Shown: positions 1-64,000 of the stretch, piece by piece
Position numbering within the stretch: position 1 is the first letter of the stretch
How the letters are laid out: each line of letters starts with the position of its first letter
Assembly: GCA_037200745.1 (NCBI GenBank)
Contig: JBBCHK010000014.1
Span: 23,735 to 87,734, forward strand
DNA from: Alphaproteobacteria bacterium
GTDB taxonomy: Bacteria; Pseudomonadota; Alphaproteobacteria; Rickettsiales; UBA3002
DNA: 64,000 bases
Reading direction: 5' to 3'
The notes under the pieces: model-generated
What the model saw: only the letters and a program-made list of their open reading frames with translations
What the model was told of the DNA's origin: nothing
The model's database searches: none
Program-made: the position numbers and the translations under genes

Positions 1-297
1 CGCGCGGACCACCTTGCCGCCATACGCCTGGCCGATCGCCTGGTGGCCGAGGCAGACGCCGAGCAGCGGGATGCTTCCCTTCAGCGCGGCGATGAGCGGC
101 AAACAGATGCCGGCGTCGTCCGGTGTGCAGGGGCCGGGGGAGAGAACTATTCCCGAAGGTTTTTTTCCAAGAACGTCGTCCACGCGAAGCGCGTCGTTGC
201 GCACGACCTCGACCTGCGCCCCGAGCTCGTTGAAATAATGGACGAGGTTGTAGGTGAAGCTGTCGTAGTTATCGATGAGGAGGATGTTCGTGGCCAT
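1..297 (-). CDS. trpG: Anthranilate synthase component II (glutamine amidotransferase), runs off window start
   Basis: Manual translation from ATG 297: [22 protein letters not shown]...SPGPCTP...[10 protein letters not shown]; near trpE. Confidence 0.95.
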
Positions 298-339
298 GGC
301 GGCCACTTATCATGATTCGGCGGCGGTTTCCAAGTCCTC

Positions 340-447
340 CGTCGCCCGCGTGAAGGCAGGAACCTCTGCGGACCCTGAAGCAGGCGATCCGAAACTGGCC
401 GTGGCCACTCTCGCTTCGCTGCGGTCCCGCCTTCGCGCGGGGCGACG
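340..447. repeat. Degenerate CGTC-tagged palindromic element containing a GCGAAGC module
   Basis: Arms CGTCGCCCGCGTGAAGGCAGGAACC / GGTCCCGCCTTCGCGCGGGGCGACG are near reverse complements; ends 3 nt from the stop at 451. Confidence 0.75.
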
Positions 448-450
448 AAA

Positions 451-1161
451 TTACTCCCTGGCGGCGACCTGGACGTGCAGCGAGGGCACCAGCGCATCCG
501 GCGACTTGTCCGCGTCCTCCTCATCGGGCTTGGGCGCGGCCACTTTGACCGGCGTCGCCTTCACCTCCTGGATCTCGGGGCCGATGGCGCATTTCTTGCC
601 GAAGCTCGCCTGCGCGAGGCCCTTGAGATAGGCGCGGCGCAGCTTGCCGGCCTCGTAGGCCTGCTTCATCTCGTTCTCGTGCTTGTCGGCACCGGTGATC
701 TTGCGGATGACGCCGCGGAACGGCAGGAAGCTCAGCCGGCTTTTCACCAGCCCGACGATGCCGTCATGCAGCAGCCCGGCGCCGGTATGCTCCATCTGCT
801 GCTGGCGGGTGAGAATGATCTTCGGCGCATCGACGTCCGAGCCGAGCACGGTGTCGAGCTCGCCGACCTCGTCCTTGATGGTGGCGCAGGTCTTGGGCGA
901 AGGGTCGATGTAGGGATTGTCCTCGATCTGCACCAGCACCGCCGGAATGGGTTTCTGCCGCAGGCCGATGTCGTCGAGCGGCGAGGTGACGGCGGCGGCC
1001 GCGTCGTTGAACGTGTCGGACGCCGTCGACTGGGCAAGGCCGGGCTGGTCATTGGCGGCGGTGGTGGAGGAATGGCCGCCGCAGGCGCTGAGCAGCAGGA
1101 CCAGGGAGAGGGATAAACCTGCATTCCTTGCAAAACGGGCAGCCTGCCGAGGCGGGTACAT
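451..1161 (-). CDS. Hypothetical lipoprotein
   Basis: Lipobox LLLSAC, host-like codon usage, 236-aa ORF (start may be later). Confidence 0.8.
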   Translation of the reverse strand: MYPPRQAARFARNAGLSLSLVLLLSACGGHSSTTAANDQPGLAQSTASDTFNDAAAAVTSPLDDIGLRQKPIPAVLVQIEDNPYIDPSPKTCATIKDEVGELDTVLGSDVDAPKIILTRQQQMEHTGAGLLHDGIVGLVKSRLSFLPFRGVIRKITGADKHENEMKQAYEAGKLRRAYLKGLAQASFGKKCAIGPEIQEVKATPVKVAAPKPDEEDADKSPDALVPSLHVQVAARE

Positions 1162-1260
1162 ATCGTGTTAAGCCAATAATAGCAGAAAACCGCAGAAACC
1201 CTAGGAAAATCGATGGTGCGATGCGGCGAAAGCCGCAGGAATGCTGGAGTTTCTAAAATT

Positions 1261-1380
1261 CCCTCCACCTGAAAGGGGGAGGGCCAGGGTGGGGGTCTGC
1301 TGGGTTTACTGTCGCGCAGGCTTGCGCCTGTTGTCGCGCCGCGGACCCCCTCCTTGATCCTCCCCCTTTCAGGTGGAGGA
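1261..1380. repeat. CCCTC-type palindromic element B1
   Basis: CCTCCACCTGAAAGGGGGAGG...GGGGGTC / GACCCCC...CCTCCCCCTTTCAGGTGGAGG; same arms at 30777 and 33945. Confidence 0.92.
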
Positions 1381-1385
1381 AAAAA

Positions 1386-2885
1386 TCACGCGAACTTCAC
1401 CGCTTCTTCCGCCGCGCGGAGGATGGCTTTCGCCTTGTTCATGCTCTCTTCGTACTCGGCGTCGGGGTCGGAATCGGCGACGATGCCGCCGCCCGCCTGC
1501 GCGTAAAGCTTGCCGCCTTTCACCAGCGCGGTGCGCAGCGTGATGCAGGTGTCCATCGTGCCGTTGGCGGAGAAATAGCCCATGCAGCCGGCGTAGAAGC
1601 TGCGCTTCACCGGCTCGAGCTCGTCGATGATCGCCATGGCGCGGATCTTCGGCGCGCCGCTCACCGTGCCCGCCGGGAACCCGGCGACAAGCGCATCGAC
1701 CGCATCGAATTTCGGATCGATCTCGCCCTCGACGTTGGAAACGATATGCATCACGTGCGAGTAAAGCTCGACGATCATCTGCTCGGTGACCTTCACCTTG
1801 CCGCCCTTCGCCACGCGGCCGACATCGTTGCGGCCGAGATCGAGCAGCATCAAATGCTCGGCGAGCTCCTTGGGATCGGCGAGGAGCTCGGCGGCGAGCG
1901 CCGCGTCCTCGGCTTTATTTTTTCCGCGCCGCCGCGTGCCGGCGATGGGGCGCACGGTGACGGTGTCGTCGCGCAGCCGCACTAAAATCTCCGGGCTGGA
2001 GCCGACCAGCGTGAAATCGCCGAAATGAACATAGGTCAGGAACGGCGAGGGGTTCATGTGGCGCAAGCTGCGGTAAAGCGCGAAGGCGGGCAGGTCGAAA
2101 TCGGCGGTGAAGCGCTGGCTGAGCACGACCTGGAAAATATCGCCCGCCGCGATGTATTCCTTGGCGCGCGCGATGGCCTTGGCGTAGTCGGCGCGCGAGA
2201 TGTTCGAGGTGAATTCGCGCTTCGTGCCCGGCACGTCCTTATAATAATTGCGCTGGTCGAGCGGGCCTTCGAGCGCGCGCGCCAGCTTCTCGATGCGCGC
2301 GGCGGCTTCTTTGTAAACGGCGGAAGCGTCGCCGCCCGTCTCCCAGATCGGCGCGATGATGTAGACGACGCCGTCCACCCCGTCGAAAATAAGCTGTGCG
2401 CGCGGGCGCATGAAGCAGGCGTCGGGGATGTTCAGCGTGTCGGGCTTGGTGTCGGGCAGGCGCTCCATGAGCTTGACCATGTCGTAGCCCATGTAGCCGA
2501 CGATGCCCGCCGCCATCGGCGGCACGTTCTCCGGCAGCTCCATGCGATTGGCGACGAGGGCGCGCAGCGAGCCCATCGTGTCCTCCCATGTCGTCTCGAA
2601 ACTGTCGTTGGCGAAAGGCGGCGTGCGCGATATTTCCGGCCGGTTGCCGGCTGAGCGCCACATCATGTCCGGGTCGAAGCCGAGGATGGAATAGCGCCCG
2701 CGCGTCTCCCCGCCCTCGACCGATTCGAGCAGGAAGCAGGGGCCGCCGTCGGCGCCGAGCTTGAGCATCGCCGAGACGGGCGTCTCCAGGTCGCTCACCC
2801 GCTTCGCCCAGACGATCTGCGGCTTGCCCGCGTCGTAGGTCTTCGCGAATTCCTCCGGCGACGGATGGATGGCGAGCCTACTCAT
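1386..2885 (-). CDS. trpE: Anthranilate synthase component I
   Basis: LLESVEGGE.RGRYS, GDIFQVVLSQ, NPSPF, GSSPE, PIAGT, EHLMLLDLGRND, PAGTVSGAPK. Confidence 0.98.
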   Translation of the reverse strand: MSRLAIHPSPEEFAKTYDAGKPQIVWAKRVSDLETPVSAMLKLGADGGPCFLLESVEGGETRGRYSILGFDPDMMWRSAGNRPEISRTPPFANDSFETTWEDTMGSLRALVANRMELPENVPPMAAGIVGYMGYDMVKLMERLPDTKPDTLNIPDACFMRPRAQLIFDGVDGVVYIIAPIWETGGDASAVYKEAAARIEKLARALEGPLDQRNYYKDVPGTKREFTSNISRADYAKAIARAKEYIAAGDIFQVVLSQRFTADFDLPAFALYRSLRHMNPSPFLTYVHFGDFTLVGSSPEILVRLRDDTVTVRPIAGTRRRGKNKAEDAALAAELLADPKELAEHLMLLDLGRNDVGRVAKGGKVKVTEQMIVELYSHVMHIVSNVEGEIDPKFDAVDALVAGFPAGTVSGAPKIRAMAIIDELEPVKRSFYAGCMGYFSANGTMDTCITLRTALVKGGKLYAQAGGGIVADSDPDAEYEESMNKAKAILRAAEEAVKFA

Positions 2886-4453
2886 CCGCCGTGTCCTTGT
2901 GCGCGCTTTGCAGCAGCTGCTGGTTGACGTCGACCGGGTAGCGCTGCGCGAGCGCCTGGTAATAGGCCTCGACGACCTCGCCGTTCAGCGCCTGCAGGTA
3001 GCGCTTGCGCGCCTCGGGGCTGGCCTGCGCCTTCGCGTCGTGGTGGATGCCGGTGACGACGGCGAGCACCGCGTTGCCGTTGGGCAGCGCGAGCGGCCCG
3101 GCGACCTCGCCCGATGCGTGCTCGAACACCGCCTCGGCGAGCGGCGCGGGCAGGCCGGCCGGCGGCTTGCCGAGGCGCGCGATGCCGCTCACCCGCTGGG
3201 TGGTGAAGGCGCCTGGCGTTTTCAGGTCGCCGCTTTTCTTGTACTCGGCGATGAATGCGTTCGCCTTGTCCATCACCGCGCTTTGCCGTGCCTCGTCGCT
3301 GAGGCGGCGCGCGACGTCCGCCTTCACCGCGTCGAACGGCTTGGGCGCGCTCGGGGCGATCGACTTGTCGGCGACGACGAAATAGGTGCCGTCCTTCGCC
3401 ATCGCGAGGCCGGAAGCCTCGCCTTCGCCCAGCCCGAAGCCCTTGAGGATGACGGCGCTCGCGGTCGCGTCCTTGCCCTGCGCGTCGGCCTGCGCGACGT
3501 TGGGAAGCGTCTTCATCGTCACGGTGAGGCCGGCGGCCTTCAGCGCCTCGCCGAGCGATTTGCCGGCGGCCAGCGCGTCCTCGACCTGGTTGGAAAGCTC
3601 CTGCAATGTGGCGTCGCGCGTTTCGTCGCGCAGCTCGGCCGTCAGCTTCGGCTTCGCGGCGGCGAGGTCGCCTTTGCCGCCTTCCTGCGTGAAGCGATCC
3701 TGCAGCATGGTGTCGGTGATGTGCTTGTCGACCAGCGCCGTAAGCGCCGGGGCAGGGATGGTCGCGTATTCGAGCGTGCGCCGCTCCGGCTCGACATAGA
3801 GCTGGTCCTTCTGGCGGTCGTAATAATCCTTCAGCGCCTTGTCGTCGGGCGCTTTCGCGGTGACGGAGCTCGCGGGAACGGTGATGAGCACCGCGTCGCG
3901 CGTCTCGCCGGCGGCGAGCGCCTGCAGCGACGCCAGCGAGGCGGGCAGGGGCATGTCGGAGACGTCGAGGCTGGATTCCATCGTCTGCGCCGCGATGTCG
4001 CCGCGCAGGCGGGCGAGGAAGCCTTCCTCGCTCATCCCCTGCTGCTGCAGCAGCATCTGGAAGCGCGTGCGGTCGAAATGGCCGCTGGCGTTCTGCAGCG
4101 CCGGCGCCTTGCGCAGCTGCGCCGCCAGCAGCGGATCGCCGACGGAAAGCCCGATATCCTGCATGTTGAAATCGGTGAGGCGCTGCATGACCATCTGGCG
4201 CAGCAGCTGGCCTTCGAGCGCGCCGGTATCGACGTTGCCGAGTCCCATCGCCTGCATCTGCCGCCTGGTCATCAGCAGGGCGCGCTCGAATTCCGGCAAG
4301 CGCGATCTTCGAATGGCCGACGCTCGCGATGTAGCTGGCGTGGCTCGCCCGCACCATGTCGCCGACGCCCCAGATGGCGAAGGTGAGCACGAGGAACAGC
4401 AGCAGCGCCTTGGCAAGGAAACCGTGGGCGATCGAACGCATCGACCCGAGCAT
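2878..4453 (-). CDS. SurA N-terminal domain / PpiD-like chaperone (frameshift near 4290-4330)
   Basis: N-terminal membrane anchor MLGSMR...FAIWGVGD, SurA-like region (SGHFDRTRFQMLL, YVEPERRTLEY); typical position between tpiA and trpE. Confidence 0.85.
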
Positions 4454-4510
4454 GGGAACTCCATTGAAATTTGCGCCTGTGTACGCGGCGTGTAGATAAA
4501 AGTCAAAATA

Positions 4511-4690
4511 CGGTGGCGCCTGCCGGCGCGGGGGGCGAAGACGCCCCCGCTACCGGTTGACTCGCTATCGCTCGTCTCCCTCCGCTTCGCTCCGGGTCCC
4601 CTCGTTCGCTTCGCTCCGGCTCGCCTATCGGCTACGCAAGGCAGTGCGGATAATCGGAGAGAAGTAGTCGGTGACTCACCGAGTGCGGCG
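4511..4690. repeat. Composite intergenic palindrome cluster (GTAG-like hairpins plus GCGAAGC modules)
   Basis: Minus-strand GTAGCGGGGGCG-TCTT-CGCCCCC hairpin at about 4530-4553; two CGCTTCGCTCCG copies; GTAG-TCGGTG-act-CACCGA at 4664; 4555-4598 matches 28999-29039 in reverse. Confidence 0.65.
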
Positions 4691-4728
4691 AGGTTGACGC
4701 TCTCCTCCCGCGCTGGCATTACAAAGCC

Positions 4729-5449
4729 ATGGCGCACAGATGGCTGGTCGCGAACTGGAAAATGTACGGCACGCAAAGCGCCGCGCGCGACTATGCCTAC
4801 CGGCTCAACGACGCGCTGGCGCAGTTGCCGGCCTCGGTCGAGGCGGTGTTCTGCCCGCCGTTCCCGCTGATCGCCGCCGCGCGCGCCGGGCTGCCCGGTA
4901 ATGCCCGCCTCGCCCTCGGCGCGCAGGACTGCCACGAGGCGCGCGAGGGCAGCTTCACCGGCTCCGTTTCCGCGCCGATGCTGAAGGACGCCGGCTGCCG
5001 CTACGTCATCCTCGGCCATTCGGAGCGCCGCGCGCTGGGCGAGGGCGATGCGCTCATCGCCCGCAAGGCGGCCGCCGCCATCGAGGCGGGGCTGGTGCCG
5101 ATCCTCTGCATCGGCGAAAGCGAGGCGGATCACGCGGCGGGGCGCACCGCTTCGGTGCTCGCCGCCCAGCTCGCCGCGCTCGCTGAACTGCCGTCCAATG
5201 CGCTCCTTATCGCCCTACGAGCCGGTCTGGGCCATCGGCAGCGGGAAAACGCCGGAACCGGCCGAGATCGAGGCGGCGCACGCGCAGGTCAAAACTGTGC
5301 TTGGCAGCACCACGCCCGTCCTGTATGGAGGCTCCGTCAAACCGGAAAACGCGGGGGAAATCCTTGGCCTTACCGGGGTCGACGGGGCGCTCGTGGGCGG
5401 CGCCGGCCGGGATGTGGAAGGCATGGTCGCCATTCTGCGCGCCGCGTGA
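4729..5449 (+). CDS. tpiA: Triosephosphate isomerase (frameshift near 5215)
   Basis: ANWKM, GSFTG, ILGHSERR, CIGE, then YEPVWAIG, LYGGSVKPEN, DGALVGGA in the next frame. Confidence 0.97.
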
Positions 5450-5462
5450 AGAAAGGGACGAA

Positions 5463-5905
5463 ATGGAGCAGGTACTACTCATCGTGCAGGTGCTGATCGC
5501 GGTCTCGCTGATCGGGATCATCCTCATCCAGCGCTCGGACACGGACGGGTTCGGGCTCGGCTCGGGCTCCGGCTCCAACCTGCTCTCCGGCCGCGCCACC
5601 GCCAATTTGCTGACGCGCACCACCGCCATCCTCGCCACGCTGTTCATCCTCAATTCGCTGGCGCTGTCCATTTTCGCCGCGCGCGAGAGGCATCACTCCA
5701 TCGTCGAGCAGATCGAGCAGCAGGAGAATCGCAGCCGGCCGGCACCGCTCCGCTCAACCCGGCCGCACCTCCCTCCACCACGCTCGACCTGCGCAAGGAC
5801 GCGACTCCTGCCGCGCAGAAGGCCATCGCCAAAAAGACCGGCTCCGCACCGGCCGCGCCGAAGGCCGGGGAAGACGACGCGCCCGCCGTACCGCCGGCGC
5901 AATAA
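5463..5905 (+). CDS. secG: Preprotein translocase SecG with Pro/Ala-rich C-tail (indel in tail)
   Basis: MEQVLLIVQVLIAVSLIGIILIQRSD.DG.GLG...ANLLTRTTAILA; tpiA-secG-pyrG synteny. Confidence 0.93.
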
Positions 5906-5909
5906 GGGT

Positions 5910-6057
5910 GTCATCCTCGAAAAAATTCCAGGAGGAATTTTTATCGGGGATCCAGACCACACGGCCGCCAGGAGGCGGCCGTCGTCGAAAATGCCTCCTG
6001 GCATTTTCGACGTGGATTCCCCTATAATTTTGCCTGCTGGCAAAATCGGGGAATGAC
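5910..6057. repeat. GTC-tagged four-hairpin palindromic element
   Basis: GTC-AT...AT-CCA...TGG-AT...AT-GAC frame containing four stem-loops with loops AGGA, AGGA, TCCT, TGCT. Confidence 0.85.
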
Positions 6058-6090
6058 GATAAATAAATAAAAACGGGAGGGGAACGCACG

Positions 6091-7760
<1,670 letters not shown>

Positions 7761-7764
<4 letters not shown>

Positions 7765-8596
7765 CGAAAGCGAAACACGTCAAAGCCGGCAACGTCACCT
7801 TCGGCAACGACCTGCCGTTGGCGCTCATCGCCGGTCCGTGCCAGATGGAGTCGCGCGACCATGCAATGGACGTCGCGGGCAAGCTCGTCGAGATCGCCAA
7901 GGAGAAGAAGATCGGGCTCGTTTATAAGACGAGCTACGACAAGGCCAACCGCACCTCGATGAAGGGTAAGCGCGGGATGGGGCTTGAGGCTTCGCTCGCC
8001 GTGTTCGACGAGATTCGTAAAACGTACAAAATCCGACGCTCACCGACGTGCATGAGATTCCCCATTGCGCCATCGTCGCGCCGGTGGTGGACGTATTGCA
8101 AATCCCCGCCTTCCTCTGCCGCCAGACGGACCTGCTGATCGCCGCCGCCAAGACGGGCCGCGTGGTGAATGTCAAGAAAGGCCAGTTCCTGGCGCCGTGG
8201 GACATGAAGAACGTCGCGGCGAAGATCGCCGATTCGGGCAACGAGAACATCCTGCTCACCGAGCGCGGCGTTTCCTTCGGCTACAACACGCTGGTCAACG
8301 ACATGCGCGCGCTGCCGATCATGGCGGAGACCGGCTACCCCGTCATCATGGATGCGACGCATTCCGTGCAGCAGCCCGGCGGGCAGGGCACCAGCTCCGG
8401 CGGCGACCGCCGCATGGTGCCGACCGTCGCGCGCGCGGCGGTGGCCGTCGGCGTCGCCGGCGTGTTCATCGAGACGCACCCCGACCCCGACAACGCGCCC
8501 TCCGACGGGCCCAACATGGTGAAGCTCGCCGACCTGCCGGCGCTGCTCGACCAGCTGATCGCATTCGACACGCTCGCCAAGAAATTCGCCGCCTGA
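7761..8596 (+). CDS. kdsA: KDO8P synthase (frameshift near 8035)
   Basis: [55 protein letters not shown]. Confidence 0.97.
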
Positions 8597-8669
8597 GGGC
8601 CGCGCCGGGCAACTAGGCGTTGACAGCGTGCATCGAGATTGCCTTATATGGCGAAACACGGAGCGTCCC

Positions 8670-9041
8670 ATGACCTTTTCCCAATCGATCCAAACCTGCC
8701 TTCAGAAATACGCGACCTTCTCCGGCCGTGCGTCACGCTCGGAGCTGTGGTTCTTCAAGCTTCTCGGTTTCCTCTGCGGCATCTTCGCCAGCATCGCCGA
8801 CCATATCCTTGTCGGCAAAGGCATGGGGCCGGTCTATACCGTCGTCATGCTTGGCCTGTTCCTGCCCAGCCTCTCGGTCGAGGTGCGCCGCCTGCACGAC
8901 CTCGATAAAAGCGGCTGGTGGTGGTGGATCGTGCTGATCCCGATCGTCGGCATCATCGTCCTCATCGTCTGGTATTGCACCAAGGGCACCGGCGGCGACA
9001 ACCGCTTCGGTCCCGACCCGCTGGCGAATTCGCCGGCCTAG
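8670..9041 (+). CDS. DUF805-family inner membrane protein
   Basis: KYATFSGRASRSELW...VRRLHDLDKSGWW...GDNRFGPDP. Confidence 0.92.
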   Translation: MTFSQSIQTCLQKYATFSGRASRSELWFFKLLGFLCGIFASIADHILVGKGMGPVYTVVMLGLFLPSLSVEVRRLHDLDKSGWWWWIVLIPIVGIIVLIVWYCTKGTGGDNRFGPDPLANSPA

Positions 9042-9069
9042 GAAGGCGATATTTTCATTGAACGGCTGA

Positions 9070-10374
<1,305 letters not shown>

Positions 10375-10378
10375 AAGC

Positions 10379-10456
10379 CGTCATGCTCGGTTGCGCAACG
10401 CGCAATCCGGGCATCCATGGGTCCCCGGACGACGCGATGCGTCGCCGAGGATGACG
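10379..10456. repeat. CGTC-tagged element, subfamily D (78 bp)
   Basis: CGTCATGCTCGG...CCGGGCATCCATGG...GAGGATGACG; right ~50 nt match 60307-60384 except one base; 4 nt after the eno stop. Confidence 0.92.
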
Positions 10457-10729
10457 GTCTTGAAGTTTTCCCTGCAGTGGTTTTGCTGCACCACTCACAT
10501 GAGAGTGGCGGATTTGTTGGGGTCCATCACCGCTCGCTGAACGCTTGCCAAGTTTTTGAATGGCAGTCGGTTCAATAAAACCGCTTCCTGTGCGGAAATC
10601 ACTGTAAAATTTCGTCCTAACTTGCTATAACTCAAGCCTTAAACGCCGGGGCGACACCGGCTTTGACTTTGAACGTCCGGCCAAGCAACAATGAGAATAG
10701 ATAAAACTACAAAGGGTTATAACCCTGTG

Positions 10730-11071
10730 ATGGTGCGTGTGCAGAAACAGGCGATGACGCCGGCGCGTCTTGTGCGGCCGCTGGTGATCCTCTGCGCGAT
10801 GTTCTTTCTTTTCTACAACGCGATGCACGGCGATCGCGGGCTTTACGCCTGGTTCCGCGAGCGGCAGGAGCTTCGCCAGCTCAACGAGCAGCTGGCGCAG
10901 ACGAAAGAGCGGCGCGAGCATATCGAGCTCAAGGTCAGCCACCTGCGCGACGGCTCGCTCGACCTCGACCTCCTCGACGAGCAGATGCGCCGCATGCTCG
11001 GCGTCATGAAGAAAGGCGAAGTGGTCGTGCTGCCGGACGGCGGCAACACGGCCTTCACCTACCAGCACTGA
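10730..11071 (+). CDS. ftsB: Septum formation initiator (FtsB/DivIC family)
   Basis: One TM segment, HGDRGL, coiled coil, LDLDLLDEQMRRMLG..K.GE; follows eno. Confidence 0.88.
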   Translation: MVRVQKQAMTPARLVRPLVILCAMFFLFYNAMHGDRGLYAWFRERQELRQLNEQLAQTKERREHIELKVSHLRDGSLDLDLLDEQMRRMLGVMKKGEVVVLPDGGNTAFTYQH

Positions 11072-11174
11072 CCCGCTTTCCCCGATATTGCGCCGCACCA
11101 TAAGCGGGCGCGCATCCCCGCAAAAAACTTGCGCCGGGCGCCTCAGCCGGTAAAAGGGGCGGATTGTCGAAAAA

Positions 11175-12239
11175 GTGAGTGTTATGAACGCGACCGCCGC
11201 CGCCAATAAATCCGCCGCCAAAGCCGCTCCCGCCAAGCCGGGGGATGCGAAAACCGTGCCCGCGAAATCCGCGCCGCCGCTGCCGAAAGAGAAGCTGCTC
11301 AAGCTCTTCCGCGACATGCTGACGATCCGCCGCTTCGAGGAGAAGGCCGGCCAGCTTTACGGCATGGGGCTGATCGGCGGCTTCTGCCACCTCTATATCG
11401 GGCAGGAGGCGGTCGTCACCGGCCTGCAGGCGGCATCGAAAGAGGGCGACTGCGTCATCACCACCTACCGCGACCACGGCCACATGCTCGCCTGCGGCAT
11501 GGACCCGAAAGGCATCATGGCCGAGCTGACGGGGCGCATCGATGGCTTCAGCCACGGCAAGGGCGGCTCGATGCACATGTTCTCCACCGCGAAGAATTTC
11601 TACGGCGGGCACGGCATCGTCGGCGCTTCGGTGCCGCTCGGCACCGGCATCGCGTATGCGCTGAAATACAAGGGCACCGACAATCTCTGCATGTGCTATT
11701 TCGGCGACGGCGCCATCAACCAGGGGCAGGTCTACGAAAGCTTCAACATGGCGGCGCTGTGGCAGCTTCCCGTCATCTACGTCGTCGAGAACAACGAATA
11801 CGCGATGGGCACGAGCGTGAAACGCTCGCACGCATCGGTCGAGCTGTACCGGCGCGGCGAGGGCTTCGGCATCCCCGGCCGGCAGGTCAACGGCATGGAC
11901 GTGCTCGAAGTCTACAAGGCCGGTGTCGAGGCGGTCGCGCATGTGCGCGCGGGTAAGGGCCCGCTGCTGCTGGAGCTCAAGACCTACCGCTATCGCGGCC
12001 ACTCGATGTCCGACCCGGCGAAATACCGCTCGAAGGAAGAGGTCGAGGACTACAAGGAGCACCGCGACCCCATCACCAATTTCCGCGCGTGGATGCTGAA
12101 TGAAAAACTCACCGACGAAGCCGCGCTGAAAAAGATCGAGGACGAAGTGAAAGCCATCGTCAACGACGCCGCGGAATTCGCCAAGCAATCCCCCGAGCCG
12201 CCCGCGACCGAGCTCTGGACCGACGTGGTAAGGAATTAG
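11175..12239 (+). CDS. pdhA: Pyruvate dehydrogenase E1 alpha
   Basis: IRRFEEKAGQLYGMG.IGGFCHLYIGQE, GKGGSMH, FGDGA.NQGQ, TYRYRGHSMSDP. Confidence 0.99.
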   Translation: MSVMNATAAANKSAAKAAPAKPGDAKTVPAKSAPPLPKEKLLKLFRDMLTIRRFEEKAGQLYGMGLIGGFCHLYIGQEAVVTGLQAASKEGDCVITTYRDHGHMLACGMDPKGIMAELTGRIDGFSHGKGGSMHMFSTAKNFYGGHGIVGASVPLGTGIAYALKYKGTDNLCMCYFGDGAINQGQVYESFNMAALWQLPVIYVVENNEYAMGTSVKRSHASVELYRRGEGFGIPGRQVNGMDVLEVYKAGVEAVAHVRAGKGPLLLELKTYRYRGHSMSDPAKYRSKEEVEDYKEHRDPITNFRAWMLNEKLTDEAALKKIEDEVKAIVNDAAEFAKQSPEPPATELWTDVVRN

Positions 12240-12248
12240 GAGAACCGT

Positions 12249-12893
12249 ATGGCCAATCCGCTCGACGAATTCATCAAGGACGCGTGCCGCGCAGGCAAGA
12301 CCCATGCCGATATCGTTAGCGTGCTGAAGGAAGCGGGCTGGCCGGCGAATCAGGTGAAGGAAGCGCTGAAATCGTTCTACGACCGGCCGTTCCCGGTGGC
12401 GATCCCGTTGCCGCAGTTGTATGTATCGCCGCGTTTCTCGGCGCTGAACCTGTTCTTCTTCATTATGCTTTATTTCTCCGTGTGGTCGGGCATCTCGATC
12501 GCGTTCACCTTCCTCGACTACTACCTGCCTGACGGGTTGGGGCGCATGAAGGGCCTCTACTACTCCACGGAGCCGATCGCCGATGAATTGCGGACGTACC
12601 TTGCGGCGGCGGTGGTCTGCGCGCCGATGGCCTATTTCAGCAACCGGCTGATCCGGCGCATCACGCTGGAGGGGCGCCGCGCCGTACCGGTCATCCGCCT
12701 GCGCCTGATCTATCTGACGCTGTTGGTCGCTGCGTTGATGGTCGTCGGCAATTTCGGTTTCTTCGTCTACTATCTCCTGAGCGGGGAGCTGGGGCTGCGC
12801 TTCGTCATCAAGGTCGCGATGCTGGCCGCGGTCAGCTGGGGGGTCTACGCCTACTACTCCCCGGAGATCCGCCGGAACGAGGAAAAAGGATAG
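12249..12893 (+). CDS. Hypothetical membrane protein (DUF5671-like)
   Basis: Soluble N-terminus (LDEFIKDA...LKEAGWP...FPVAIP) followed by about four TM helices. Confidence 0.7.
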   Translation: MANPLDEFIKDACRAGKTHADIVSVLKEAGWPANQVKEALKSFYDRPFPVAIPLPQLYVSPRFSALNLFFFIMLYFSVWSGISIAFTFLDYYLPDGLGRMKGLYYSTEPIADELRTYLAAAVVCAPMAYFSNRLIRRITLEGRRAVPVIRLRLIYLTLLVAALMVVGNFGFFVYYLLSGELGLRFVIKVAMLAAVSWGVYAYYSPEIRRNEEKG

Positions 12894-12895
12894 GC

Positions 12896-13405
12896 ATGCA
12901 AAAACTGGTATTCAGCATCGGCCTTGCGCTGTTCGTCGGATTGATCGCTTTTGCGCTCTACACCGCCGGAACGCCCGCCCACGTGCGCCGGCTCAAGCAG
13001 GACTACAACAAGCTGGAATATCTTTCCTGCCTCACCTGCCAGGCGCAGCAGTACGGCCGCGAGCACGGGAAGCTCCCGGAGGACAAGGCGGAGCTGGCGG
13101 CTTACGTCAAGACCCAATCCCAATCTCATGGCTGGTGCAGCAATGGAGAATTCCATTGCGATTCCGGTATCCGGGATTTGATCGGTCAGGGCACTGCCAC
13201 CGAAAAAGCCATGGTCTACGACTACCGGAAAGATGACAAGGGCGGCCAGTTGTGCACCGAATTCGCCGAGGACTATGCAGCGCAGAAAAAACAGGAATTC
13301 TCGAACCGTATCCCGACGGCGTTCGAAAATTATGCGGCTGGCAGGCAATGTTTCCCCGTCACCCTTCTTCCATGCCCCGAAAGAGATCATCCATGCCGCA
13401 AATGA
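12896..13405 (+). CDS. Hypothetical membrane-anchored Cys-rich exported protein
   Basis: N-terminal hydrophobic helix, [12 protein letters not shown], 8 Cys; translationally coupled to its neighbours. Confidence 0.7.
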
Positions 13406-14388
13406 CCGTAAGAGATGCCCTGCGTGACGCGATGGCGGAGGAGATGCGCCGCGACAAGGACGTGTTCGTCATGGGCGAGGAAGTCGCCGAGTACCAGGGC
13501 GCCTATAAGGTGACTCAGAACCTGCTGCAGGAATTCGGGCCCAGGCGCGTGGTCGATACGCCGATCACCGAGCAGGGCTTCGCCGGCCTCGGCGTCGGCG
13601 CGGCGTTCATGGGGCTGAAGCCCGTCGTCGAGTTCATGACGTGGAATTTTGCGATGCAGGCCATCGACCAGATCATCAACTCGGCGGCGAAGACGCTTTA
13701 TATGAGCGGCGGGCAGATCCAGTGCCCCATCGTCTTTCGCGGGCCGAACGGCGCGGCGTCGCGCGTCGGCGCCCAGCATTCGCAGGATTATGCGAGCTGG
13801 TACGCGCACTGCCCGGGCCTCAAGGTCGTAGCACCGTACGACGCGGCGGACGCCAAGGGCCTGCTCAAATCCGCCATCCGCGACCCGAACCCGGTCATCT
13901 TTCTCGAGAACGAGATCATCTATGGCTGGCAGTTCGACGTTCCCGAAGGCGACGAGCATCTCGTCCCCATCGGCAAGGCGAAGACCGTTCGTCCGGGCCG
14001 CGACGTCACCATCGTCGCCTATTCCATCTGCGTGAAGCACGCGCTCGACGCGGCGGAGCAACTCGCCGCCGAAGGCATCGAGGCCGAGGTCATCGACCTG
14101 CGCACGCTGCGGCCGCTCGACAGGCAGGCGATCATCGACTCCGTGCGCAGGACGCACCGGCTCATTTCGGTGGAAGAGGGCTGGCCGGTCGCCGGCATCG
14201 GCGCCGAGATCGCCGCCATCGCCATGGAGGAATTGTTCGACGAGCTCGACGCGCCTGTCCAGCGTGTCTGCGGCAAGGACGTGCCGCTGCCTTACGCCGC
14301 CAACCTCGAAAAGCTCGCCTTGCCGCATCCCGAGGACATCGCTGCCGCTGCGCGGTCCCTCGTCCATCCCGTATCGAGCGCCGCCTAG
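13393..14388 (+). CDS. pdhB: Pyruvate dehydrogenase E1 beta (no N-terminal lipoyl domain)
   Basis: [49 protein letters not shown]. Confidence 0.98.
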
Positions 14389-14397
14389 GAGAATCCC

Positions 14398-15244
14398 ATG
14401 CGTTTCATTCCCGTCGCCCTGCTTGGTTTTTCGCTGATGGCCGCCGCTCCCGCCTTCGCGCAGGAGATGAAGCCGGTGCGCAGCATCACCGTCTCCGGCC
14501 TTGCGGAGCGCAAGGTGGTGCCGGACGAGGCGCATGTCACCGTCAACCTCAACGCGCAGGACAAGACGCTTGGCTCCGCCCGCTCGGCGGACGACGCCAA
14601 GCTCGCGACGCTGATGGCGCTGGTGAAGAAGGCGGGGATCGACGAGAAGAAGGTCAGCACGCAATCCTTCACCATCCAGCCGGTCTATACCACCAGGGCC
14701 GTGCAGGTCCCGCCGGACGAAGCCTGCATCAAGGATTACCAGGAGAGACTGAAGAAGCTGGTCGGCGCGCATGGCAGCGGCACCCTGGCGCCGTGCCCGA
14801 TCGTCACGGAGCACAAGTCGGTGCTCGAAGGTTACCGGGTGCAGACCAATGTCGACATCACGGTGGGCGATACGTCGAAGCTGGCCGGGGGTGATGGACC
14901 GGATCGCGGGCAGCGGCTTCGAGCAGGGCGCCACCAACGAGTGGGGCGACCTGATGAGCGTCTATTACACGCTCTCCGCCCCCGACAAGGTCCGCGACGA
15001 GCTGCTGGGCGCGGCCATCGCCAACGCCCATGCCAAGGCCGAGGGCATGGCCCGTGCGGCCGGGGCAAGCCTCGGCGCGGTCTACCAGATCCAGGAGAAC
15101 GGCACCCCGCAATTCCGCCCGCTGATGGCGCCGCGCGCCATGATGGCGAACGCCGGCGCCGTGGCCGACGCCGCGCCGATGGCCCCGCCCGCCGGCGAGC
15201 AGCAAGTCCAGTCGAACGTGACCATTACCTACGAACTGAAATAG
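14398..15244 (+). CDS. SIMPL/DUF541 periplasmic protein (frameshift near 14890)
   Basis: Signal peptide, ITVSG.AE..V.PDEA, AIANAHAKAE.MARAAG.SLG, GEQQVQSNVTITYEL. Confidence 0.9.
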
Positions 15245-15253
15245 AGAGTCCCC

Positions 15254-16548
15254 ATGCCCATCGAAATCCTGATGCCCGCGCTTTCGCCGACCATGACGGA
15301 AGGCAACCTCGCCAAATGGTCGAAGAAGGAAGGCGACACGGTCAAGGCCGGGCAGGTCATCGCCGAGATCGAGACCGACAAGGCGACCATGGAGGTCGAA
15401 GCGGTCGACGAGGGCACGCTGGGCAAGATCATCGTCCCCGCCGGCACGCAGGGCGTGAAGGTGAACGAGGTGATCGCGCTGCTGCTCGCCGAAGGCGAGG
15501 ACAAGAAAGCGCTCGACAGCTGGAAGCCGAAGAAATCCGAGCCGAAGAAGGAAGAAGCGAAACCGGTCGCCGCCGCGCCTGCTGCACCGAGCGCTGCTCC
15601 TGCTGCACCGACGATGGCGCCCGCTGCCCCGGTCGCGCGCACCGCGCCGCCCGCGCCGATCGCCGCACCGCGCGGCGACGGCGAGCGCGTGAAGGCCTCG
15701 CCGCTGGCGCGCCGCATCGCTGGCCAGCGCGGGGTGGACCTCAACGCCGTCATCGGCAGCGGCCCGGGCGGGCGCATCGTGAAGCTGGACGTCGAGAAGG
15801 CCGTCGGCGGCGGGCGCGGCGCGGTGACGCGCAATCCGCAGGAGTTCGTGCAGATACCGAACTCCAACATCCGCAAGATCATCGCCAAGCGGCTGACGGA
15901 GTCGAAACAGACCGTGCCGCATTTCTACCTCACCGTCGAGGTCGAGATCGACGCGCTGATGGAAGCGCGCGCCCAACTCAACGGCCACGCCGCGGCGAAA
16001 GCCGGCAAGGACGGCAAGCCGGCCTATAAAATTTCGCTCAATGACCTCGTCATCAGGGCGGTGGCGCTCAGTTTGCGCGACAAGCCGACCTGCAACGTCT
16101 CGTGGTACGACGACGCCATCATCCAGTACAACAACATCGACATCTCGGTGGCGGTGGCCACCGATTCGGGCCTCATCACGCCCATCGTCAGGAACGCCGA
16201 CCAGAAAACGCTGCCGCAAATTTCGAACGAGATGAAGGACCTCGCCGCGCGCGCGCGCGACAACAAGCTCAAGCCGGAGGAGTTCCAGGGCGGCGGCTTC
16301 TCCATCTCCAACCTCGGCATGTACGGCGTGAAGAATTTCCAGGCCATCATCAACCGCCCGCAGGCCTGCATCCTTGCGGTCGGCGCGGGCGAGCAGGTCG
16401 TCAAGCTGCGCGAAGGGCAGGGCGTCGCGGTGACCGTGATGAGCGCCACGCTCTCGGTCGACCACCGCGCGGTCGACGGCGCGCTCGGCGCCGAGTTCCT
16501 GCAGGCTTCAAACGCTACATCGAGCAGCCCGTATTGATGTTCGTCTGA
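15254..16548 (+). CDS. pdhC: PDH E2 dihydrolipoamide acetyltransferase (indel near 16505)
   Basis: MPALSPTMTEG, IETDKATME, KASPLARR, PHFY, SNLGM, SVDHRAVDG; true end FKRYIEQPVLMFV. Confidence 0.98.
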
Positions 16549-16549
16549 T

Positions 16550-17079
16550 ATGGTGGCCGCCAGCCACATCTGCACCCATTGCGGCTACGAAGGCTCGCCC
16601 ATCCGCCTGCCGGGCGACGGCTCGGGCGAGGATGAATCGCTCGCCGTCGACGTGCTCAACAAGCTGTTCTTCGCGGCGACCTTCATCCCGCTCAAGTTCG
16701 GCTGGATCGTGCGGCTCGCCAAGCGCGGCAAGGCGAAGACCTGCCCCAACTGCGGCCTGCCGCTGATGGTGCGGTTGAACAGCGACGCCGGCTTCATCGC
16801 CAAGCGCAAGCAGGAGGTGAAGGCCGGGCTGCTGAAGTTCGAGGGTGCCGAAGAAAGTCCCGGCGCGACGCGCTCGGCGCCGTCATCCCCGAGCCGGAGC
16901 CGGTGGCGCCGGCCGTCGGCCGGAGCGCCTGCCTTCGCTCGACGAAATGCTGGAGACGTCGCTGGCGAATGTCGCCGCTCGAAAGCCCCGCCGCGGAGGC
17001 GACAACCGCCGGAGCCCGCAGCGGAGCCCGAGGCGCCGCCGCGCCGCCCAAGAAACCGGTGGACCCGGATGCGTGGTAA
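16550..17079 (+). CDS. Hypothetical zinc-ribbon membrane protein with low-complexity tail (frameshifted)
   Basis: CTHC and CPNC flanking a hydrophobic segment; tail likely ends KKPVDPDAW-TAA at 17079. Confidence 0.7.
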
Positions 17080-17086
17080 CGTAACG

Positions 17087-18842
<1,756 letters not shown>

Positions 18843-18843
18843 T

Positions 18844-18936
18844 CGTCATTGCGAGGAGCATCGCGACGAAGCATCCAGTCGCTGCCTGTTGGCACCCACT
18901 GGATTGCCGCGCTCCCGCTGGTCGCTCGCAATGACG
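18844..18936. repeat. CGTC-tagged element, subfamily C
   Basis: CGTCATTGCGAGGAGCATCGCGACGAAGCATCCAG...CTGGATTGC...CTCGCAATGACG; 1 nt after the lpdA stop. Confidence 0.92.
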
Positions 18937-18968
18937 GGCAATTGCAGAGCATCCCGAATTTTGCTATA

Positions 18969-19703
18969 ATGGTTTCAAAGCAGCGGAAAGCTGCATCTTG
19001 GCAAGCTCACGGACTTGAATCGGAGTCTTATGAAGCGATGCCCGTTGTTCTTCCGCACCGTCTATGACGAAGAAGCGCTCGACGATTGTTTCGCCGACGT
19101 GATCCACGCCAGGCTCTCCGAGCAGGACAAGATCGAGGTCGGGTGCCTCATCCAGTATTTCCTCACCCTCAAATCCCACGGCCTGGTCACGCTGCCGCTC
19201 GACCTCAGCAAGCACCGTCAGGGCGAGGGGCCGGACTTCACCATCTGCGCGCCCGAGCAGGGCCTCTACGGCGTCGAGATGACCAAGTGACGACGGCGGA
19301 TTATCAAGTGTGGCTCAAGCGGCGCAAGAACTACCGCGCCATCCGCGACATGAACGACTACATGGAGCACCGGCCGGAGCGGCGCGTCGCCGCACTCGCC
19401 GGCTTCCGCGTGCTGCGCAAGAACTACAAGATCGAGAACTACTACGCGAGCGTGCCGCCCATGCAGCAATGCGACCTCGTGCTCGAGGAGGATGGCGATA
19501 CCGCGATGAACGAGAACGTGCTGATGACGCTGCTGAAGGACGAAATCGCGCGCCTGCGCATCCAGCGTTACCGCCGCATCTCGATGATCTCGGGCTCGGT
19601 GCTCTATTACGCCGTCAACACCGAGGACGCGGCGGTGCTCTACGCGCCGGACATCCGCCCGGCCTGGCTCACTGCCCCGCGCCCGACGCTTTCGGTTCAC
19701 TGA
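18969..19703 (+). CDS. Hypothetical protein, possible PD-(D/E)xK-like fold (frameshifted; start uncertain)
   Basis: Two consecutive ORF pieces with host codon usage join near 19290; motif EGPDFTI...YGVEMTK. Confidence 0.6.
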
Positions 19704-20269
19704 ACCAGCCGCGGGCTTTCGCCTTGAGCTTCTCGAACTGCATCACGTTCTCGATGCGGCGGGCGAGGAACGCGCGCGTGTCGCGGAATCGGCGCTCGCG
19801 TCGTCGAGCCAGACGAGCAGCGTGCTTGCATAGACCTGCGAGAGGATCAGGCGCTTGGTGTAGTGGTTGTAATCCGTCGCGGTGTCGCCGGCGGCGCGCC
19901 ACATGGCATCGGCGGTGCGGTAGAGGCTCTTCGTCGCGCCGGCCGGATGCAGCAATGAGGAAGCGACCGCGCGGCGCACGGCCTCGCGGTGCGGGGCGAG
20001 CAGGCCAAGCCGGACCATGACGCAGGTGGCGATGCGCTCGCGGATCTTTTTCGCGGCGAGATCCTCTTTCTCCAGCGCGGCCAGCTTTTGCGCGTCGCTG
20101 CGCTCGGCGAAGTAATCGAGCGCTTCCGCCGGGCCGCGCGGAAGGCACGCTTCGCGTCGAACGGCTTCAGGCCGATGCTTGTTGCGGCGCGCTCGAGCGC
20201 GGCCTGCGTCCAGCCGTCGAAAACGACGTCGGGCAGCAGCGCGTCGAGGATGCGGTCGCGGAGTTCCAT
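19700..20269 (-). CDS. COQ9-family protein (frameshifted)
   Basis: LLPDVVFDGW, KIRERI, LYRTADAMWRAAGDTATDYNHYTKRLIL, AFLARRIENVMQFEK. Confidence 0.92.
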
Positions 20270-20301
20270 GCGGGGAATATAGGCCGGTCGGGTGCGCGCG
20301 G

Positions 20302-21288
20302 CTAGTGGAGCTTGCGGGCGCCGGGGCGGAAGCCGCTATTGCCTTTTTGCGGATGCCGGCGGTGATGCGCCCGGCGAGGATGAGCGAGGCCACCGTGCCG
20401 CGCTTGCGCACCGAGTCGATCATGATGCGCCCGCCATGCTTGCGCGCGAGCTCGTGGGCGACGCTCAATCCCAGCCCGATACCGCCGCTGGCGATGGCGA
20501 AATAGCTCGCGGGGTGCTGCATGGCGCTGCGGATGGCGGAAAGCTGTGCCTCGCCGATGCCGGCGCCGGAGTCGCGCACGCTGACGATGAGCCCTTCGCC
20601 CGGCTGCACGCGGGCGCTGATCAGCACTTCGCTGCCTTCCCTGGCGTGGCGCAGCGCGTTGCCGATGAGGTGCGTCAGCGCGACGCGAGCTGCGCGCGGT
20701 CGGCCTCGACCTCGATGCCGGCGGGCGCGTCGGGGCGCAGCAGCAGGCCGCGCGCGGAAGCTTCCTCGCCGTGCTCGGCGGCGAGTTCGGCGAGCAGCTC
20801 GGCGACGGCGAAGCGCGTCGGCTCCAGCGCGTGCTCCTGCGCGTGCATGCAGGCGAGGCCGAGCAGGTCGTCGATGCGGGTGAGCAGCGCGGCGCCGGCG
20901 GCGTGGATGTCGTGAACGTATTGCGCGTAGGTGGGATGCTGGAGCGGGGGCCGAACGTGCCGGAGCGCATCATGTCGGCGAAGCCATGATGGCGTTTGAG
21001 CGGCGTGCGCAGCTCGTGGCTCATCGAAGAGAGGAACGCGGCGCTGCGCTCCTCGCTGGCCTTGAGCGCCTTTTGCGAGGTGGCCAGCGCCTCGGCGAAG
21101 GATGCGCTCGCGCGACGGGTCGATGGCCGGGCCGCTGAAAACGGACGCGGCGACGATGGCGGGCGACGGTGCGGCGGGGTGCGTGCGGGCGCGGCGCCTT
21201 GCGGCCGCGCGAGCGCGTAGAACTCACGCATGAATCGATCCAGTACTGGTAGAAAAAGAACATCGTGTATCCGCCTGGGCGCATTCAT
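20302..21288 (-). CDS. Cytoplasmic sensor histidine kinase, PleC/DivJ-like (frameshifted)
   Basis: FLSSMSHELRTPL H-box, FADMMRSGTFGP, VRDSGAGI, GGIGLGLSVA; no clear TM segment. Confidence 0.85.
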   Translation of the reverse strand: MNAPRRIHDVLFLPVLDRFMREFYALARPQGAAPARTPPHRRPPSSPRPFSAARPSTRRASASFAEALATSQKALKASEERSAAFLSSMSHELRTPLKRHHGFADMMRSGTFGPRSSIPPTRNTFTTSTPPAPRCSPASTTCSASPACTRRSTRWSRRASPSPSCSPNSPPSTARKLPRAACCCAPTRPPASRSRPTARSSRRADAPHRQRAAPRQGRQRSADQRPRAAGRRAHRQRARLRRRHRRGTAFRHPQRHAAPRELFRHRQRRYRAGIERRPRARAQAWRAHHDRLGAQARHGGLAHPRRAHHRRHPQKGNSGFRPGARKLH

Positions 21289-21383
21289 AGCGCGCGCCGT
21301 TGCGCCGCGCTCGCGGATTTTGGCGCAGAAGCAAGGAAATGCGCCGCTTCGGGGGATAACTGTGGCCGCCGTGCCTCAATAAG

Positions 21384-21501
21384 CGTCATTGCGAGGAGCA
21401 TCGCGACGAAGCAATCCAGAGCTTGCTTCCTAAAGGACTGGATTGCTCCCTTCGGTCGCCTCTCTCGCTTCGCTCGGGTGCTCGCCGCCGCTCGCAATGA
21501 C
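21384..21501. repeat. CGTC-tagged element, subfamily C, with nested GCGAAGC module
   Basis: Left arm as at 18844; right arm expanded by an insert containing CTCTCGCTTCGCTCGGGT. Confidence 0.9.
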
Positions 21502-21505
21502 AGCG

Positions 21506-21757
21506 CTACGCGGCGAGGAGCGGGTCGAGCTTGCCGGCGGCGTCGAGGGCGTAGAGGTCGTCCGAGCCGCCGATCAGCTTGCCGTCGATGAATATTTGCG
21601 GCACCGAGCGGCGGCCGCCGGATTTCGCGATCATTCCTCGCGCGTGGCGTCGTCGGCGACGTCGATCTCGGTGAATTTTTGCCCCTTGCGCTTGAGCAGT
21701 CCTTGGCGCGCAGGCAATAGGGCAGACCTTGGTGGTGTAGATGGTGATATCGGCCAT
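21506..21757 (-). CDS. grxC: Glutaredoxin 3 (frameshifted)
   Basis: [12 protein letters not shown] after indel repair, [27 protein letters not shown]. Confidence 0.93.
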
Positions 21758-21777
21758 GAGCGACTCCTCTTCTATTT

Positions 21778-21857
21778 TGTCATTCCGCGAAAGCGGGAAT
21801 CCAGTTCTTTTTAAGTGGCGCTTCGCGCGCCTGGATTCCGCTTTCGCGGGAATGACA
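21778..21857. repeat. GTC-tagged element, subfamily A (gene-less)
   Basis: Arms as in cassette 1 (each lacking one C); spacer is the exact reverse complement of the spacer at 36841. Confidence 0.95.
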
Positions 21858-21859
21858 CG

Positions 21860-22624
21860 CTATATAGTATCAATTTTCGAGATGTCCGGCGGCAGGAAGA
21901 AATTATTCGTGCGGTCGACGATGCCCGGGTGCTCGGCGAGCGCGCCGTTCTCCAGCGCGAAGAAGCGGTAGCCGCGCGCGCGGAAGGCGTCCTCGATCTG
22001 GGCGACGGTATGGCCGTTGCGCTCGAGCATGGCGGCTGTTGATCTCCATGAGCACGACGGGGTGGAAGCGCTCCAGCGTGGCGGATGCACCCTGCAGGAC
22101 GAGGAATTCCGCCGCTTCGACATCGCATTTGATGAAGTCGCAGCGCGTGAGGTTATTTTCGGCGACGAAGGCGTCGAGCGTGCGCACCTCGACCGTTTCG
22201 CTGAGGCAGGCGCGGTCGCGGTCGGCGCCGAAATGGGCCAGCGAAATGCCGAGCCCGCCGTTCGGCTTGATGGGATGTTGAGGGTCAGCGACCCGGCTTC
22301 CTCGCCGAGCGCGCTGTACGACGGTGACCGAAGGCAGCCGCAGCAGCCGCGCGGTGAGGCGCAGGCAGTCGGCGGTGACGCGCGAGGGCTCGAAGGCGTA
22401 GACATGGCCCTGCTTCCCGGCGAGGCGCGACAGGACACGCGCATATTGCCGTAATTGGCGCCGATATCGAGGCAGACGGCGCCCGGCGTTACCCAGCGCG
22501 CGAGGAATTTCGTCTCCTCCTCGAATTTCGGGTGCAGGATGATCCGCCACGTGCGGATGAACTGCGTGATGACGCGGTAGCGGTGGTCGCCGAGGAGACG
22601 GCGCAGGTCGGTTTGCATGGCCAT
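21860..22624 (-). CDS. FkbM-family methyltransferase (frameshifted)
   Basis: CLDIGANYG, VYAFEP, ALG, RTLD, CDFIKCDVEAAE..VLQGA, PV.LMEI. Confidence 0.9.
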   Translation of the reverse strand: MAMQTDLRRLLGDHRYRVITQFIRTWRIILHPKFEEETKFLARWVTPGAVCLDIGANYGNMRVSCRASPGSRAMSTPSSPRASPPTACASPRGCCGCLRSPSYSALGEEAGSLTLNIPSSRTAGSAFRWPISAPTATAPASAKRSRCARSTPSSPKITSRAATSSNAMSKRRNSSSCRVHPPRWSASTPSCSWRSTAAMLERNGHTVAQIEDAFRARGYRFFALENGALAEHPGIVDRTNNFFLPPDISKIDTI

Positions 22625-22625
22625 G

Positions 22626-23295
22626 TCAGAAATCCGGATCGGTGTAATGGGCGGGTGGACGGAAGCCCTAGGACGCGGTCCTCCAGCAGGTCGCGGAACG
22701 CCGGGCGTGACTTGATGAGCGCATACCACTCCTTGACCGAGGGTTATTGCTCCCACGCCACGTCGCCCAGGTAGTCGAGTGCGGAGAGGTGCGCCGAGGC
22801 GGTGATGTCGGCGAGGGTCAGGTATTCGCCGCGAGCCAGTTGCCGGCCGTGCAGCAGGTGGGCGATGTAATCGAGGTGGTAGAGGATGTTCTTCTTGCGG
22901 CGCGGATCGCCTCCGAGGAAGGCTCGCCGTTAGCCCATCAGCCGCTTGAACATTTTCTCGAGAGGGATGAGCTCGTCCACCTCGCGGGCGAATTTCGAGT
23001 CGAACCATTCGACGAGGCGCCGCACCTCGGCGCGCTCCAGCGGCGAGTTGCCGAAGAACTGCACCTCGGGGAAGGTCTCGTCGAGATATTCGGCGATGGC
23101 GTAGCTGCCGCAGACGGGCTGGCCCTTGTCGGTGGTCAGCACCGGCACTTCGCCCGCCGGGTTGAGCGCGAAGAACTCGATGCGCCGCTGCCAGAAATCC
23201 TCCTGCTTCAGCTCGTGCGCGATGTTCTTCTCGCGCAGCATCAGGCGGATCTTGCGCGAGGCGGGCTGCAGCGGCGAGTGGTAGAGGGTGAGCAT
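22626..23295 (-). CDS. Glutathione S-transferase family protein (FzlA-like; frameshifted)
   Basis: MLTLYHSPLQPASRKIRL, LNPAGEVPVL, RAEVRRLVEWFD.KF, AHLSALDYLGDV.W, end HYTDPDF. Confidence 0.88.
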
Positions 23296-24152
23296 CTACG
23301 CTCCGTCCGCATCGGTCACCCAAAGCGCGACGGCGACGAGGCCGAGTGCCAGCAGGAACAGCAGCAGCCGCGGGCAGCGACGCGCCGCCGATGGCGAGCG
23401 CCGCGATGTCGAGGAGGGCGAGCGGCGTATAGGCCACGGCACTGAGCCGCATCGCCTGCTCGAACTCCAGCGGCCGGTCGCGGATGGCGGAGACCACCAG
23501 CGTCGCCACCGCCAGCGCCAGCAGCATGAACAGCCGCGTGACGTACATCACCCCGGCGAGCACCGCCCACAGCGTGATGCTGAGGAACAGGTAGAAATGC
23601 CACAGGTTGCGGTGGACGAAGACCTTCGTGCCGCGCGCGAGGTCCGCCTCCAGCGCGCGGTTGAGGATGAGCGGCGGCTTGCCCGGCTGCGTATACTGGC
23701 TCAGCGGGTGGATCTCGATCTTGTCCTTGGTCTTGGTGACGATCTCCTTGTCGGTGATGAGCATCGGCGTGCGCATGTTCTGGTGCGTGGTGGCGCGGTG
23801 GTGTCGATGGTAATGCGCCGCCGCTGAGGTTCTGCCCGAACATGTCGACCGAGAGCACGATGATGCGCGGCTGCGGCCCCTCCGGCCCTGAGCACGCCGT
23901 CCTTGAAGGTCATCTGCGGCAGCTGGGGGCGCGATCTGGTCGACGACGTCGTCGAATACCGGCTTGTTGCCGTCATGCGAGACGAATACCGCGCTGTTGA
24001 CCATCGCGATGGCGTAAATGACGAGCAGCACCGTGGTGAAGGCGACGAGGACGAAGCTGTAGCCCAGCCCGGTGCCCCGCGCGGTGTAGCGCATGGCGCG
24101 GTACGTCCGCCGCCGAGTGGAACGAGCCGGTGAAGATATCCCAGTAGCGCAT
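23296..24152 (-). CDS. Hypothetical membrane protein (DUF1189-like; frameshifted)
   Basis: N-terminal TM, QLPQMTFKDG.L periplasmic region, C-terminal TM bundle with RLSAVAYTP. Confidence 0.7.
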
Positions 24153-24162
24153 GGTTCAATCT

Positions 24163-25089
24163 TTATGAAACGCGTGAGCAGTTGCGGCAGCGCGGCGCCG
24201 ATCGAGCCGGGCGCCTCGTGGAGTTCGGCGAAGCCCAGCGCGCGGGGCTGACGAGGCTGTCGTGGCGCAGCAGCTTCACCTGGTCGCGCGTGAAGGGCGG
24301 CGCGAACGGCAGGAGCTCGAAGAAGAATCCCTTCAGCATGGCGAGGCCGAACGGGATCGAGACGAGGATGCGGCGGCGCTTCGTCACTCCATCATCAGTT
24401 CCAGTAGCTGGCGGAAGCTGTAGGTCTGCGGGCGGCGAGCTCGTAGGTCTTGCCGGTGCTGTCCTCGCGTTCGAGCGCGTGCAGCAGCGCGGCGGCGACG
24501 TCGGTCACCAGCACGGGCTGGAAGCGCGTGCGCCCCGCCGCGATCAGCGGCAGGACCGGCGAGACGAGGCTCATGCGCGCGAAGCGCTGGAAGAAAATTA
24601 TCCTCCGGCCCGACCAGCAGGCCCGGGCGCAGGATGGTCGCGGCGGGGAATATCTCGCGCACCGCCTGCTCGCCGGCGAATTTGCTTGCGCCGTACTGCG
24701 TCTCCGGCGCCCGCTCGATGCCGAGCGCGGAGATATGGACGAAACGCGTCGTCCCGCCGCATCGGCCAGCGCCGCCACGCGCCGCGCGCCTTCGACATGC
24801 ACCGCGCGGAAATCCTGCCGCCCGCGTTTATAAAGGATGCCCGGCAGGTAGACGACCGCGTCCGAGCCGTCGAATTTCCCGGCGAGCGTTTCGGGGCGGG
24901 TGAACGTCGGCATATTGCAGCACGACCTGGCCGACGGTGCGGCGGTCTTCAGGAACTCGGCGGGCCACCGTATCGCGGCAGAGCACGCGCACGCGCCAGC
25001 CGGCGCGGGCCAGCGCCTTCACCACGTGGCGGCCGAGGAAGCCGGAGCCGCCGACGACGGTGACCAGCGGAAGTGCGCGAGACGTTCAT
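24163..25089 (-). CDS. NDUFA9-family NAD(P)H-binding protein (frameshifted)
   Basis: VTVVGGSGFLGRHVVKALA, VHVEGARRVA, ATILRP, TRFQPV.V.DVA. Confidence 0.9.
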
Positions 25090-25141
25090 GGCGATGGCAT
25101 AACAAGCGCACGGCCAAGCCGCAAGTGCCGCCCGCGCGTCA

Positions 25142-25171
25142 TTGACAGGGGGCGGGCTCAGCCGCTATGAA
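25142..25171 (+). promoter_or_regulatory. Putative sigma70 promoter of tRNA-Leu
   Basis: TTGACA (25142-25147), 18-nt spacer, TATGAA, 18 nt upstream of the tRNA. Confidence 0.6.
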
Positions 25172-25189
25172 AGCGGCCCTTCCTGAAGT

Positions 25190-25275
25190 GCCCAGGTGGC
25201 GAATTGGTAGACGCACTAGCTTCAGGTGCTAGCGGCCGCAAGGTCGTGGGGGTTCGAGTCCCTTCCTGGGCACCA
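25190..25275 (+). tRNA. tRNA-Leu (anticodon CAG)
   Basis: GCCCAGG/CCTGGGC acceptor stem plus ACCA, CTAGC-TTCAGGT-GCTAG anticodon arm, long variable arm, GTTCGAGTC. Confidence 0.97.
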
Positions 25276-25279
25276 CGCT

Positions 25280-25936
25280 TCACTTACTGGTCATTGCCCC
25301 ATCGTCCCCGTCATGATCGGCGGGACGGGATTTGTCATGCGAGACCCGGATGGTGGCCTTGATGTCCTGGTCGTTGCCCTCGTCGTTGATGTGCGACTCT
25401 TGCCGCTCGTCGATTTGCGGGCGGCTTGACCTTGTCCTCGACGTCGCCGGCGGGGAGGACGCGCTGGTAGCCTTCGCCCTCCTGCATTTCTTGTAGTACT
25501 CTCCGGCCTCGCACTGCTGGACCATCACGCGGTCGCCGGGCTTGAAGGACGACGTCGTCCGGGCCGACCTCCTGCGCGATGCTCAGCGTGCGCCCGTGGT
25601 CGATGACGACGATGTATTCCATGCCGTCGCGTTCTGCAGCTCGCGCTCGGCCAGCGTGCCGAGCGTCGCGCCGGCGATCGCGCCGCGAGGGCGGTCCAGA
25701 CCTGGTCGCCGCCACTGCCCGCCTCGGCGCCCGCGACCCGCCGCCGACGAGGCCGATCCCGGTGCCGGTACGGTCTTCGGCCCGGTGATATGGATCTTGC
25801 GCGCGCTCACCACGCGGCCGAACTGCACGACCTTGCCGACGCCGACCTCGCCGCCGTTATAGCGGTCCTGGTCGGGGCGGTCGCAGCCCGAAAGCGCAAG
25901 CGCGCAAAGCGCGACGGTGGCGATGGTGCGGCGCAT
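25280..25936 (-). CDS. Outer-membrane lipoprotein, glycine-zipper (SlyB/Pcp-like; frameshifted, end approximate)
   Basis: Lipobox LALSGC, YNGGEVG...[30 protein letters not shown]. Confidence 0.75.
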
Positions 25937-26340
25937 GATTCCCCCTTCGAAGGCCTTGTTTTTATACGAGCGTTTTCCAGCTGTCACCGCAACGATGCAG
26001 GGCGCGCTTCCGCACTGCCCGCGTAGGCCGTCAGGCCGACCGCAGGAGGAGGGTGGCAGCGGGGGCGAGTTCGCGTCCGCGAACTAATTCTCGCCCCCCT
26101 TCCGGGATATGCTATTGTTAACGAAATTTTAGGGCTTCTGTGGTCTACTGAAGTTATCCTCATGATGCTGTTGCTTACAGTTTCGCTCCTTACGCTGCCG
26201 GCGCTGGCCTCCTGCCGCGCCGGGTCCCGGCAAGGGTCCGCGCCCGCGCCAGGCGCGCTAGGGCGATTTCCTACCTAAAGGCTTGAGATCCATTCCGGCC
26301 CTCCTGTGGCAGTCTGCCCGCGTTTTTGGAGGCGAGTCCT

Positions 26341-26947
26341 ATCGCCATTCATCTGCACCAGGGCGACCTGCCCGCGGCGTGACGTTCCACGCGGACATCG
26401 CGGTCGACACCGAGGCGATGGGCCTCAACAACCAGCGCGACCGGCTGTGCCTGATCCAGCTCTCCGACGGGCGGGGGACGAGCACCTCGTCCAGTTCGCC
26501 CCCGGGCAGTACGACGCGCCGCACCTCAAGGAGCTGCTGACCGACCACGGCCGCACCAAGCTGTTCCATTTCGCGCGCTTCGACGTCGCCATCATCCGCC
26601 ATTACCTCGGCGTGGTGACGTCGCCGGTCTATTGCACCAAGATCGCCTCGAAGCTCTCGCGCACCTTCACTGACCGCACGGCTTCAAGGACCTCTGCCGC
26701 GCCTGTTGCAGGTCGAAGTCAGCAAGCAGCAACAGACCTCCGACTGGGGGCAGGAGAAGCTGAGCCCCGAGCAGCTCGAATACGCCGCCTCCGACGTGCG
26801 CTACCTGCACCGGCTGCGCGACAAGCTCGACGCCATGCTGAAACGCGAGGACCGCGCGAGCTGGCGCAGGCCTGTTTCCAGTTCCTCCCCGCCCGCTGCG
26901 CCCTGGATTTGGCCGGCTGGCCCGAAACGGATATCTTCGCGCACTGA
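26341..26947 (+). CDS. rnd: Ribonuclease D-type 3'-5' exonuclease (frameshifted; start codon reads ATC, probably an error)
   Basis: AIHLHQGDLP, AVDTEAMGL...RDRLCLIQL, KLFHFARFD, CTKIASK, SKQQQTSDWG, YAASDV. Confidence 0.92.
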
Positions 26948-26959
26948 ATAGGAAAGGAA

Positions 26960-27300
26960 TGTCATCCCAGCGAAGGCTGGGATCCAGCCCGAATGAAAAA
27001 CTACTACGTTTACATCATGGCAAGCGAACGGAATGGAACTCTCTATATCGCGTAACGAACGATTTAATGCGGCCGCTTGGGAACATAAGAACAATGCCAT
27101 AGAAGGTTTCACTGAAAAATATGCCGTACATCACCTGGTATGGTATGAAGCATACGAGGATGTTACTATCGCCATCCAGCGGGAAAAGAACCTGAAGGCG
27201 TGGAAACGCCTTGGAAACTTCGCCTCATCGAAGAGTCGAATCCGGAGTGGAAGGATTTATATGAAGAGTGGGCTGGATGCCAGCCTGCCGTGGCATGACA
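26960..27300. mobile_element. GIY-YIG cassette 2 bounded by 31-bp imperfect inverted palindromic arms
   Basis: TGTCATCCCAGCGAAGGCTGGGATCCAGCCC (26960-26990) / GGGCTGGATGCCAGCCTGCCGTGGCATGACA (27270-27300). Confidence 0.82.
26993..27298 (+). CDS. Small standalone GIY-YIG nuclease, copy 2 (indels)
   Basis: Repaired: MKNYYVYIMASERNGTLYIGVTNDL...EHK...FTEKY...LVWYE...AIQREK..K.W.R.WKL.LIEESNPEWKDLY. Confidence 0.9.
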
Positions 27301-27308
27301 GGAAAACG

Positions 27309-28291
27309 ATGAGCCATAAACAACCTCAGTTGCAGCTTCCGCCGATGAAAAACGCCTGCTTGCCGCCGCGCGCGAGGTGCTGGCGCGGGAGAGTGAGGGC
27401 ATCCGCGCCGTGTCCGAGGCGCTCGACGGGAAGTTCGTCGAGCTGGTCGAGGCCATTGCGGCGCTCAAGGGGCGCGTCATTATTTCGGGCATGGGCAAGT
27501 CGGGCCATATCGGCCGCAAGATCGCGGCGACGATGGCATCGACCGGCACGCCGGCCTTCTTCGTCCACCGTCCGAGGCCAGCCACGGCGACCTCGGCATG
27601 ATCACGGGCGACGATCTCGTGCTCTGCCTCTCCAACTCCGGCGAGACGCATGAGCTGCGCGACGTCATCGCCTATACGCGCCGTTTCGACATTCCGCTCG
27701 CGGCGCTGGTGCGGCGGGAGACGTCGGTGCTGGTCGCGCGCCGACATCGCCATCGTGCTGCCCGCCATTCCCGAAGCCTCGCCCACCGGCGCGCCGACGA
27801 CCTCGACGACGATGATGCTCGCCTTCGGTGACGCGCTCGCCATCGCGCTGCTGGAGAACAAGGGCTTCACGCGCGAGGATTTCGGCATCTAACCACCCGG
27901 GCCGGAAGCTGGGCGGCAATTCCTGCGCGTCGAATCGCTGATGCATGTGGGCGACGAATTGCCGCTGGTCGCGCCCGAGGAAAAAATGGAGCACGTGCTG
28001 CTGACCATGACGGCCAAGCGCTTCGGCTGCGCCGGCGTGGTCGACGGCGACGGCAAGCTGCTCGGCATCATCACCGACGGCGACTTGCGGCGGCACATGA
28101 AGGAAGCATCATCCACCTTTCCGCCTTCGAGGTGATGACGAAGAACCCCGTCACCATCACCCGGCGACGCTGGCGCCCGAGCGGCTGGGCGTGATGAACG
28201 CGAGATCGATCACCTCGCTCTTCGTCGTCGAGAACGCACGCCGCAGGGCATCCTGCACATCCACGACCTGCTGCGCGCAGGGGTGCTCTGA
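27309..28291 (+). CDS. kdsD: Arabinose-5-phosphate isomerase KpsF/GutQ (frameshifted)
   Basis: GMGKSGHIGRKIAATMASTGTPA, HGDLGMI, SNSGET, APTTSTT, CBS pair ending LHIHDLLRAGV. Confidence 0.95.
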
Positions 28292-28300
28292 CCGTGAGCG

Positions 28301-28968
28301 ATGAGCGCGGAAGTCGCACACGCTCGGCGCCGGCTGGGCGGTGCGCGAGGTGGACCATTTGCTGTCGCGCCTCGGCCGCTACACGCGCTTCGTCGCCTCA
28401 GCAAATGGGGGCTGACGCTTTTCGCCATCCTCATCGTCGCCTTCGTGATGGCGTGGCCCTACATCAACCGCGCCACGAAGGCATGCGCATCTCTTTCCTC
28501 GCCACCTCGAGCCCGGTCGCGGTGCAGCAGCCGGGCGCGCCGCCGCGCATGGCCAACCCGGTCTATGACGGCATCAACGACAAGGGCCAGCGTTCAAGGT
28601 CACCGGTAGCGAGGCCATCCAGCAGGCGGGGCCGAGATGATCATCTCAACATGCGCTCGCAGCTCTGGCGCTCGGATTCGAGCTGGGTGAAGGTCAACGC
28701 CGACACCGCCGATTATTTCCAGACAAGAGCTTCCTGCACCTCACCGGCAACGTCACCGTCCTCGACCAGAGCGGCACCACCTTCACCACCGACGCGGCGG
28801 ACGTCGACACCAAGTCGATGCATACTGTCGGCCAGGCGGGCCGGTGACGGCGTCGGGCCGACCGGCTCGCTCCTTGCCACGGGATTCGAAATCATGGATA
28901 AGGGCGATCACATCCGGTTCGGCGACAAGGACCGCGTGTCCGTCCATATCGACAAGTCGGGGAAATGA
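28301..28968 (+). CDS. lptC: LPS export protein LptC (heavily frameshifted)
   Basis: RYTRFV..SKW plus TM, RMANPVYDGINDKGQ, GPTGSLLATGFEI.DKG; kdsD-lptC-lptA-lptB synteny. Confidence 0.8.
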
Positions 28969-29779
28969 TGAAGCCGTCATTGCGAGGAGCATCGCGACGA
29001 CCCGCAGCGAAGCGAGGGAGAAGCGACAGCGAGTCAACCAATCCAGTCGGCGCCTGTGGCCTCTGGATTGCGCGTCGGCCGTTTGGCCTCCTCGCAATGA
29101 CGGCCGTCGCTTTCGCCCAAAGCGCGCCGCAGCCGGTCGATTCGCCGAGCCTCCAGCTCGACAAGAGCAGGACCTCGACATCGCCTCCGATTCGCTCGAG
29201 GTGCACCAGACCAGCAGACGGCGACCTTCATCGGCAACGTCATCGCCACGCAGGGCCTCATCAAGATGCGCGCCGACAAGATGGTCGTGCACTATCGTAA
29301 AAATGACACGGGGCAGGCGAAAACGACCGAAGCCCTCGCGGCCCTGGGCACCGCGACGGACGTCGCCGCCGCTGCCTTCGATCGCCTCTCGCGCGCAGCC
29401 ACCGGCGGTTGCGGCGGCACCGGCGAAGGCGCAGGCGCGCAGGCCGAGAGCATCTACCGCATCGAATCGATGGCCACGTGATCTCACCAACCCGTCGGAG
29501 ACCGCGCAGGGCGACTCTCGATCTACGACGTCGACGGCGATTACCTCGACCTTCTGGGCAATGTTCTCCTGACCAGGGATAAAAACGTGCTCAAAGGCAC
29601 AAGATGCACTATAATCTCTCGACGGCCGCTCCGTGCTGACCGGCGGGCGGAAACCACCCCCGCCGGCGTGCGCTCGGCCGGCGGGCCGCGTGCAGGGCTG
29701 TTCTGGCCCAGCAACGGCACGATACGAACACGACGACAAAACAGGCGGAACGAAAACGAACCCCAATGGCGGACGATAA
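28965..29779 (+). CDS. lptA: LPS transport periplasmic protein LptA/OstA (frameshifted; end approximate)
   Basis: DIASDSLEV, ATFIGNVIATQG, MRADKMVVHY, SIYRIE, GNVLLTRDKNVLKG, GGRVQG. Confidence 0.85.
28975..29102. repeat. CGTC-tagged element, subfamily C, in frame at the lptA N-terminus, with nested module
   Basis: CGTCATTGCGAGGAGCATCGCGACG...AATCCAG...CTGGATTGC...CCTCGCAATGACG. Confidence 0.9.
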
Positions 29780-30734
29780 CGACAATCCCTTCGGCGAATT
29801 CGGCAAGGACTGGCTCATCGCCGGACGCGCCGGCGAGCGACCGGCGGCCGGAGATCCCCGCGCACGAAGCGCCGGTGCAGGAAACCGCGCCGCTGGGCGA
29901 AGTGCCCGACCAGCCGGTCCATCCCGAATACATCCCCGAGCCGCCGCTGACCGATCCGTTCGCGGCGCCGAAGCCAGGGCCGAGGCGGAGCGCGAGCTTG
30001 CGGCCGTCGTCGTCGCCATGCCCAAGCCGCCACCGCTGCCGCCGCGCACGCCGGCGCTGGTCGAGAAGAGTCGGGCCTGTTCGTGCGCAACCTCGGCAAG
30101 ACCTAGCCGCGCCGTCCGGTGGTGCGCAACGTCTCGATCGGCTGCAGCGCGGCGAGGCGGTCGGGCTGCTCGGCCCCAACGGCCGGGGGGAAAAACGACC
30201 TGCTTCTACATGATCACCGGCCTCGCTCGCCGGACTTACGGCAACATCTATCTCGACGGCACCGACATCACCAAGCTGCCGATGTACCGCGCGCGCGGCT
30301 CGGCATCGGCTACCTGCCGCAGGAGCCAGCGTCTTTCGCGGCCTCTCGGTCGAGCAGAACATCATGGCGGTGCTCGAAGTCACCGAGGCCGACCCCGAGC
30401 GCCGCCACACGATGTGCGACGAGCTGATGGCGGAATTCTCCATCACCCATTTGCGCAACTCGCCGGCGCTGGCGCTCTCCGGCGGCGAGCGCCGCCGCAC
30501 CGAGATCGCCCGCGCGCTCGCCGGGCGCCCGTCCTTCATCCTGCTCGACGACCGCTCGCCGGGATCGACCCCATCGCGGTCGCCGAGCTGCGCGACCTCG
30601 TCGGCCATTTGAAGGATCGCGGCATCGGCGTGCTCATCACCGACCACAACGTGCGCGAGACCGTGGACATCATCGACCGGCGCTACATCATCCACGAAGG
30701 CTCGGTGCTGATGGAAGGCTTCCATGCCAGATAA
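29766..30734 (+). CDS. lptB: LPS export ABC ATPase LptB with Pro-rich N-terminal extension; C-terminus appears truncated
   Basis: GLLGPNG.GKTTCFYMITGL, GYLPQE, LSGGERRRTEIARAL, GVLITDHNVRET. Confidence 0.93.
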   Translation: MADDNDNPFGEFGKDWLIAGRAGERPAAGDPRARSAGAGNRAAGRSARPAGPSRIHPRAAADRSVRGAEARAEAERELAAVVVAMPKPPPLPPRTPALVEKSRACSCATSARPSRAVRWCATSRSAAARRGGRAARPQRPGGKTTCFYMITGLARRTYGNIYLDGTDITKLPMYRARGSASATCRRSQRLSRPLGRAEHHGGARSHRGRPRAPPHDVRRADGGILHHPFAQLAGAGALRRRAPPHRDRPRARRAPVLHPARRPLAGIDPIAVAELRDLVGHLKDRGIGVLITDHNVRETVDIIDRRYIIHEGSVLMEGFHAR

Positions 30735-30776
30735 AAATAGCAGGCTGTGTTATCCGGTGTTGGCAAAACCCGGTTT

Positions 30777-30894
30777 TCCTCCACCTGAAAGGGGGAGGAT
30801 CAAGGAGGGGGTCCCTCGGCAGTTGCGCGAATCCCGGTTGCGCGAACGGAAGCTCAGCAGATCCCCACCCAACCCTCCCCTTGCAGGTGGAGGG
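30777..30894. repeat. CCCTC-type palindromic element B2
   Basis: Left arm is the reverse complement of the B1 right arm; right arm CCCCACCCAACCCTCCCCTTGCAGGTGGAGGG. Confidence 0.92.
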
Positions 30895-30895
30895 C

Positions 30896-31089
30896 TTACA
30901 ACCCCGCTAAATGCGGTGCGCCGAGCCACAGGTAAAGTGCGATGCTGCAAGCCAACAGGAGAAACGCGGCGATGGCGGCAAGCAACCATTGCGCCCGTCC
31001 GGCAGGCCGGGATGCGCCGCGATCGGCCAGGCGATGAACGCGGCGGCGAGGAAGGCGATCGGCATGGCGAACAGCAGGAACGAGCTCAT
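30896..31089 (-). CDS. Short CcmI/CycH-like membrane peptide (indel)
   Basis: Two TM segments ending LYLWLGAP; directly after ccmH with overlapping stop/start. Confidence 0.6.
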
Positions 31090-31482
31090 CGCGCCCTCCC
31101 GGCAGGGCGGATGAGGTTGCGCCCAAGCAGGAACGCGCCGGCGGCGAGCAGCAGCAGCGGCGCCGCCCACAGCAGCCATGTCCCGCGCTCCACCGGTGGG
31201 TCGAGCAGGACGCGCGCGCCGTAGCGGGCGCGGAAATAATCGAGCACCTGCGTTTGCGTTTTCCCTTGCGCCACCTGTGCGCGGATGTCCTCGCGCATCT
31301 GGTGGGCGAGGGGCGCGTCCGACTCGCCCAGCGCCTGTCCTTCGCAGACGACGCATTTGAGCTCGTGGAAAATGCGCTGCGCCTCCTGTTCCTGCGCCGC
31401 GTCCTGAAGCGGCCGCTCGATGGTCACCGCGAAGGCGGGTGCACATAGCAATGCGATGAGAAGCGCGGGGGAAAATTCTCAT
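31086..31482 (-). CDS. ccmH: Cytochrome c biogenesis protein CcmH/CycL (indel in signal peptide)
   Basis: ELKCVVCEGQALGESDAPLA, ARYG..VLL.PP, LLWAAP. Confidence 0.93.
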
Positions 31483-32022
31483 GGCTCGCCCTGCAGCGTG
31501 ATCAGGAGCGGGCCGACGATGCGCGCGTAGACCTCCGGCGTCAGCGGCCCGGTGAGGTGGTAGCGCACCACGCCGTGCTTATCGACGAGGAAGCTTTCCG
31601 GCAGCCCGCGCAGCCCGAGGGCGATGGCCGCCTTGCCGTCGCGGTCGAACAGCACGCGCGTGTAGGGGTCGCGATGCTGCGCCAGCCAGTCGTCGGCGCG
31701 GCTGATCGTGTCGTTCCAGGCGATGCCGAGCATCACCGGCGCGTTGGAGGTATGCGCGAGCTCGAGCAGCGTGCGGTGCTCCTCCTCGCAGGCGGTGCAC
31801 CACGAGGCGAAGAAATCGATCAACACGACCTTGCCCGACAGCGTCGCCGGCTCGATGACGACCGGCGCGCCGTCGCGGCTGAACAGCCGCAGCACCGGCA
31901 GCTTCGTGTGTTGCGCCCTTGCCGGAAAGCGCATCGACCTCGCGCTGCGGGTTGAGCAGCAGCGCGGCCGCCAGCAGCAGCCCCAGCACGAGGAAGATCA
32001 CCAGCGGCACGAAGCGTTTCAT
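31479..32022 (-). CDS. ccmG: Thiol:disulfide interchange protein CcmG/DsbE (indel)
   Basis: MKRFVPLVIF anchor, FFASWCTAC.EEH, GLPESFLVD..G.VRY..TGP. Confidence 0.93.
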
Positions 32023-33939
32023 CGCGCCTCCTTCAGCCGGCGTGCGGCGCCGGCGAGCGCGAGGAAGCCGCCCAGCCCGCCGAGCAGGAAGCCCAGCCAG
32101 ACGAGCTGCTGCCCCGGCGCGACGTACATGCGCACGCCGATCCTGCTGCCGCCGATATCCGCATCGCCGATGACGAGGTAGAGGTCGCGCCACGGCGTCG
32201 AGTAGATCGCCGCCTCGGTCGTCTGCGTCGCGCGCACGGGGTAATAACGCAGCTCCGGCGAGAGCGTGGTGAGGTAATGCCCGTCCTCGTCGACGCGGAA
32301 ATCGGCGCGGCGCGAAATGTAGTTATGCACGTGCCGCCGCTCGGCATTGGCGAGGCTCAGCGTATAGCGGCCGAAATGCAGCGGCCGGTCCGGCACCAGC
32401 GGCGCTTCGTGCATCTGGCGGAACAGCACCGAGCTTGTCATGCCGATCACCAGCACCGCGACGCCCGTATGCGCGCAGAAGCTGGCGAGGAACCGCATAC
32501 CGCCGGGCGAGAGGAAATTCACCTTCGCCTGCCGTGCGCGCTGCAGGTAGCGCGCCGCGCCGAAGAGGCCGAAGCCGCCGATCGCCGCGCCGAGCAGCGC
32601 CTCCGCATTCGGCGGTGACACCAGCGCGAGGCAGACGAGCAGCGCCACTGCGGCGGCGGGCGCCAGCGCGCGCAGCTGCTCTTTCAGATACCGGCGGCCG
32701 GTATGGTCCCACGCCATCAGCGGCGCCAGCGCCGCCAGGATCGGCAGCGGCGCGGCGAGGGGCAGGAAGGTCGCGTCGAAATAATGCGGGCCGACGGAGA
32801 TCGCCTCGCCGCCGAACAATGTCAGCAGCACGGGATAGAGGATGGCGATGAGCACCGTACCGGCGCAGGTCACCAGCAGCAAATTGCCGATGAGGATGAA
32901 GCCGGTGCGCGAGAGAAGCTCGGCCGGCGGTGAGGGGACGAACTTGCTGCGCCCGTAGATGACGAGCGCGCCGCCGGTCGTCAGCAGGATGTAGCCCAGG
33001 ATGAACAGGCCGCGCGTCGGGTCGGAAGCGAAGGCGTGCACCGAGGTGATGAGGCCCGAGCGCACGATGAAGGTGCCGATGAGCGACAGGCTGAAGGTGA
33101 GGATCGAAAGCGCCGCCACCCAGCGCGCGAGCTGGCCGCGCCGCTCCAGCACCATATTCGCGTGCAGCAGCGCCGTGGCGGAAAGCCACGGCAGCAGCGA
33201 AACGTTCTCCACCGGGTCCCAGAACCACCAGCCGCCCCAGCCGAGCTCGCGATACGCCCACCACGCGCCGGCGCCGATGCCGAGCGTGAGGAAGCTCCAC
33301 GGCAGTAAAATCCACGGCTGCACGGCGCGCGCCCAGTCGGCGTCGATCTTGTTGCGCAGCATCCCGGCCACCGCGAAGGCGAAGACGACGCCGAAGCCGA
33401 CATAGCCGGTGTAAAGCGTCGGCGGATGCAAAGCGAGGCCGATGTCCTGCAGCAGCGGGTTGAGGTCGTCGCCGTCGAGCGGCATCGGCCAGACGCGCAG
33501 GAACGGGTTCGAGGTGAGCAGGATGAAGGCGAGGAACCCTGCCTGCACCAGCCCGAGCACGGACAGCGCGGAATATTTCAGCGCCGCATCGCGCGCGCGG
33601 AACCAGGCGATGAGGAAGCCGTAGGCGGCCAGCACCTCCGCCCACAGCAGCATCGAGCCCTCATGGTTCCCCCACGCGCCGGTGATTTTGTAGATCAGCG
33701 GCTTCAGCGAATTCGAATTCTCCACCACGTTGAGCACCGAGAAATCGGACACCACATAGGGACCAGATGAGCGCGCCGAACGCGCCCGTCGTCAGCAAAA
33801 ACCCGACGGCGGCGCAGGGCTTGGCGACGAACATCAGCGGATGCGGCGATGCGACGCGCTGCATCAGCGGCAGCACGCCCTGCAGCAGCGCCACCATCAG
33901 CGCGAGGCACAGACAGAACTGCCCGAGCTCGGGGATCAA
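32019..33939 (-). CDS. ccmF: Heme lyase CcmF (TTG start; indel near 33760)
   Basis: IPELG, WGNHEGSMLLW, LNPLLQD, HPP.LY.GY, WGGWWFWDPVEN, SVHAF. Confidence 0.97.
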
Positions 33940-33944
33940 GAAAG

Positions 33945-34062
33945 CCCTCCACCTGAAAGGGGGAGGGTTGGGTGGGGGTCTGCTGAGTTTCGGGAAGCAA
34001 GGCGTGCGCCGGCGGGACCGCTGCGGACCCCCACCCTGGCCCTCCCCCTTTCAGGTGGAGGG
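33945..34062. repeat. CCCTC-type palindromic element B3 between ccmE and ccmF
   Basis: CCCTCCACCTGAAAGGGGGAGGG...GGGGGTC / GACCCCCACCCTGGCCCTCCCCCTTTCAGGTGGAGGG. Confidence 0.93.
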
Positions 34063-34081
34063 AATATGAGGTGTGGCGGCG

Positions 34082-34536
34082 TCATCGCTCCTTGCCCTCC
34101 TTCCATCTTCCGCTTTTCTCAGCTGCTCGACGACCTGCGGCGGCATGTAGTTCTCGTCGTGCTTGGCGAGGAGGGTGGTGGCGTCGAGCGTGCCCTTCGC
34201 ATCGACCGTGCCTTCGGCGACGACGCCCTGGCCGTCGCGGAACAGGGCGGGGATGATGCCACTATAGGTCGCCTGCATTTGCGTTGTCAGGTCGGTGATG
34301 GTGAAGGTGATGCCGCCGTCCTTCAGGTCGCGGATGCTGCCTTTGCGCACGAGGCCGCCGATGCGCACAATGCGGGCTTCCTTCAGCGTGCCGGCGTCGT
34401 GCTTCTGCTGCCATTCGGTCGGGGTGTAGAAGAAGACGAGGCTGTCGCTTAAGCCGCGCAGGATGGCGAAGGCGGCGAAGCCCATGACGCACAGGCTCAC
34501 GATCAGGAAACGCAGCCGCTGCTGTTTGGGCTTCAT
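34082..34536 (-). CDS. ccmE: Heme chaperone CcmE (indel near C-terminus; repaired end LKKSGRWKEGKER)
   Basis: FFYTP, RIGGLV, Y.GI.P.LFR.GQGVVAEG, LAKHDENYMPP. Confidence 0.96.
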
Positions 34537-34655
34537 CGGCCGTCGCTTAAACGGCGCTTCACGGCGCGGGCGCGCCACAGCGTCGCGCCGATGAGCCAGG
34601 CGAGGATGAGGAAGGCGGCCGCGTAGGCGGCGGTGACATAATCGGAAAGCGGCAT
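34533..34655 (-). CDS. ccmD: Heme exporter protein CcmD
   Basis: 40 aa MPLSDYVTAAYAAAFLILAWLIGATLWRARAVKRRL; overlaps the ccmE start. Confidence 0.82.
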   Translation of the reverse strand: MPLSDYVTAAYAAAFLILAWLIGATLWRARAVKRRLSDGR

Positions 34656-34854
34656 GGCAAAGACCTTGCCCGGGCTTATAGGGGGAACTATATCTACCTG
34701 CATAGCAAAAAAGCCGCGTTTTCGGCCATTTTCTGCTTTTTGCACAGGTGGCTGCGCCATTTGGCGAAGTTCTTGCAGCGGCAAGCCCGATTTGCTGCTA
34801 TAAACCGAGAAAAAAGAAGTACATCGGCAAGCGGGCAAGGGGAGCCCACCACGT

Positions 34855-36793
34855 ATGGCGTCCGACGAAGGGGATTTCTTATCTGCCGGGCCTAAAAAGC
34901 CGCCCGCCGCTGAGCCGGCGGCGACCCCTGTCGCTGCGCCCGCGCCGCCTCCCGTCGCTGCGCCGGTGGCCGTTCCCGCCGGCGGTGGTGGTGCGGCGGC
35001 CGCAGTCGCGATGGCGCCCGCGCCCGAGCCGCCGCCGCCCGTGCCGGAAGCGCCGCCCGAGGCCGGCGACGTAAGCTTCGACAAGGAAAACGGAAGCGGG
35101 CGGCGCCAGCAGCCTGACGCCGATGCGCATCGGCGAGAAGCTGCTCGCGCTCGGGCTGATCTCGAAGGACCAGCTCGAGATCGCCATGCGCGAGCAGGTG
35201 AAGTCGCAAAAGCTGCTCGGCAACGTCCTCGTCACGATGAATTTCATCACCGAGTCGGCGCTGGGCGAGGTGCTCGCCGAATCGACCGGCACCGAGCGGT
35301 TCGACCCCAAGAACACCATGCTCGACGCGCAGCTGGTGGCGCAGGTGCCGCGCGACGTCGCGGTGCGCAACAAGGTCATCCCCATCCAGCAGCAGGGGCA
35401 GAACATCAAGCTGGCGATGGTCGACGTGTTCAACGTCCTCGCCATCGACCAGGCGCGCCGCCACCTCGACAAGAACGCGCGCATCGTCCCCGTCTACGTC
35501 ACCGAGACCGAGCTCAACGAGCTCATCGAGCGCTATTACAACTACGACCTGTCGATCGACGGCATCCTGCGCGAGATCGAGACCGGCATCCGCGAAAAGA
35601 CCCAGCTCGACGGGCGCGAGGAGGGCTACGTCAACCCGACGGTGCGCCTCATCAACGCGCTGCTGGTCGACGCCATCAAGCAGGGCTGCTCGGACATCCA
35701 CTTCGAGCCCGAAGGCACCTTCCTGCGCCTGCGCTACCGCATCGACGGCGCGCTGCAACAAATTCGCTCCTTCCACCGCGACTACTGGCCGGCGATGCTG
35801 GTGCGCCTGAAGATCATCTCCGGCATGAACATCGCCGAGACGCGCAACTCGCAGGACGGGCGCATCAACATGACCGCGATGGGCCGCGAGGTCGACTTCC
35901 GGGTCGCCACCCAGCCGACCGTGCATGGCGAGAACGTCGTCCTGCGTATCCTCGATAAATCCAAGTCGCTGGTGCCGCTGGAACAGCTAGGTTTCTCAGA
36001 GCATAACATGGCCGAGCTCAAGCGATGCCTGAAGCGGCCGGAAGGCATCATCGTCGTCACCGGCCCGACCGGGTCCGGTAAGACCACGACCCTTTACTCC
36101 ATCCTGAGCTACATCAACTCGATCGACGTCAACATCATGACGCTCGAGGACCCGGTCGAATACCAGCTGCCGCTCATCCGCCAGACCAACGTGCGCGAGG
36201 GGACGATCGACTTCCAGTCCGGCATCAAATCGCTGATGCGCCAGGATCCGGACATCATCTTCATCGGGGAGGTGCGCGACGAGGAGACCGCCATCATGGC
36301 CATCCGCGCCGCGCTGACCGGCCACCAGGTCTTCACCACCCTGCACACCAACGATGCGCTCGGCACCATCCCGCGACTCAACGACATCGGCGTGCCGCCG
36401 CATCTGCTCGCCGGCTCGCTGGTCGCGGCGATGGCGCAGCGGCTCGCGCGCAAGCTGTGCGGCGCCTGCAAGAAGCAGCGGCCCGCCACCCAGCAGGAAT
36501 GCAAAATGCTGAAGTTCCACCCCTCCAACCCGCCGATGGTGTGCGAGGCGGTCGGCTGCGAGGTCTGCGCCTTCAAGGGCTACAAGGGCCGCACCGGCAT
36601 CGTCGAGATCCTGCGCATCGACAAGGGGCTCGACGAGCTGATCGCCACCAAGGCGACCCGCAACCACATGATGGAATACGCGCTGGAGAACGGATTCGTG
36701 CCGATGGTGCAGGACGGCATCGGCAAGGTGCTCGCCGGGGAAATCGACATCGCCGAGCTGATGAATACGGTAGACCTCACCGACCGATTGTAA
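34855..36793 (+). CDS. GspE/PilB-family assembly ATPase (core 35123-36793; Pro-rich N-extension across an indel)
   Basis: RIGEKLL..GLI, SDIHFEP, TGPTGSGKTTTLY, TLEDPVE, MRQDPD, tetracysteine motif CGAC/CEVC. Confidence 0.95.
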
Positions 36794-36840
36794 TAGATTC
36801 GGTCGCGCTCGGTTAGCTCTAGAAAAAATGTATTTTGGAT

Positions 36841-36921
36841 TGTCATTCCCGCGCAAGCGGGAATCCAGGCGCGCGAAGCGCCACTTAAAAAGAACTGGAT
36901 CCCCGCTTTCGCGGGGATGAC
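36841..36921. repeat. GTC-tagged element, subfamily A (gene-less)
   Basis: TGTCATTCCCGCGCAAGCGGGAATCCAG-spacer-CTGGATCCCCGCTTTCGCGGGGATGAC. Confidence 0.95.
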
Positions 36922-36942
36922 GCTATAGGGGAGAGTGACCGG

Positions 36943-38142
36943 GTGCCTTCATACAATTATTCCACGATCAACGAGCGCGGGCGGTCCATCCGCGGCTCGA
37001 TGGTCGCCGAGAACGAGATCGACCTCGAAACGCGCCTCAAGGAGCTGGGCCTCGATCTCATCACCTTCCGCGTCGCCCGCAAGAAGAGCGGCGGCCGCTC
37101 GCGCATCAAGCTCAAGGACATGATCGTGCTCTGCCTGCACCTCGAGCAGCTGACGCGCGCCGGCGTGCCCATCCACGAGGCGCTGGCCGACGTGCGCGAC
37201 TCCACCGAGTCGCCCAAGCTGCGCGACATCATGACCGACGTGCTGGAGAAGGTGAAGACCGGCAGCAAGCTCTCCGAGGCGTTCGGCACCTACCCGCGCG
37301 TGTTCAACGAGGTGTTCGTCGGCCTCATCGCGGCGGGGGAGAAGAACGGCAACCTGACCGAATCCTTCGTCAACATGTCGCAGCACCTGAAATGGACGGG
37401 CGAGCTTCGCCGCAAGGTGAAGAAGGCGATCTCCTACCCCATCGCGCTGATCGTCGTCATGACGGGCGTCATCACCATCCTCATGGTGGCGGTAGTGCCC
37501 AAGCTGGTCAAGTTCATGAAGGACCAGGGCTTCAAGCTGCCCATCCACACCCGCGCGCTGATCTGGACCTCGGAAGCGTTCCAGGCGCACTGGTACCTGA
37601 TCCTCGGCACGCCGGTCGCGCTCGTCATGTTCCTCACCATCATGCGCCGCGTCTCCGAGCCGTTCGCCTACAAGACCGACGCCATCATGCTTCGCCTGCC
37701 GGTGATGGGCTCGACGGCGCGCAAGATCAACCTCGCGCGCTTCACCCACTTCTTCTCGGTGATGTTCAAGAGCGGCATCGACATCCCCGAGGCGCTGCTC
37801 GCGGCGAAGAACGTCGTCGGCAACCGCGTCATCAAGGAATCGGTCGATATCGTGCACCGCTCGATCGTCGAGGGGAACAACCTGACCTCCTCGCTGCGCA
37901 TGTCCAGCCAGTTCCCGACGCTGGTCATCCGCATGTTCAAGGTGGGCGAGGATTCCGGCAACATGAACGACGCGCTGGAGAACATCAAATTCTTCTACGA
38001 CCGCGAGGTGGAAGACTCCGTCGACGGCATGGTCGGCCTCATCCAGCCGACGCTGACGGTGGTCATGGGCGGCATCATCTTCTGGGTCATTGCCGCGGTG
38101 TTCGGCCCGCTCTACGGCTCTTTCGCGAACATGAAGTTCTAG
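36943..38142 (+). CDS. GspF/PilC-family inner membrane platform protein
   Basis: AGVPI.EAL, AAGEKNGNL, KKAISYP, GEDSGNM, IQPTLTVVMG. Confidence 0.95.
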   Translation: MPSYNYSTINERGRSIRGSMVAENEIDLETRLKELGLDLITFRVARKKSGGRSRIKLKDMIVLCLHLEQLTRAGVPIHEALADVRDSTESPKLRDIMTDVLEKVKTGSKLSEAFGTYPRVFNEVFVGLIAAGEKNGNLTESFVNMSQHLKWTGELRRKVKKAISYPIALIVVMTGVITILMVAVVPKLVKFMKDQGFKLPIHTRALIWTSEAFQAHWYLILGTPVALVMFLTIMRRVSEPFAYKTDAIMLRLPVMGSTARKINLARFTHFFSVMFKSGIDIPEALLAAKNVVGNRVIKESVDIVHRSIVEGNNLTSSLRMSSQFPTLVIRMFKVGEDSGNMNDALENIKFFYDREVEDSVDGMVGLIQPTLTVVMGGIIFWVIAAVFGPLYGSFANMKF

Positions 38143-38148
38143 GCCCGG

Positions 38149-40038
38149 ATGAAACTCACGCGCAGGAAAAAGACCGACGAGGACGCGCCCGCCGAGGCAA
38201 AGCCGCCGAAGGAGCCGAAACCGCCGAAAAGGGAGAAGGGGCCGAAGCCGAAACGCTCCGGGCGCGGCAAGGGCGTGCGCGCCGGCGGCGGCAAGAAGCA
38301 GCGCTTCATCCTCGCCATCGGCGACGAGGGCGCCATCCTCGTCTTCATGCAGGGGCCCAAGGTGCAGCGCCGGCTGTTCGCGCCCTCGCCGCAACGCGAC
38401 CACACCACCACGCTCGTCGAGCTGATGGAGGCCAACCCCACGGTGCCGATCACCGTCCTCGCCGACGTCATCGACCAGCAATACGCGCGCCACTCGTTCC
38501 CGCCGGTGTCGTCGCTGAGCGTCGGCGGGCTGGTCAAGCGCCGCCTGAGCCGCGACTTCCAGGCCGAGGACATGAAGGGCTTCCTGCCGCTCGGCCGCGA
38601 CAAGACGGGGCGCAAGGAGTGGAACTACCTGCTCATCGCCGTGGCCAACACGCCGCTGATGCAGCAATGGCTCGACCTCATCGTCGAGCTGCCGAACGAG
38701 CTCAAGGGCATCTACCTCGCGCCGGTGGAGGGCCAGCAATACCTGCCGCGCCTGCGCCGGGCGCTGCCCCTCCTCGCCGAGCCGGCGCCGTGGCAATTGC
38801 TGGTCACCCACAATAAAGTCTCCGGCTTCCGCCAGGTCGTGCTGCAGGACGGGCGGCTGGTCTTCACCCGCGTCACCCAGGCGATCGACGACAGCGTGGC
38901 GGCGGTGCTCGCCGGCAGCATCGAGCAGGAGATCATCAACACGCTCGAATACCTCCGCCGCCTCGGCTTCCAGGACAACGCCTCGCTCGACATCATCGTC
39001 ACCGCCTCCGCCGACGTGAAGGACGCGCTCGACCTCAAGCGCTTCAACGCCGCCTCGGCGACGACGCTCACCCCCTACGACATCGGCGAGATGCTGGGCC
39101 TCGACCAGGCCGCGCTCTCCGCCGACCGTTTCGGCGACGTGGTGATGGCCGCCGCCTTCGCCACCGCGAAGAAGCGCGTGCTCAAGTTCATGACCGCCTA
39201 CGGGCAGAAGCTCCAGCAGCTCTACACGGCGCGCCGCGCCGTCGTTGCCGTCGGCGCGCTCGTCGCGGCCGGGCTGGTGCTCTCTGCGGGGGCCAGCATC
39301 GTCTCCGCCATCGGCGACTCCAGCGCCGCTTCCGACCTCGACGCCAAGCGCAAGCCGCTGGAGCGCCAGATCAGCGAGCTGCACGCGAGCGTGCAGGGGC
39401 TCGGGCAGGACACCGGCTTCAAATCGGCCGTCGTCACCGTCTACGATTCCTACATGAAGGGGCTGCAGAGCCCGCTCACCTTCGTGCACGACCTGGCGCC
39501 GCTGCTGACGCCGGAGACGCGCATCGGCGAGCTCAGCTGGGGCCCGCGCGAGAACAACCTGCCCGACTCCGCCGGCGGCGGCCCGGCGCCGGCGGCCGGC
39601 GCTCCCGCCGCCAGGCCCGCCGGCGGCCTGGATATGGACGACGGGGGCGGCGTGCCGGCGGCCGCCGCCGCCGCGCCCGCGCCCGTCGAGATCAAGGTGG
39701 ACATGGAATTCACCCATCCGTTCCAGGACGTCGAGGAGCTGAGCAAGTACATCACCGACTACATCGCCTCGCTGCGCAAGGCGATGCCGCAATACCATAT
39801 CGGCACCGGCCCGCTGCCGTGGCAGGCCGCCAACGGCGGCCAGCAGAGCATGGAGATCTCCTTCGGGCAGCAGGCCGCCGGCGGCAAGGACATCCATGAC
39901 GGCATGAACAAGGTCACGCTGTATTTCTGGCCGCAGCCGCCGGCAGCGCCGGGCGCGGCCGCTCCCGCCGCCGCGCCGCCGGGAGGTCCGCCGGGCGGGC
40001 TTGGCGGGCCCATGGGCATGCCGGGAGGCAGGCCATGA
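38149..40038 (+). CDS. Hypothetical PilM/PilN(GspL)-like fusion protein
   Basis: Cytoplasmic domain, one TM, coiled coil, periplasmic domain; position after pilB-pilC; family assignment inferred. Confidence 0.6.
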   Translation: MKLTRRKKTDEDAPAEAKPPKEPKPPKREKGPKPKRSGRGKGVRAGGGKKQRFILAIGDEGAILVFMQGPKVQRRLFAPSPQRDHTTTLVELMEANPTVPITVLADVIDQQYARHSFPPVSSLSVGGLVKRRLSRDFQAEDMKGFLPLGRDKTGRKEWNYLLIAVANTPLMQQWLDLIVELPNELKGIYLAPVEGQQYLPRLRRALPLLAEPAPWQLLVTHNKVSGFRQVVLQDGRLVFTRVTQAIDDSVAAVLAGSIEQEIINTLEYLRRLGFQDNASLDIIVTASADVKDALDLKRFNAASATTLTPYDIGEMLGLDQAALSADRFGDVVMAAAFATAKKRVLKFMTAYGQKLQQLYTARRAVVAVGALVAAGLVLSAGASIVSAIGDSSAASDLDAKRKPLERQISELHASVQGLGQDTGFKSAVVTVYDSYMKGLQSPLTFVHDLAPLLTPETRIGELSWGPRENNLPDSAGGGPAPAAGAPAARPAGGLDMDDGGGVPAAAAAAPAPVEIKVDMEFTHPFQDVEELSKYITDYIASLRKAMPQYHIGTGPLPWQAANGGQQSMEISFGQQAAGGKDIHDGMNKVTLYFWPQPPAAPGAAAPAAAPPGGPPGGLGGPMGMPGGRP

Positions 40039-40721
40039 ACAAGCTGAAACGCCTGCAGCGGCGGCTGGTGAAGGCGGGCGCCATCGTGGCCGGGGCGATC
40101 GCCGCCGCTGCGGTCGTCATGGTGCTGGCCGGGAATTTCGCCGACAGCGCGGCGAAGGGCAAGCTCGCCGCCAACGGCAAGCTGACGCAATCGCAGGGGC
40201 AGCTCAGCAACCTGCGCTCGCAGCTCGACCGCTCGGGCGATGCGGAGAAACAGTTCCTCATCATCCAGCAGGGCCGGCCGGACACCGGCTACAGCGCCAA
40301 CAGCGACACGCTGAAGGAGCTGCTGCGCGCCGCCAAGGAGCATTACCGCTTCTCCGACAGCTTCAAGCTCGAGCTCGCCACCGAGAAGCCCAGCGACCGC
40401 CCGGAATTCTCCACCCTCGATTACGACGTCACCGTGCGCGAGCCGATGAAGCTCAGCCTCGAAGCGATCTCGGACATGCATGTCTATGCCTTCCTCGCCA
40501 CGCTCAGCAACGACGCGCCGGGCTTCGTGCGCATCACCAGCCTCGACCTCAAGCGCAAGGGCGACATGAGCGGCGACGCGATCGGCCAGATGGCCGGCGG
40601 CGGCGCGCCCATGCTGGTCGATGCGACGGTGGAGTTCTCCTGGATCGGCATCGCGCCCAAGAAAAAACCGGCGGACGCGCCCGCCGCGAATGCCGCCGCC
40701 GCGAACGCAGGCATGCCATGA
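40035..40721 (+). CDS. Hypothetical PilO/GspM-like protein
   Basis: N-terminal TM, coiled coil, PGFVRITSLDLKR; ATGA overlap with the upstream gene. Confidence 0.6.
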   Translation: MNKLKRLQRRLVKAGAIVAGAIAAAAVVMVLAGNFADSAAKGKLAANGKLTQSQGQLSNLRSQLDRSGDAEKQFLIIQQGRPDTGYSANSDTLKELLRAAKEHYRFSDSFKLELATEKPSDRPEFSTLDYDVTVREPMKLSLEAISDMHVYAFLATLSNDAPGFVRITSLDLKRKGDMSGDAIGQMAGGGAPMLVDATVEFSWIGIAPKKKPADAPAANAAAANAGMP

Positions 40722-41878
40722 GGACGCTGCGCGCCGCATTGCTTCTGAGCGCCTGCCTGTGCGGCACGGCGTTCGCCCAGGCCGTGGGCCCGCCCGGTGC
40801 GCCCGTTCATGCCGGGGCACCGCTTCCTGCAGCGACGCCGCCCGCCGGTGCCTTGCCGCCGCCGTCGGCGGCAGCGGCGCCTCCTGCGGTCGCCTTGCCG
40901 GCGACGGCTCCCGGCGCGCTCCCGGCGGTCGATGCGGCCGCGCAGGCGCCCGCGCCCGATACGGCGAAGCCCGACGACGCCGCAAAAAAATCGCCCTTCG
41001 ACATGCCGGGGCTTTCCTTCGGCGACCAGTCGTCGAGCCTGTTGTTCACCGCGCCGCAGGTCGATGCGATGAAGCAGGCGCTCACCGCCGCCGAGACCCA
41101 CCAGCCCGAAACGGCGTCGCCCACCGCGCTCACCGTCCTGCCGGTGAGCAGCGCCGCCGCGCCGAAGATCGAGGAGCCGAACCCGTACCCGGTATTCTAT
41201 CTCGGCAGCATCGTGTACCATTCGGCGTCGGACTGGACGGTGTTCCTCGCCGGCAAGCGCATCACGCCGAAGACCAACACCGGCGAGGTGCTGGTCACCG
41301 GCATCGCGCCCGAGATGGCGCGCTTCGAGTGGCGCCCGGCTTTCGTCAAGGCGCTGCTGACGCGCCGCCAGCTCAACAAGTTCGCGCCGGTGGGCGCGCT
41401 GCGCAACAAGCGGGTGGGGAAGGACAACGCGATCTTCGACACGCAGACCGGCGTCGTCACCTTCGCCCTGCGCCCCAACGAGACGTTCGACTCCGGCCGC
41501 TTCGCCATCTTCGAAGGCTCGATCGCGGCCGCGACCGACCTGCCGCCGCTGGTCGACGCCGCGCCCAGGACGGAAGGCCAGAAGATCGGCGACGAGGCCA
41601 AGGCCGTGCTGAACGACATGGGCGGCACGCTGTCCCCGGCGACCGCCCCCGGCGCCACCTTCGCGAATATGCCCGCCGCGCCTGCAGGCGCTCCCGCGCC
41701 GGCCGCCGCCGCGCCCGCGCCCATCCCTGCGGCGCCGTCCGCCGCGACCGGTATGGGAGCGGACCCGACCACGCCCGGCGCTCCCCCGGCCGCAGCGACG
41801 CAGGCCATCGGCCGTGCCCAGTCGCTGATGGTGCCGGGCAGCGCGCCCCCCGTTGCCAATCCCGCATCCAGCCAGTAA
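40718..41878 (+). CDS. Hypothetical secreted Pro/Ala-rich protein of the pilus cluster
   Basis: Signal peptide MRTLRAALLLSACLCGTAFA; core FYLGSIVY....WTVFL.G. Confidence 0.7.
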   Translation: MRTLRAALLLSACLCGTAFAQAVGPPGAPVHAGAPLPAATPPAGALPPPSAAAAPPAVALPATAPGALPAVDAAAQAPAPDTAKPDDAAKKSPFDMPGLSFGDQSSSLLFTAPQVDAMKQALTAAETHQPETASPTALTVLPVSSAAAPKIEEPNPYPVFYLGSIVYHSASDWTVFLAGKRITPKTNTGEVLVTGIAPEMARFEWRPAFVKALLTRRQLNKFAPVGALRNKRVGKDNAIFDTQTGVVTFALRPNETFDSGRFAIFEGSIAAATDLPPLVDAAPRTEGQKIGDEAKAVLNDMGGTLSPATAPGATFANMPAAPAGAPAPAAAAPAPIPAAPSAATGMGADPTTPGAPPAAATQAIGRAQSLMVPGSAPPVANPASSQ

Positions 41879-41888
41879 GAGGTAGCCC

Positions 41889-42629
41889 ATGGAACCGTTA
41901 CGCGTCGCACAGGTCAGCAAGTCCTACGGCCAGCACCGGGTGCTGGGCGACATCTCCTTCGCGCTGAAGGAGGGCGAGATCTTCGGGCTCGTCGGGCTGA
42001 ACGGCATCGGCAAGACGACGCTGATCAAGCTCATCCTCGACCTCGCGCCGGCGGACGGCGGCCATATCGAGATCTTCGGCGAATCCTCGGTGAGCGTGAA
42101 GGCGCGCGAGCATCTGTCCTACCTGCCGGAGAAATTCTCGCCCTCGCGCTACCTCAAGGGCCACGAGCATCTCGAGCTGGCGCTGTCCTACTACAAGCGC
42201 AAATACGACGCTTCCGCCGCCGCGCAGCTCGCCCGCGAGCTCGACCTCGACCCGGCGGTGCTGTCGCGCAAGGTCGGCTCCTATTCGAAGGGGATGGGGC
42301 AGAAGCTGGGGCTGATCGGCGCCTTCATGATCGACCAGCCGCTGCTGATCCTGGACGAGCCGATGAGCGGCCTCGATCCGCGCGCCCGCATCATGCTCAA
42401 GGAAGTGATGAAGCGCGAGAAGAAGCGCGGCCGCACGCTGTTCTTCAGCTCGCACATTCTTTCCGACATCGATGAAATCTGCGACCGCATCGGCATCATC
42501 CACGACAGCAAGCTGGTCTATCTCGGCGCGGCGGCGGAGTTCAAGCCGACCTTCGGCGAGACCAATCTCGAGCGTGCGTTCCTGAAAGCGATCGGCAGCG
42601 AAATGCCCTCGGGCTCGCTCGCCGCCTAG
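41889..42629 (+). CDS. ABC transporter ATP-binding protein
   Basis: GLNGIGKTT, YSKGMGQK, LILDEPMSGLDP, SSH. Confidence 0.95.
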   Translation: MEPLRVAQVSKSYGQHRVLGDISFALKEGEIFGLVGLNGIGKTTLIKLILDLAPADGGHIEIFGESSVSVKAREHLSYLPEKFSPSRYLKGHEHLELALSYYKRKYDASAAAQLARELDLDPAVLSRKVGSYSKGMGQKLGLIGAFMIDQPLLILDEPMSGLDPRARIMLKEVMKREKKRGRTLFFSSHILSDIDEICDRIGIIHDSKLVYLGAAAEFKPTFGETNLERAFLKAIGSEMPSGSLAA

Positions 42630-43762
42630 AATTCGCTGCTGCTGCCGCCTGCGCCGCGCCGGCCCGGCGCCAGCGTGATCTCGTGCACCTGCATCTTCGA
42701 CAGGCCCTTGCGGTTGGTGAGCTGCATGCGCAGGTTGGAGGCGTTGTCCGTCTCGGCGAGCGCGGCCTCCTCGCTGATGGTGCCGGCGGTGATCATGTCC
42801 ATCAGGCACTGGTCGAAGGTCTGCATGCCCTCGGCGCGGTTCTTCTCGATCATCTCGCGCACCTGGCGGACCTTGCCTTCCTCGATCAGCTGACGGATGA
42901 GGCCGTTATTGAGCAGCACCTCGAGCGCCAGCGAGCGCGTTCCCTTGAGGTTGGGCACCAGCCGCTGGGCGAGCACCGCGCGCAAATTGAGCGCGAGGTT
43001 CATCCGGATCTGCTGGTGGCGCTCCTCGGGGAAGAAGTTGAGCACGCGCTCGATGGTCTGGTTCGCGTTGTTGGCGTGCAGCGTGGCGAGGCAGATATGG
43101 CCGGTCTCGGCGAAATAGATCGCCTGCTCCATCACCTCGCGGTCGCGGATCTCGCCGATCGCCACCATGTCCGGCCGCTGGCGCAGCGCGTTCTTGAGCG
43201 CGGCGGCGTAGGAGGTGGTGTCGAGCCCGACGTCGCGCTGGGTGATCAGGCAGCCGCCGTGCGGGTGCACGAATTCGATCGGGTCCTCGACGGTGATGAT
43301 GTGGCCGCTGCCGTGCGCGTTGCGGTGGCCGATCATCGCCGCCATGGTGGTCGATTTGCCCGAGCCCGTCGGCCCGGCGATGAGGATCAGCCCGCGCTTG
43401 AGCAGGGCGAGGTCGCCCACCAGCGCCGGCAGCCCGAGCTTGTCGGGCGAGGGGATGTCCATCTGGATGCGGCGCACGACGATGCCGGCATGCCCCTGCT
43501 GGCGGAAGATGTTGAGGCGGAAGCGCGCGAGGTCCTGCCAGAGGAAGGCGGTGTTGAATTCGAGCGCCGCCGCGAATTCGGCGCGCTGCGTTTCGGTGAG
43601 GAGCTGCGAGAGGTAGCGGTCGAGGTCGGCGTCGGCGAGGGGGGCGCCGATGGTCTCGATCGCGTCGTCGATGCGCAGGGCAGCGGCGCTGCCGACGGTG
43701 AGGTAAAGGTCCGTCGCCTTGCGGTGGATGGCGGCTTCGAGCAATGCGTCGATATGGTCCAT
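42626..43762 (-). CDS. pilU: Type IV pilus retraction ATPase PilU
   Basis: RFRLNIFRQ, GPTGSGKSTT, TVEDPIE, LRQRPD, TGH, GMQTFDQ; follows pilT. Confidence 0.9.
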   Translation of the reverse strand: MDHIDALLEAAIHRKATDLYLTVGSAAALRIDDAIETIGAPLADADLDRYLSQLLTETQRAEFAAALEFNTAFLWQDLARFRLNIFRQQGHAGIVVRRIQMDIPSPDKLGLPALVGDLALLKRGLILIAGPTGSGKSTTMAAMIGHRNAHGSGHIITVEDPIEFVHPHGGCLITQRDVGLDTTSYAAALKNALRQRPDMVAIGEIRDREVMEQAIYFAETGHICLATLHANNANQTIERVLNFFPEERHQQIRMNLALNLRAVLAQRLVPNLKGTRSLALEVLLNNGLIRQLIEEGKVRQVREMIEKNRAEGMQTFDQCLMDMITAGTISEEAALAETDNASNLRMQLTNRKGLSKMQVHEITLAPGRRGAGGSSSEF

Positions 43763-43764
43763 GG

Positions 43765-44877
43765 CTAGAACGTGTTCTGGTTGGCGGCCTTGCGCACGGG
43801 CTTGGCGGCCGCCTTGACGTTGCCTTCCTCGTCGTGCTCGTCCTCCTGCGCGCCGGTGACGAGCGCCTCGCGCAGCGTGTCGGCGGAGATCAGCCCGTTC
43901 TCGTACATGCGGTTGAGCGTGTCGCGCATGGTGGTCATGCCCTGGCGCGAGCCCATCTGGATCATCGAGTTGATCTGCGGGATCTTCGCCTCGCGGATCA
44001 GGTTGCGGATGGCCGGGGTGCCGAGCATGATCTCGTGCGCGGCGACGCGGCCGTGCCCGTCGAGCTTCTTCAGCAGCGCCTGCGCGATCACCGCTTCGAG
44101 CGAGACGGAAAGCATCGCGCGCACCATTTCCTTGTCGTCCGCCGGGAACACGTCGATGATGCGGTCGATGGTCTTCGCCGCCGAGGAAGTATGCAGCGTG
44201 CCCATCACGAGGTGGCCGGTCTCCGCCGCCGTCATCGCGAGCTGGATGGTCTCAAGGTCGCGCAACTCGCCGACGAGGATGACGTCCGGGTCCTCGCGCA
44301 GCGCGCTTTTCAACGCCTTGGCGAAGCTGCGCGTCGAGCCGCCGACCTCGCGCTGGTTGACCAGCGCCTTCTTCGATTTATGCACGAACTCCACCGGGTC
44401 CTCGATGGTGAGGATGTGGCGGTTCATGGTGGTGTTGATGTAATCGACCATCGCCGCCAGCGTCGTCGATTTGCCGGAGCCGGTCGGGCCGGTGACGAGG
44501 ATCAGCCCCTTGTGCAGGTGGCACAGCCGGGTGAGCACCTCCGGCGCGCCGAGCTCCTCGAGCGAGAGGATTTTGGTCGGGATGGTACGGAACACCGCGC
44601 CCGGGCCGTGGATGGTGTTGAAGACGTTCACCCGGAAGCGCATCTCGTCGGAGAAGGAGACGGAGAAGTCGAGCTCGAGGTCGCGCTCGTAATCGCTGCG
44701 CTGCTGCTCGCTCATGATCGAGTAGAGCATGGTCTTGATGTCGTTGCCGGCGAGCGCCGGCTGGTTGAGCGGCAGGATATCGCCATGCACCCGCATCAGC
44801 GGCGGGTTGTTGGTCGACAGATGAAGGTCGGACGCCTTGTTCTTGTGCGTGACGATCAATAGGTCCGTAATTTCCAT
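43765..44877 (-). CDS. pilT: Type IV pilus retraction ATPase PilT
   Basis: ASDLHL, GPTGSGKSTT, LREDPD, GTLHT, diagnostic AIRNLIRE motif. Confidence 0.96.
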   Translation of the reverse strand: MEITDLLIVTHKNKASDLHLSTNNPPLMRVHGDILPLNQPALAGNDIKTMLYSIMSEQQRSDYERDLELDFSVSFSDEMRFRVNVFNTIHGPGAVFRTIPTKILSLEELGAPEVLTRLCHLHKGLILVTGPTGSGKSTTLAAMVDYINTTMNRHILTIEDPVEFVHKSKKALVNQREVGGSTRSFAKALKSALREDPDVILVGELRDLETIQLAMTAAETGHLVMGTLHTSSAAKTIDRIIDVFPADDKEMVRAMLSVSLEAVIAQALLKKLDGHGRVAAHEIMLGTPAIRNLIREAKIPQINSMIQMGSRQGMTTMRDTLNRMYENGLISADTLREALVTGAQEDEHDEEGNVKAAAKPVRKAANQNTF

Positions 44878-45080
44878 TCCATACTCCCGTTCGACATTGA
44901 TGGCGGGCTACGTCGTCGCGGCCGTGCTCGAATCCTCACCCCGGCCTTCGCCGGGGCAGGCTCCGCGAACCTTTCCGGTTCTGCGCGCGCCCACTCCTAG
45001 TATCCCGCTCATCACTATCGAACTTACTCTAGCGCTTGGCAGTAAAAACTTCGTTAATTTCAACGGTTAATGGCGATCTG

Positions 45081-46343
45081 CTAACCCGGCGCCACATAGG
45101 CGGCGGCGAGGGTGCTGATGTAATTCAGGCGCTTCTGCAGGACCGGCAGCGGGGCGGGGACGGTTTCGCCGTGCAGCGAGGCGGTGATCAGCAGCCGGTA
45201 GAGCGAGCCTGCATCGGCATATTGCCCCTGCCGGTCGAGCATGACGGCGAGGTTGTATTTGTAGGTCAGGTTGTCCGGCGCGAGCTCGATGGCGCGCAGG
45301 AGCTGCTGACGCGCCTGCTCCTGGTAGCCGAGCTTGTCCATGACGAGGCCGAGCTGCGCCGGGATGGGGCTGAAATCCGGGTTGCGCTGCTCCAGCCGCT
45401 CGAGCTCCGGCAGCGCGTCGGCCGGCGATTCGTCGGCGACGAGGGCGAGGAAGTTGTTCAAGCCCTCGCGATGGTTGGGGTTGATCTTGAGCAGCATGCC
45501 GTAGAGCGGGCGCGCCTTGTCGATCTCGCCGAGCCGGTGGTAGGTCGCGGCGAGCCCGAACAGCGCGTCCTGGTTCTGCGGATCGACGCTGAGAATGTTC
45601 TTATACACCTCGATCGCCGTCTGCGTGTCGTTGCCCATGAGCGCGGTATAGGCGCGGTTGAGCTCGTAATTCGTGTCGAGCCCCGGCCGGCGCACCGCGA
45701 TGCTCAGCCCCACCGACTGGAATTTTTCCTCCTTCTCGCCGGGCCCGAGGAGCTGCTGGATCTCCGGGCTGACGCGGTCGAGCGCGATATTGCCCCCCGA
45801 CGGCGGAGCCGGCGTATCGATGCGCGAAGGGATCTCGCTCAGGATGGCGCGCGTCTGCGGGGTAAGCGTGCTGCGCGGCGCGGGCGGGCCCTGCGCCACC
45901 GCCACTGCCGGGCCGGGCGGCACTTCCGCCATCGGCACGACGGGCACCGGCGGCCCGACCGGGGTCGGCGCATAGACCACCGCCGAGCCGGGCGTCGCCG
46001 GGGCCGGCTGGACGGCGACCAGCGGCGCGGGGGCGATGAAGCCGCCGCCGTCCGGCGCGGGGAGCGGCTGCGGCACTGGTGCGCCTGCCTCCATTGTAGC
46101 GCTGCGGCCGGGATAGAGCGGGCGCGCCGGCATGCTGACCGGCGGCAGGGGCGTGGCGTATTCCGGCGAGGCCGCCGGCGGCGTGTAGGTCGGGCGCGGC
46201 GGCGCGCCGTCGTTATACAGCACGGTCGTATCGGGCAGGGCGATCCCGCCGGCGCCGGCATTGGGGTCGAAGGCGGCGAGCGCGGGCGCGGCAAAAAGCA
46301 GCGCACCGGCCCCCATTAGGGCGCCCGTCCTGCGCAATTTCAT
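45081..46343 (-). CDS. Secreted tetratricopeptide-repeat protein with Pro-rich linker
   Basis: Signal peptide ...LFAAPALA; TPR motifs (DALFGLAATYHRLG..DKA..Y, YKYNLAVMLD). Confidence 0.85.
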   Translation of the reverse strand: MKLRRTGALMGAGALLFAAPALAAFDPNAGAGGIALPDTTVLYNDGAPPRPTYTPPAASPEYATPLPPVSMPARPLYPGRSATMEAGAPVPQPLPAPDGGGFIAPAPLVAVQPAPATPGSAVVYAPTPVGPPVPVVPMAEVPPGPAVAVAQGPPAPRSTLTPQTRAILSEIPSRIDTPAPPSGGNIALDRVSPEIQQLLGPGEKEEKFQSVGLSIAVRRPGLDTNYELNRAYTALMGNDTQTAIEVYKNILSVDPQNQDALFGLAATYHRLGEIDKARPLYGMLLKINPNHREGLNNFLALVADESPADALPELERLEQRNPDFSPIPAQLGLVMDKLGYQEQARQQLLRAIELAPDNLTYKYNLAVMLDRQGQYADAGSLYRLLITASLHGETVPAPLPVLQKRLNYISTLAAAYVAPG

Positions 46344-46508
46344 TCGTGAAACACCCGCTCGTGACATGTAATTCTGGACCGTTTGGAGGCCGGATAATTC
46401 TGGTATTCCCCGAGTCAAACAAACTACATATAGGGGTCTAAGTAAACCGCCATCGCTAGAACTTGTGATATGCGAGGCTGGCTGCGGCTCAAGCCTGTGA
46501 ATAAGAAA

Positions 46509-46598
46509 AGGGCTAGGGGCTAGGGCTGGGGACTAGGGTTCGAACAATAGCGATCAGCCCTGATAATCCCCTAGCCACTAGCCCTAGCCCCTAGCCCT
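46509..46598. repeat. Inverted pair of GGGCTAG-type short tandem repeats
   Basis: AGGGCTAGGGGCTAGGGCTGGGGACTAGGG / CCCTAGCCACTAGCCCTAGCCCCTAGCCCT, 27/30 complementary. Confidence 0.9.
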
Positions 46599-46628
46599 CC
46601 GTGGCACGGCTCTTGCAAAACTCTTTCC

Positions 46629-47525
46629 ATGATCCTCCGCCATCTCTTCCGCCCGCGCTTCGTGCTGTTCGCGCTGCTTTGCGCCGCCTCCGCCGCGCAG
46701 GCGGCGCCCATGCAACTCGCCGATGCTTCGCCGCTGCCGACCGGCTTCATTCCGTTACATGGCGGCCCGGCCATCCATGCGAGCCCGGCGGCCGGCACGC
46801 GCGCGGCGGTCTCCGCGCCGTCCGGCGCCGGCCCGGACGCGAAAGGCTATTTCTCGCTCTCCCGCAGCCGGATGGCGCTGCCGTCGCATTTCCAGATCCT
46901 CGGCCAGCGCGCGCCTGCGCCCGTTGCCGCCGAAACGAAGCCGCTCCCCGCCGCCGCGCCGCCGGCGCCGGCGGAGGACGACGCGGCCGCCGATGACGAC
47001 GGCGAGGACGACGCCGCGATGAAGCTTTTCCACGGCGCCGAGCACGACATGACCAGCGTGCCGGCCTTCAAGGGCGTCGTGCGCGGCCTGCACGTGTCGC
47101 AGGCGTGGCCGCTGCCGGCGCGCGCCGAGCAGCATTTCGCCTCGCCCTTCGGCATGCGGCGCGATCCCTTCACCGGCCGCCCCGAGTTCCACACCGGCAT
47201 CGACCTCGCGGCGAAGGCCGGCACGCCGGTGCTCGCCTCCGCCGACGGCGTGGTCGAGGAATCGCAGGTCGGCAAAGGTTTCGGCCGCGTCATCGTCCTG
47301 CGCCACCGCGACGGCGTCGAGAGCCTCTACGGCCATTTGAGCGAGCAGGACGTCACGGTCGGCCAGCACGTGCATCAGGGCCAGAGGATCGGCGCGGTCG
47401 GCTCCTCCGGCCGCTCGACCGGCGCGCATTTGCATTTCCAGCTCGAAGAGAACGGCCACCCCGTCAACCCGATGCTCGCCCTCAGCGCGCCGCTCGAGAC
47501 CGGGATAAGATTCGCGAGCCGATAA
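46629..47525 (+). CDS. M23-family metallopeptidase
   Basis: Signal peptide, SPFGMRRDPF, HTGID, YGHL, GRSTGAHLHF. Confidence 0.93.
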   Translation: MILRHLFRPRFVLFALLCAASAAQAAPMQLADASPLPTGFIPLHGGPAIHASPAAGTRAAVSAPSGAGPDAKGYFSLSRSRMALPSHFQILGQRAPAPVAAETKPLPAAAPPAPAEDDAAADDDGEDDAAMKLFHGAEHDMTSVPAFKGVVRGLHVSQAWPLPARAEQHFASPFGMRRDPFTGRPEFHTGIDLAAKAGTPVLASADGVVEESQVGKGFGRVIVLRHRDGVESLYGHLSEQDVTVGQHVHQGQRIGAVGSSGRSTGAHLHFQLEENGHPVNPMLALSAPLETGIRFASR

Positions 47526-47563
47526 GGTCGGGTTTAGGTTTCGGGGGTGATCGCAACTTTGGT

Positions 47564-47759
47564 CATCCCTCTCCCGCCTCGCGGGAGAGGGATGCGCAGG
47601 CTTAATGAGCGAAGCGAATTTAGCCGGAGCTGGGAGAGGGTGCGGAGTTGCACGAAGTGCGACGACTTCGCGCAGCGATTCTTTCTGACTCAGCAGTTCA
47701 TGCCTCGCTGCCGCTCGGGTACCCTCTCCCTGACCCTCTCCCGCTTGCGGGAGAGGGGA
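47564..47759. repeat. CCCTC-type palindromic element B4 with GAGCGAAGCG insert
   Basis: CCCTCTCCCGCCTCGCGGGAGAGGG ... ACCCTCTCCCTGACCCTCTCCCGCTTGCGGGAGAGGGG. Confidence 0.88.
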
Positions 47760-47805
47760 AGACGCCGCTTTACTTTTTTCTTTTCCGTTTCGCGGAGGAG
47801 TGAAA

Positions 47806-47832
47806 TGGATTCCCGCTTTCGCAGGATGGACA
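47806..47832. repeat. Solo degenerate right arm of subfamily A
   Basis: TGGATTCCCGCTTTCGCAGGATGGACA. Confidence 0.7.
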
Positions 47833-47851
47833 ATTTGGGTAAGCAGGCGCC

Positions 47852-48907
47852 ATGGTCTCCTACCGCGCGCTTCGTCCCGCTCTGTTCCTGATGCCGCCGG
47901 AAGCGGCGCATCGCGCCGCGATCTCGGCGCTGCGGGCGCGGGTGTGGCGCGGCGATTTTTCGCATGACTCGCTGCGGACGCATATCGCGGGCCTCAATTT
48001 GTCCAACCCGGTGGGGCTGGCTGCGGGCTTCGACAAGAACGCCGAGTGTTTCGCCGGTGCGCGCGATGCCGGTTTCGGCTTCGTCGAGATCGGCGGCGTC
48101 ACGCCGCGCGCGCAGCCGGGCAACCCGCGCCCGCGCGTGTTCCGCCTCGTGCCGGAAGAGGCACTGATCAACCGCCTCGGCCTCAACAACGAGGGGATGG
48201 CGGCCGTCGCTTCCCGCCTGTCGCGTCGCGCGGGCGGCATCGTCGGCGCCAATATCGGCAAGAACAAGGACTCCGAGGACGCGGTCGCCGATTACGTCGC
48301 CGCGATGCGCACGCTCTACCCGCTGGTCGATTACGTCACCGCCAATATCTCCTCGCCCAACACGCCGGGGCTGCGCGACCTTCAGGCCGGCAATGCGCTG
48401 CGGGCGCTGGTGAAGGCGCTGCACGCGGAGCGCGACGCGCTCGTCGCCGCCGGCCAGCCGCGCCGGCCCATTTTCGTCAAGATCGCGCCCGACAATGACG
48501 AGGCCGCGCTGCAGGAGATCGCCGACATCGCCTTCCTCGCCAAGCTCGACGGGCTGATCGTCGGCAACACCACCGTCGCGCGCGAGCGGATCGCCGGCAG
48601 CCCGCATGCGCACGAGCAGGGGGGCTTAAGCGGCAAGCCGCTCTTCGCGCCCTCGACGGAGATGCTCGCCCGCATGTATGCGCTGACCAAAGGCAAGGTG
48701 CCGCTGATCGGCGTCGGCGGGATTTCCTCGGCGCAGGATGCCTACCAGAAGATCCTCGCCGGGGCGTCGGCGGTGCAGCTCTATACGGCGCTGGTCTATC
48801 AGGGTTTCGGGCTGGTCGAGGAGATCAAGCGCGGCCTGGCCGAGCTGTTAGGGCGAGTGGGATTCGCCGACGTCGCTGCTGCGGTCGGACAGGCCTCCCG
48901 GCCCTGA
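47852..48907 (+). CDS. pyrD: Dihydroorotate dehydrogenase (quinone)
   Basis: NPVGLAAGFDKN, QPGNPRPR.FRL, NISSPNTPGLR, KIAPD, GGLSG, VQLYTAL. Confidence 0.98.
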   Translation: MVSYRALRPALFLMPPEAAHRAAISALRARVWRGDFSHDSLRTHIAGLNLSNPVGLAAGFDKNAECFAGARDAGFGFVEIGGVTPRAQPGNPRPRVFRLVPEEALINRLGLNNEGMAAVASRLSRRAGGIVGANIGKNKDSEDAVADYVAAMRTLYPLVDYVTANISSPNTPGLRDLQAGNALRALVKALHAERDALVAAGQPRRPIFVKIAPDNDEAALQEIADIAFLAKLDGLIVGNTTVARERIAGSPHAHEQGGLSGKPLFAPSTEMLARMYALTKGKVPLIGVGGISSAQDAYQKILAGASAVQLYTALVYQGFGLVEEIKRGLAELLGRVGFADVAAAVGQASRP

Positions 48908-49759
48908 CAGGCTGTTGAAGGCCCGGCCGACCAGCGACGGATCGGCGGCATAGGCCGTCAGGATCTTCTCGAGCGTGGCCCAGTTGATCTTGACGTGCGA
49001 ACTCAGCACCTCACCGGCCCGTCCCGGCGGCGTGACATGGCTCGCCTCGACGGCGGCCACGCTTTCGATGCCCGCCAGGTTCTTCATGGCATCGAATCCG
49101 TCGCGCAGCCGGTTCGCCGCCGTTTTCGCGTTGGGGCCGAAATTGATCTGGATGTCGTAGACGCCGTCCGCCACGGAGGAATGCTCGATCTGGAAATCGA
49201 CGGGAGAGATGCCGCCGGCCCGGCCGAGCTCCCTCCAGAAATCCTGGAAGCTGTGCTGCATCGCTTCGGACGGCGCATGCTGCTCCATCAGCGGCCACGG
49301 CGCCCGCAAGGTGAGCGGGAAGGCTGTCCAGAACTTGAACGGATCGGCCGCAAGGTCCTTGAGCACGGCATTGAACAGCGGTGTGCTCATGCGCAGGATG
49401 GGGATGCCATCGCCATTGGCGGTCAGGTCGATCATTCCGCGCAGCTTCAGCCGCTGCTGTGTTTTTAAAAAAGCATCCTTCAGCGCATCGCGCGTGGCGA
49501 CTTCGTGCTTGTTCGTATCGTCGATGCTTTCACGCACGCCCGCCGAATGCCGGGTCTTCATGCTATGTGCATCGCGCACGGTGATCGCGCGGGCATTGGA
49601 AGCATGGGAAAGCCCGGCAAGGCCGAGCTCCACCATGACGGGCGCGTTGGGATTCGAGGGCTTGCGCACCGTCACGCTGTCCAGCACGCCGGGACGCAGG
49701 CCCAGGATGAGCGCGTTCAGCTGCTGGGAGTCGATACTGTCGTCGATGTCCAGGCGCAT
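48848..49759 (-). CDS. Hypothetical protein, paralog 1 of a tandem pair
   Basis: Open ORF of about 300 aa; aligns by eye with 49849-50754. Confidence 0.8.
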   Translation of the reverse strand: MRLDIDDSIDSQQLNALILGLRPGVLDSVTVRKPSNPNAPVMVELGLAGLSHASNARAITVRDAHSMKTRHSAGVRESIDDTNKHEVATRDALKDAFLKTQQRLKLRGMIDLTANGDGIPILRMSTPLFNAVLKDLAADPFKFWTAFPLTLRAPWPLMEQHAPSEAMQHSFQDFWRELGRAGGISPVDFQIEHSSVADGVYDIQINFGPNAKTAANRLRDGFDAMKNLAGIESVAAVEASHVTPPGRAGEVLSSHVKINWATLEKILTAYAADPSLVGRAFNSLSGPGGLSDRSSDVGESHSP

Positions 49760-49848
49760 GGAATTCCTCATCCCGCAGGGTAGGGAATAATGATTAAAGC
49801 TTTATGAACTAAAACGGAAACCACGAAAAAGGCCGTCTTCCGGCCGGG

Positions 49849-50754
49849 CTATTCGCGCACGCTGGACTTGCGGGCGGCGGCCCCGGATGGGGCTTCCGGG
49901 CCTTCGGCGAAGGCCGTGGCGACGATCGACGGATCGTTGCGGTACGCCGTGAGGATGCCCTGCAGGCTTTCCCAGTCGATCTTGACGACCGAATGCGTGA
50001 CGCGGCCGTCACGGGGGGAACGCGGGCTTTGCGCGCCGACGAAAGCGAACCCCTCGATATCCAGCTGTTTCTTCAGCGATTCGAGCCCTGCTTTCAGGCG
50101 GTCGGCCATCGGCTTGGAGTCCGGGCCGAACTCGAAAAGCACGTCGTAGGACGCGCCGGTGATGTTCGAGCGCTCGAAGCGGGGGCGTTCGCCGCACAGG
50201 ATGCCGGCCCCGCGCAGGCCGCCGGTGAATTCGCCGAGCGATTCCTGCTGCTCGCGCAGGATCCCGGACGGCGCTTCGCCGATAAAGCTCGTGCGCAGCG
50301 CACGCGGAAACTTTCCCCAGAACGTTTCCGGGTCCCTGCGTGCTTCTTCCAGCATGGCGTTGAACAGCGAGGCGCTGATCTCGATCATGGGCGTGCCGTC
50401 CTCGTCGGTGTCGAGATGCACCCGGCCCCAGACGTCGCCGCGTTTCTTCAGGTCCCCATGGATTTGCAGGAACACTTCGAACATCTGCTGGTAGAGCGCA
50501 TTCAGGGGAGAGTGCCGGGCGCGCGCTTCCATCGGGAATCGCAGGCGCACGGTGGTTGCCGCCGCTTCCGCCTTGCGTCTTTCTTCCGGGTCCGCCTGGG
50601 CGTTCTCTTCGCCGCCCGTCGTTCCGTCCGGCTTCGGGACGGACAGGACCTTCCCGGTGTGCGGCAGCGCGCTGACGACCAGCCCCGATGGGATGTTGGC
50701 AAGAAAAAGGTCGACTTCGTCCTGCCGGAACGAGGTGTCGATTTTGACGTCCAT
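49849..50754 (-). CDS. Hypothetical protein, paralog 2 of a tandem pair
   Basis: 301-aa ORF; shared blocks DG.P......LFNA.L.....DP..FW..FP..LR and KI.W..L..ILTAY..DPS.V..AF. Confidence 0.8.
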   Translation of the reverse strand: MDVKIDTSFRQDEVDLFLANIPSGLVVSALPHTGKVLSVPKPDGTTGGEENAQADPEERRKAEAAATTVRLRFPMEARARHSPLNALYQQMFEVFLQIHGDLKKRGDVWGRVHLDTDEDGTPMIEISASLFNAMLEEARRDPETFWGKFPRALRTSFIGEAPSGILREQQESLGEFTGGLRGAGILCGERPRFERSNITGASYDVLFEFGPDSKPMADRLKAGLESLKKQLDIEGFAFVGAQSPRSPRDGRVTHSVVKIDWESLQGILTAYRNDPSIVATAFAEGPEAPSGAAARKSSVRE

Positions 50755-50806
50755 GGAATTCCTCTAGCCTATAACGCTAAAGGAAAATCGTTAAGCTTTG
50801 ATGAAA

Positions 50807-51469
50807 TCAGCCGTTCAGGCCGAAGACCCGCTGCAGGAACGCCTGGGCGACGGTCAGGCCGTCCTCGTCGATGCCGTGGCCGATCCCGGGGCGGGGGTGG
50901 GCGGTGACCTCCACCCCATGGCCGCGCAGGGCCGTTTCGGCGTGGGCGAGCGCGCCGAAGGGCACGACCTCGTCCGCCTCGCCGTGGATGAGGCAGACGG
51001 GGAACTTGCTTCGGGCCTCCGCCGCCAGCGTCTCGGCGCCGATCAGCGCGCCGGAGAAGCCGACGACGCCGGCGAGCGGCTTGCCCCGGCGCAGGGCGGT
51101 GTAGAGCGCCGTCATCGTGCCCTGCGAGAAGCCGACGAGGGCGATGTCGGAATCCTTCAGCCTGAAGCGGTCGCGCTGCGCGTCGATATAGGCGTCGAGG
51201 ATCGGCGCGGCGGTCTTCACGCCCTCGGTCATGCGCGCGAGGCTGCGCTCCATCAGCGAGAACCACTGGTGGCCGAAGGGCGCCATGTCGAAGCGCTCGG
51301 GCGCGTTGGGCGAGAGGAACTGCGTATCGGGCAGCGCCGGGGCAAGGATGCGCGACAGGCCGATGAGGTCGCCCCCGTCGGCGCCGACGCCGTGCAGGAA
51401 AATGACGAGGTGCTTCACCACGCCGCTGGGCGGCGCGACCTCGGGACCCTGTAATAAAGACTGCGGCAT
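50807..51469 (-). CDS. Phospholipase/carboxylesterase (alpha/beta hydrolase)
   Basis: FLHGVGADG.DL, GFSQG, HGEADEVVP, GHGI. Confidence 0.93.
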   Translation of the reverse strand: MPQSLLQGPEVAPPSGVVKHLVIFLHGVGADGGDLIGLSRILAPALPDTQFLSPNAPERFDMAPFGHQWFSLMERSLARMTEGVKTAAPILDAYIDAQRDRFRLKDSDIALVGFSQGTMTALYTALRRGKPLAGVVGFSGALIGAETLAAEARSKFPVCLIHGEADEVVPFGALAHAETALRGHGVEVTAHPRPGIGHGIDEDGLTVAQAFLQRVFGLNG

Positions 51470-51478
51470 TCGTTCTCC

Positions 51479-51556
51479 GTCATTCCTGCGAAGGCAGGAA
51501 TCTCTTTACCCTCTTGCGCAGGCATCGAGAGAGATTCCCGCCTTCGCGGGAATGAC
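51479..51556. repeat. GTC-tagged element, subfamily A variant (ATCTC/GAGAT shoulders)
   Basis: GTCATTCCTGCGAAGGCAGGAATCTC...GAGATTCCCGCCTTCGCGGGAATGAC. Confidence 0.93.
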
Positions 51557-51619
51557 AATCTTTCTTTTCTCTGCCGCGCATCACGCTATGGTGTAAATAT
51601 TCCACGAAGAAAGGCAAGC

Positions 51620-54448
51620 ATGCAGCAATCCGCCCAGAGTAAACCCGACGCCGGATGCGCGCGCCTCGTGCTGGTGGACGGCTCGGGCTACATCTTCCGC
51701 GCCTACCACGCGCTGCCGCCGCTGACGCGCCGCGACGGCACGCCGACGGGCGCCGTCTACGGCTTCACCACCATGCTGCTCAAGCTGCGCGAGACCTACG
51801 CGGGCGACTGCCTCACCGTCATCTTCGACGCCTCGCGCCAGAGCTTCCGCCAGGAGGTCTACGCCGCGTACAAGGCGCACCGCCCGCCGGCGCCGGAGGA
51901 CCTCGTGCCGCAATTCGCGCTGGTGCGCGAGGCGACGCGCGCGATGAACATTCCCTCCATCGAGCTCGAGCAGTTCGAGGCGGACGACCTCATCGCCAGC
52001 TACGCCGAAGCCGCCGCAGCGGCCGGGCAGGAAGTCGTCATCGTCTCCTCCGACAAGGATTTGATGCAACTGATCCGCCCCGGCGTCGCCATGTTCGACC
52101 CGATGAAGAACAAGCCCATCGGCGAGGTGGAGGTGATGGAGAAATTCGGCGTCGCGCCGGGGAAGGTGACCGAGGTGCAGGCGCTGATCGGCGATTCGAC
52201 CGACAACGTCCCCGGCGTCCCCGGCATCGGTCCCAAGACGGCGGCAGAGCTCATCGGCCAGTATGGCACGGTGGAGAACCTGCTGGCGCATCTCGACGAG
52301 ATCAAGCAGCCCAAGCGCCGCGAGGCGCTGGTGCAGCATGCGGGCAACGCGCGCATCTCGCGCCAGCTGGTCGAGCTCAAGCGCGACGCGCCGCTGCCGG
52401 TGCCGCTCGGCGAATTGCAGCCGGTGCCCCTCGACCGGGCGAAGCTCATCGAGTTCCTCAGCGCGCAGGAATTCACCGGCATCCTGAAGCGGCTGGGCGC
52501 TCATGCGGATACCGTCATTCCCGCGCAGGCGGGAATCTCCGTTGAGGCTGGTGCGAGCGGTGAAAGAGATTCCCGCCTTCGCGGGAATAACATTATAAAA
52601 AATTACGAGACCATTACGGACGAAGCGGTGCTGGCGGCATGGATCGCCGATGCCATCCGCGCCGGGAAGATCGGCATCGACACACGGACGACGTCCATCC
52701 GCGAAGGCGAGGCGGAGCTGGTCGGCATCGGGCTCTCTATCGCGCCGGGGCGCGCCGCCTATGTCCCGCTCGGCCATATCGAGGCGGGCGCGGCGCAGGG
52801 CAACATGTTCGACGCGCAGCCCGGGGGCGGCAGGCTGGCGCCCGGCCAGCTGGGAAAAGCGCGTGCGCTGGAGATGCTGGCGCCGCTTCTCGCCCATCCC
52901 GGCGTACTTAAAGTGGGACACAATCTGAAATACGACCTCGTCGTCTACGGCAAGGCGGGGCTCGCGCTCTCGCCCATCGCCGACATCATGCTGATGTCCT
53001 ATTGCATCGCCGGCGGGCTCTATTCGCATACGTTCGACGACCTCGCCGAGCGCCATTGCCACCACGTGGTCGTCGCGCGGGCCGGCCTCGTCGGCAGCGG
53101 GCGGCAGGAGAAGGATTTCTCCGAGGTCGCCATCGAGCAGGCCGCCCCCTGCGGCGCGGAGGGCGCCGATTACAAGCTGCGGCTGTTCGAGGTGCTGCGC
53201 AGGGAAATGTTCGCGGTGAAGGTCACCCGCGTCTACGAGACCATCGAGCGGCCGCTGGTGCCGGTCATCGCCGCGATGGAGGAGGCGGGCGTGCTGGTGA
53301 GCCCCACCGTGCTCGGCGAGATGTCGGTCGAGTTCGCCGGCAAGCTCGCCACGCTGGAGAAAGAGATCATCGCCATGGCCGGCATGGAATTCTCCGTCGG
53401 CTCGCCGAAGCAGCTGGGCGAGGTGCTGTTCGACAAACTGCAGCTCGGCGGCGGCCGCAAATCCAGCAAGTCCGGCGCTTATTCGACCGATTCGGGCGTG
53501 CTCGAAGCCCTCGCCGAGGAGGGCCACGAGATCGCCGCGAAGGTCCTCGAATGGCGCCAGTTCAGCAAGCTCAAGAGCACCTATACCGACGCGCTGCCGA
53601 AAGCGATCAATCCCAAGACCGGCCGCGTGCACACGAACTTCCAGCTCGCCGTGACCTCGACGGGGCGGCTTTCCTCCACCGAGCCGAACCTGCAGAACAT
53701 CCCCATCCGCACGGAGGACGGGCGGCGCATCCGCACCGCGTTCATCGCGCCGCCGGGGGCCAAGCTCATCTCCGCCGATTATTCGCAGATCGAGCTGCGC
53801 CTGCTCGCCCACATGGCGGGCATCAAGCCGCTGATCGAGGCGTTCCGCCATGGCGCCGACATCCACGCCGTCACCGCCAGCCAGATATTCGGCGTCGCGG
53901 TGGACAAGGTGACGCCCGATCTGCGCCGTTCCGCCAAGACCATCAATTTCGGCATCATCTACGGCATGAGCGCGCACGGGCTGGCGGTGCGGCTCGGCAT
54001 CGGCCGCTCGGAGGCCGCATCGATCATCGAGGCGTATTTCAAGCAGTATCCCGGCATCCGCGAGATCATGGACAAGAGCATCGCCTTCGCCCACGCGCAC
54101 GGCTATGTCGAGACGCTGTTCGGCCGCAAGGTCCATGTGCGCGACATCAACGCCAAGAACCCCAATTTGCGCAATTTTTCCGAGCGCGCGGCGATCAATG
54201 CGCCGCTGCAGGGCACGGCGGCGGACATCATCAAGCTCGCCATGGTCGCGGTGGACGAGCTGCTGCGCCACGAAGGCAAGGGCCGCCTCGTGCTGCAGGT
54301 CCATGACGAACTTTTAATCGAATCGCCCGCCGGCGACGCGCCGGAGCTCGCCCGGCGCGTGCAGCAGGCGATGGAGCAGGTGGCGATGCTCAGCGTGCCG
54401 CTGACGGTCGAGACCGGCGTCGGCGACCACTGGGGCGAGATTCACTAG
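51620..54448 (+). CDS. polA: DNA polymerase I
   Basis: LVDGSGYIFRAYHA, GDSTDNVPGVPGIGPKTA, TGRLSS.EPNLQNIP, ADYSQIELR, AK.INFGIIYG, QVHDEL. Confidence 0.99.
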   Translation: MQQSAQSKPDAGCARLVLVDGSGYIFRAYHALPPLTRRDGTPTGAVYGFTTMLLKLRETYAGDCLTVIFDASRQSFRQEVYAAYKAHRPPAPEDLVPQFALVREATRAMNIPSIELEQFEADDLIASYAEAAAAAGQEVVIVSSDKDLMQLIRPGVAMFDPMKNKPIGEVEVMEKFGVAPGKVTEVQALIGDSTDNVPGVPGIGPKTAAELIGQYGTVENLLAHLDEIKQPKRREALVQHAGNARISRQLVELKRDAPLPVPLGELQPVPLDRAKLIEFLSAQEFTGILKRLGAHADTVIPAQAGISVEAGASGERDSRLRGNNIIKNYETITDEAVLAAWIADAIRAGKIGIDTRTTSIREGEAELVGIGLSIAPGRAAYVPLGHIEAGAAQGNMFDAQPGGGRLAPGQLGKARALEMLAPLLAHPGVLKVGHNLKYDLVVYGKAGLALSPIADIMLMSYCIAGGLYSHTFDDLAERHCHHVVVARAGLVGSGRQEKDFSEVAIEQAAPCGAEGADYKLRLFEVLRREMFAVKVTRVYETIERPLVPVIAAMEEAGVLVSPTVLGEMSVEFAGKLATLEKEIIAMAGMEFSVGSPKQLGEVLFDKLQLGGGRKSSKSGAYSTDSGVLEALAEEGHEIAAKVLEWRQFSKLKSTYTDALPKAINPKTGRVHTNFQLAVTSTGRLSSTEPNLQNIPIRTEDGRRIRTAFIAPPGAKLISADYSQIELRLLAHMAGIKPLIEAFRHGADIHAVTASQIFGVAVDKVTPDLRRSAKTINFGIIYGMSAHGLAVRLGIGRSEAASIIEAYFKQYPGIREIMDKSIAFAHAHGYVETLFGRKVHVRDINAKNPNLRNFSERAAINAPLQGTAADIIKLAMVAVDELLRHEGKGRLVLQVHDELLIESPAGDAPELARRVQQAMEQVAMLSVPLTVETGVGDHWGEIH
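52514..52591. repeat. GTC-tagged element inserted in frame in polA (78 bp)
   Basis: GTCATTCCCGCGCAGGCGGGAATCTC...GAGATTCCCGCCTTCGCGGGAATAAC encodes VIPAQAGISVEAGASGERDSRLRGNN. Confidence 0.93.
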
Positions 54449-54455
54449 ACAGGCC

Positions 54456-54540
54456 GTCATTCCCGTGAAAGCGGGAATCCAGGCGCGCGAAGCGCCACTT
54501 AAGAAAACAAGGGCTGGATTCCCGCTTTCGCGGGAATGAC
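54456..54540. repeat. GTC-tagged element, subfamily A (gene-less)
   Basis: Right arm identical to cassette 1; spacer GCGCGCGAAGCGCCACTTAA shared with 21778 and 36841. Confidence 0.95.
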
Positions 54541-54587
54541 AAGTACCATGGACAGGGCGCCGATTTGCTCCTATAAGCGGCCCTCTT

Positions 54588-56012
54588 ATGAGCTCGACTT
54601 CGACCCTTTCCACCCTGTCCAACCTGCGCCCGGTGATCCTGTCCGGGCGCGAGGTGCTGCCTATCGTCGAGGGCGGCAAGGGCGTCGGCGCCACCAACGG
54701 CGCCAGCGCGGGTGCCTTCGCGGCGGCCGGCGCGGTCGGCACCTTCTCCGGCGTCAACCAGCTGGAATACGACGCGGAGGGCAACCTCATCCCCGATACC
54801 TATGTCGGCAAGACGCGCCAGGACCGGCACGAGGAGCTCGTCGCCAAGGGCATCCGCGCCGGCATCCACCACGCGCAATGGGCGCATGAGGTATCGAACG
54901 GGCAGGGCCGCATCCACATCAACGTGCTGTGGGAGATGGGCGGCTGCGAGCGCGTGCTCGAAGGCGTGCTCGAAGGCGCCAAGGGCCTCGTCCACGGCGT
55001 CACCTGCGGCGCCGGCATGCCTTACCGCCTCAGCGAGATCGCGGCGAAGCATAATGTCTATTACCACCCCATCATCTCCTCGATGCGCGCCTTCCGCGCG
55101 CTGTGGAAGCGCGGCTATTCCAAATACCAGGGCCTGCTCGGCAGCGTGGTCTACGAGGACCCGTGGCTCGCCGGCGGCCATAACGGGCTTTCCAACAGCG
55201 AGAATCCCGAGCGGCCGGAGGACCCGTACCCGCGCGTCGCCGAGCTGCGCAGCTTCATGAACGAGGTCGGGCTGCACCACGTGCCGATCATCATGGCCGG
55301 CGGCGCCTGGCACCTCAAGGACTGGGAGCACTGGCTCGACAACCCGGAGATCGGCGCCATCGCCTTCCAGTTCGGCACGCGCCCGCTGCTGACGAAGGAA
55401 AGCCCCATTCCTGCGGAGTGGAAGGAGCGGCTGCTGACGCTGAAGGAAGGTGACGTCTTCCTCAACCATTTCTCGCCGACGGGGTTCTATTCCTCCGCCG
55501 TCAACAACAGCTTCATCCAGGAGCTGCGCGCGCGCAACGAGCGGCAGATCCCCTTCTCGACGGAGCCAGAGGGCTACATGACCGAGACCTACGGCTTCGG
55601 CCCGCGCAAGCGCCCGCACTACGTGACGCCCGAGGACCTCGAGAAGGCCAACCAGTGGTGCGCGCTCGGCTTCACCGAGGCGATGAAAACGCCCGACGAG
55701 ACGCTGATGTTCGTCACCCCGCAGAAGGCCAACCAGATCGTCGTCGACCAGATCGAATGCATGGGCTGCCTCAGCCACTGCCGCTTCAGCAACTGGAAGG
55801 ACCACGACGATTTCACCACCGGCAAGAAGGCCGACCCGCGCAGCTTCTGCATCCAGAAGACGCTGCAGGACATCGTGCGCGGCGGTTCGACCGAGCACAA
55901 CCTCATGTTCTCCGGCCACAACGCCTACAAGTTCGCCGAGGACCCATACTATTCGAACGGCTTCGTGCCGACGGTCGGCGAGCTCGTCCAGCGCATTATG
56001 ACGGGCTACTAG
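54588..56012 (+). CDS. Nitronate monooxygenase-family flavin oxidoreductase
   Basis: PIVEGGKGVG, TCGAGMP, EDPWLAGGHNG, MAGG, FQFGTRPLLT.ES, CMGCLSHC. Confidence 0.9.
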   Translation: MSSTSTLSTLSNLRPVILSGREVLPIVEGGKGVGATNGASAGAFAAAGAVGTFSGVNQLEYDAEGNLIPDTYVGKTRQDRHEELVAKGIRAGIHHAQWAHEVSNGQGRIHINVLWEMGGCERVLEGVLEGAKGLVHGVTCGAGMPYRLSEIAAKHNVYYHPIISSMRAFRALWKRGYSKYQGLLGSVVYEDPWLAGGHNGLSNSENPERPEDPYPRVAELRSFMNEVGLHHVPIIMAGGAWHLKDWEHWLDNPEIGAIAFQFGTRPLLTKESPIPAEWKERLLTLKEGDVFLNHFSPTGFYSSAVNNSFIQELRARNERQIPFSTEPEGYMTETYGFGPRKRPHYVTPEDLEKANQWCALGFTEAMKTPDETLMFVTPQKANQIVVDQIECMGCLSHCRFSNWKDHDDFTTGKKADPRSFCIQKTLQDIVRGGSTEHNLMFSGHNAYKFAEDPYYSNGFVPTVGELVQRIMTGY

Positions 56013-56347
56013 GCGAGCATCGCCTTCGCGTAGGTGAACCCGGCGTAGAACGCGGCCATCACGACACAGGAAACGGCGAGCGCCGGGTAGAAGCCGAGCC
56101 CGTGCTTCAGCAGCAGCGGCAGCATGAGGAAGAACACCAGCGACGGCAGCACCAGCCAGAAAATATCGTAGGAAAGCGCGCCGATCTTCTGCGCGTCGTG
56201 CGTGTCGCGCCAGAGCCAGACGAAGGCGAGGATCGAGGTCAGCGGCAGCGAGGCGATCAGCGCTGCGAACAGGCTATAGCGCCGCGCCAGCTCCGACACG
56301 GCGGCGACGACGAGCGCGGTGATGAGCGTCTTCAGCAGGAAATACAT
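56009..56347 (-). CDS. DUF3147-like membrane protein
   Basis: KTLITALVVAAVSELARR....ALIASLPLTSILA, FWLVLPSL. Confidence 0.85.
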   Translation of the reverse strand: MYFLLKTLITALVVAAVSELARRYSLFAALIASLPLTSILAFVWLWRDTHDAQKIGALSYDIFWLVLPSLVFFLMLPLLLKHGLGFYPALAVSCVVMAAFYAGFTYAKAMLA

Positions 56348-56835
56348 CAGAAGACTTCCTCGCGCGTGACGCCCCAGATGTCGGCCTTCCTGATCCACGC
56401 CTTGCGGCCGGCGAGCTCGACGCGGCACCAGTCGGGGCGGCAGGCGAGGAGCTTCGCCGTCACCATCGGCGCGGCGCGGATGATGGGGGCGGAGGTCACT
56501 TCCGCCTCGGCGTAAAGGTTCTGCGGCTTGTCCATGATGAGGATGTCGCGCTCACCGGAAATCATCGTCTGCTGCACCCAGCCGACCGAGCCTTCGTAAT
56601 CCTTGATCTTCCGCCAGTGCGCGAACTCCTCGATGACCTGCACCGGCAGGTGCGCGCGATGATAGACCCAGCGGATCGGGTAGCGCTCGCCGGGGCCGAC
56701 GCGCACGTTCACCTCGTCGGATTTCAGCGTCACGAAGCGCGGGATCGGCAGGCCGGACGGGTTGAGGATGGAAGCGTCCTGCGCGAAGGCAGGCGCAGCG
56801 AGCAGCAGGGAAAGTAGAAGCGCGCGGCGGAACAT
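56347..56835 (-). CDS. Bacterial SH3-domain protein
   Basis: SGLPIPRFVTLK..EVNVRVGPG..YPI.W, WRKI.D.EG..GWV, LWGV-like C-terminus. Confidence 0.92.
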   Translation of the reverse strand: MFRRALLLSLLLAAPAFAQDASILNPSGLPIPRFVTLKSDEVNVRVGPGERYPIRWVYHRAHLPVQVIEEFAHWRKIKDYEGSVGWVQQTMISGERDILIMDKPQNLYAEAEVTSAPIIRAAPMVTAKLLACRPDWCRVELAGRKAWIRKADIWGVTREEVF

Positions 56836-56842
56836 GCGCGTC

Positions 56843-57582
56843 TTATAGTATGGAAACCGCACACCGGACAATCGCCATCGCGGGAACGTTCCACAAGCCG
56901 CACGGCGCCGGTATGGCCGTCGAACAGCGCCAGCCTATCGGCCAGCGCCGGATTCCCGAGCGCCACGCGCAGCACCTCGAGTGCCTGCGCGCTGCCCACC
57001 ATGCCCACCAGCGGGCCGATGACGCCGGTGGCCGTGCAGGTATCGGCGTCCGGCGCCTCCGCGTGGACGAGGCAGCGATAGCACGGCCCGCCGGGCGCGA
57101 CGGTCATCAGTTGGCCGCTCCAGCCGGCGACGGCGGCGCTGACCAGCGGCTTCTTCGCCTTCACGCAGGCGTCGTTCAAGGCAAAGCGGGGTGGCGAAAT
57201 TATCCGAGCCGTCGGCGACGATGTCGTAACCGGCGATGAGCGCGTCGGCATTGTCTTCGTTCAGCGATTCGCCGTGGGTGATGACCTTGACGTCCGGATT
57301 GAGCTCGGCGACGCGGTCGCTGGCCGACTCGATCTTCAGCCGGCCGACGTCGCCGGTCTCGTGGACGATCTGGCGGGCGAGGTTGGAGAGCTCCACCCGG
57401 TCGTCGTCGCAGATGCCGAGCGTGCCGATGCCGGCGGCCGCAAGGTAACTGATGAGCGCCGAGCCCAGCCCGCCCGCGCCGACGATGAGCACGCGCGTGC
57501 GCAGGAGCGTCTCCTGCCCCGCTGCGCCGATCTCCGGTAACATGGCCTGCCGCGCATAGCGCCGCTGCTGGTCGAGGTTCAT
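56843..57582 (-). CDS. HesA/MoeB/ThiF-family adenylyltransferase (indels; end approximate)
   Basis: RYARQ, VGAGGLG, DDDRVELSNLARQ, DGSDNF, PCYRC, CPVC. Confidence 0.92.
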
Positions 57583-57612
57583 GGCAGTATCATGTCACAT
57601 CGGCTTGCTTTT

Positions 57613-57640
57613 TGTCACCCCGGCGCATGCCGGTATGACA
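57613..57640. repeat. Collapsed single-hairpin GTC-tagged element
   Basis: TGTCACCCCGGCGCATGCCGGTATGACA keeps both TGTCA/TGACA ends; 3 nt from the cysK stop. Confidence 0.65.
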
Positions 57641-57643
57641 GTT

Positions 57644-58617
57644 TTAAAGGTCGGCGAACAGCGCGGTCGACAAATAGCGCTCGGCGCTGGAGGGGATGAT
57701 GGCGACGATGGTCTTGCCTTTCATCGCCTCGCGCTTGGCGACTTCGAGCGCCGCGTAGACCGCCGCGCCGGAGGAAATGCCGACCGGGATGCCTTCGAGC
57801 TTCGCCACCTCGCGCGCGGTGGCGAAGGCGGATTCGTTGCTCACCGTGATGACCTCGTCGATGAGGTCGCGCTGCAGCACGTCGGGGATGAAGCCGGCGC
57901 CGATGCCCTGGATTTTATGCGGGCCGGGATTGCCGCCGGAGAGCACCGGGCTGTCCTCGGGCTCGACGGCGATCATCTTTACGTCCTTCTTGCGCTCCTT
58001 GAGCACCTGGCCGACGCCGGTGATGGTGCCGCCGGTGCCGACGCCGGAGATCACCGCATCGACCTCGCCGCCGGTGTCCTGCCAGATTTCTTCCGCCGTG
58101 GTCCGCGTGTGCACCCACGGGTTGGCGAGGTTCTTGAACTGCTGCATCAGCACCGCTTTCGGGTTTGCCGGCGACAATCTCCTCCGCCTTCTCGATGGCG
58201 CCGCGCATGCCTTTGGCCGCCGGCGTCAGCTCGAGCTCGGCGCCGAGCAGCTGCAGCATCTTGCGCCGCTCCAGCGACATCGATTCCGGCATGGTGAGGA
58301 TGAGCTTGTAGCCCTTCGCCGCCGCAATGAAGGCGAGAGATGCCGGTGTTGCCCGAGGTCGGCTCGACCAGCACGGAATCCGGCTTGAGGGCGCCGTCGC
58401 GCTCGGCGACCTCGATCATCGACAGCGCGATGCGGTCCTTGACCGAGGAGAGCGGGTTGAAGAATTCGAGCTTGGCGTAGACGGTCGCCAGCGCGCCCGC
58501 CTGCTCGGCGATGCGGTTGAGCTTGACCAGCGGCGTGGCGCCGATGGTCTCGATGATGCTGTCGTAGGTGCGGCCGCGCGGGGCGTCCAGGTGGTCGAGG
58601 CCGGTGCGAAGGGTCAT
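57644..58617 (-). CDS. cysK: Cysteine synthase A (indels)
   Basis: [50 protein letters not shown]. Confidence 0.97.
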
Positions 58618-58626
58618 GGTATTCTC

Positions 58627-59068
58627 CTAAATGGCGAAATCGGTAGCGGTGGCGTAGGCGGGCTTGAGGCCGTGGGCGGCCGCGCGCTCGCACAGCGAAG
58701 CGACGTTGAGCTCGGCCAGCGCCTCGCTCCAGCGATAGAGCGCGACCTCCGTCTCAGGCGTCAATACTTTTTGCCCGAGCTCGGTATGCGACGGCGGCAG
58801 CGCGCGCTCCTCGCGCAGCGCGTCGCAGATGTCCTTCAACCGAGATGCGGCGGCGCTCGCGGCCGAGGATGTAGCCGCCCTGCGGCCCGCGCACGCCCTT
58901 GAGGATGCCGGCCTTCACCAGCTTCTGCATCAGCGGCTCGAGGTAGCGCGCGGGCAGGCCCTGCTGCGCCGCGACCTCCGAGCCGGCGATGGGGCCGGTC
59001 TTGCCGTTATAGGCGATGAACAGCACCGCCTCGACGGCATAGAAAAGTTTTTTCGAGGGGACGAGCAT
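58627..59068 (-). CDS. Rrf2-family transcriptional regulator (indel)
   Basis: [33 protein letters not shown]. Confidence 0.92.
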
Positions 59069-59541
59069 CAGGGCGCCCTGGGCTTTCTTGTGGATGCCGG
59101 TCGAGCCGAATCCGCCCGTCCCGCGCTCGGAGGAAGGCAGCTCGGCGACTTCGGCGAACGTCGCGCGGGTGTAAGGCGCGACGATCATCTGCGCGATGCG
59201 CATGCCGCGCTCGACGGTGAAATCCGCCTGGCCGAGGTTCAGTAAAATGACGCCGACCTCGCCGCGGTAATCCGCATCGACCGTGCCCGGCGCGTTGGCC
59301 ACGGTGACGCCGTGCTTGAGCGCGAGGCCGGAGCGCGGCCGCACCTGCGCCTCGTACCCGTCCGGCAACGCGATGGTCAGGCCGGTCGGGATCAATTTGC
59401 GCTCGCCCGGTTTCAGCATGACCGGCGCAATCGACGGCGGCGAGCAGGTCCATGCCCGCGCTATGCGGCGTCGCGTAGGCGGGCAAAAGCGAGGTCGTGC
59501 GCGTGCGGCAGGCGGGTCAAGGCGATGGTGACGTGGCTCAT
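59068..59541 (-). CDS. dut: dUTPase (indels)
   Basis: [39 protein letters not shown]. Confidence 0.96.
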
Positions 59542-59567
59542 GATGCTTTCCCCTTGTGTTTCTTATT

Positions 59568-59662
59568 CTCCTCCCCCCGCCGGGGGGAGGTTGGGAGGGG
59601 GGCATTGCCGGAACGCGGCGCTGCCGGCGCCCCCACCCTAGCCCTCCCCCTGTGGGGAAGAG
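59568..59662. repeat. CCCTC-type palindromic element B5 overlapping the coaBC 3' end
   Basis: CTCCTCCCCCCGCCGGGGGGAGGTTGGGAGGGGGG / CCCCCACCCTAGCCCTCCCCCTGTGGGGAAGAG. Confidence 0.85.
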
Positions 59663-60912
59663 TTAAAGTAGGCGGCGATCTCCTGAACGAGCCGGTCCGC
59701 GACGTCGCGCTTGCTCATGCGCTCCCACTGCTTTTCGCCGCCTTCGGTGATGAAAAGCACTTCGTTGTCCCCGGCGCCGAACACCGCGCCGCGGCGACCG
59801 AATTGGCGAGCACCCAGTCGGCGCGCTTGGCAAGGCGCTTGGCGCCCGCGCGCTCGGAAAGCTTCTCCGTCTCCGCCGCGAAGCCGATCACCAGCGCCGG
59901 GCGGCGGCGATGGCTCGCGATACCGGCCAGCACGTCGACCCGTCGGCACGAATTCCAGGTGCAGCTTGCGCTCGCGCGGCGATTTCTTGCGTTTGCCCGG
60001 ATAGGGGTGCTCGGCCCGCCAGTCCGTGACCGCCGCCGCGCCGACGAAAATATCGGCGGGCAGGGCGTCGAACGCCGCGTCGAGCATCTCCCGCGCCGTC
60101 GTGACGTTCAGCACGTTCACCCCCGCGCGGCGGCGGCAGCGCCACCGGGCCGCTGACGAGCGTGACGTCCGCCCCCGCCTCGGCGAGCGCTTCGGCGATG
60201 GCATGGCCCTGCCGCCCGGAGGAATGGTTGGTCAGGCTGCGCACGTCGTCGAGCGGCTCCGATGTCGGCCCGCTGGTGACGATGGCGCGGCGGCCTTTCA
60301 ATGCTCCGTCATGCCCGGACGCGCGCAGCGCGGGCCGGGCATCCATGGATCCCCGGACGACGCGATGCGTCGCCGAGGATGACGAACTCAGATATTTTAG
60401 GATCGCCTCCGGCTCCGCCATTCTTCCGATACCGAATTCGCCGCAGGCCATCTCGCCCTCGGTCGGCTCGACGATGGAAACGCGTCGGCGCGCAGCTGCG
60501 CGACGTTGCGCTGCGTCGCCGCGTGCGACCACATGCGATGGTTCATCGCCGGGGCGACGACGACCGGCTTGTCGGTGGCGAGCAGGGCGGTGGTGGCGAG
60601 GTCGTCGGCGATGCCGGCCGCCATCTTCGCCAGCAGGTCGGCGGAGGCGGGGGCGACCACGACCAGCCCGGCGATGCGCGACAGCTCGATATGCCCCATC
60701 TCGACCTCGTCGGTCAGCGAGAACAGGTCGTCGTAGGTCTTGGTGCCGGTGAGGGAGGAGACCGCGAGCGGCGTGATGAACTTCGCGCCGCCCCTGGTGA
60801 GGATCGCGTGGATCTCGACGCCCTCTTTCTTCAGCAGGCGCACCAGCTCCAGCGACTTATAGGACGCGACCGAGCCACTGATGACGAGCAGGATGGAACG
60901 CGGCAATGCCAT
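59638..60912 (-). CDS. coaBC: Phosphopantothenoylcysteine decarboxylase/ligase (indels)
   Basis: [49 protein letters not shown]. Confidence 0.96.
60307..60384. repeat. CGTC-tagged element, subfamily D, inserted in frame in coaBC (78 bp)
   Basis: Near copy of 10379-10456; translated within [33 protein letters not shown]. Confidence 0.93.
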
Positions 60913-60997
60913 GTGGTTTCCCAAAAATTACATCGGAACGCTGTATTAGTCCTTGTTGCGCTGCAGCGCAAATGGATTTCCGGCAAGAAACGGTGTG

Positions 60998-62554
60998 TTA
61001 CTGGAATTTATGGACAAGCTGCACGGCCAGCAGCGCTGCCAGCAGAAGCGCCAGCGTCCAACCCAGTCGCTGCTGGTTGCGGTGCTGGACGGCGCGCTGG
61101 CTTTCGAGGTCCGCCAGCGAATCCGAGGAGACGGTGAGGCCGCGCGCGCGCGTTTCCTCAAGATATGCCTTCATTTCGCGCAGCATGCGCGGCGCGTCGC
61201 GCAGGGACGGCCACGGCTTCCTTCGCGAACAGCTTCAGCCGCGCCGGCGCCGAGAGATGCTCGTCCGCCCACTGGCGGATCAGCGGCTCGGCGAGCTTCC
61301 ACATATTCACATCCGGGTTTAACAGCCGTCCAACGCCCTCGGCGGTGACCATGGTCTTCTGCAGCAACAGTAAATGCGGCTGCGCTTCCATCTCGAAGGT
61401 GCGGGCGATGCCGATCAGCTGGCCGAGCAGGCGGCCGACGGAGATCTCGCTCATCGTCTTGCCCATGATCGGCTGGCCGACGGCGCGCGCCGCCTGCGCG
61501 AATGCGTTGAGGTCGATATGCGCCGGGATCCACCCTGCCTCGCGGTGGACGCGGGGCGACCTCGGCGTAGTCGCCCTGCAGGAACGCCCAGAGGATGCGG
61601 GCGAGGACAAGCTGGTCGGCCTCGTCGATGCGGCCCATGATGCCGAAATCGACCGGCGCCAGCCGCCCGTCCGGCAGCACGAACAGGTTGCCGGGATGCA
61701 TGTCGGCATGGAAGAACCCGTCGCGGAAGACCTGGTTGAAGAAGGCGCGCGAGGCTTTTTCCATCAGCGCGTTACGGTCGAGGCCGGCTCTCGCGATGGC
61801 GTCGAAATCGGAAATGGAGAAGCCGCGCACGCGCTCGGTGGTAAGCACGCGGCGCGCGGTGCGCGCCCCAGTCGACGGCGGGTACGTAGAAGTCCGGATC
61901 GTCGCGCGTATTGGCCTTCAGCTCTTCCGCTGCGGCGGCTTCGAGGCGCAGGTCGAGCTCGATGGAAATGGTGCGCGCGAAGGTCTCGACCATTTCGAGC
62001 GGCTTCAGGCGGCGGTAATGCGGCAGGCGGCGGAAGGCGATCTCGGCCAGCCAGCGCAGCAGCTCGGTATCGCGCGCGAACTCCGCCTCGATATGCGGGC
62101 GCAGGATTTTTACGGCGACCTCGCGCCCGTCGGTCGTCGTCGCGAAATGCACCTGCGCGATCGACGCGGCGGCGACGGATTCATCTTCAAAGCTACTAAA
62201 GAGGGATGCGATGGGCGCGCCGAGCTGTTCTTCGACCGTGGCGCGGGCGATGGATGTGGCGAATGGCGGCAGCCGGTCCTGCAGCACGGAGAGATCGGCG
62301 GCGACGTCCTCGCCGATGAGGTCGGCGCGCGTCGAGAGCGCCTGGCCGAGCTTGATGGCGGTGGGGCCGAGCGCCTGCAGCGCCAGCGCAAGCCGCACGC
62401 CGGGCCGCTGCTTCACGCGGCGGCGGGCGAGGCGGCAGAGGCCGAGCAGCGCCGGCGACACGCCGAGCGCCTCCAGCGGGAACAGCGCGTCGTAGCGCGC
62501 CAGCGTCCAGCCGATGGCGAAAAGCCGCAGCGTATGGCGCGCGTCGGTCAGCAT
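60998..62554 (-). CDS. ubiB: UbiB ABC1 kinase-like protein (indels)
   Basis: LGPTAIKLGQALSTR.D, AAASIAQVH, VAVKILRP, GFFHADMHPGN, DFGIMG. Confidence 0.96.
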
Positions 62555-63291
62555 CAGACGCGCCACCCGCGATGGATGGCGACGACGCCGAGCGAAAGGT
62601 TGCGGAACGTCACCTTGTCGAAACCGGCATCGCGCATCATCGCCGCGAGTTTCTCTTGCGGCGGGAACATGCGGATCGACTCGACGAGGTACTGGTAGGA
62701 GGGCGCGGTCGCCCGCCACCAGCTCGCCCGAGCTTGGGGATGACGTGGAAGGAATACCGGTCGTAGAGCTTCTGCAGCGGCGCGACGCCAAGCTTGCTGA
62801 ATTCGAGGCAAAGGAACTGCCCGCCGGGCTTCAGCGCGCGGTAGGCCTCGGCGAGGGCGCGCGGGATATCGGTGACGTTGCGCAGCCCGAAGGCGATGGT
62901 GATGACGTCGAGCGACTTGTCGGTCACCGGCAGCGATTCGGCATTGCCAGCGACCAGCGCAGCGCTTTCCACTCGCCGCGATCGAACTGGCGGGCGCGGC
63001 CCTGCGTCAGCATGTCGGCGTTGATGTCCATGACGGTGACCGGCGCGCCGCTGCGTTTGTTCAGGCGCACCGCGATGTCGCCCGTGCCGCCGGCGAGGTC
63101 GACGATGCGCGCGCTCGCGCCGACATTCACCATGCGCACGAACTCGTCCTTCCAGCGGCGATGCAGGCCGACGGACATCACGTCGTTCATCAGGTCGTAG
63201 CGCGAGGCGACCGACGAGATACCTCGCCGACCAGCCTGCGCTTCTCGCCGGTGCCGACATGGCGAAAGCCGAAATGGGTTTCCTGTTCCAT
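62554..63291 (-). CDS. ubiE: Ubiquinone/menaquinone methyltransferase UbiE (indels)
   Basis: [52 protein letters not shown]. Confidence 0.97.
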
Positions 63292-63357
63292 CGATGCCTA
63301 TATATAAGTAGTGCCGCGTCGTAGCCGGTTTTGGCGCGTGCGACAATGGGAAAGCCG

Positions 63358-64000
63358 ATGCCCGAGCTGCCAGAGGTCGAGACCACCCGTCGCGGATTGC
63401 TGCCGCGCGTGAAGGGCGCGCGCATCGATTCGGTCGAGCTGCGCCGGCCCGACCTGCGTCGGCCGATCACCAAAGGGCTGGCGAAACGTGTTGCCGGGGC
63501 GCGCGTCACGAACATTCGCCGCCGCGCGAAATATTTGCTGATGGACCTCGACTCGGGCGAGACGCTGCTCATCCATCTCGGCATGTCGGGAAGCTTGCGC
63601 GTCATCGAGGCGAAGAAGGAATATGCGCCGCGCAAACACGACCACGTCGTCTTTCATCTCGAGAACGGCGACAGTCTCGTCTTCCATGACCCGCGACGCT
63701 TCGGGCTCCTGCTCCTGCTGAATAAGGGCGAGGAGGAAACGCATCCGCTGCTGACGCATCTCGGGTCCGAGCCGCTGTCGAAAAGCTTCAACGCAAAATA
63801 CCTCGAGGCCGCGCTCAGCAAACGCAGCGGCCCGGTCAAGCCGGCGCTGATGGACCAGAAGCTCGTCGTCGGCGTCGGCAATATCTATGCGAGCGAGAGC
63901 CTGTTCCTGGCGAAGATCGATCCGCGCGCGCCGGCAAAAAGCGTCGCGCCGCGATCGGCAAAGCTTGCGGACGCGATCAAAACGACGTTGAAAAAAGCGC
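63358..64000 (+). CDS. mutM: Formamidopyrimidine-DNA glycosylase, runs off window end
   Basis: [44 protein letters not shown]. Confidence 0.97.

Follow-up and report, generated by a model that had tools for sequence, protein, structure and literature searches.

Organisation of the locus

The element described here, cassette 2, is a 341-nt insert at positions 26960–27300 of the window, by which we mean the whole 64,000-nt stretch of DNA that was analysed. The insert separates two genes, each frameshifted in the assembly. Their 3'-5' exonuclease, SIS and CBS domains are consistent with rnd and kdsD, and these names are used below. The features are listed here; ssn and SRM refer to a published nuclease family and its hairpin motif, introduced in a later section.

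26306–26947, plus strand: 3' part of rnd, with a 3'-5' exonuclease domain; frameshifted in the assembly; stop codon TGA.
26960–26990, plus strand: left arm of cassette 2, reading T-GTC, stem ATCCCAGC, loop GAAG, stem GCTGGGAT, then CCAGCCC; SRM motif match at 26960–26987.
26993–27298, plus strand: ssn-type GIY-YIG open reading frame (ORF) of cassette 2, about 101 codons, interrupted in the assembly by single-base deletions near 27050, 27075 and 27208.
27270–27300, minus strand: right arm of cassette 2, with the minus-strand sequence T-GTC-ATGCCACG-GCAG-GCTGGCAT-CCAG; SRM motif match at 27273–27300.
27309–28300, plus strand: kdsD, with SIS and CBS domains; frameshifted in the assembly.

The two arms, of 28–31 nt, are inverted and share one form: GTC, an 8-bp stem, a 4-nt loop, the returning stem and then C. 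The rnd stop codon lies 12 nt upstream of the left arm and the kdsD ATG is 8 nt past the right arm. As a terminal inverted repeat, the arms measure 31 nt each and are 84% complementary. The left arm has a perfect 8-bp stem and, as single-stranded DNA (ssDNA), folds at −8.5 kcal/mol (z −2.7). The right arm, as assembled, has a stem of only 6 bp and the canonical hairpin is not its minimum-energy fold. Its z score is −1.2, and 26 of 200 shuffles fold as well. GC content is 0.45–0.50 in cassette 2, against about 0.63–0.70 in the flanks.

The ORF begins with an ATG at 26993, 2 nt past the 31-nt left arm. Read through its frameshifts, it stops at a TGA (27296–27298) within the right arm. A previous sequence-only reading of the window had described this arrangement: a cassette between rnd and kdsD, an ATG 2 nt after the left arm and an ORF ending in the right arm. 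We see the same layout, except that the right stem is weak. The ORF enters the right arm by 22 nt and its TGA is taken from the conserved ATGAC end of the arm, both in cassette 1, a related element of the window (17414–17439), and in cassette 2 (27273–27298). Relatives L018, L019, L020, L021 and L023 use the same stop. Hence, with the stop codon supplied by the arm, the hairpin encodes the last residues of the protein.

Divergent GIY-YIG genes in one genome

The host, an alphaproteobacterium that has not been cultured, has a genome of about 2 Mb. The assembly used is 1.85 Mb long and 69% complete. A tblastn search of this genome identified three GIY-YIG genes: cassette 1, cassette 2 and a copy on contig C5, which we call the third cassette. 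All three are located between arms. Cassette 1 is arranged as follows.

17087–17441, plus strand: cassette 1, with arms at 17087–17114 (plus strand) and 17414–17441 (minus strand), both TGTCATTCCCGCGAAAGCGGGAATCCAG, and a GIY-YIG ORF at 17122–17439 as assembled.

Pairwise identity among the three paralogues is only 47–57%. With X placed at the breaks in cassette 2, the proteins of cassettes 1 and 2 match at 49 of 89 aligned residues, three of these being X. The earlier hand alignment had counted about 52 of 90. Its proposal that cassette 2 is an independent, divergent copy, not a recent duplicate, is upheld by our recount. The closest intact relative, L018, comes from a congener and is identical to cassette 2 at 70 of 102 residues.

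GIY-YIG was the sole Pfam family above cut-off, spanning residues 3–80 in proteins of 99–102 aa. The E-values were 2.3e-12 for cassette 1, 3.1e-15 for the contig C5 copy and 6.6e-14 for L018. Because of its frameshifts, the cassette 2 fragment alone scored 18 bits, below the Pfam cut-off of 22.6. Lengths of 94–99 aa dominate among 164 ssn copies collected for this study. A search of NCBIfam with the cassette 1 protein returned no family, and a search of PDB chains returned no solved structure at E ≤ 0.01. In a separate genome (G033, contig C8:10388–10663, locus L159), an ssn-like match falls inside an open frame of 1609 aa. The frame might represent a fusion or be no more than a lengthy open stretch of GC-rich DNA.

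Frameshifts in cassette 2

As assembled, the cassette 2 ORF contains three −1 frameshifts and passes through frames 0, 2, 1 and 0. A word search of public sequencing runs found one study with a small share of the words of this stretch. Contigs from its low-depth run X1 match rnd at 26300–26600 and 26677–26921, and insert a single base at four places relative to the window. Hence, with four bases restored within about 550 nt of rnd, the assembly drops roughly one base per 140 nt there. When contigs of runs X1, X2 and X5 were compared with 26300–28300, parts of rnd and kdsD were matched and none of the contigs ran across cassette 2. Single-base deletions are frequent in the assembly. In addition to rnd and kdsD, several hairpin arms are one base short, for example in the repeat at 21779–21856.

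Cassette 2 could be a decaying pseudogene that makes no nuclease, its frameshifts and imperfect right arm being real. There are three frameshifts in about 300 nt. The 6-bp stem of the right arm is indistinguishable from shuffles, and the matched public contigs leave cassette 2 uncovered. A genome-wide count of the cassette 2 arm variant, suggested by the earlier reading, found the ..CCAGC-type stem in only 13 of 151 arms. Conversely, the neighbouring rnd and kdsD are frameshifted too, and independent contigs restore the four bases missing from rnd. All three breaks in the cassette 2 ORF are single missing bases, the same kind as in rnd. The reading frame is otherwise kept from end to end, with the 70 of 102 residues identical to L018 noted above. 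We consider decay unlikely, at perhaps a quarter of the weight of opinion. It is more likely that the three frameshifts are assembly errors and that the gene is intact.

Relationship to the Ssn/SRM systems

The pairing of hairpin, gene and hairpin was first described in 2025, for the Ssn nucleases (Chenal et al., Nat Commun 2025, PMC11893778). According to the main text of that paper, SsnA of Neisseria meningitidis is a single-domain GIY-YIG protein of 94 aa, which belongs to cd10448 (GIY-YIG_unchar_3), a family of CDD. It binds the hairpin of the Neisseria NTS repeat, CGTCATTCCCGCGMAVGCGGGAATCYRG, only as ssDNA and cuts a few nucleotides upstream. The three bases upstream of the palindrome are critical for cleavage and the C just 3' is critical for binding. 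The characterised relatives do not cleave double-stranded DNA (dsDNA). The same text defines a degenerate Ssn-related motif (SRM), HGTCWYN(0-2)YYVSBRHN(0-5)WNVSBRGN(0-2)RNCYNB, which lies on both sides of 42% of SsnA homologues, the criterion for a homologue being E < 1e-10 to the N. meningitidis protein. The authors compared the NTS-ssnA-NTS layout with an insertion sequence and with RAYT/REP. When four homologues were cross-tested, each on the hairpins of the others, their specificities were partly distinct. Co-evolution of nuclease and hairpin, with pairs of differing specificity, is already published (PMC11893778).

The SRM motif flanks cassettes 1 and 2 on both sides, in inverted orientation. 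There are 159 SRM matches in the genome and 8 in a reversed control. The strict NTS occurs 20 times, and 79 times if the first base is disregarded. Each cassette 1 arm has 27 of the 28 bases of the Neisseria NTS consensus and departs from it only at the first. Across 93 arms, drawn from many genomes, G2 and T3 never vary, while C4 and the C following the palindrome (C25) are at least 90% conserved. These conserved bases are the positions critical in the published assays, as described in the main text (PMC11893778). The closest link to the Neisseria enzyme was an indirect one, through a copy from Uruburuella suis, a Neisseriaceae genome; 53 of 83 residues are identical.

Cassette 2 therefore resembles the Ssn/SRM systems in several respects: a single-domain GIY-YIG protein of about 95–100 aa, arms that match the SRM, the hairpin-gene-hairpin layout, GTC 5' and C 3' of the palindrome, hundreds of dispersed hairpin copies, and hairpin variants that accompany enzyme variants. 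On this comparison of sequences, we consider it very probable that cassette 2 is a member, namely a single-domain SsnA-like GIY-YIG gene between two inverted hairpin copies, with the activity and mobility set out below. It is a real element of an already known kind, published in 2025.

The expected activity follows the four characterised homologues. The cassette 2 protein would bind its hairpin only in ssDNA. It would read the stem-loop together with the GTC on its 5' side and the C on its 3' side. Cleavage would occur a few nucleotides 5' of GTC and would leave the other strand uncut. With the arms in inverted orientation, either strand of the cassette would have a single cleavable hairpin, placed at the 5' boundary of that strand. 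Such arms are present about 150 times in the genome, mostly as gene-less inverted doublets, an arrangement that mirrors REP/REPIN sequences and their RAYT transposase.

Gene-less repeats in the genome

With one mismatch allowed, the short word GTCATNCCNGC matches 34 times in the window, where 25.8 matches are expected, and 12 of 100 shuffles reach 34; by itself the word shows no enrichment. A scan for the full GTC-hairpin found 223 in the genome and 7 in the reversed-sequence control. At this frequency, the hairpins cannot be put down to chance. Together with the framing of all three GIY-YIG genes, this agrees with the earlier view that chance flanking is unlikely. An AT.CC.GC stem is present in 151 of the 223. 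These 151 arms include 55 gene-less inverted doublets of 77–97 nt and 2 gene-bearing pairs. The left arm of cassette 2 was scored as solo because the right arm failed the pairing criterion. The window contains five gene-less doublets, for which no strand is assigned.

21779–21856: CCAG type; two inverted arms around a small central hairpin.
36842–36921: CCAG type, 80 nt.
51479–51556: CTCT type, 78 nt; tails as in the third cassette (contig C5).
52514–52591: CTCC/CTCT type, 78 nt; right end AATAAC.
54456–54540: CCAG type, 85 nt.

A small third hairpin marks the doublet centre; CCAG doublets have GCGCGAAGCGC there and CTCT doublets a GCGCAAGCG-like sequence. An A/T-rich stretch is found at one side only of CCAG doublets, so that these have an orientation. 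We rejected the idea that doublets are deletion derivatives of cassettes; their central 25–45 nt are the small hairpin itself, unlike the subterminal sequence of the cassettes. Single 26-nt perfect palindromes, GTCATTCCCGC-loop-GCGGGAATGAC, were also seen at C5:109003–109028, C6:231501–231526, C10:48116–48141, C12:39280–39305 and C9:147338. Here, one hairpin is an arm on both strands and GAC takes the place of the tail. These palindromes may be a minimal form of the repeat. In run X5, one low-depth metagenome contig links the left arm of cassette 2 to the right arm (window 26986 to 27274), with 39 other letters between. On this slight evidence, the contig may derive from an organism of that sample and contain a doublet whose arms resemble those of cassette 2.

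The likeness to REP, BIME and REPIN sequences with their RAYT enzymes is close. Both comprise short extragenic hairpins arranged as inverted doublets and an enzyme gene, in one or few copies, framed by repeats. In both, the enzyme acts on ssDNA hairpins, as far as the Ssn homologues are a guide for cassette 2. The framed enzymes differ, being a GIY-YIG hydrolase here and an HUH tyrosine transposase in RAYT systems. If the arms were ordinary REP/REPIN sequences spread by a RAYT (Y1/HUH) transposase, the GIY-YIG genes would be passengers. The doublet architecture, two inverted hairpins 77–97 nt apart, is that of REPINs. However, a search of the 69%-complete genome for Y1_Tnp (PF01797) returned nothing, whereas its control gave matches in 6 of 14 known genomes. 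Passengers would also not be expected to show the precise framing of 3 of 3 GIY-YIG genes, a gene-arm pairing that recurs across phyla, or the biochemical tie between Ssn proteins and these hairpins given in the main text of the 2025 paper (PMC11893778). We regard the passenger explanation as very improbable and favour repeats that belong to the Ssn-type nucleases.

Families of repeats defined by their tails

The earlier reading held that GTC and CCAG were both invariant. GTC is invariant or nearly so. Conversely, CCAG is replaced by CTCT in the third cassette, and likewise in 27 of the 151 genome arms and 12 doublets. Among the 55 doublets, 35 have CCAG at both ends, 12 have CTCT at both ends and none combines CCAG with CTCT. 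CTCC and CTTA tails occur in congeners.

Across the relatives there are 36 CTCT arms. This genome has 20 and the genome with the closest homologue of the contig C5 protein has 4. Expansion of the CTCT family is confined to genomes that have an ssn gene framed by CTCT arms. Similarly, ATTCCTGC/CTCC arms total 31, with 24 in five genomes that have the matching nuclease clade. Because the genomes are akin, these counts are not independent. They suggest that different paralogues may serve repeat families set apart by the bases that follow the hairpin.

Variation of arms and nucleases

We aligned 93 arms and found 98.4% of stem cells paired, a value that is partly built in because the arms were chosen as hairpins. 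Changes on both sides were seen for 6 of the 8 pairs. The alignment contains 94 double-changed stem cells, a number reached in 0 of 500 shuffles, and slid controls collapse. Variation is concentrated at stem positions 3 and 6, where cassettes 1 and 2 differ. The earlier observation that the two cassettes have stems differing by compensatory pairs is thus confirmed.

Comparison of nucleases with arms used 164 gene copies, from 80 diverse genomes and 41 relatives. The hairpin scan detected arms on both sides of 77 copies, on one side of 43 and on neither side of 44. For the 80 diverse loci, the published SRM regular expression placed arms on both sides of 18, on one side of 28 and beside none of the other 34. 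A looser search for inverted repeats detected arms scoring 20 or more in 25 further loci.

Left and right arms of a cassette tend to agree. The stems are the same in 30 of 56 cassettes (shuffle mean 7.8, maximum 14) and differ in 26. The four-base tails are the same in 43 of 56 (shuffle mean 14.2). We built a FastTree phylogeny of 156 proteins and 96 columns, which is poorly resolved; five duplicate loci were excluded, as were rows of fewer than 85 or more than 125 aa. Stem type changes 51 times on this tree, whereas shuffled labels need 69 changes on average and at least 65. Two-base tail type changes 16 times, compared with a shuffled mean of 25.8 and minimum of 22.

The clade of cassette 2 includes L018, L019, L021, L023, L024 and L150. 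Every arm detected in the clade has ATGCCAGC or ATTCCAGC as its stem, and the nearest relatives all have ..CCAGC stems. Arms of the cassette 2 type number 110, in 17 of 41 genomes. Of these arms, 70 are in 11 genomes where no nuclease of the cassette 2 clade was found.

Two linked proposals of the sequence-only reading can now be assessed: that nuclease clade and arm type are congruent, and that enzyme and hairpin variants may co-evolve. Each stands in part. Types cluster on the tree, with fewer changes than in shuffles. A strict one-to-one match between stem variant and nuclease clade was rejected; 26 of 56 cassettes have two different stems and 70 of 110 arms are in genomes without a gene of the clade. 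Arm type follows the nuclease clade, though only loosely. Furthermore, gene and arms are inherited together. Clustering on the tree is therefore expected of any element, and by itself is no proof of functional co-evolution. Because of the mixed cassettes and the arms without a clade gene, the stem variants look like largely neutral compensatory drift. The hairpin would then be read by its shape, GTC and the following C, with no strict lock and key.

Probable insertion at the rnd-kdsD junction

We read the rnd-kdsD junction in 13 genomes of the same genus. In 7 of the 13, the junction is tight, with 2–9 nt from the rnd stop to the kdsD ATG. Others, each in one genome, contain a 48-nt spacer, an arm fragment (gctggaatgac) or a hairpin doublet (G002). 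G011 has an ssn cassette other than cassette 2 at its junction; the stems are ATTCCCGC and the tails CTTA. Genes of other kinds were seen at this site. In G009, a HigB/HigA pair occupies the junction (L015 717–1339); one gene encodes a HigB-like toxin (Pfam E 4.9e-19) and the other resembles an HTH_3 antitoxin gene (E 7.5e-8). One congener (L011 858–1355) has a 165-aa ORF without a Pfam match.

The seven members of the cassette 2 clade lie in at least 6 different flanking contexts. Hence, from the variation at the junction and the differing contexts of the clade, the unit is an insertion, at a junction repeatedly colonised by small selfish elements. We infer that the unit of gene plus arms is, or recently was, mobile and inserted into the otherwise tight rnd-kdsD junction. 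This reading of mobility draws on presence and absence among species only 70–78% identical in DNA, and some sites may reflect deletion instead of insertion.

AGGAA is found at both ends of cassette 2. No repeat of this kind surrounds cassette 1, the G002 doublet or the G011 cassette. We therefore dropped target-site duplication as a defining feature, since AGGAA accompanies only cassette 2 among the four elements read.

A free-standing GIY-YIG homing endonuclease gene, cutting empty alleles in dsDNA, might also have produced patchy occupancy. Cassette 2 encodes a GIY-YIG fold, is low in GC relative to its host and has a patchy distribution among congeners. I-TevI-type enzymes likewise combine a GIY-YIG catalytic domain with selfish-element behaviour. 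In these enzymes, the catalytic domain is joined to a DNA-binding domain, and the context is an intron, intein or phage. Conversely, the cassette 2 protein, of about 100 residues, is a catalytic domain only, without a DNA-binding domain. The gene is at a chromosomal intergenic site, between rnd and kdsD. The hairpin inverted repeats on either side of it exist in many copies in the genome, and relatives of the clade are at different loci with no single homing site. The main text of the 2025 paper adds that characterised relatives do not cleave dsDNA (PMC11893778). We give homing of this kind almost no credence and retain an Ssn-type element inserted at the junction.

The element also has features in common with transposons. 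As in IS200/IS605 elements (TnpA, single-strand 'peel and paste'), there are subterminal hairpins, here predicted to be recognised in ssDNA, and no consistent target-site duplication. In IS200/IS605, both end hairpins are on one strand and the enzyme makes covalent intermediates. By contrast, the cassette 2 arms are inverted, with one site per strand. We know of no strand-transfer or joining chemistry for a GIY-YIG hydrolase. The terminal inverted repeats of cassette 2, of 31 nt and 84% complementary, are like those of a classical IS or MITE. Pfam searches found no transposase domain and the elements read had no consistent target-site duplication.

Taken together, the tail families and the variable occupancy of the rnd-kdsD junction allow a tentative proposal. 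One small genome may keep several orthogonal nuclease-repeat pairs, in which the tail, more than the stem, marks the paralogue. Units of hairpin, ssn and hairpin might then be autonomous mobile elements, with paralogue-specific ends driving separate gene-less families. The autonomous part of this proposal comes from combining the two lines of evidence. We think the proposal possible, and rather less probable than its opposite.

Implications

For the window, annotation is settled. Both the GIY-YIG cassettes and the numerous hairpin repeats belong to the Ssn/SRM elements, and noise in the assembly is the probable source of the frameshifts. The new content is modest. Compared with the main text of the published account (PMC11893778), it consists of three divergent paralogues, 47–57% identical, in one genome; two repeat families (CCAG and CTCT) that are unmixed within doublets, each matching a resident cassette; and comparative evidence of insertion at one junction, rnd-kdsD. 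The host differs too, being an uncultured member of the Alphaproteobacteria whose genome is about 2 Mb. The words 'paralog', 'MITE' and 'doublet' do not occur in that main text, and its supplementary tables may treat some of these points (PMC11893778). A search of the literature on GIY-YIG proteins with miniature inverted-repeat or REPIN elements, or on YhbQ/UPF0213/COG2827, found nothing relevant.

The genome and 23 congeners make a compact natural test set, with up to 10 paralogues per genome and repeat families that differ by few bases. To our knowledge, no sequence-specific nucleases other than the Ssn enzymes act on ssDNA alone. The rnd-kdsD junction, empty in some congeners and filled by different elements in others, is part of the set. 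Such a set could guide the choice of enzyme and hairpin pairs for studies of orthogonal specificity and mobility. Within one genus, genomes of about 2 Mb contain from 0 to 10 ssn homologues. In relatives G016, G020, G017 and G004, the arm stems of ssn copies are as unlike as ACCCCGTC, ATCCCGGC, ATCCTGTG and ATGCTGAA.
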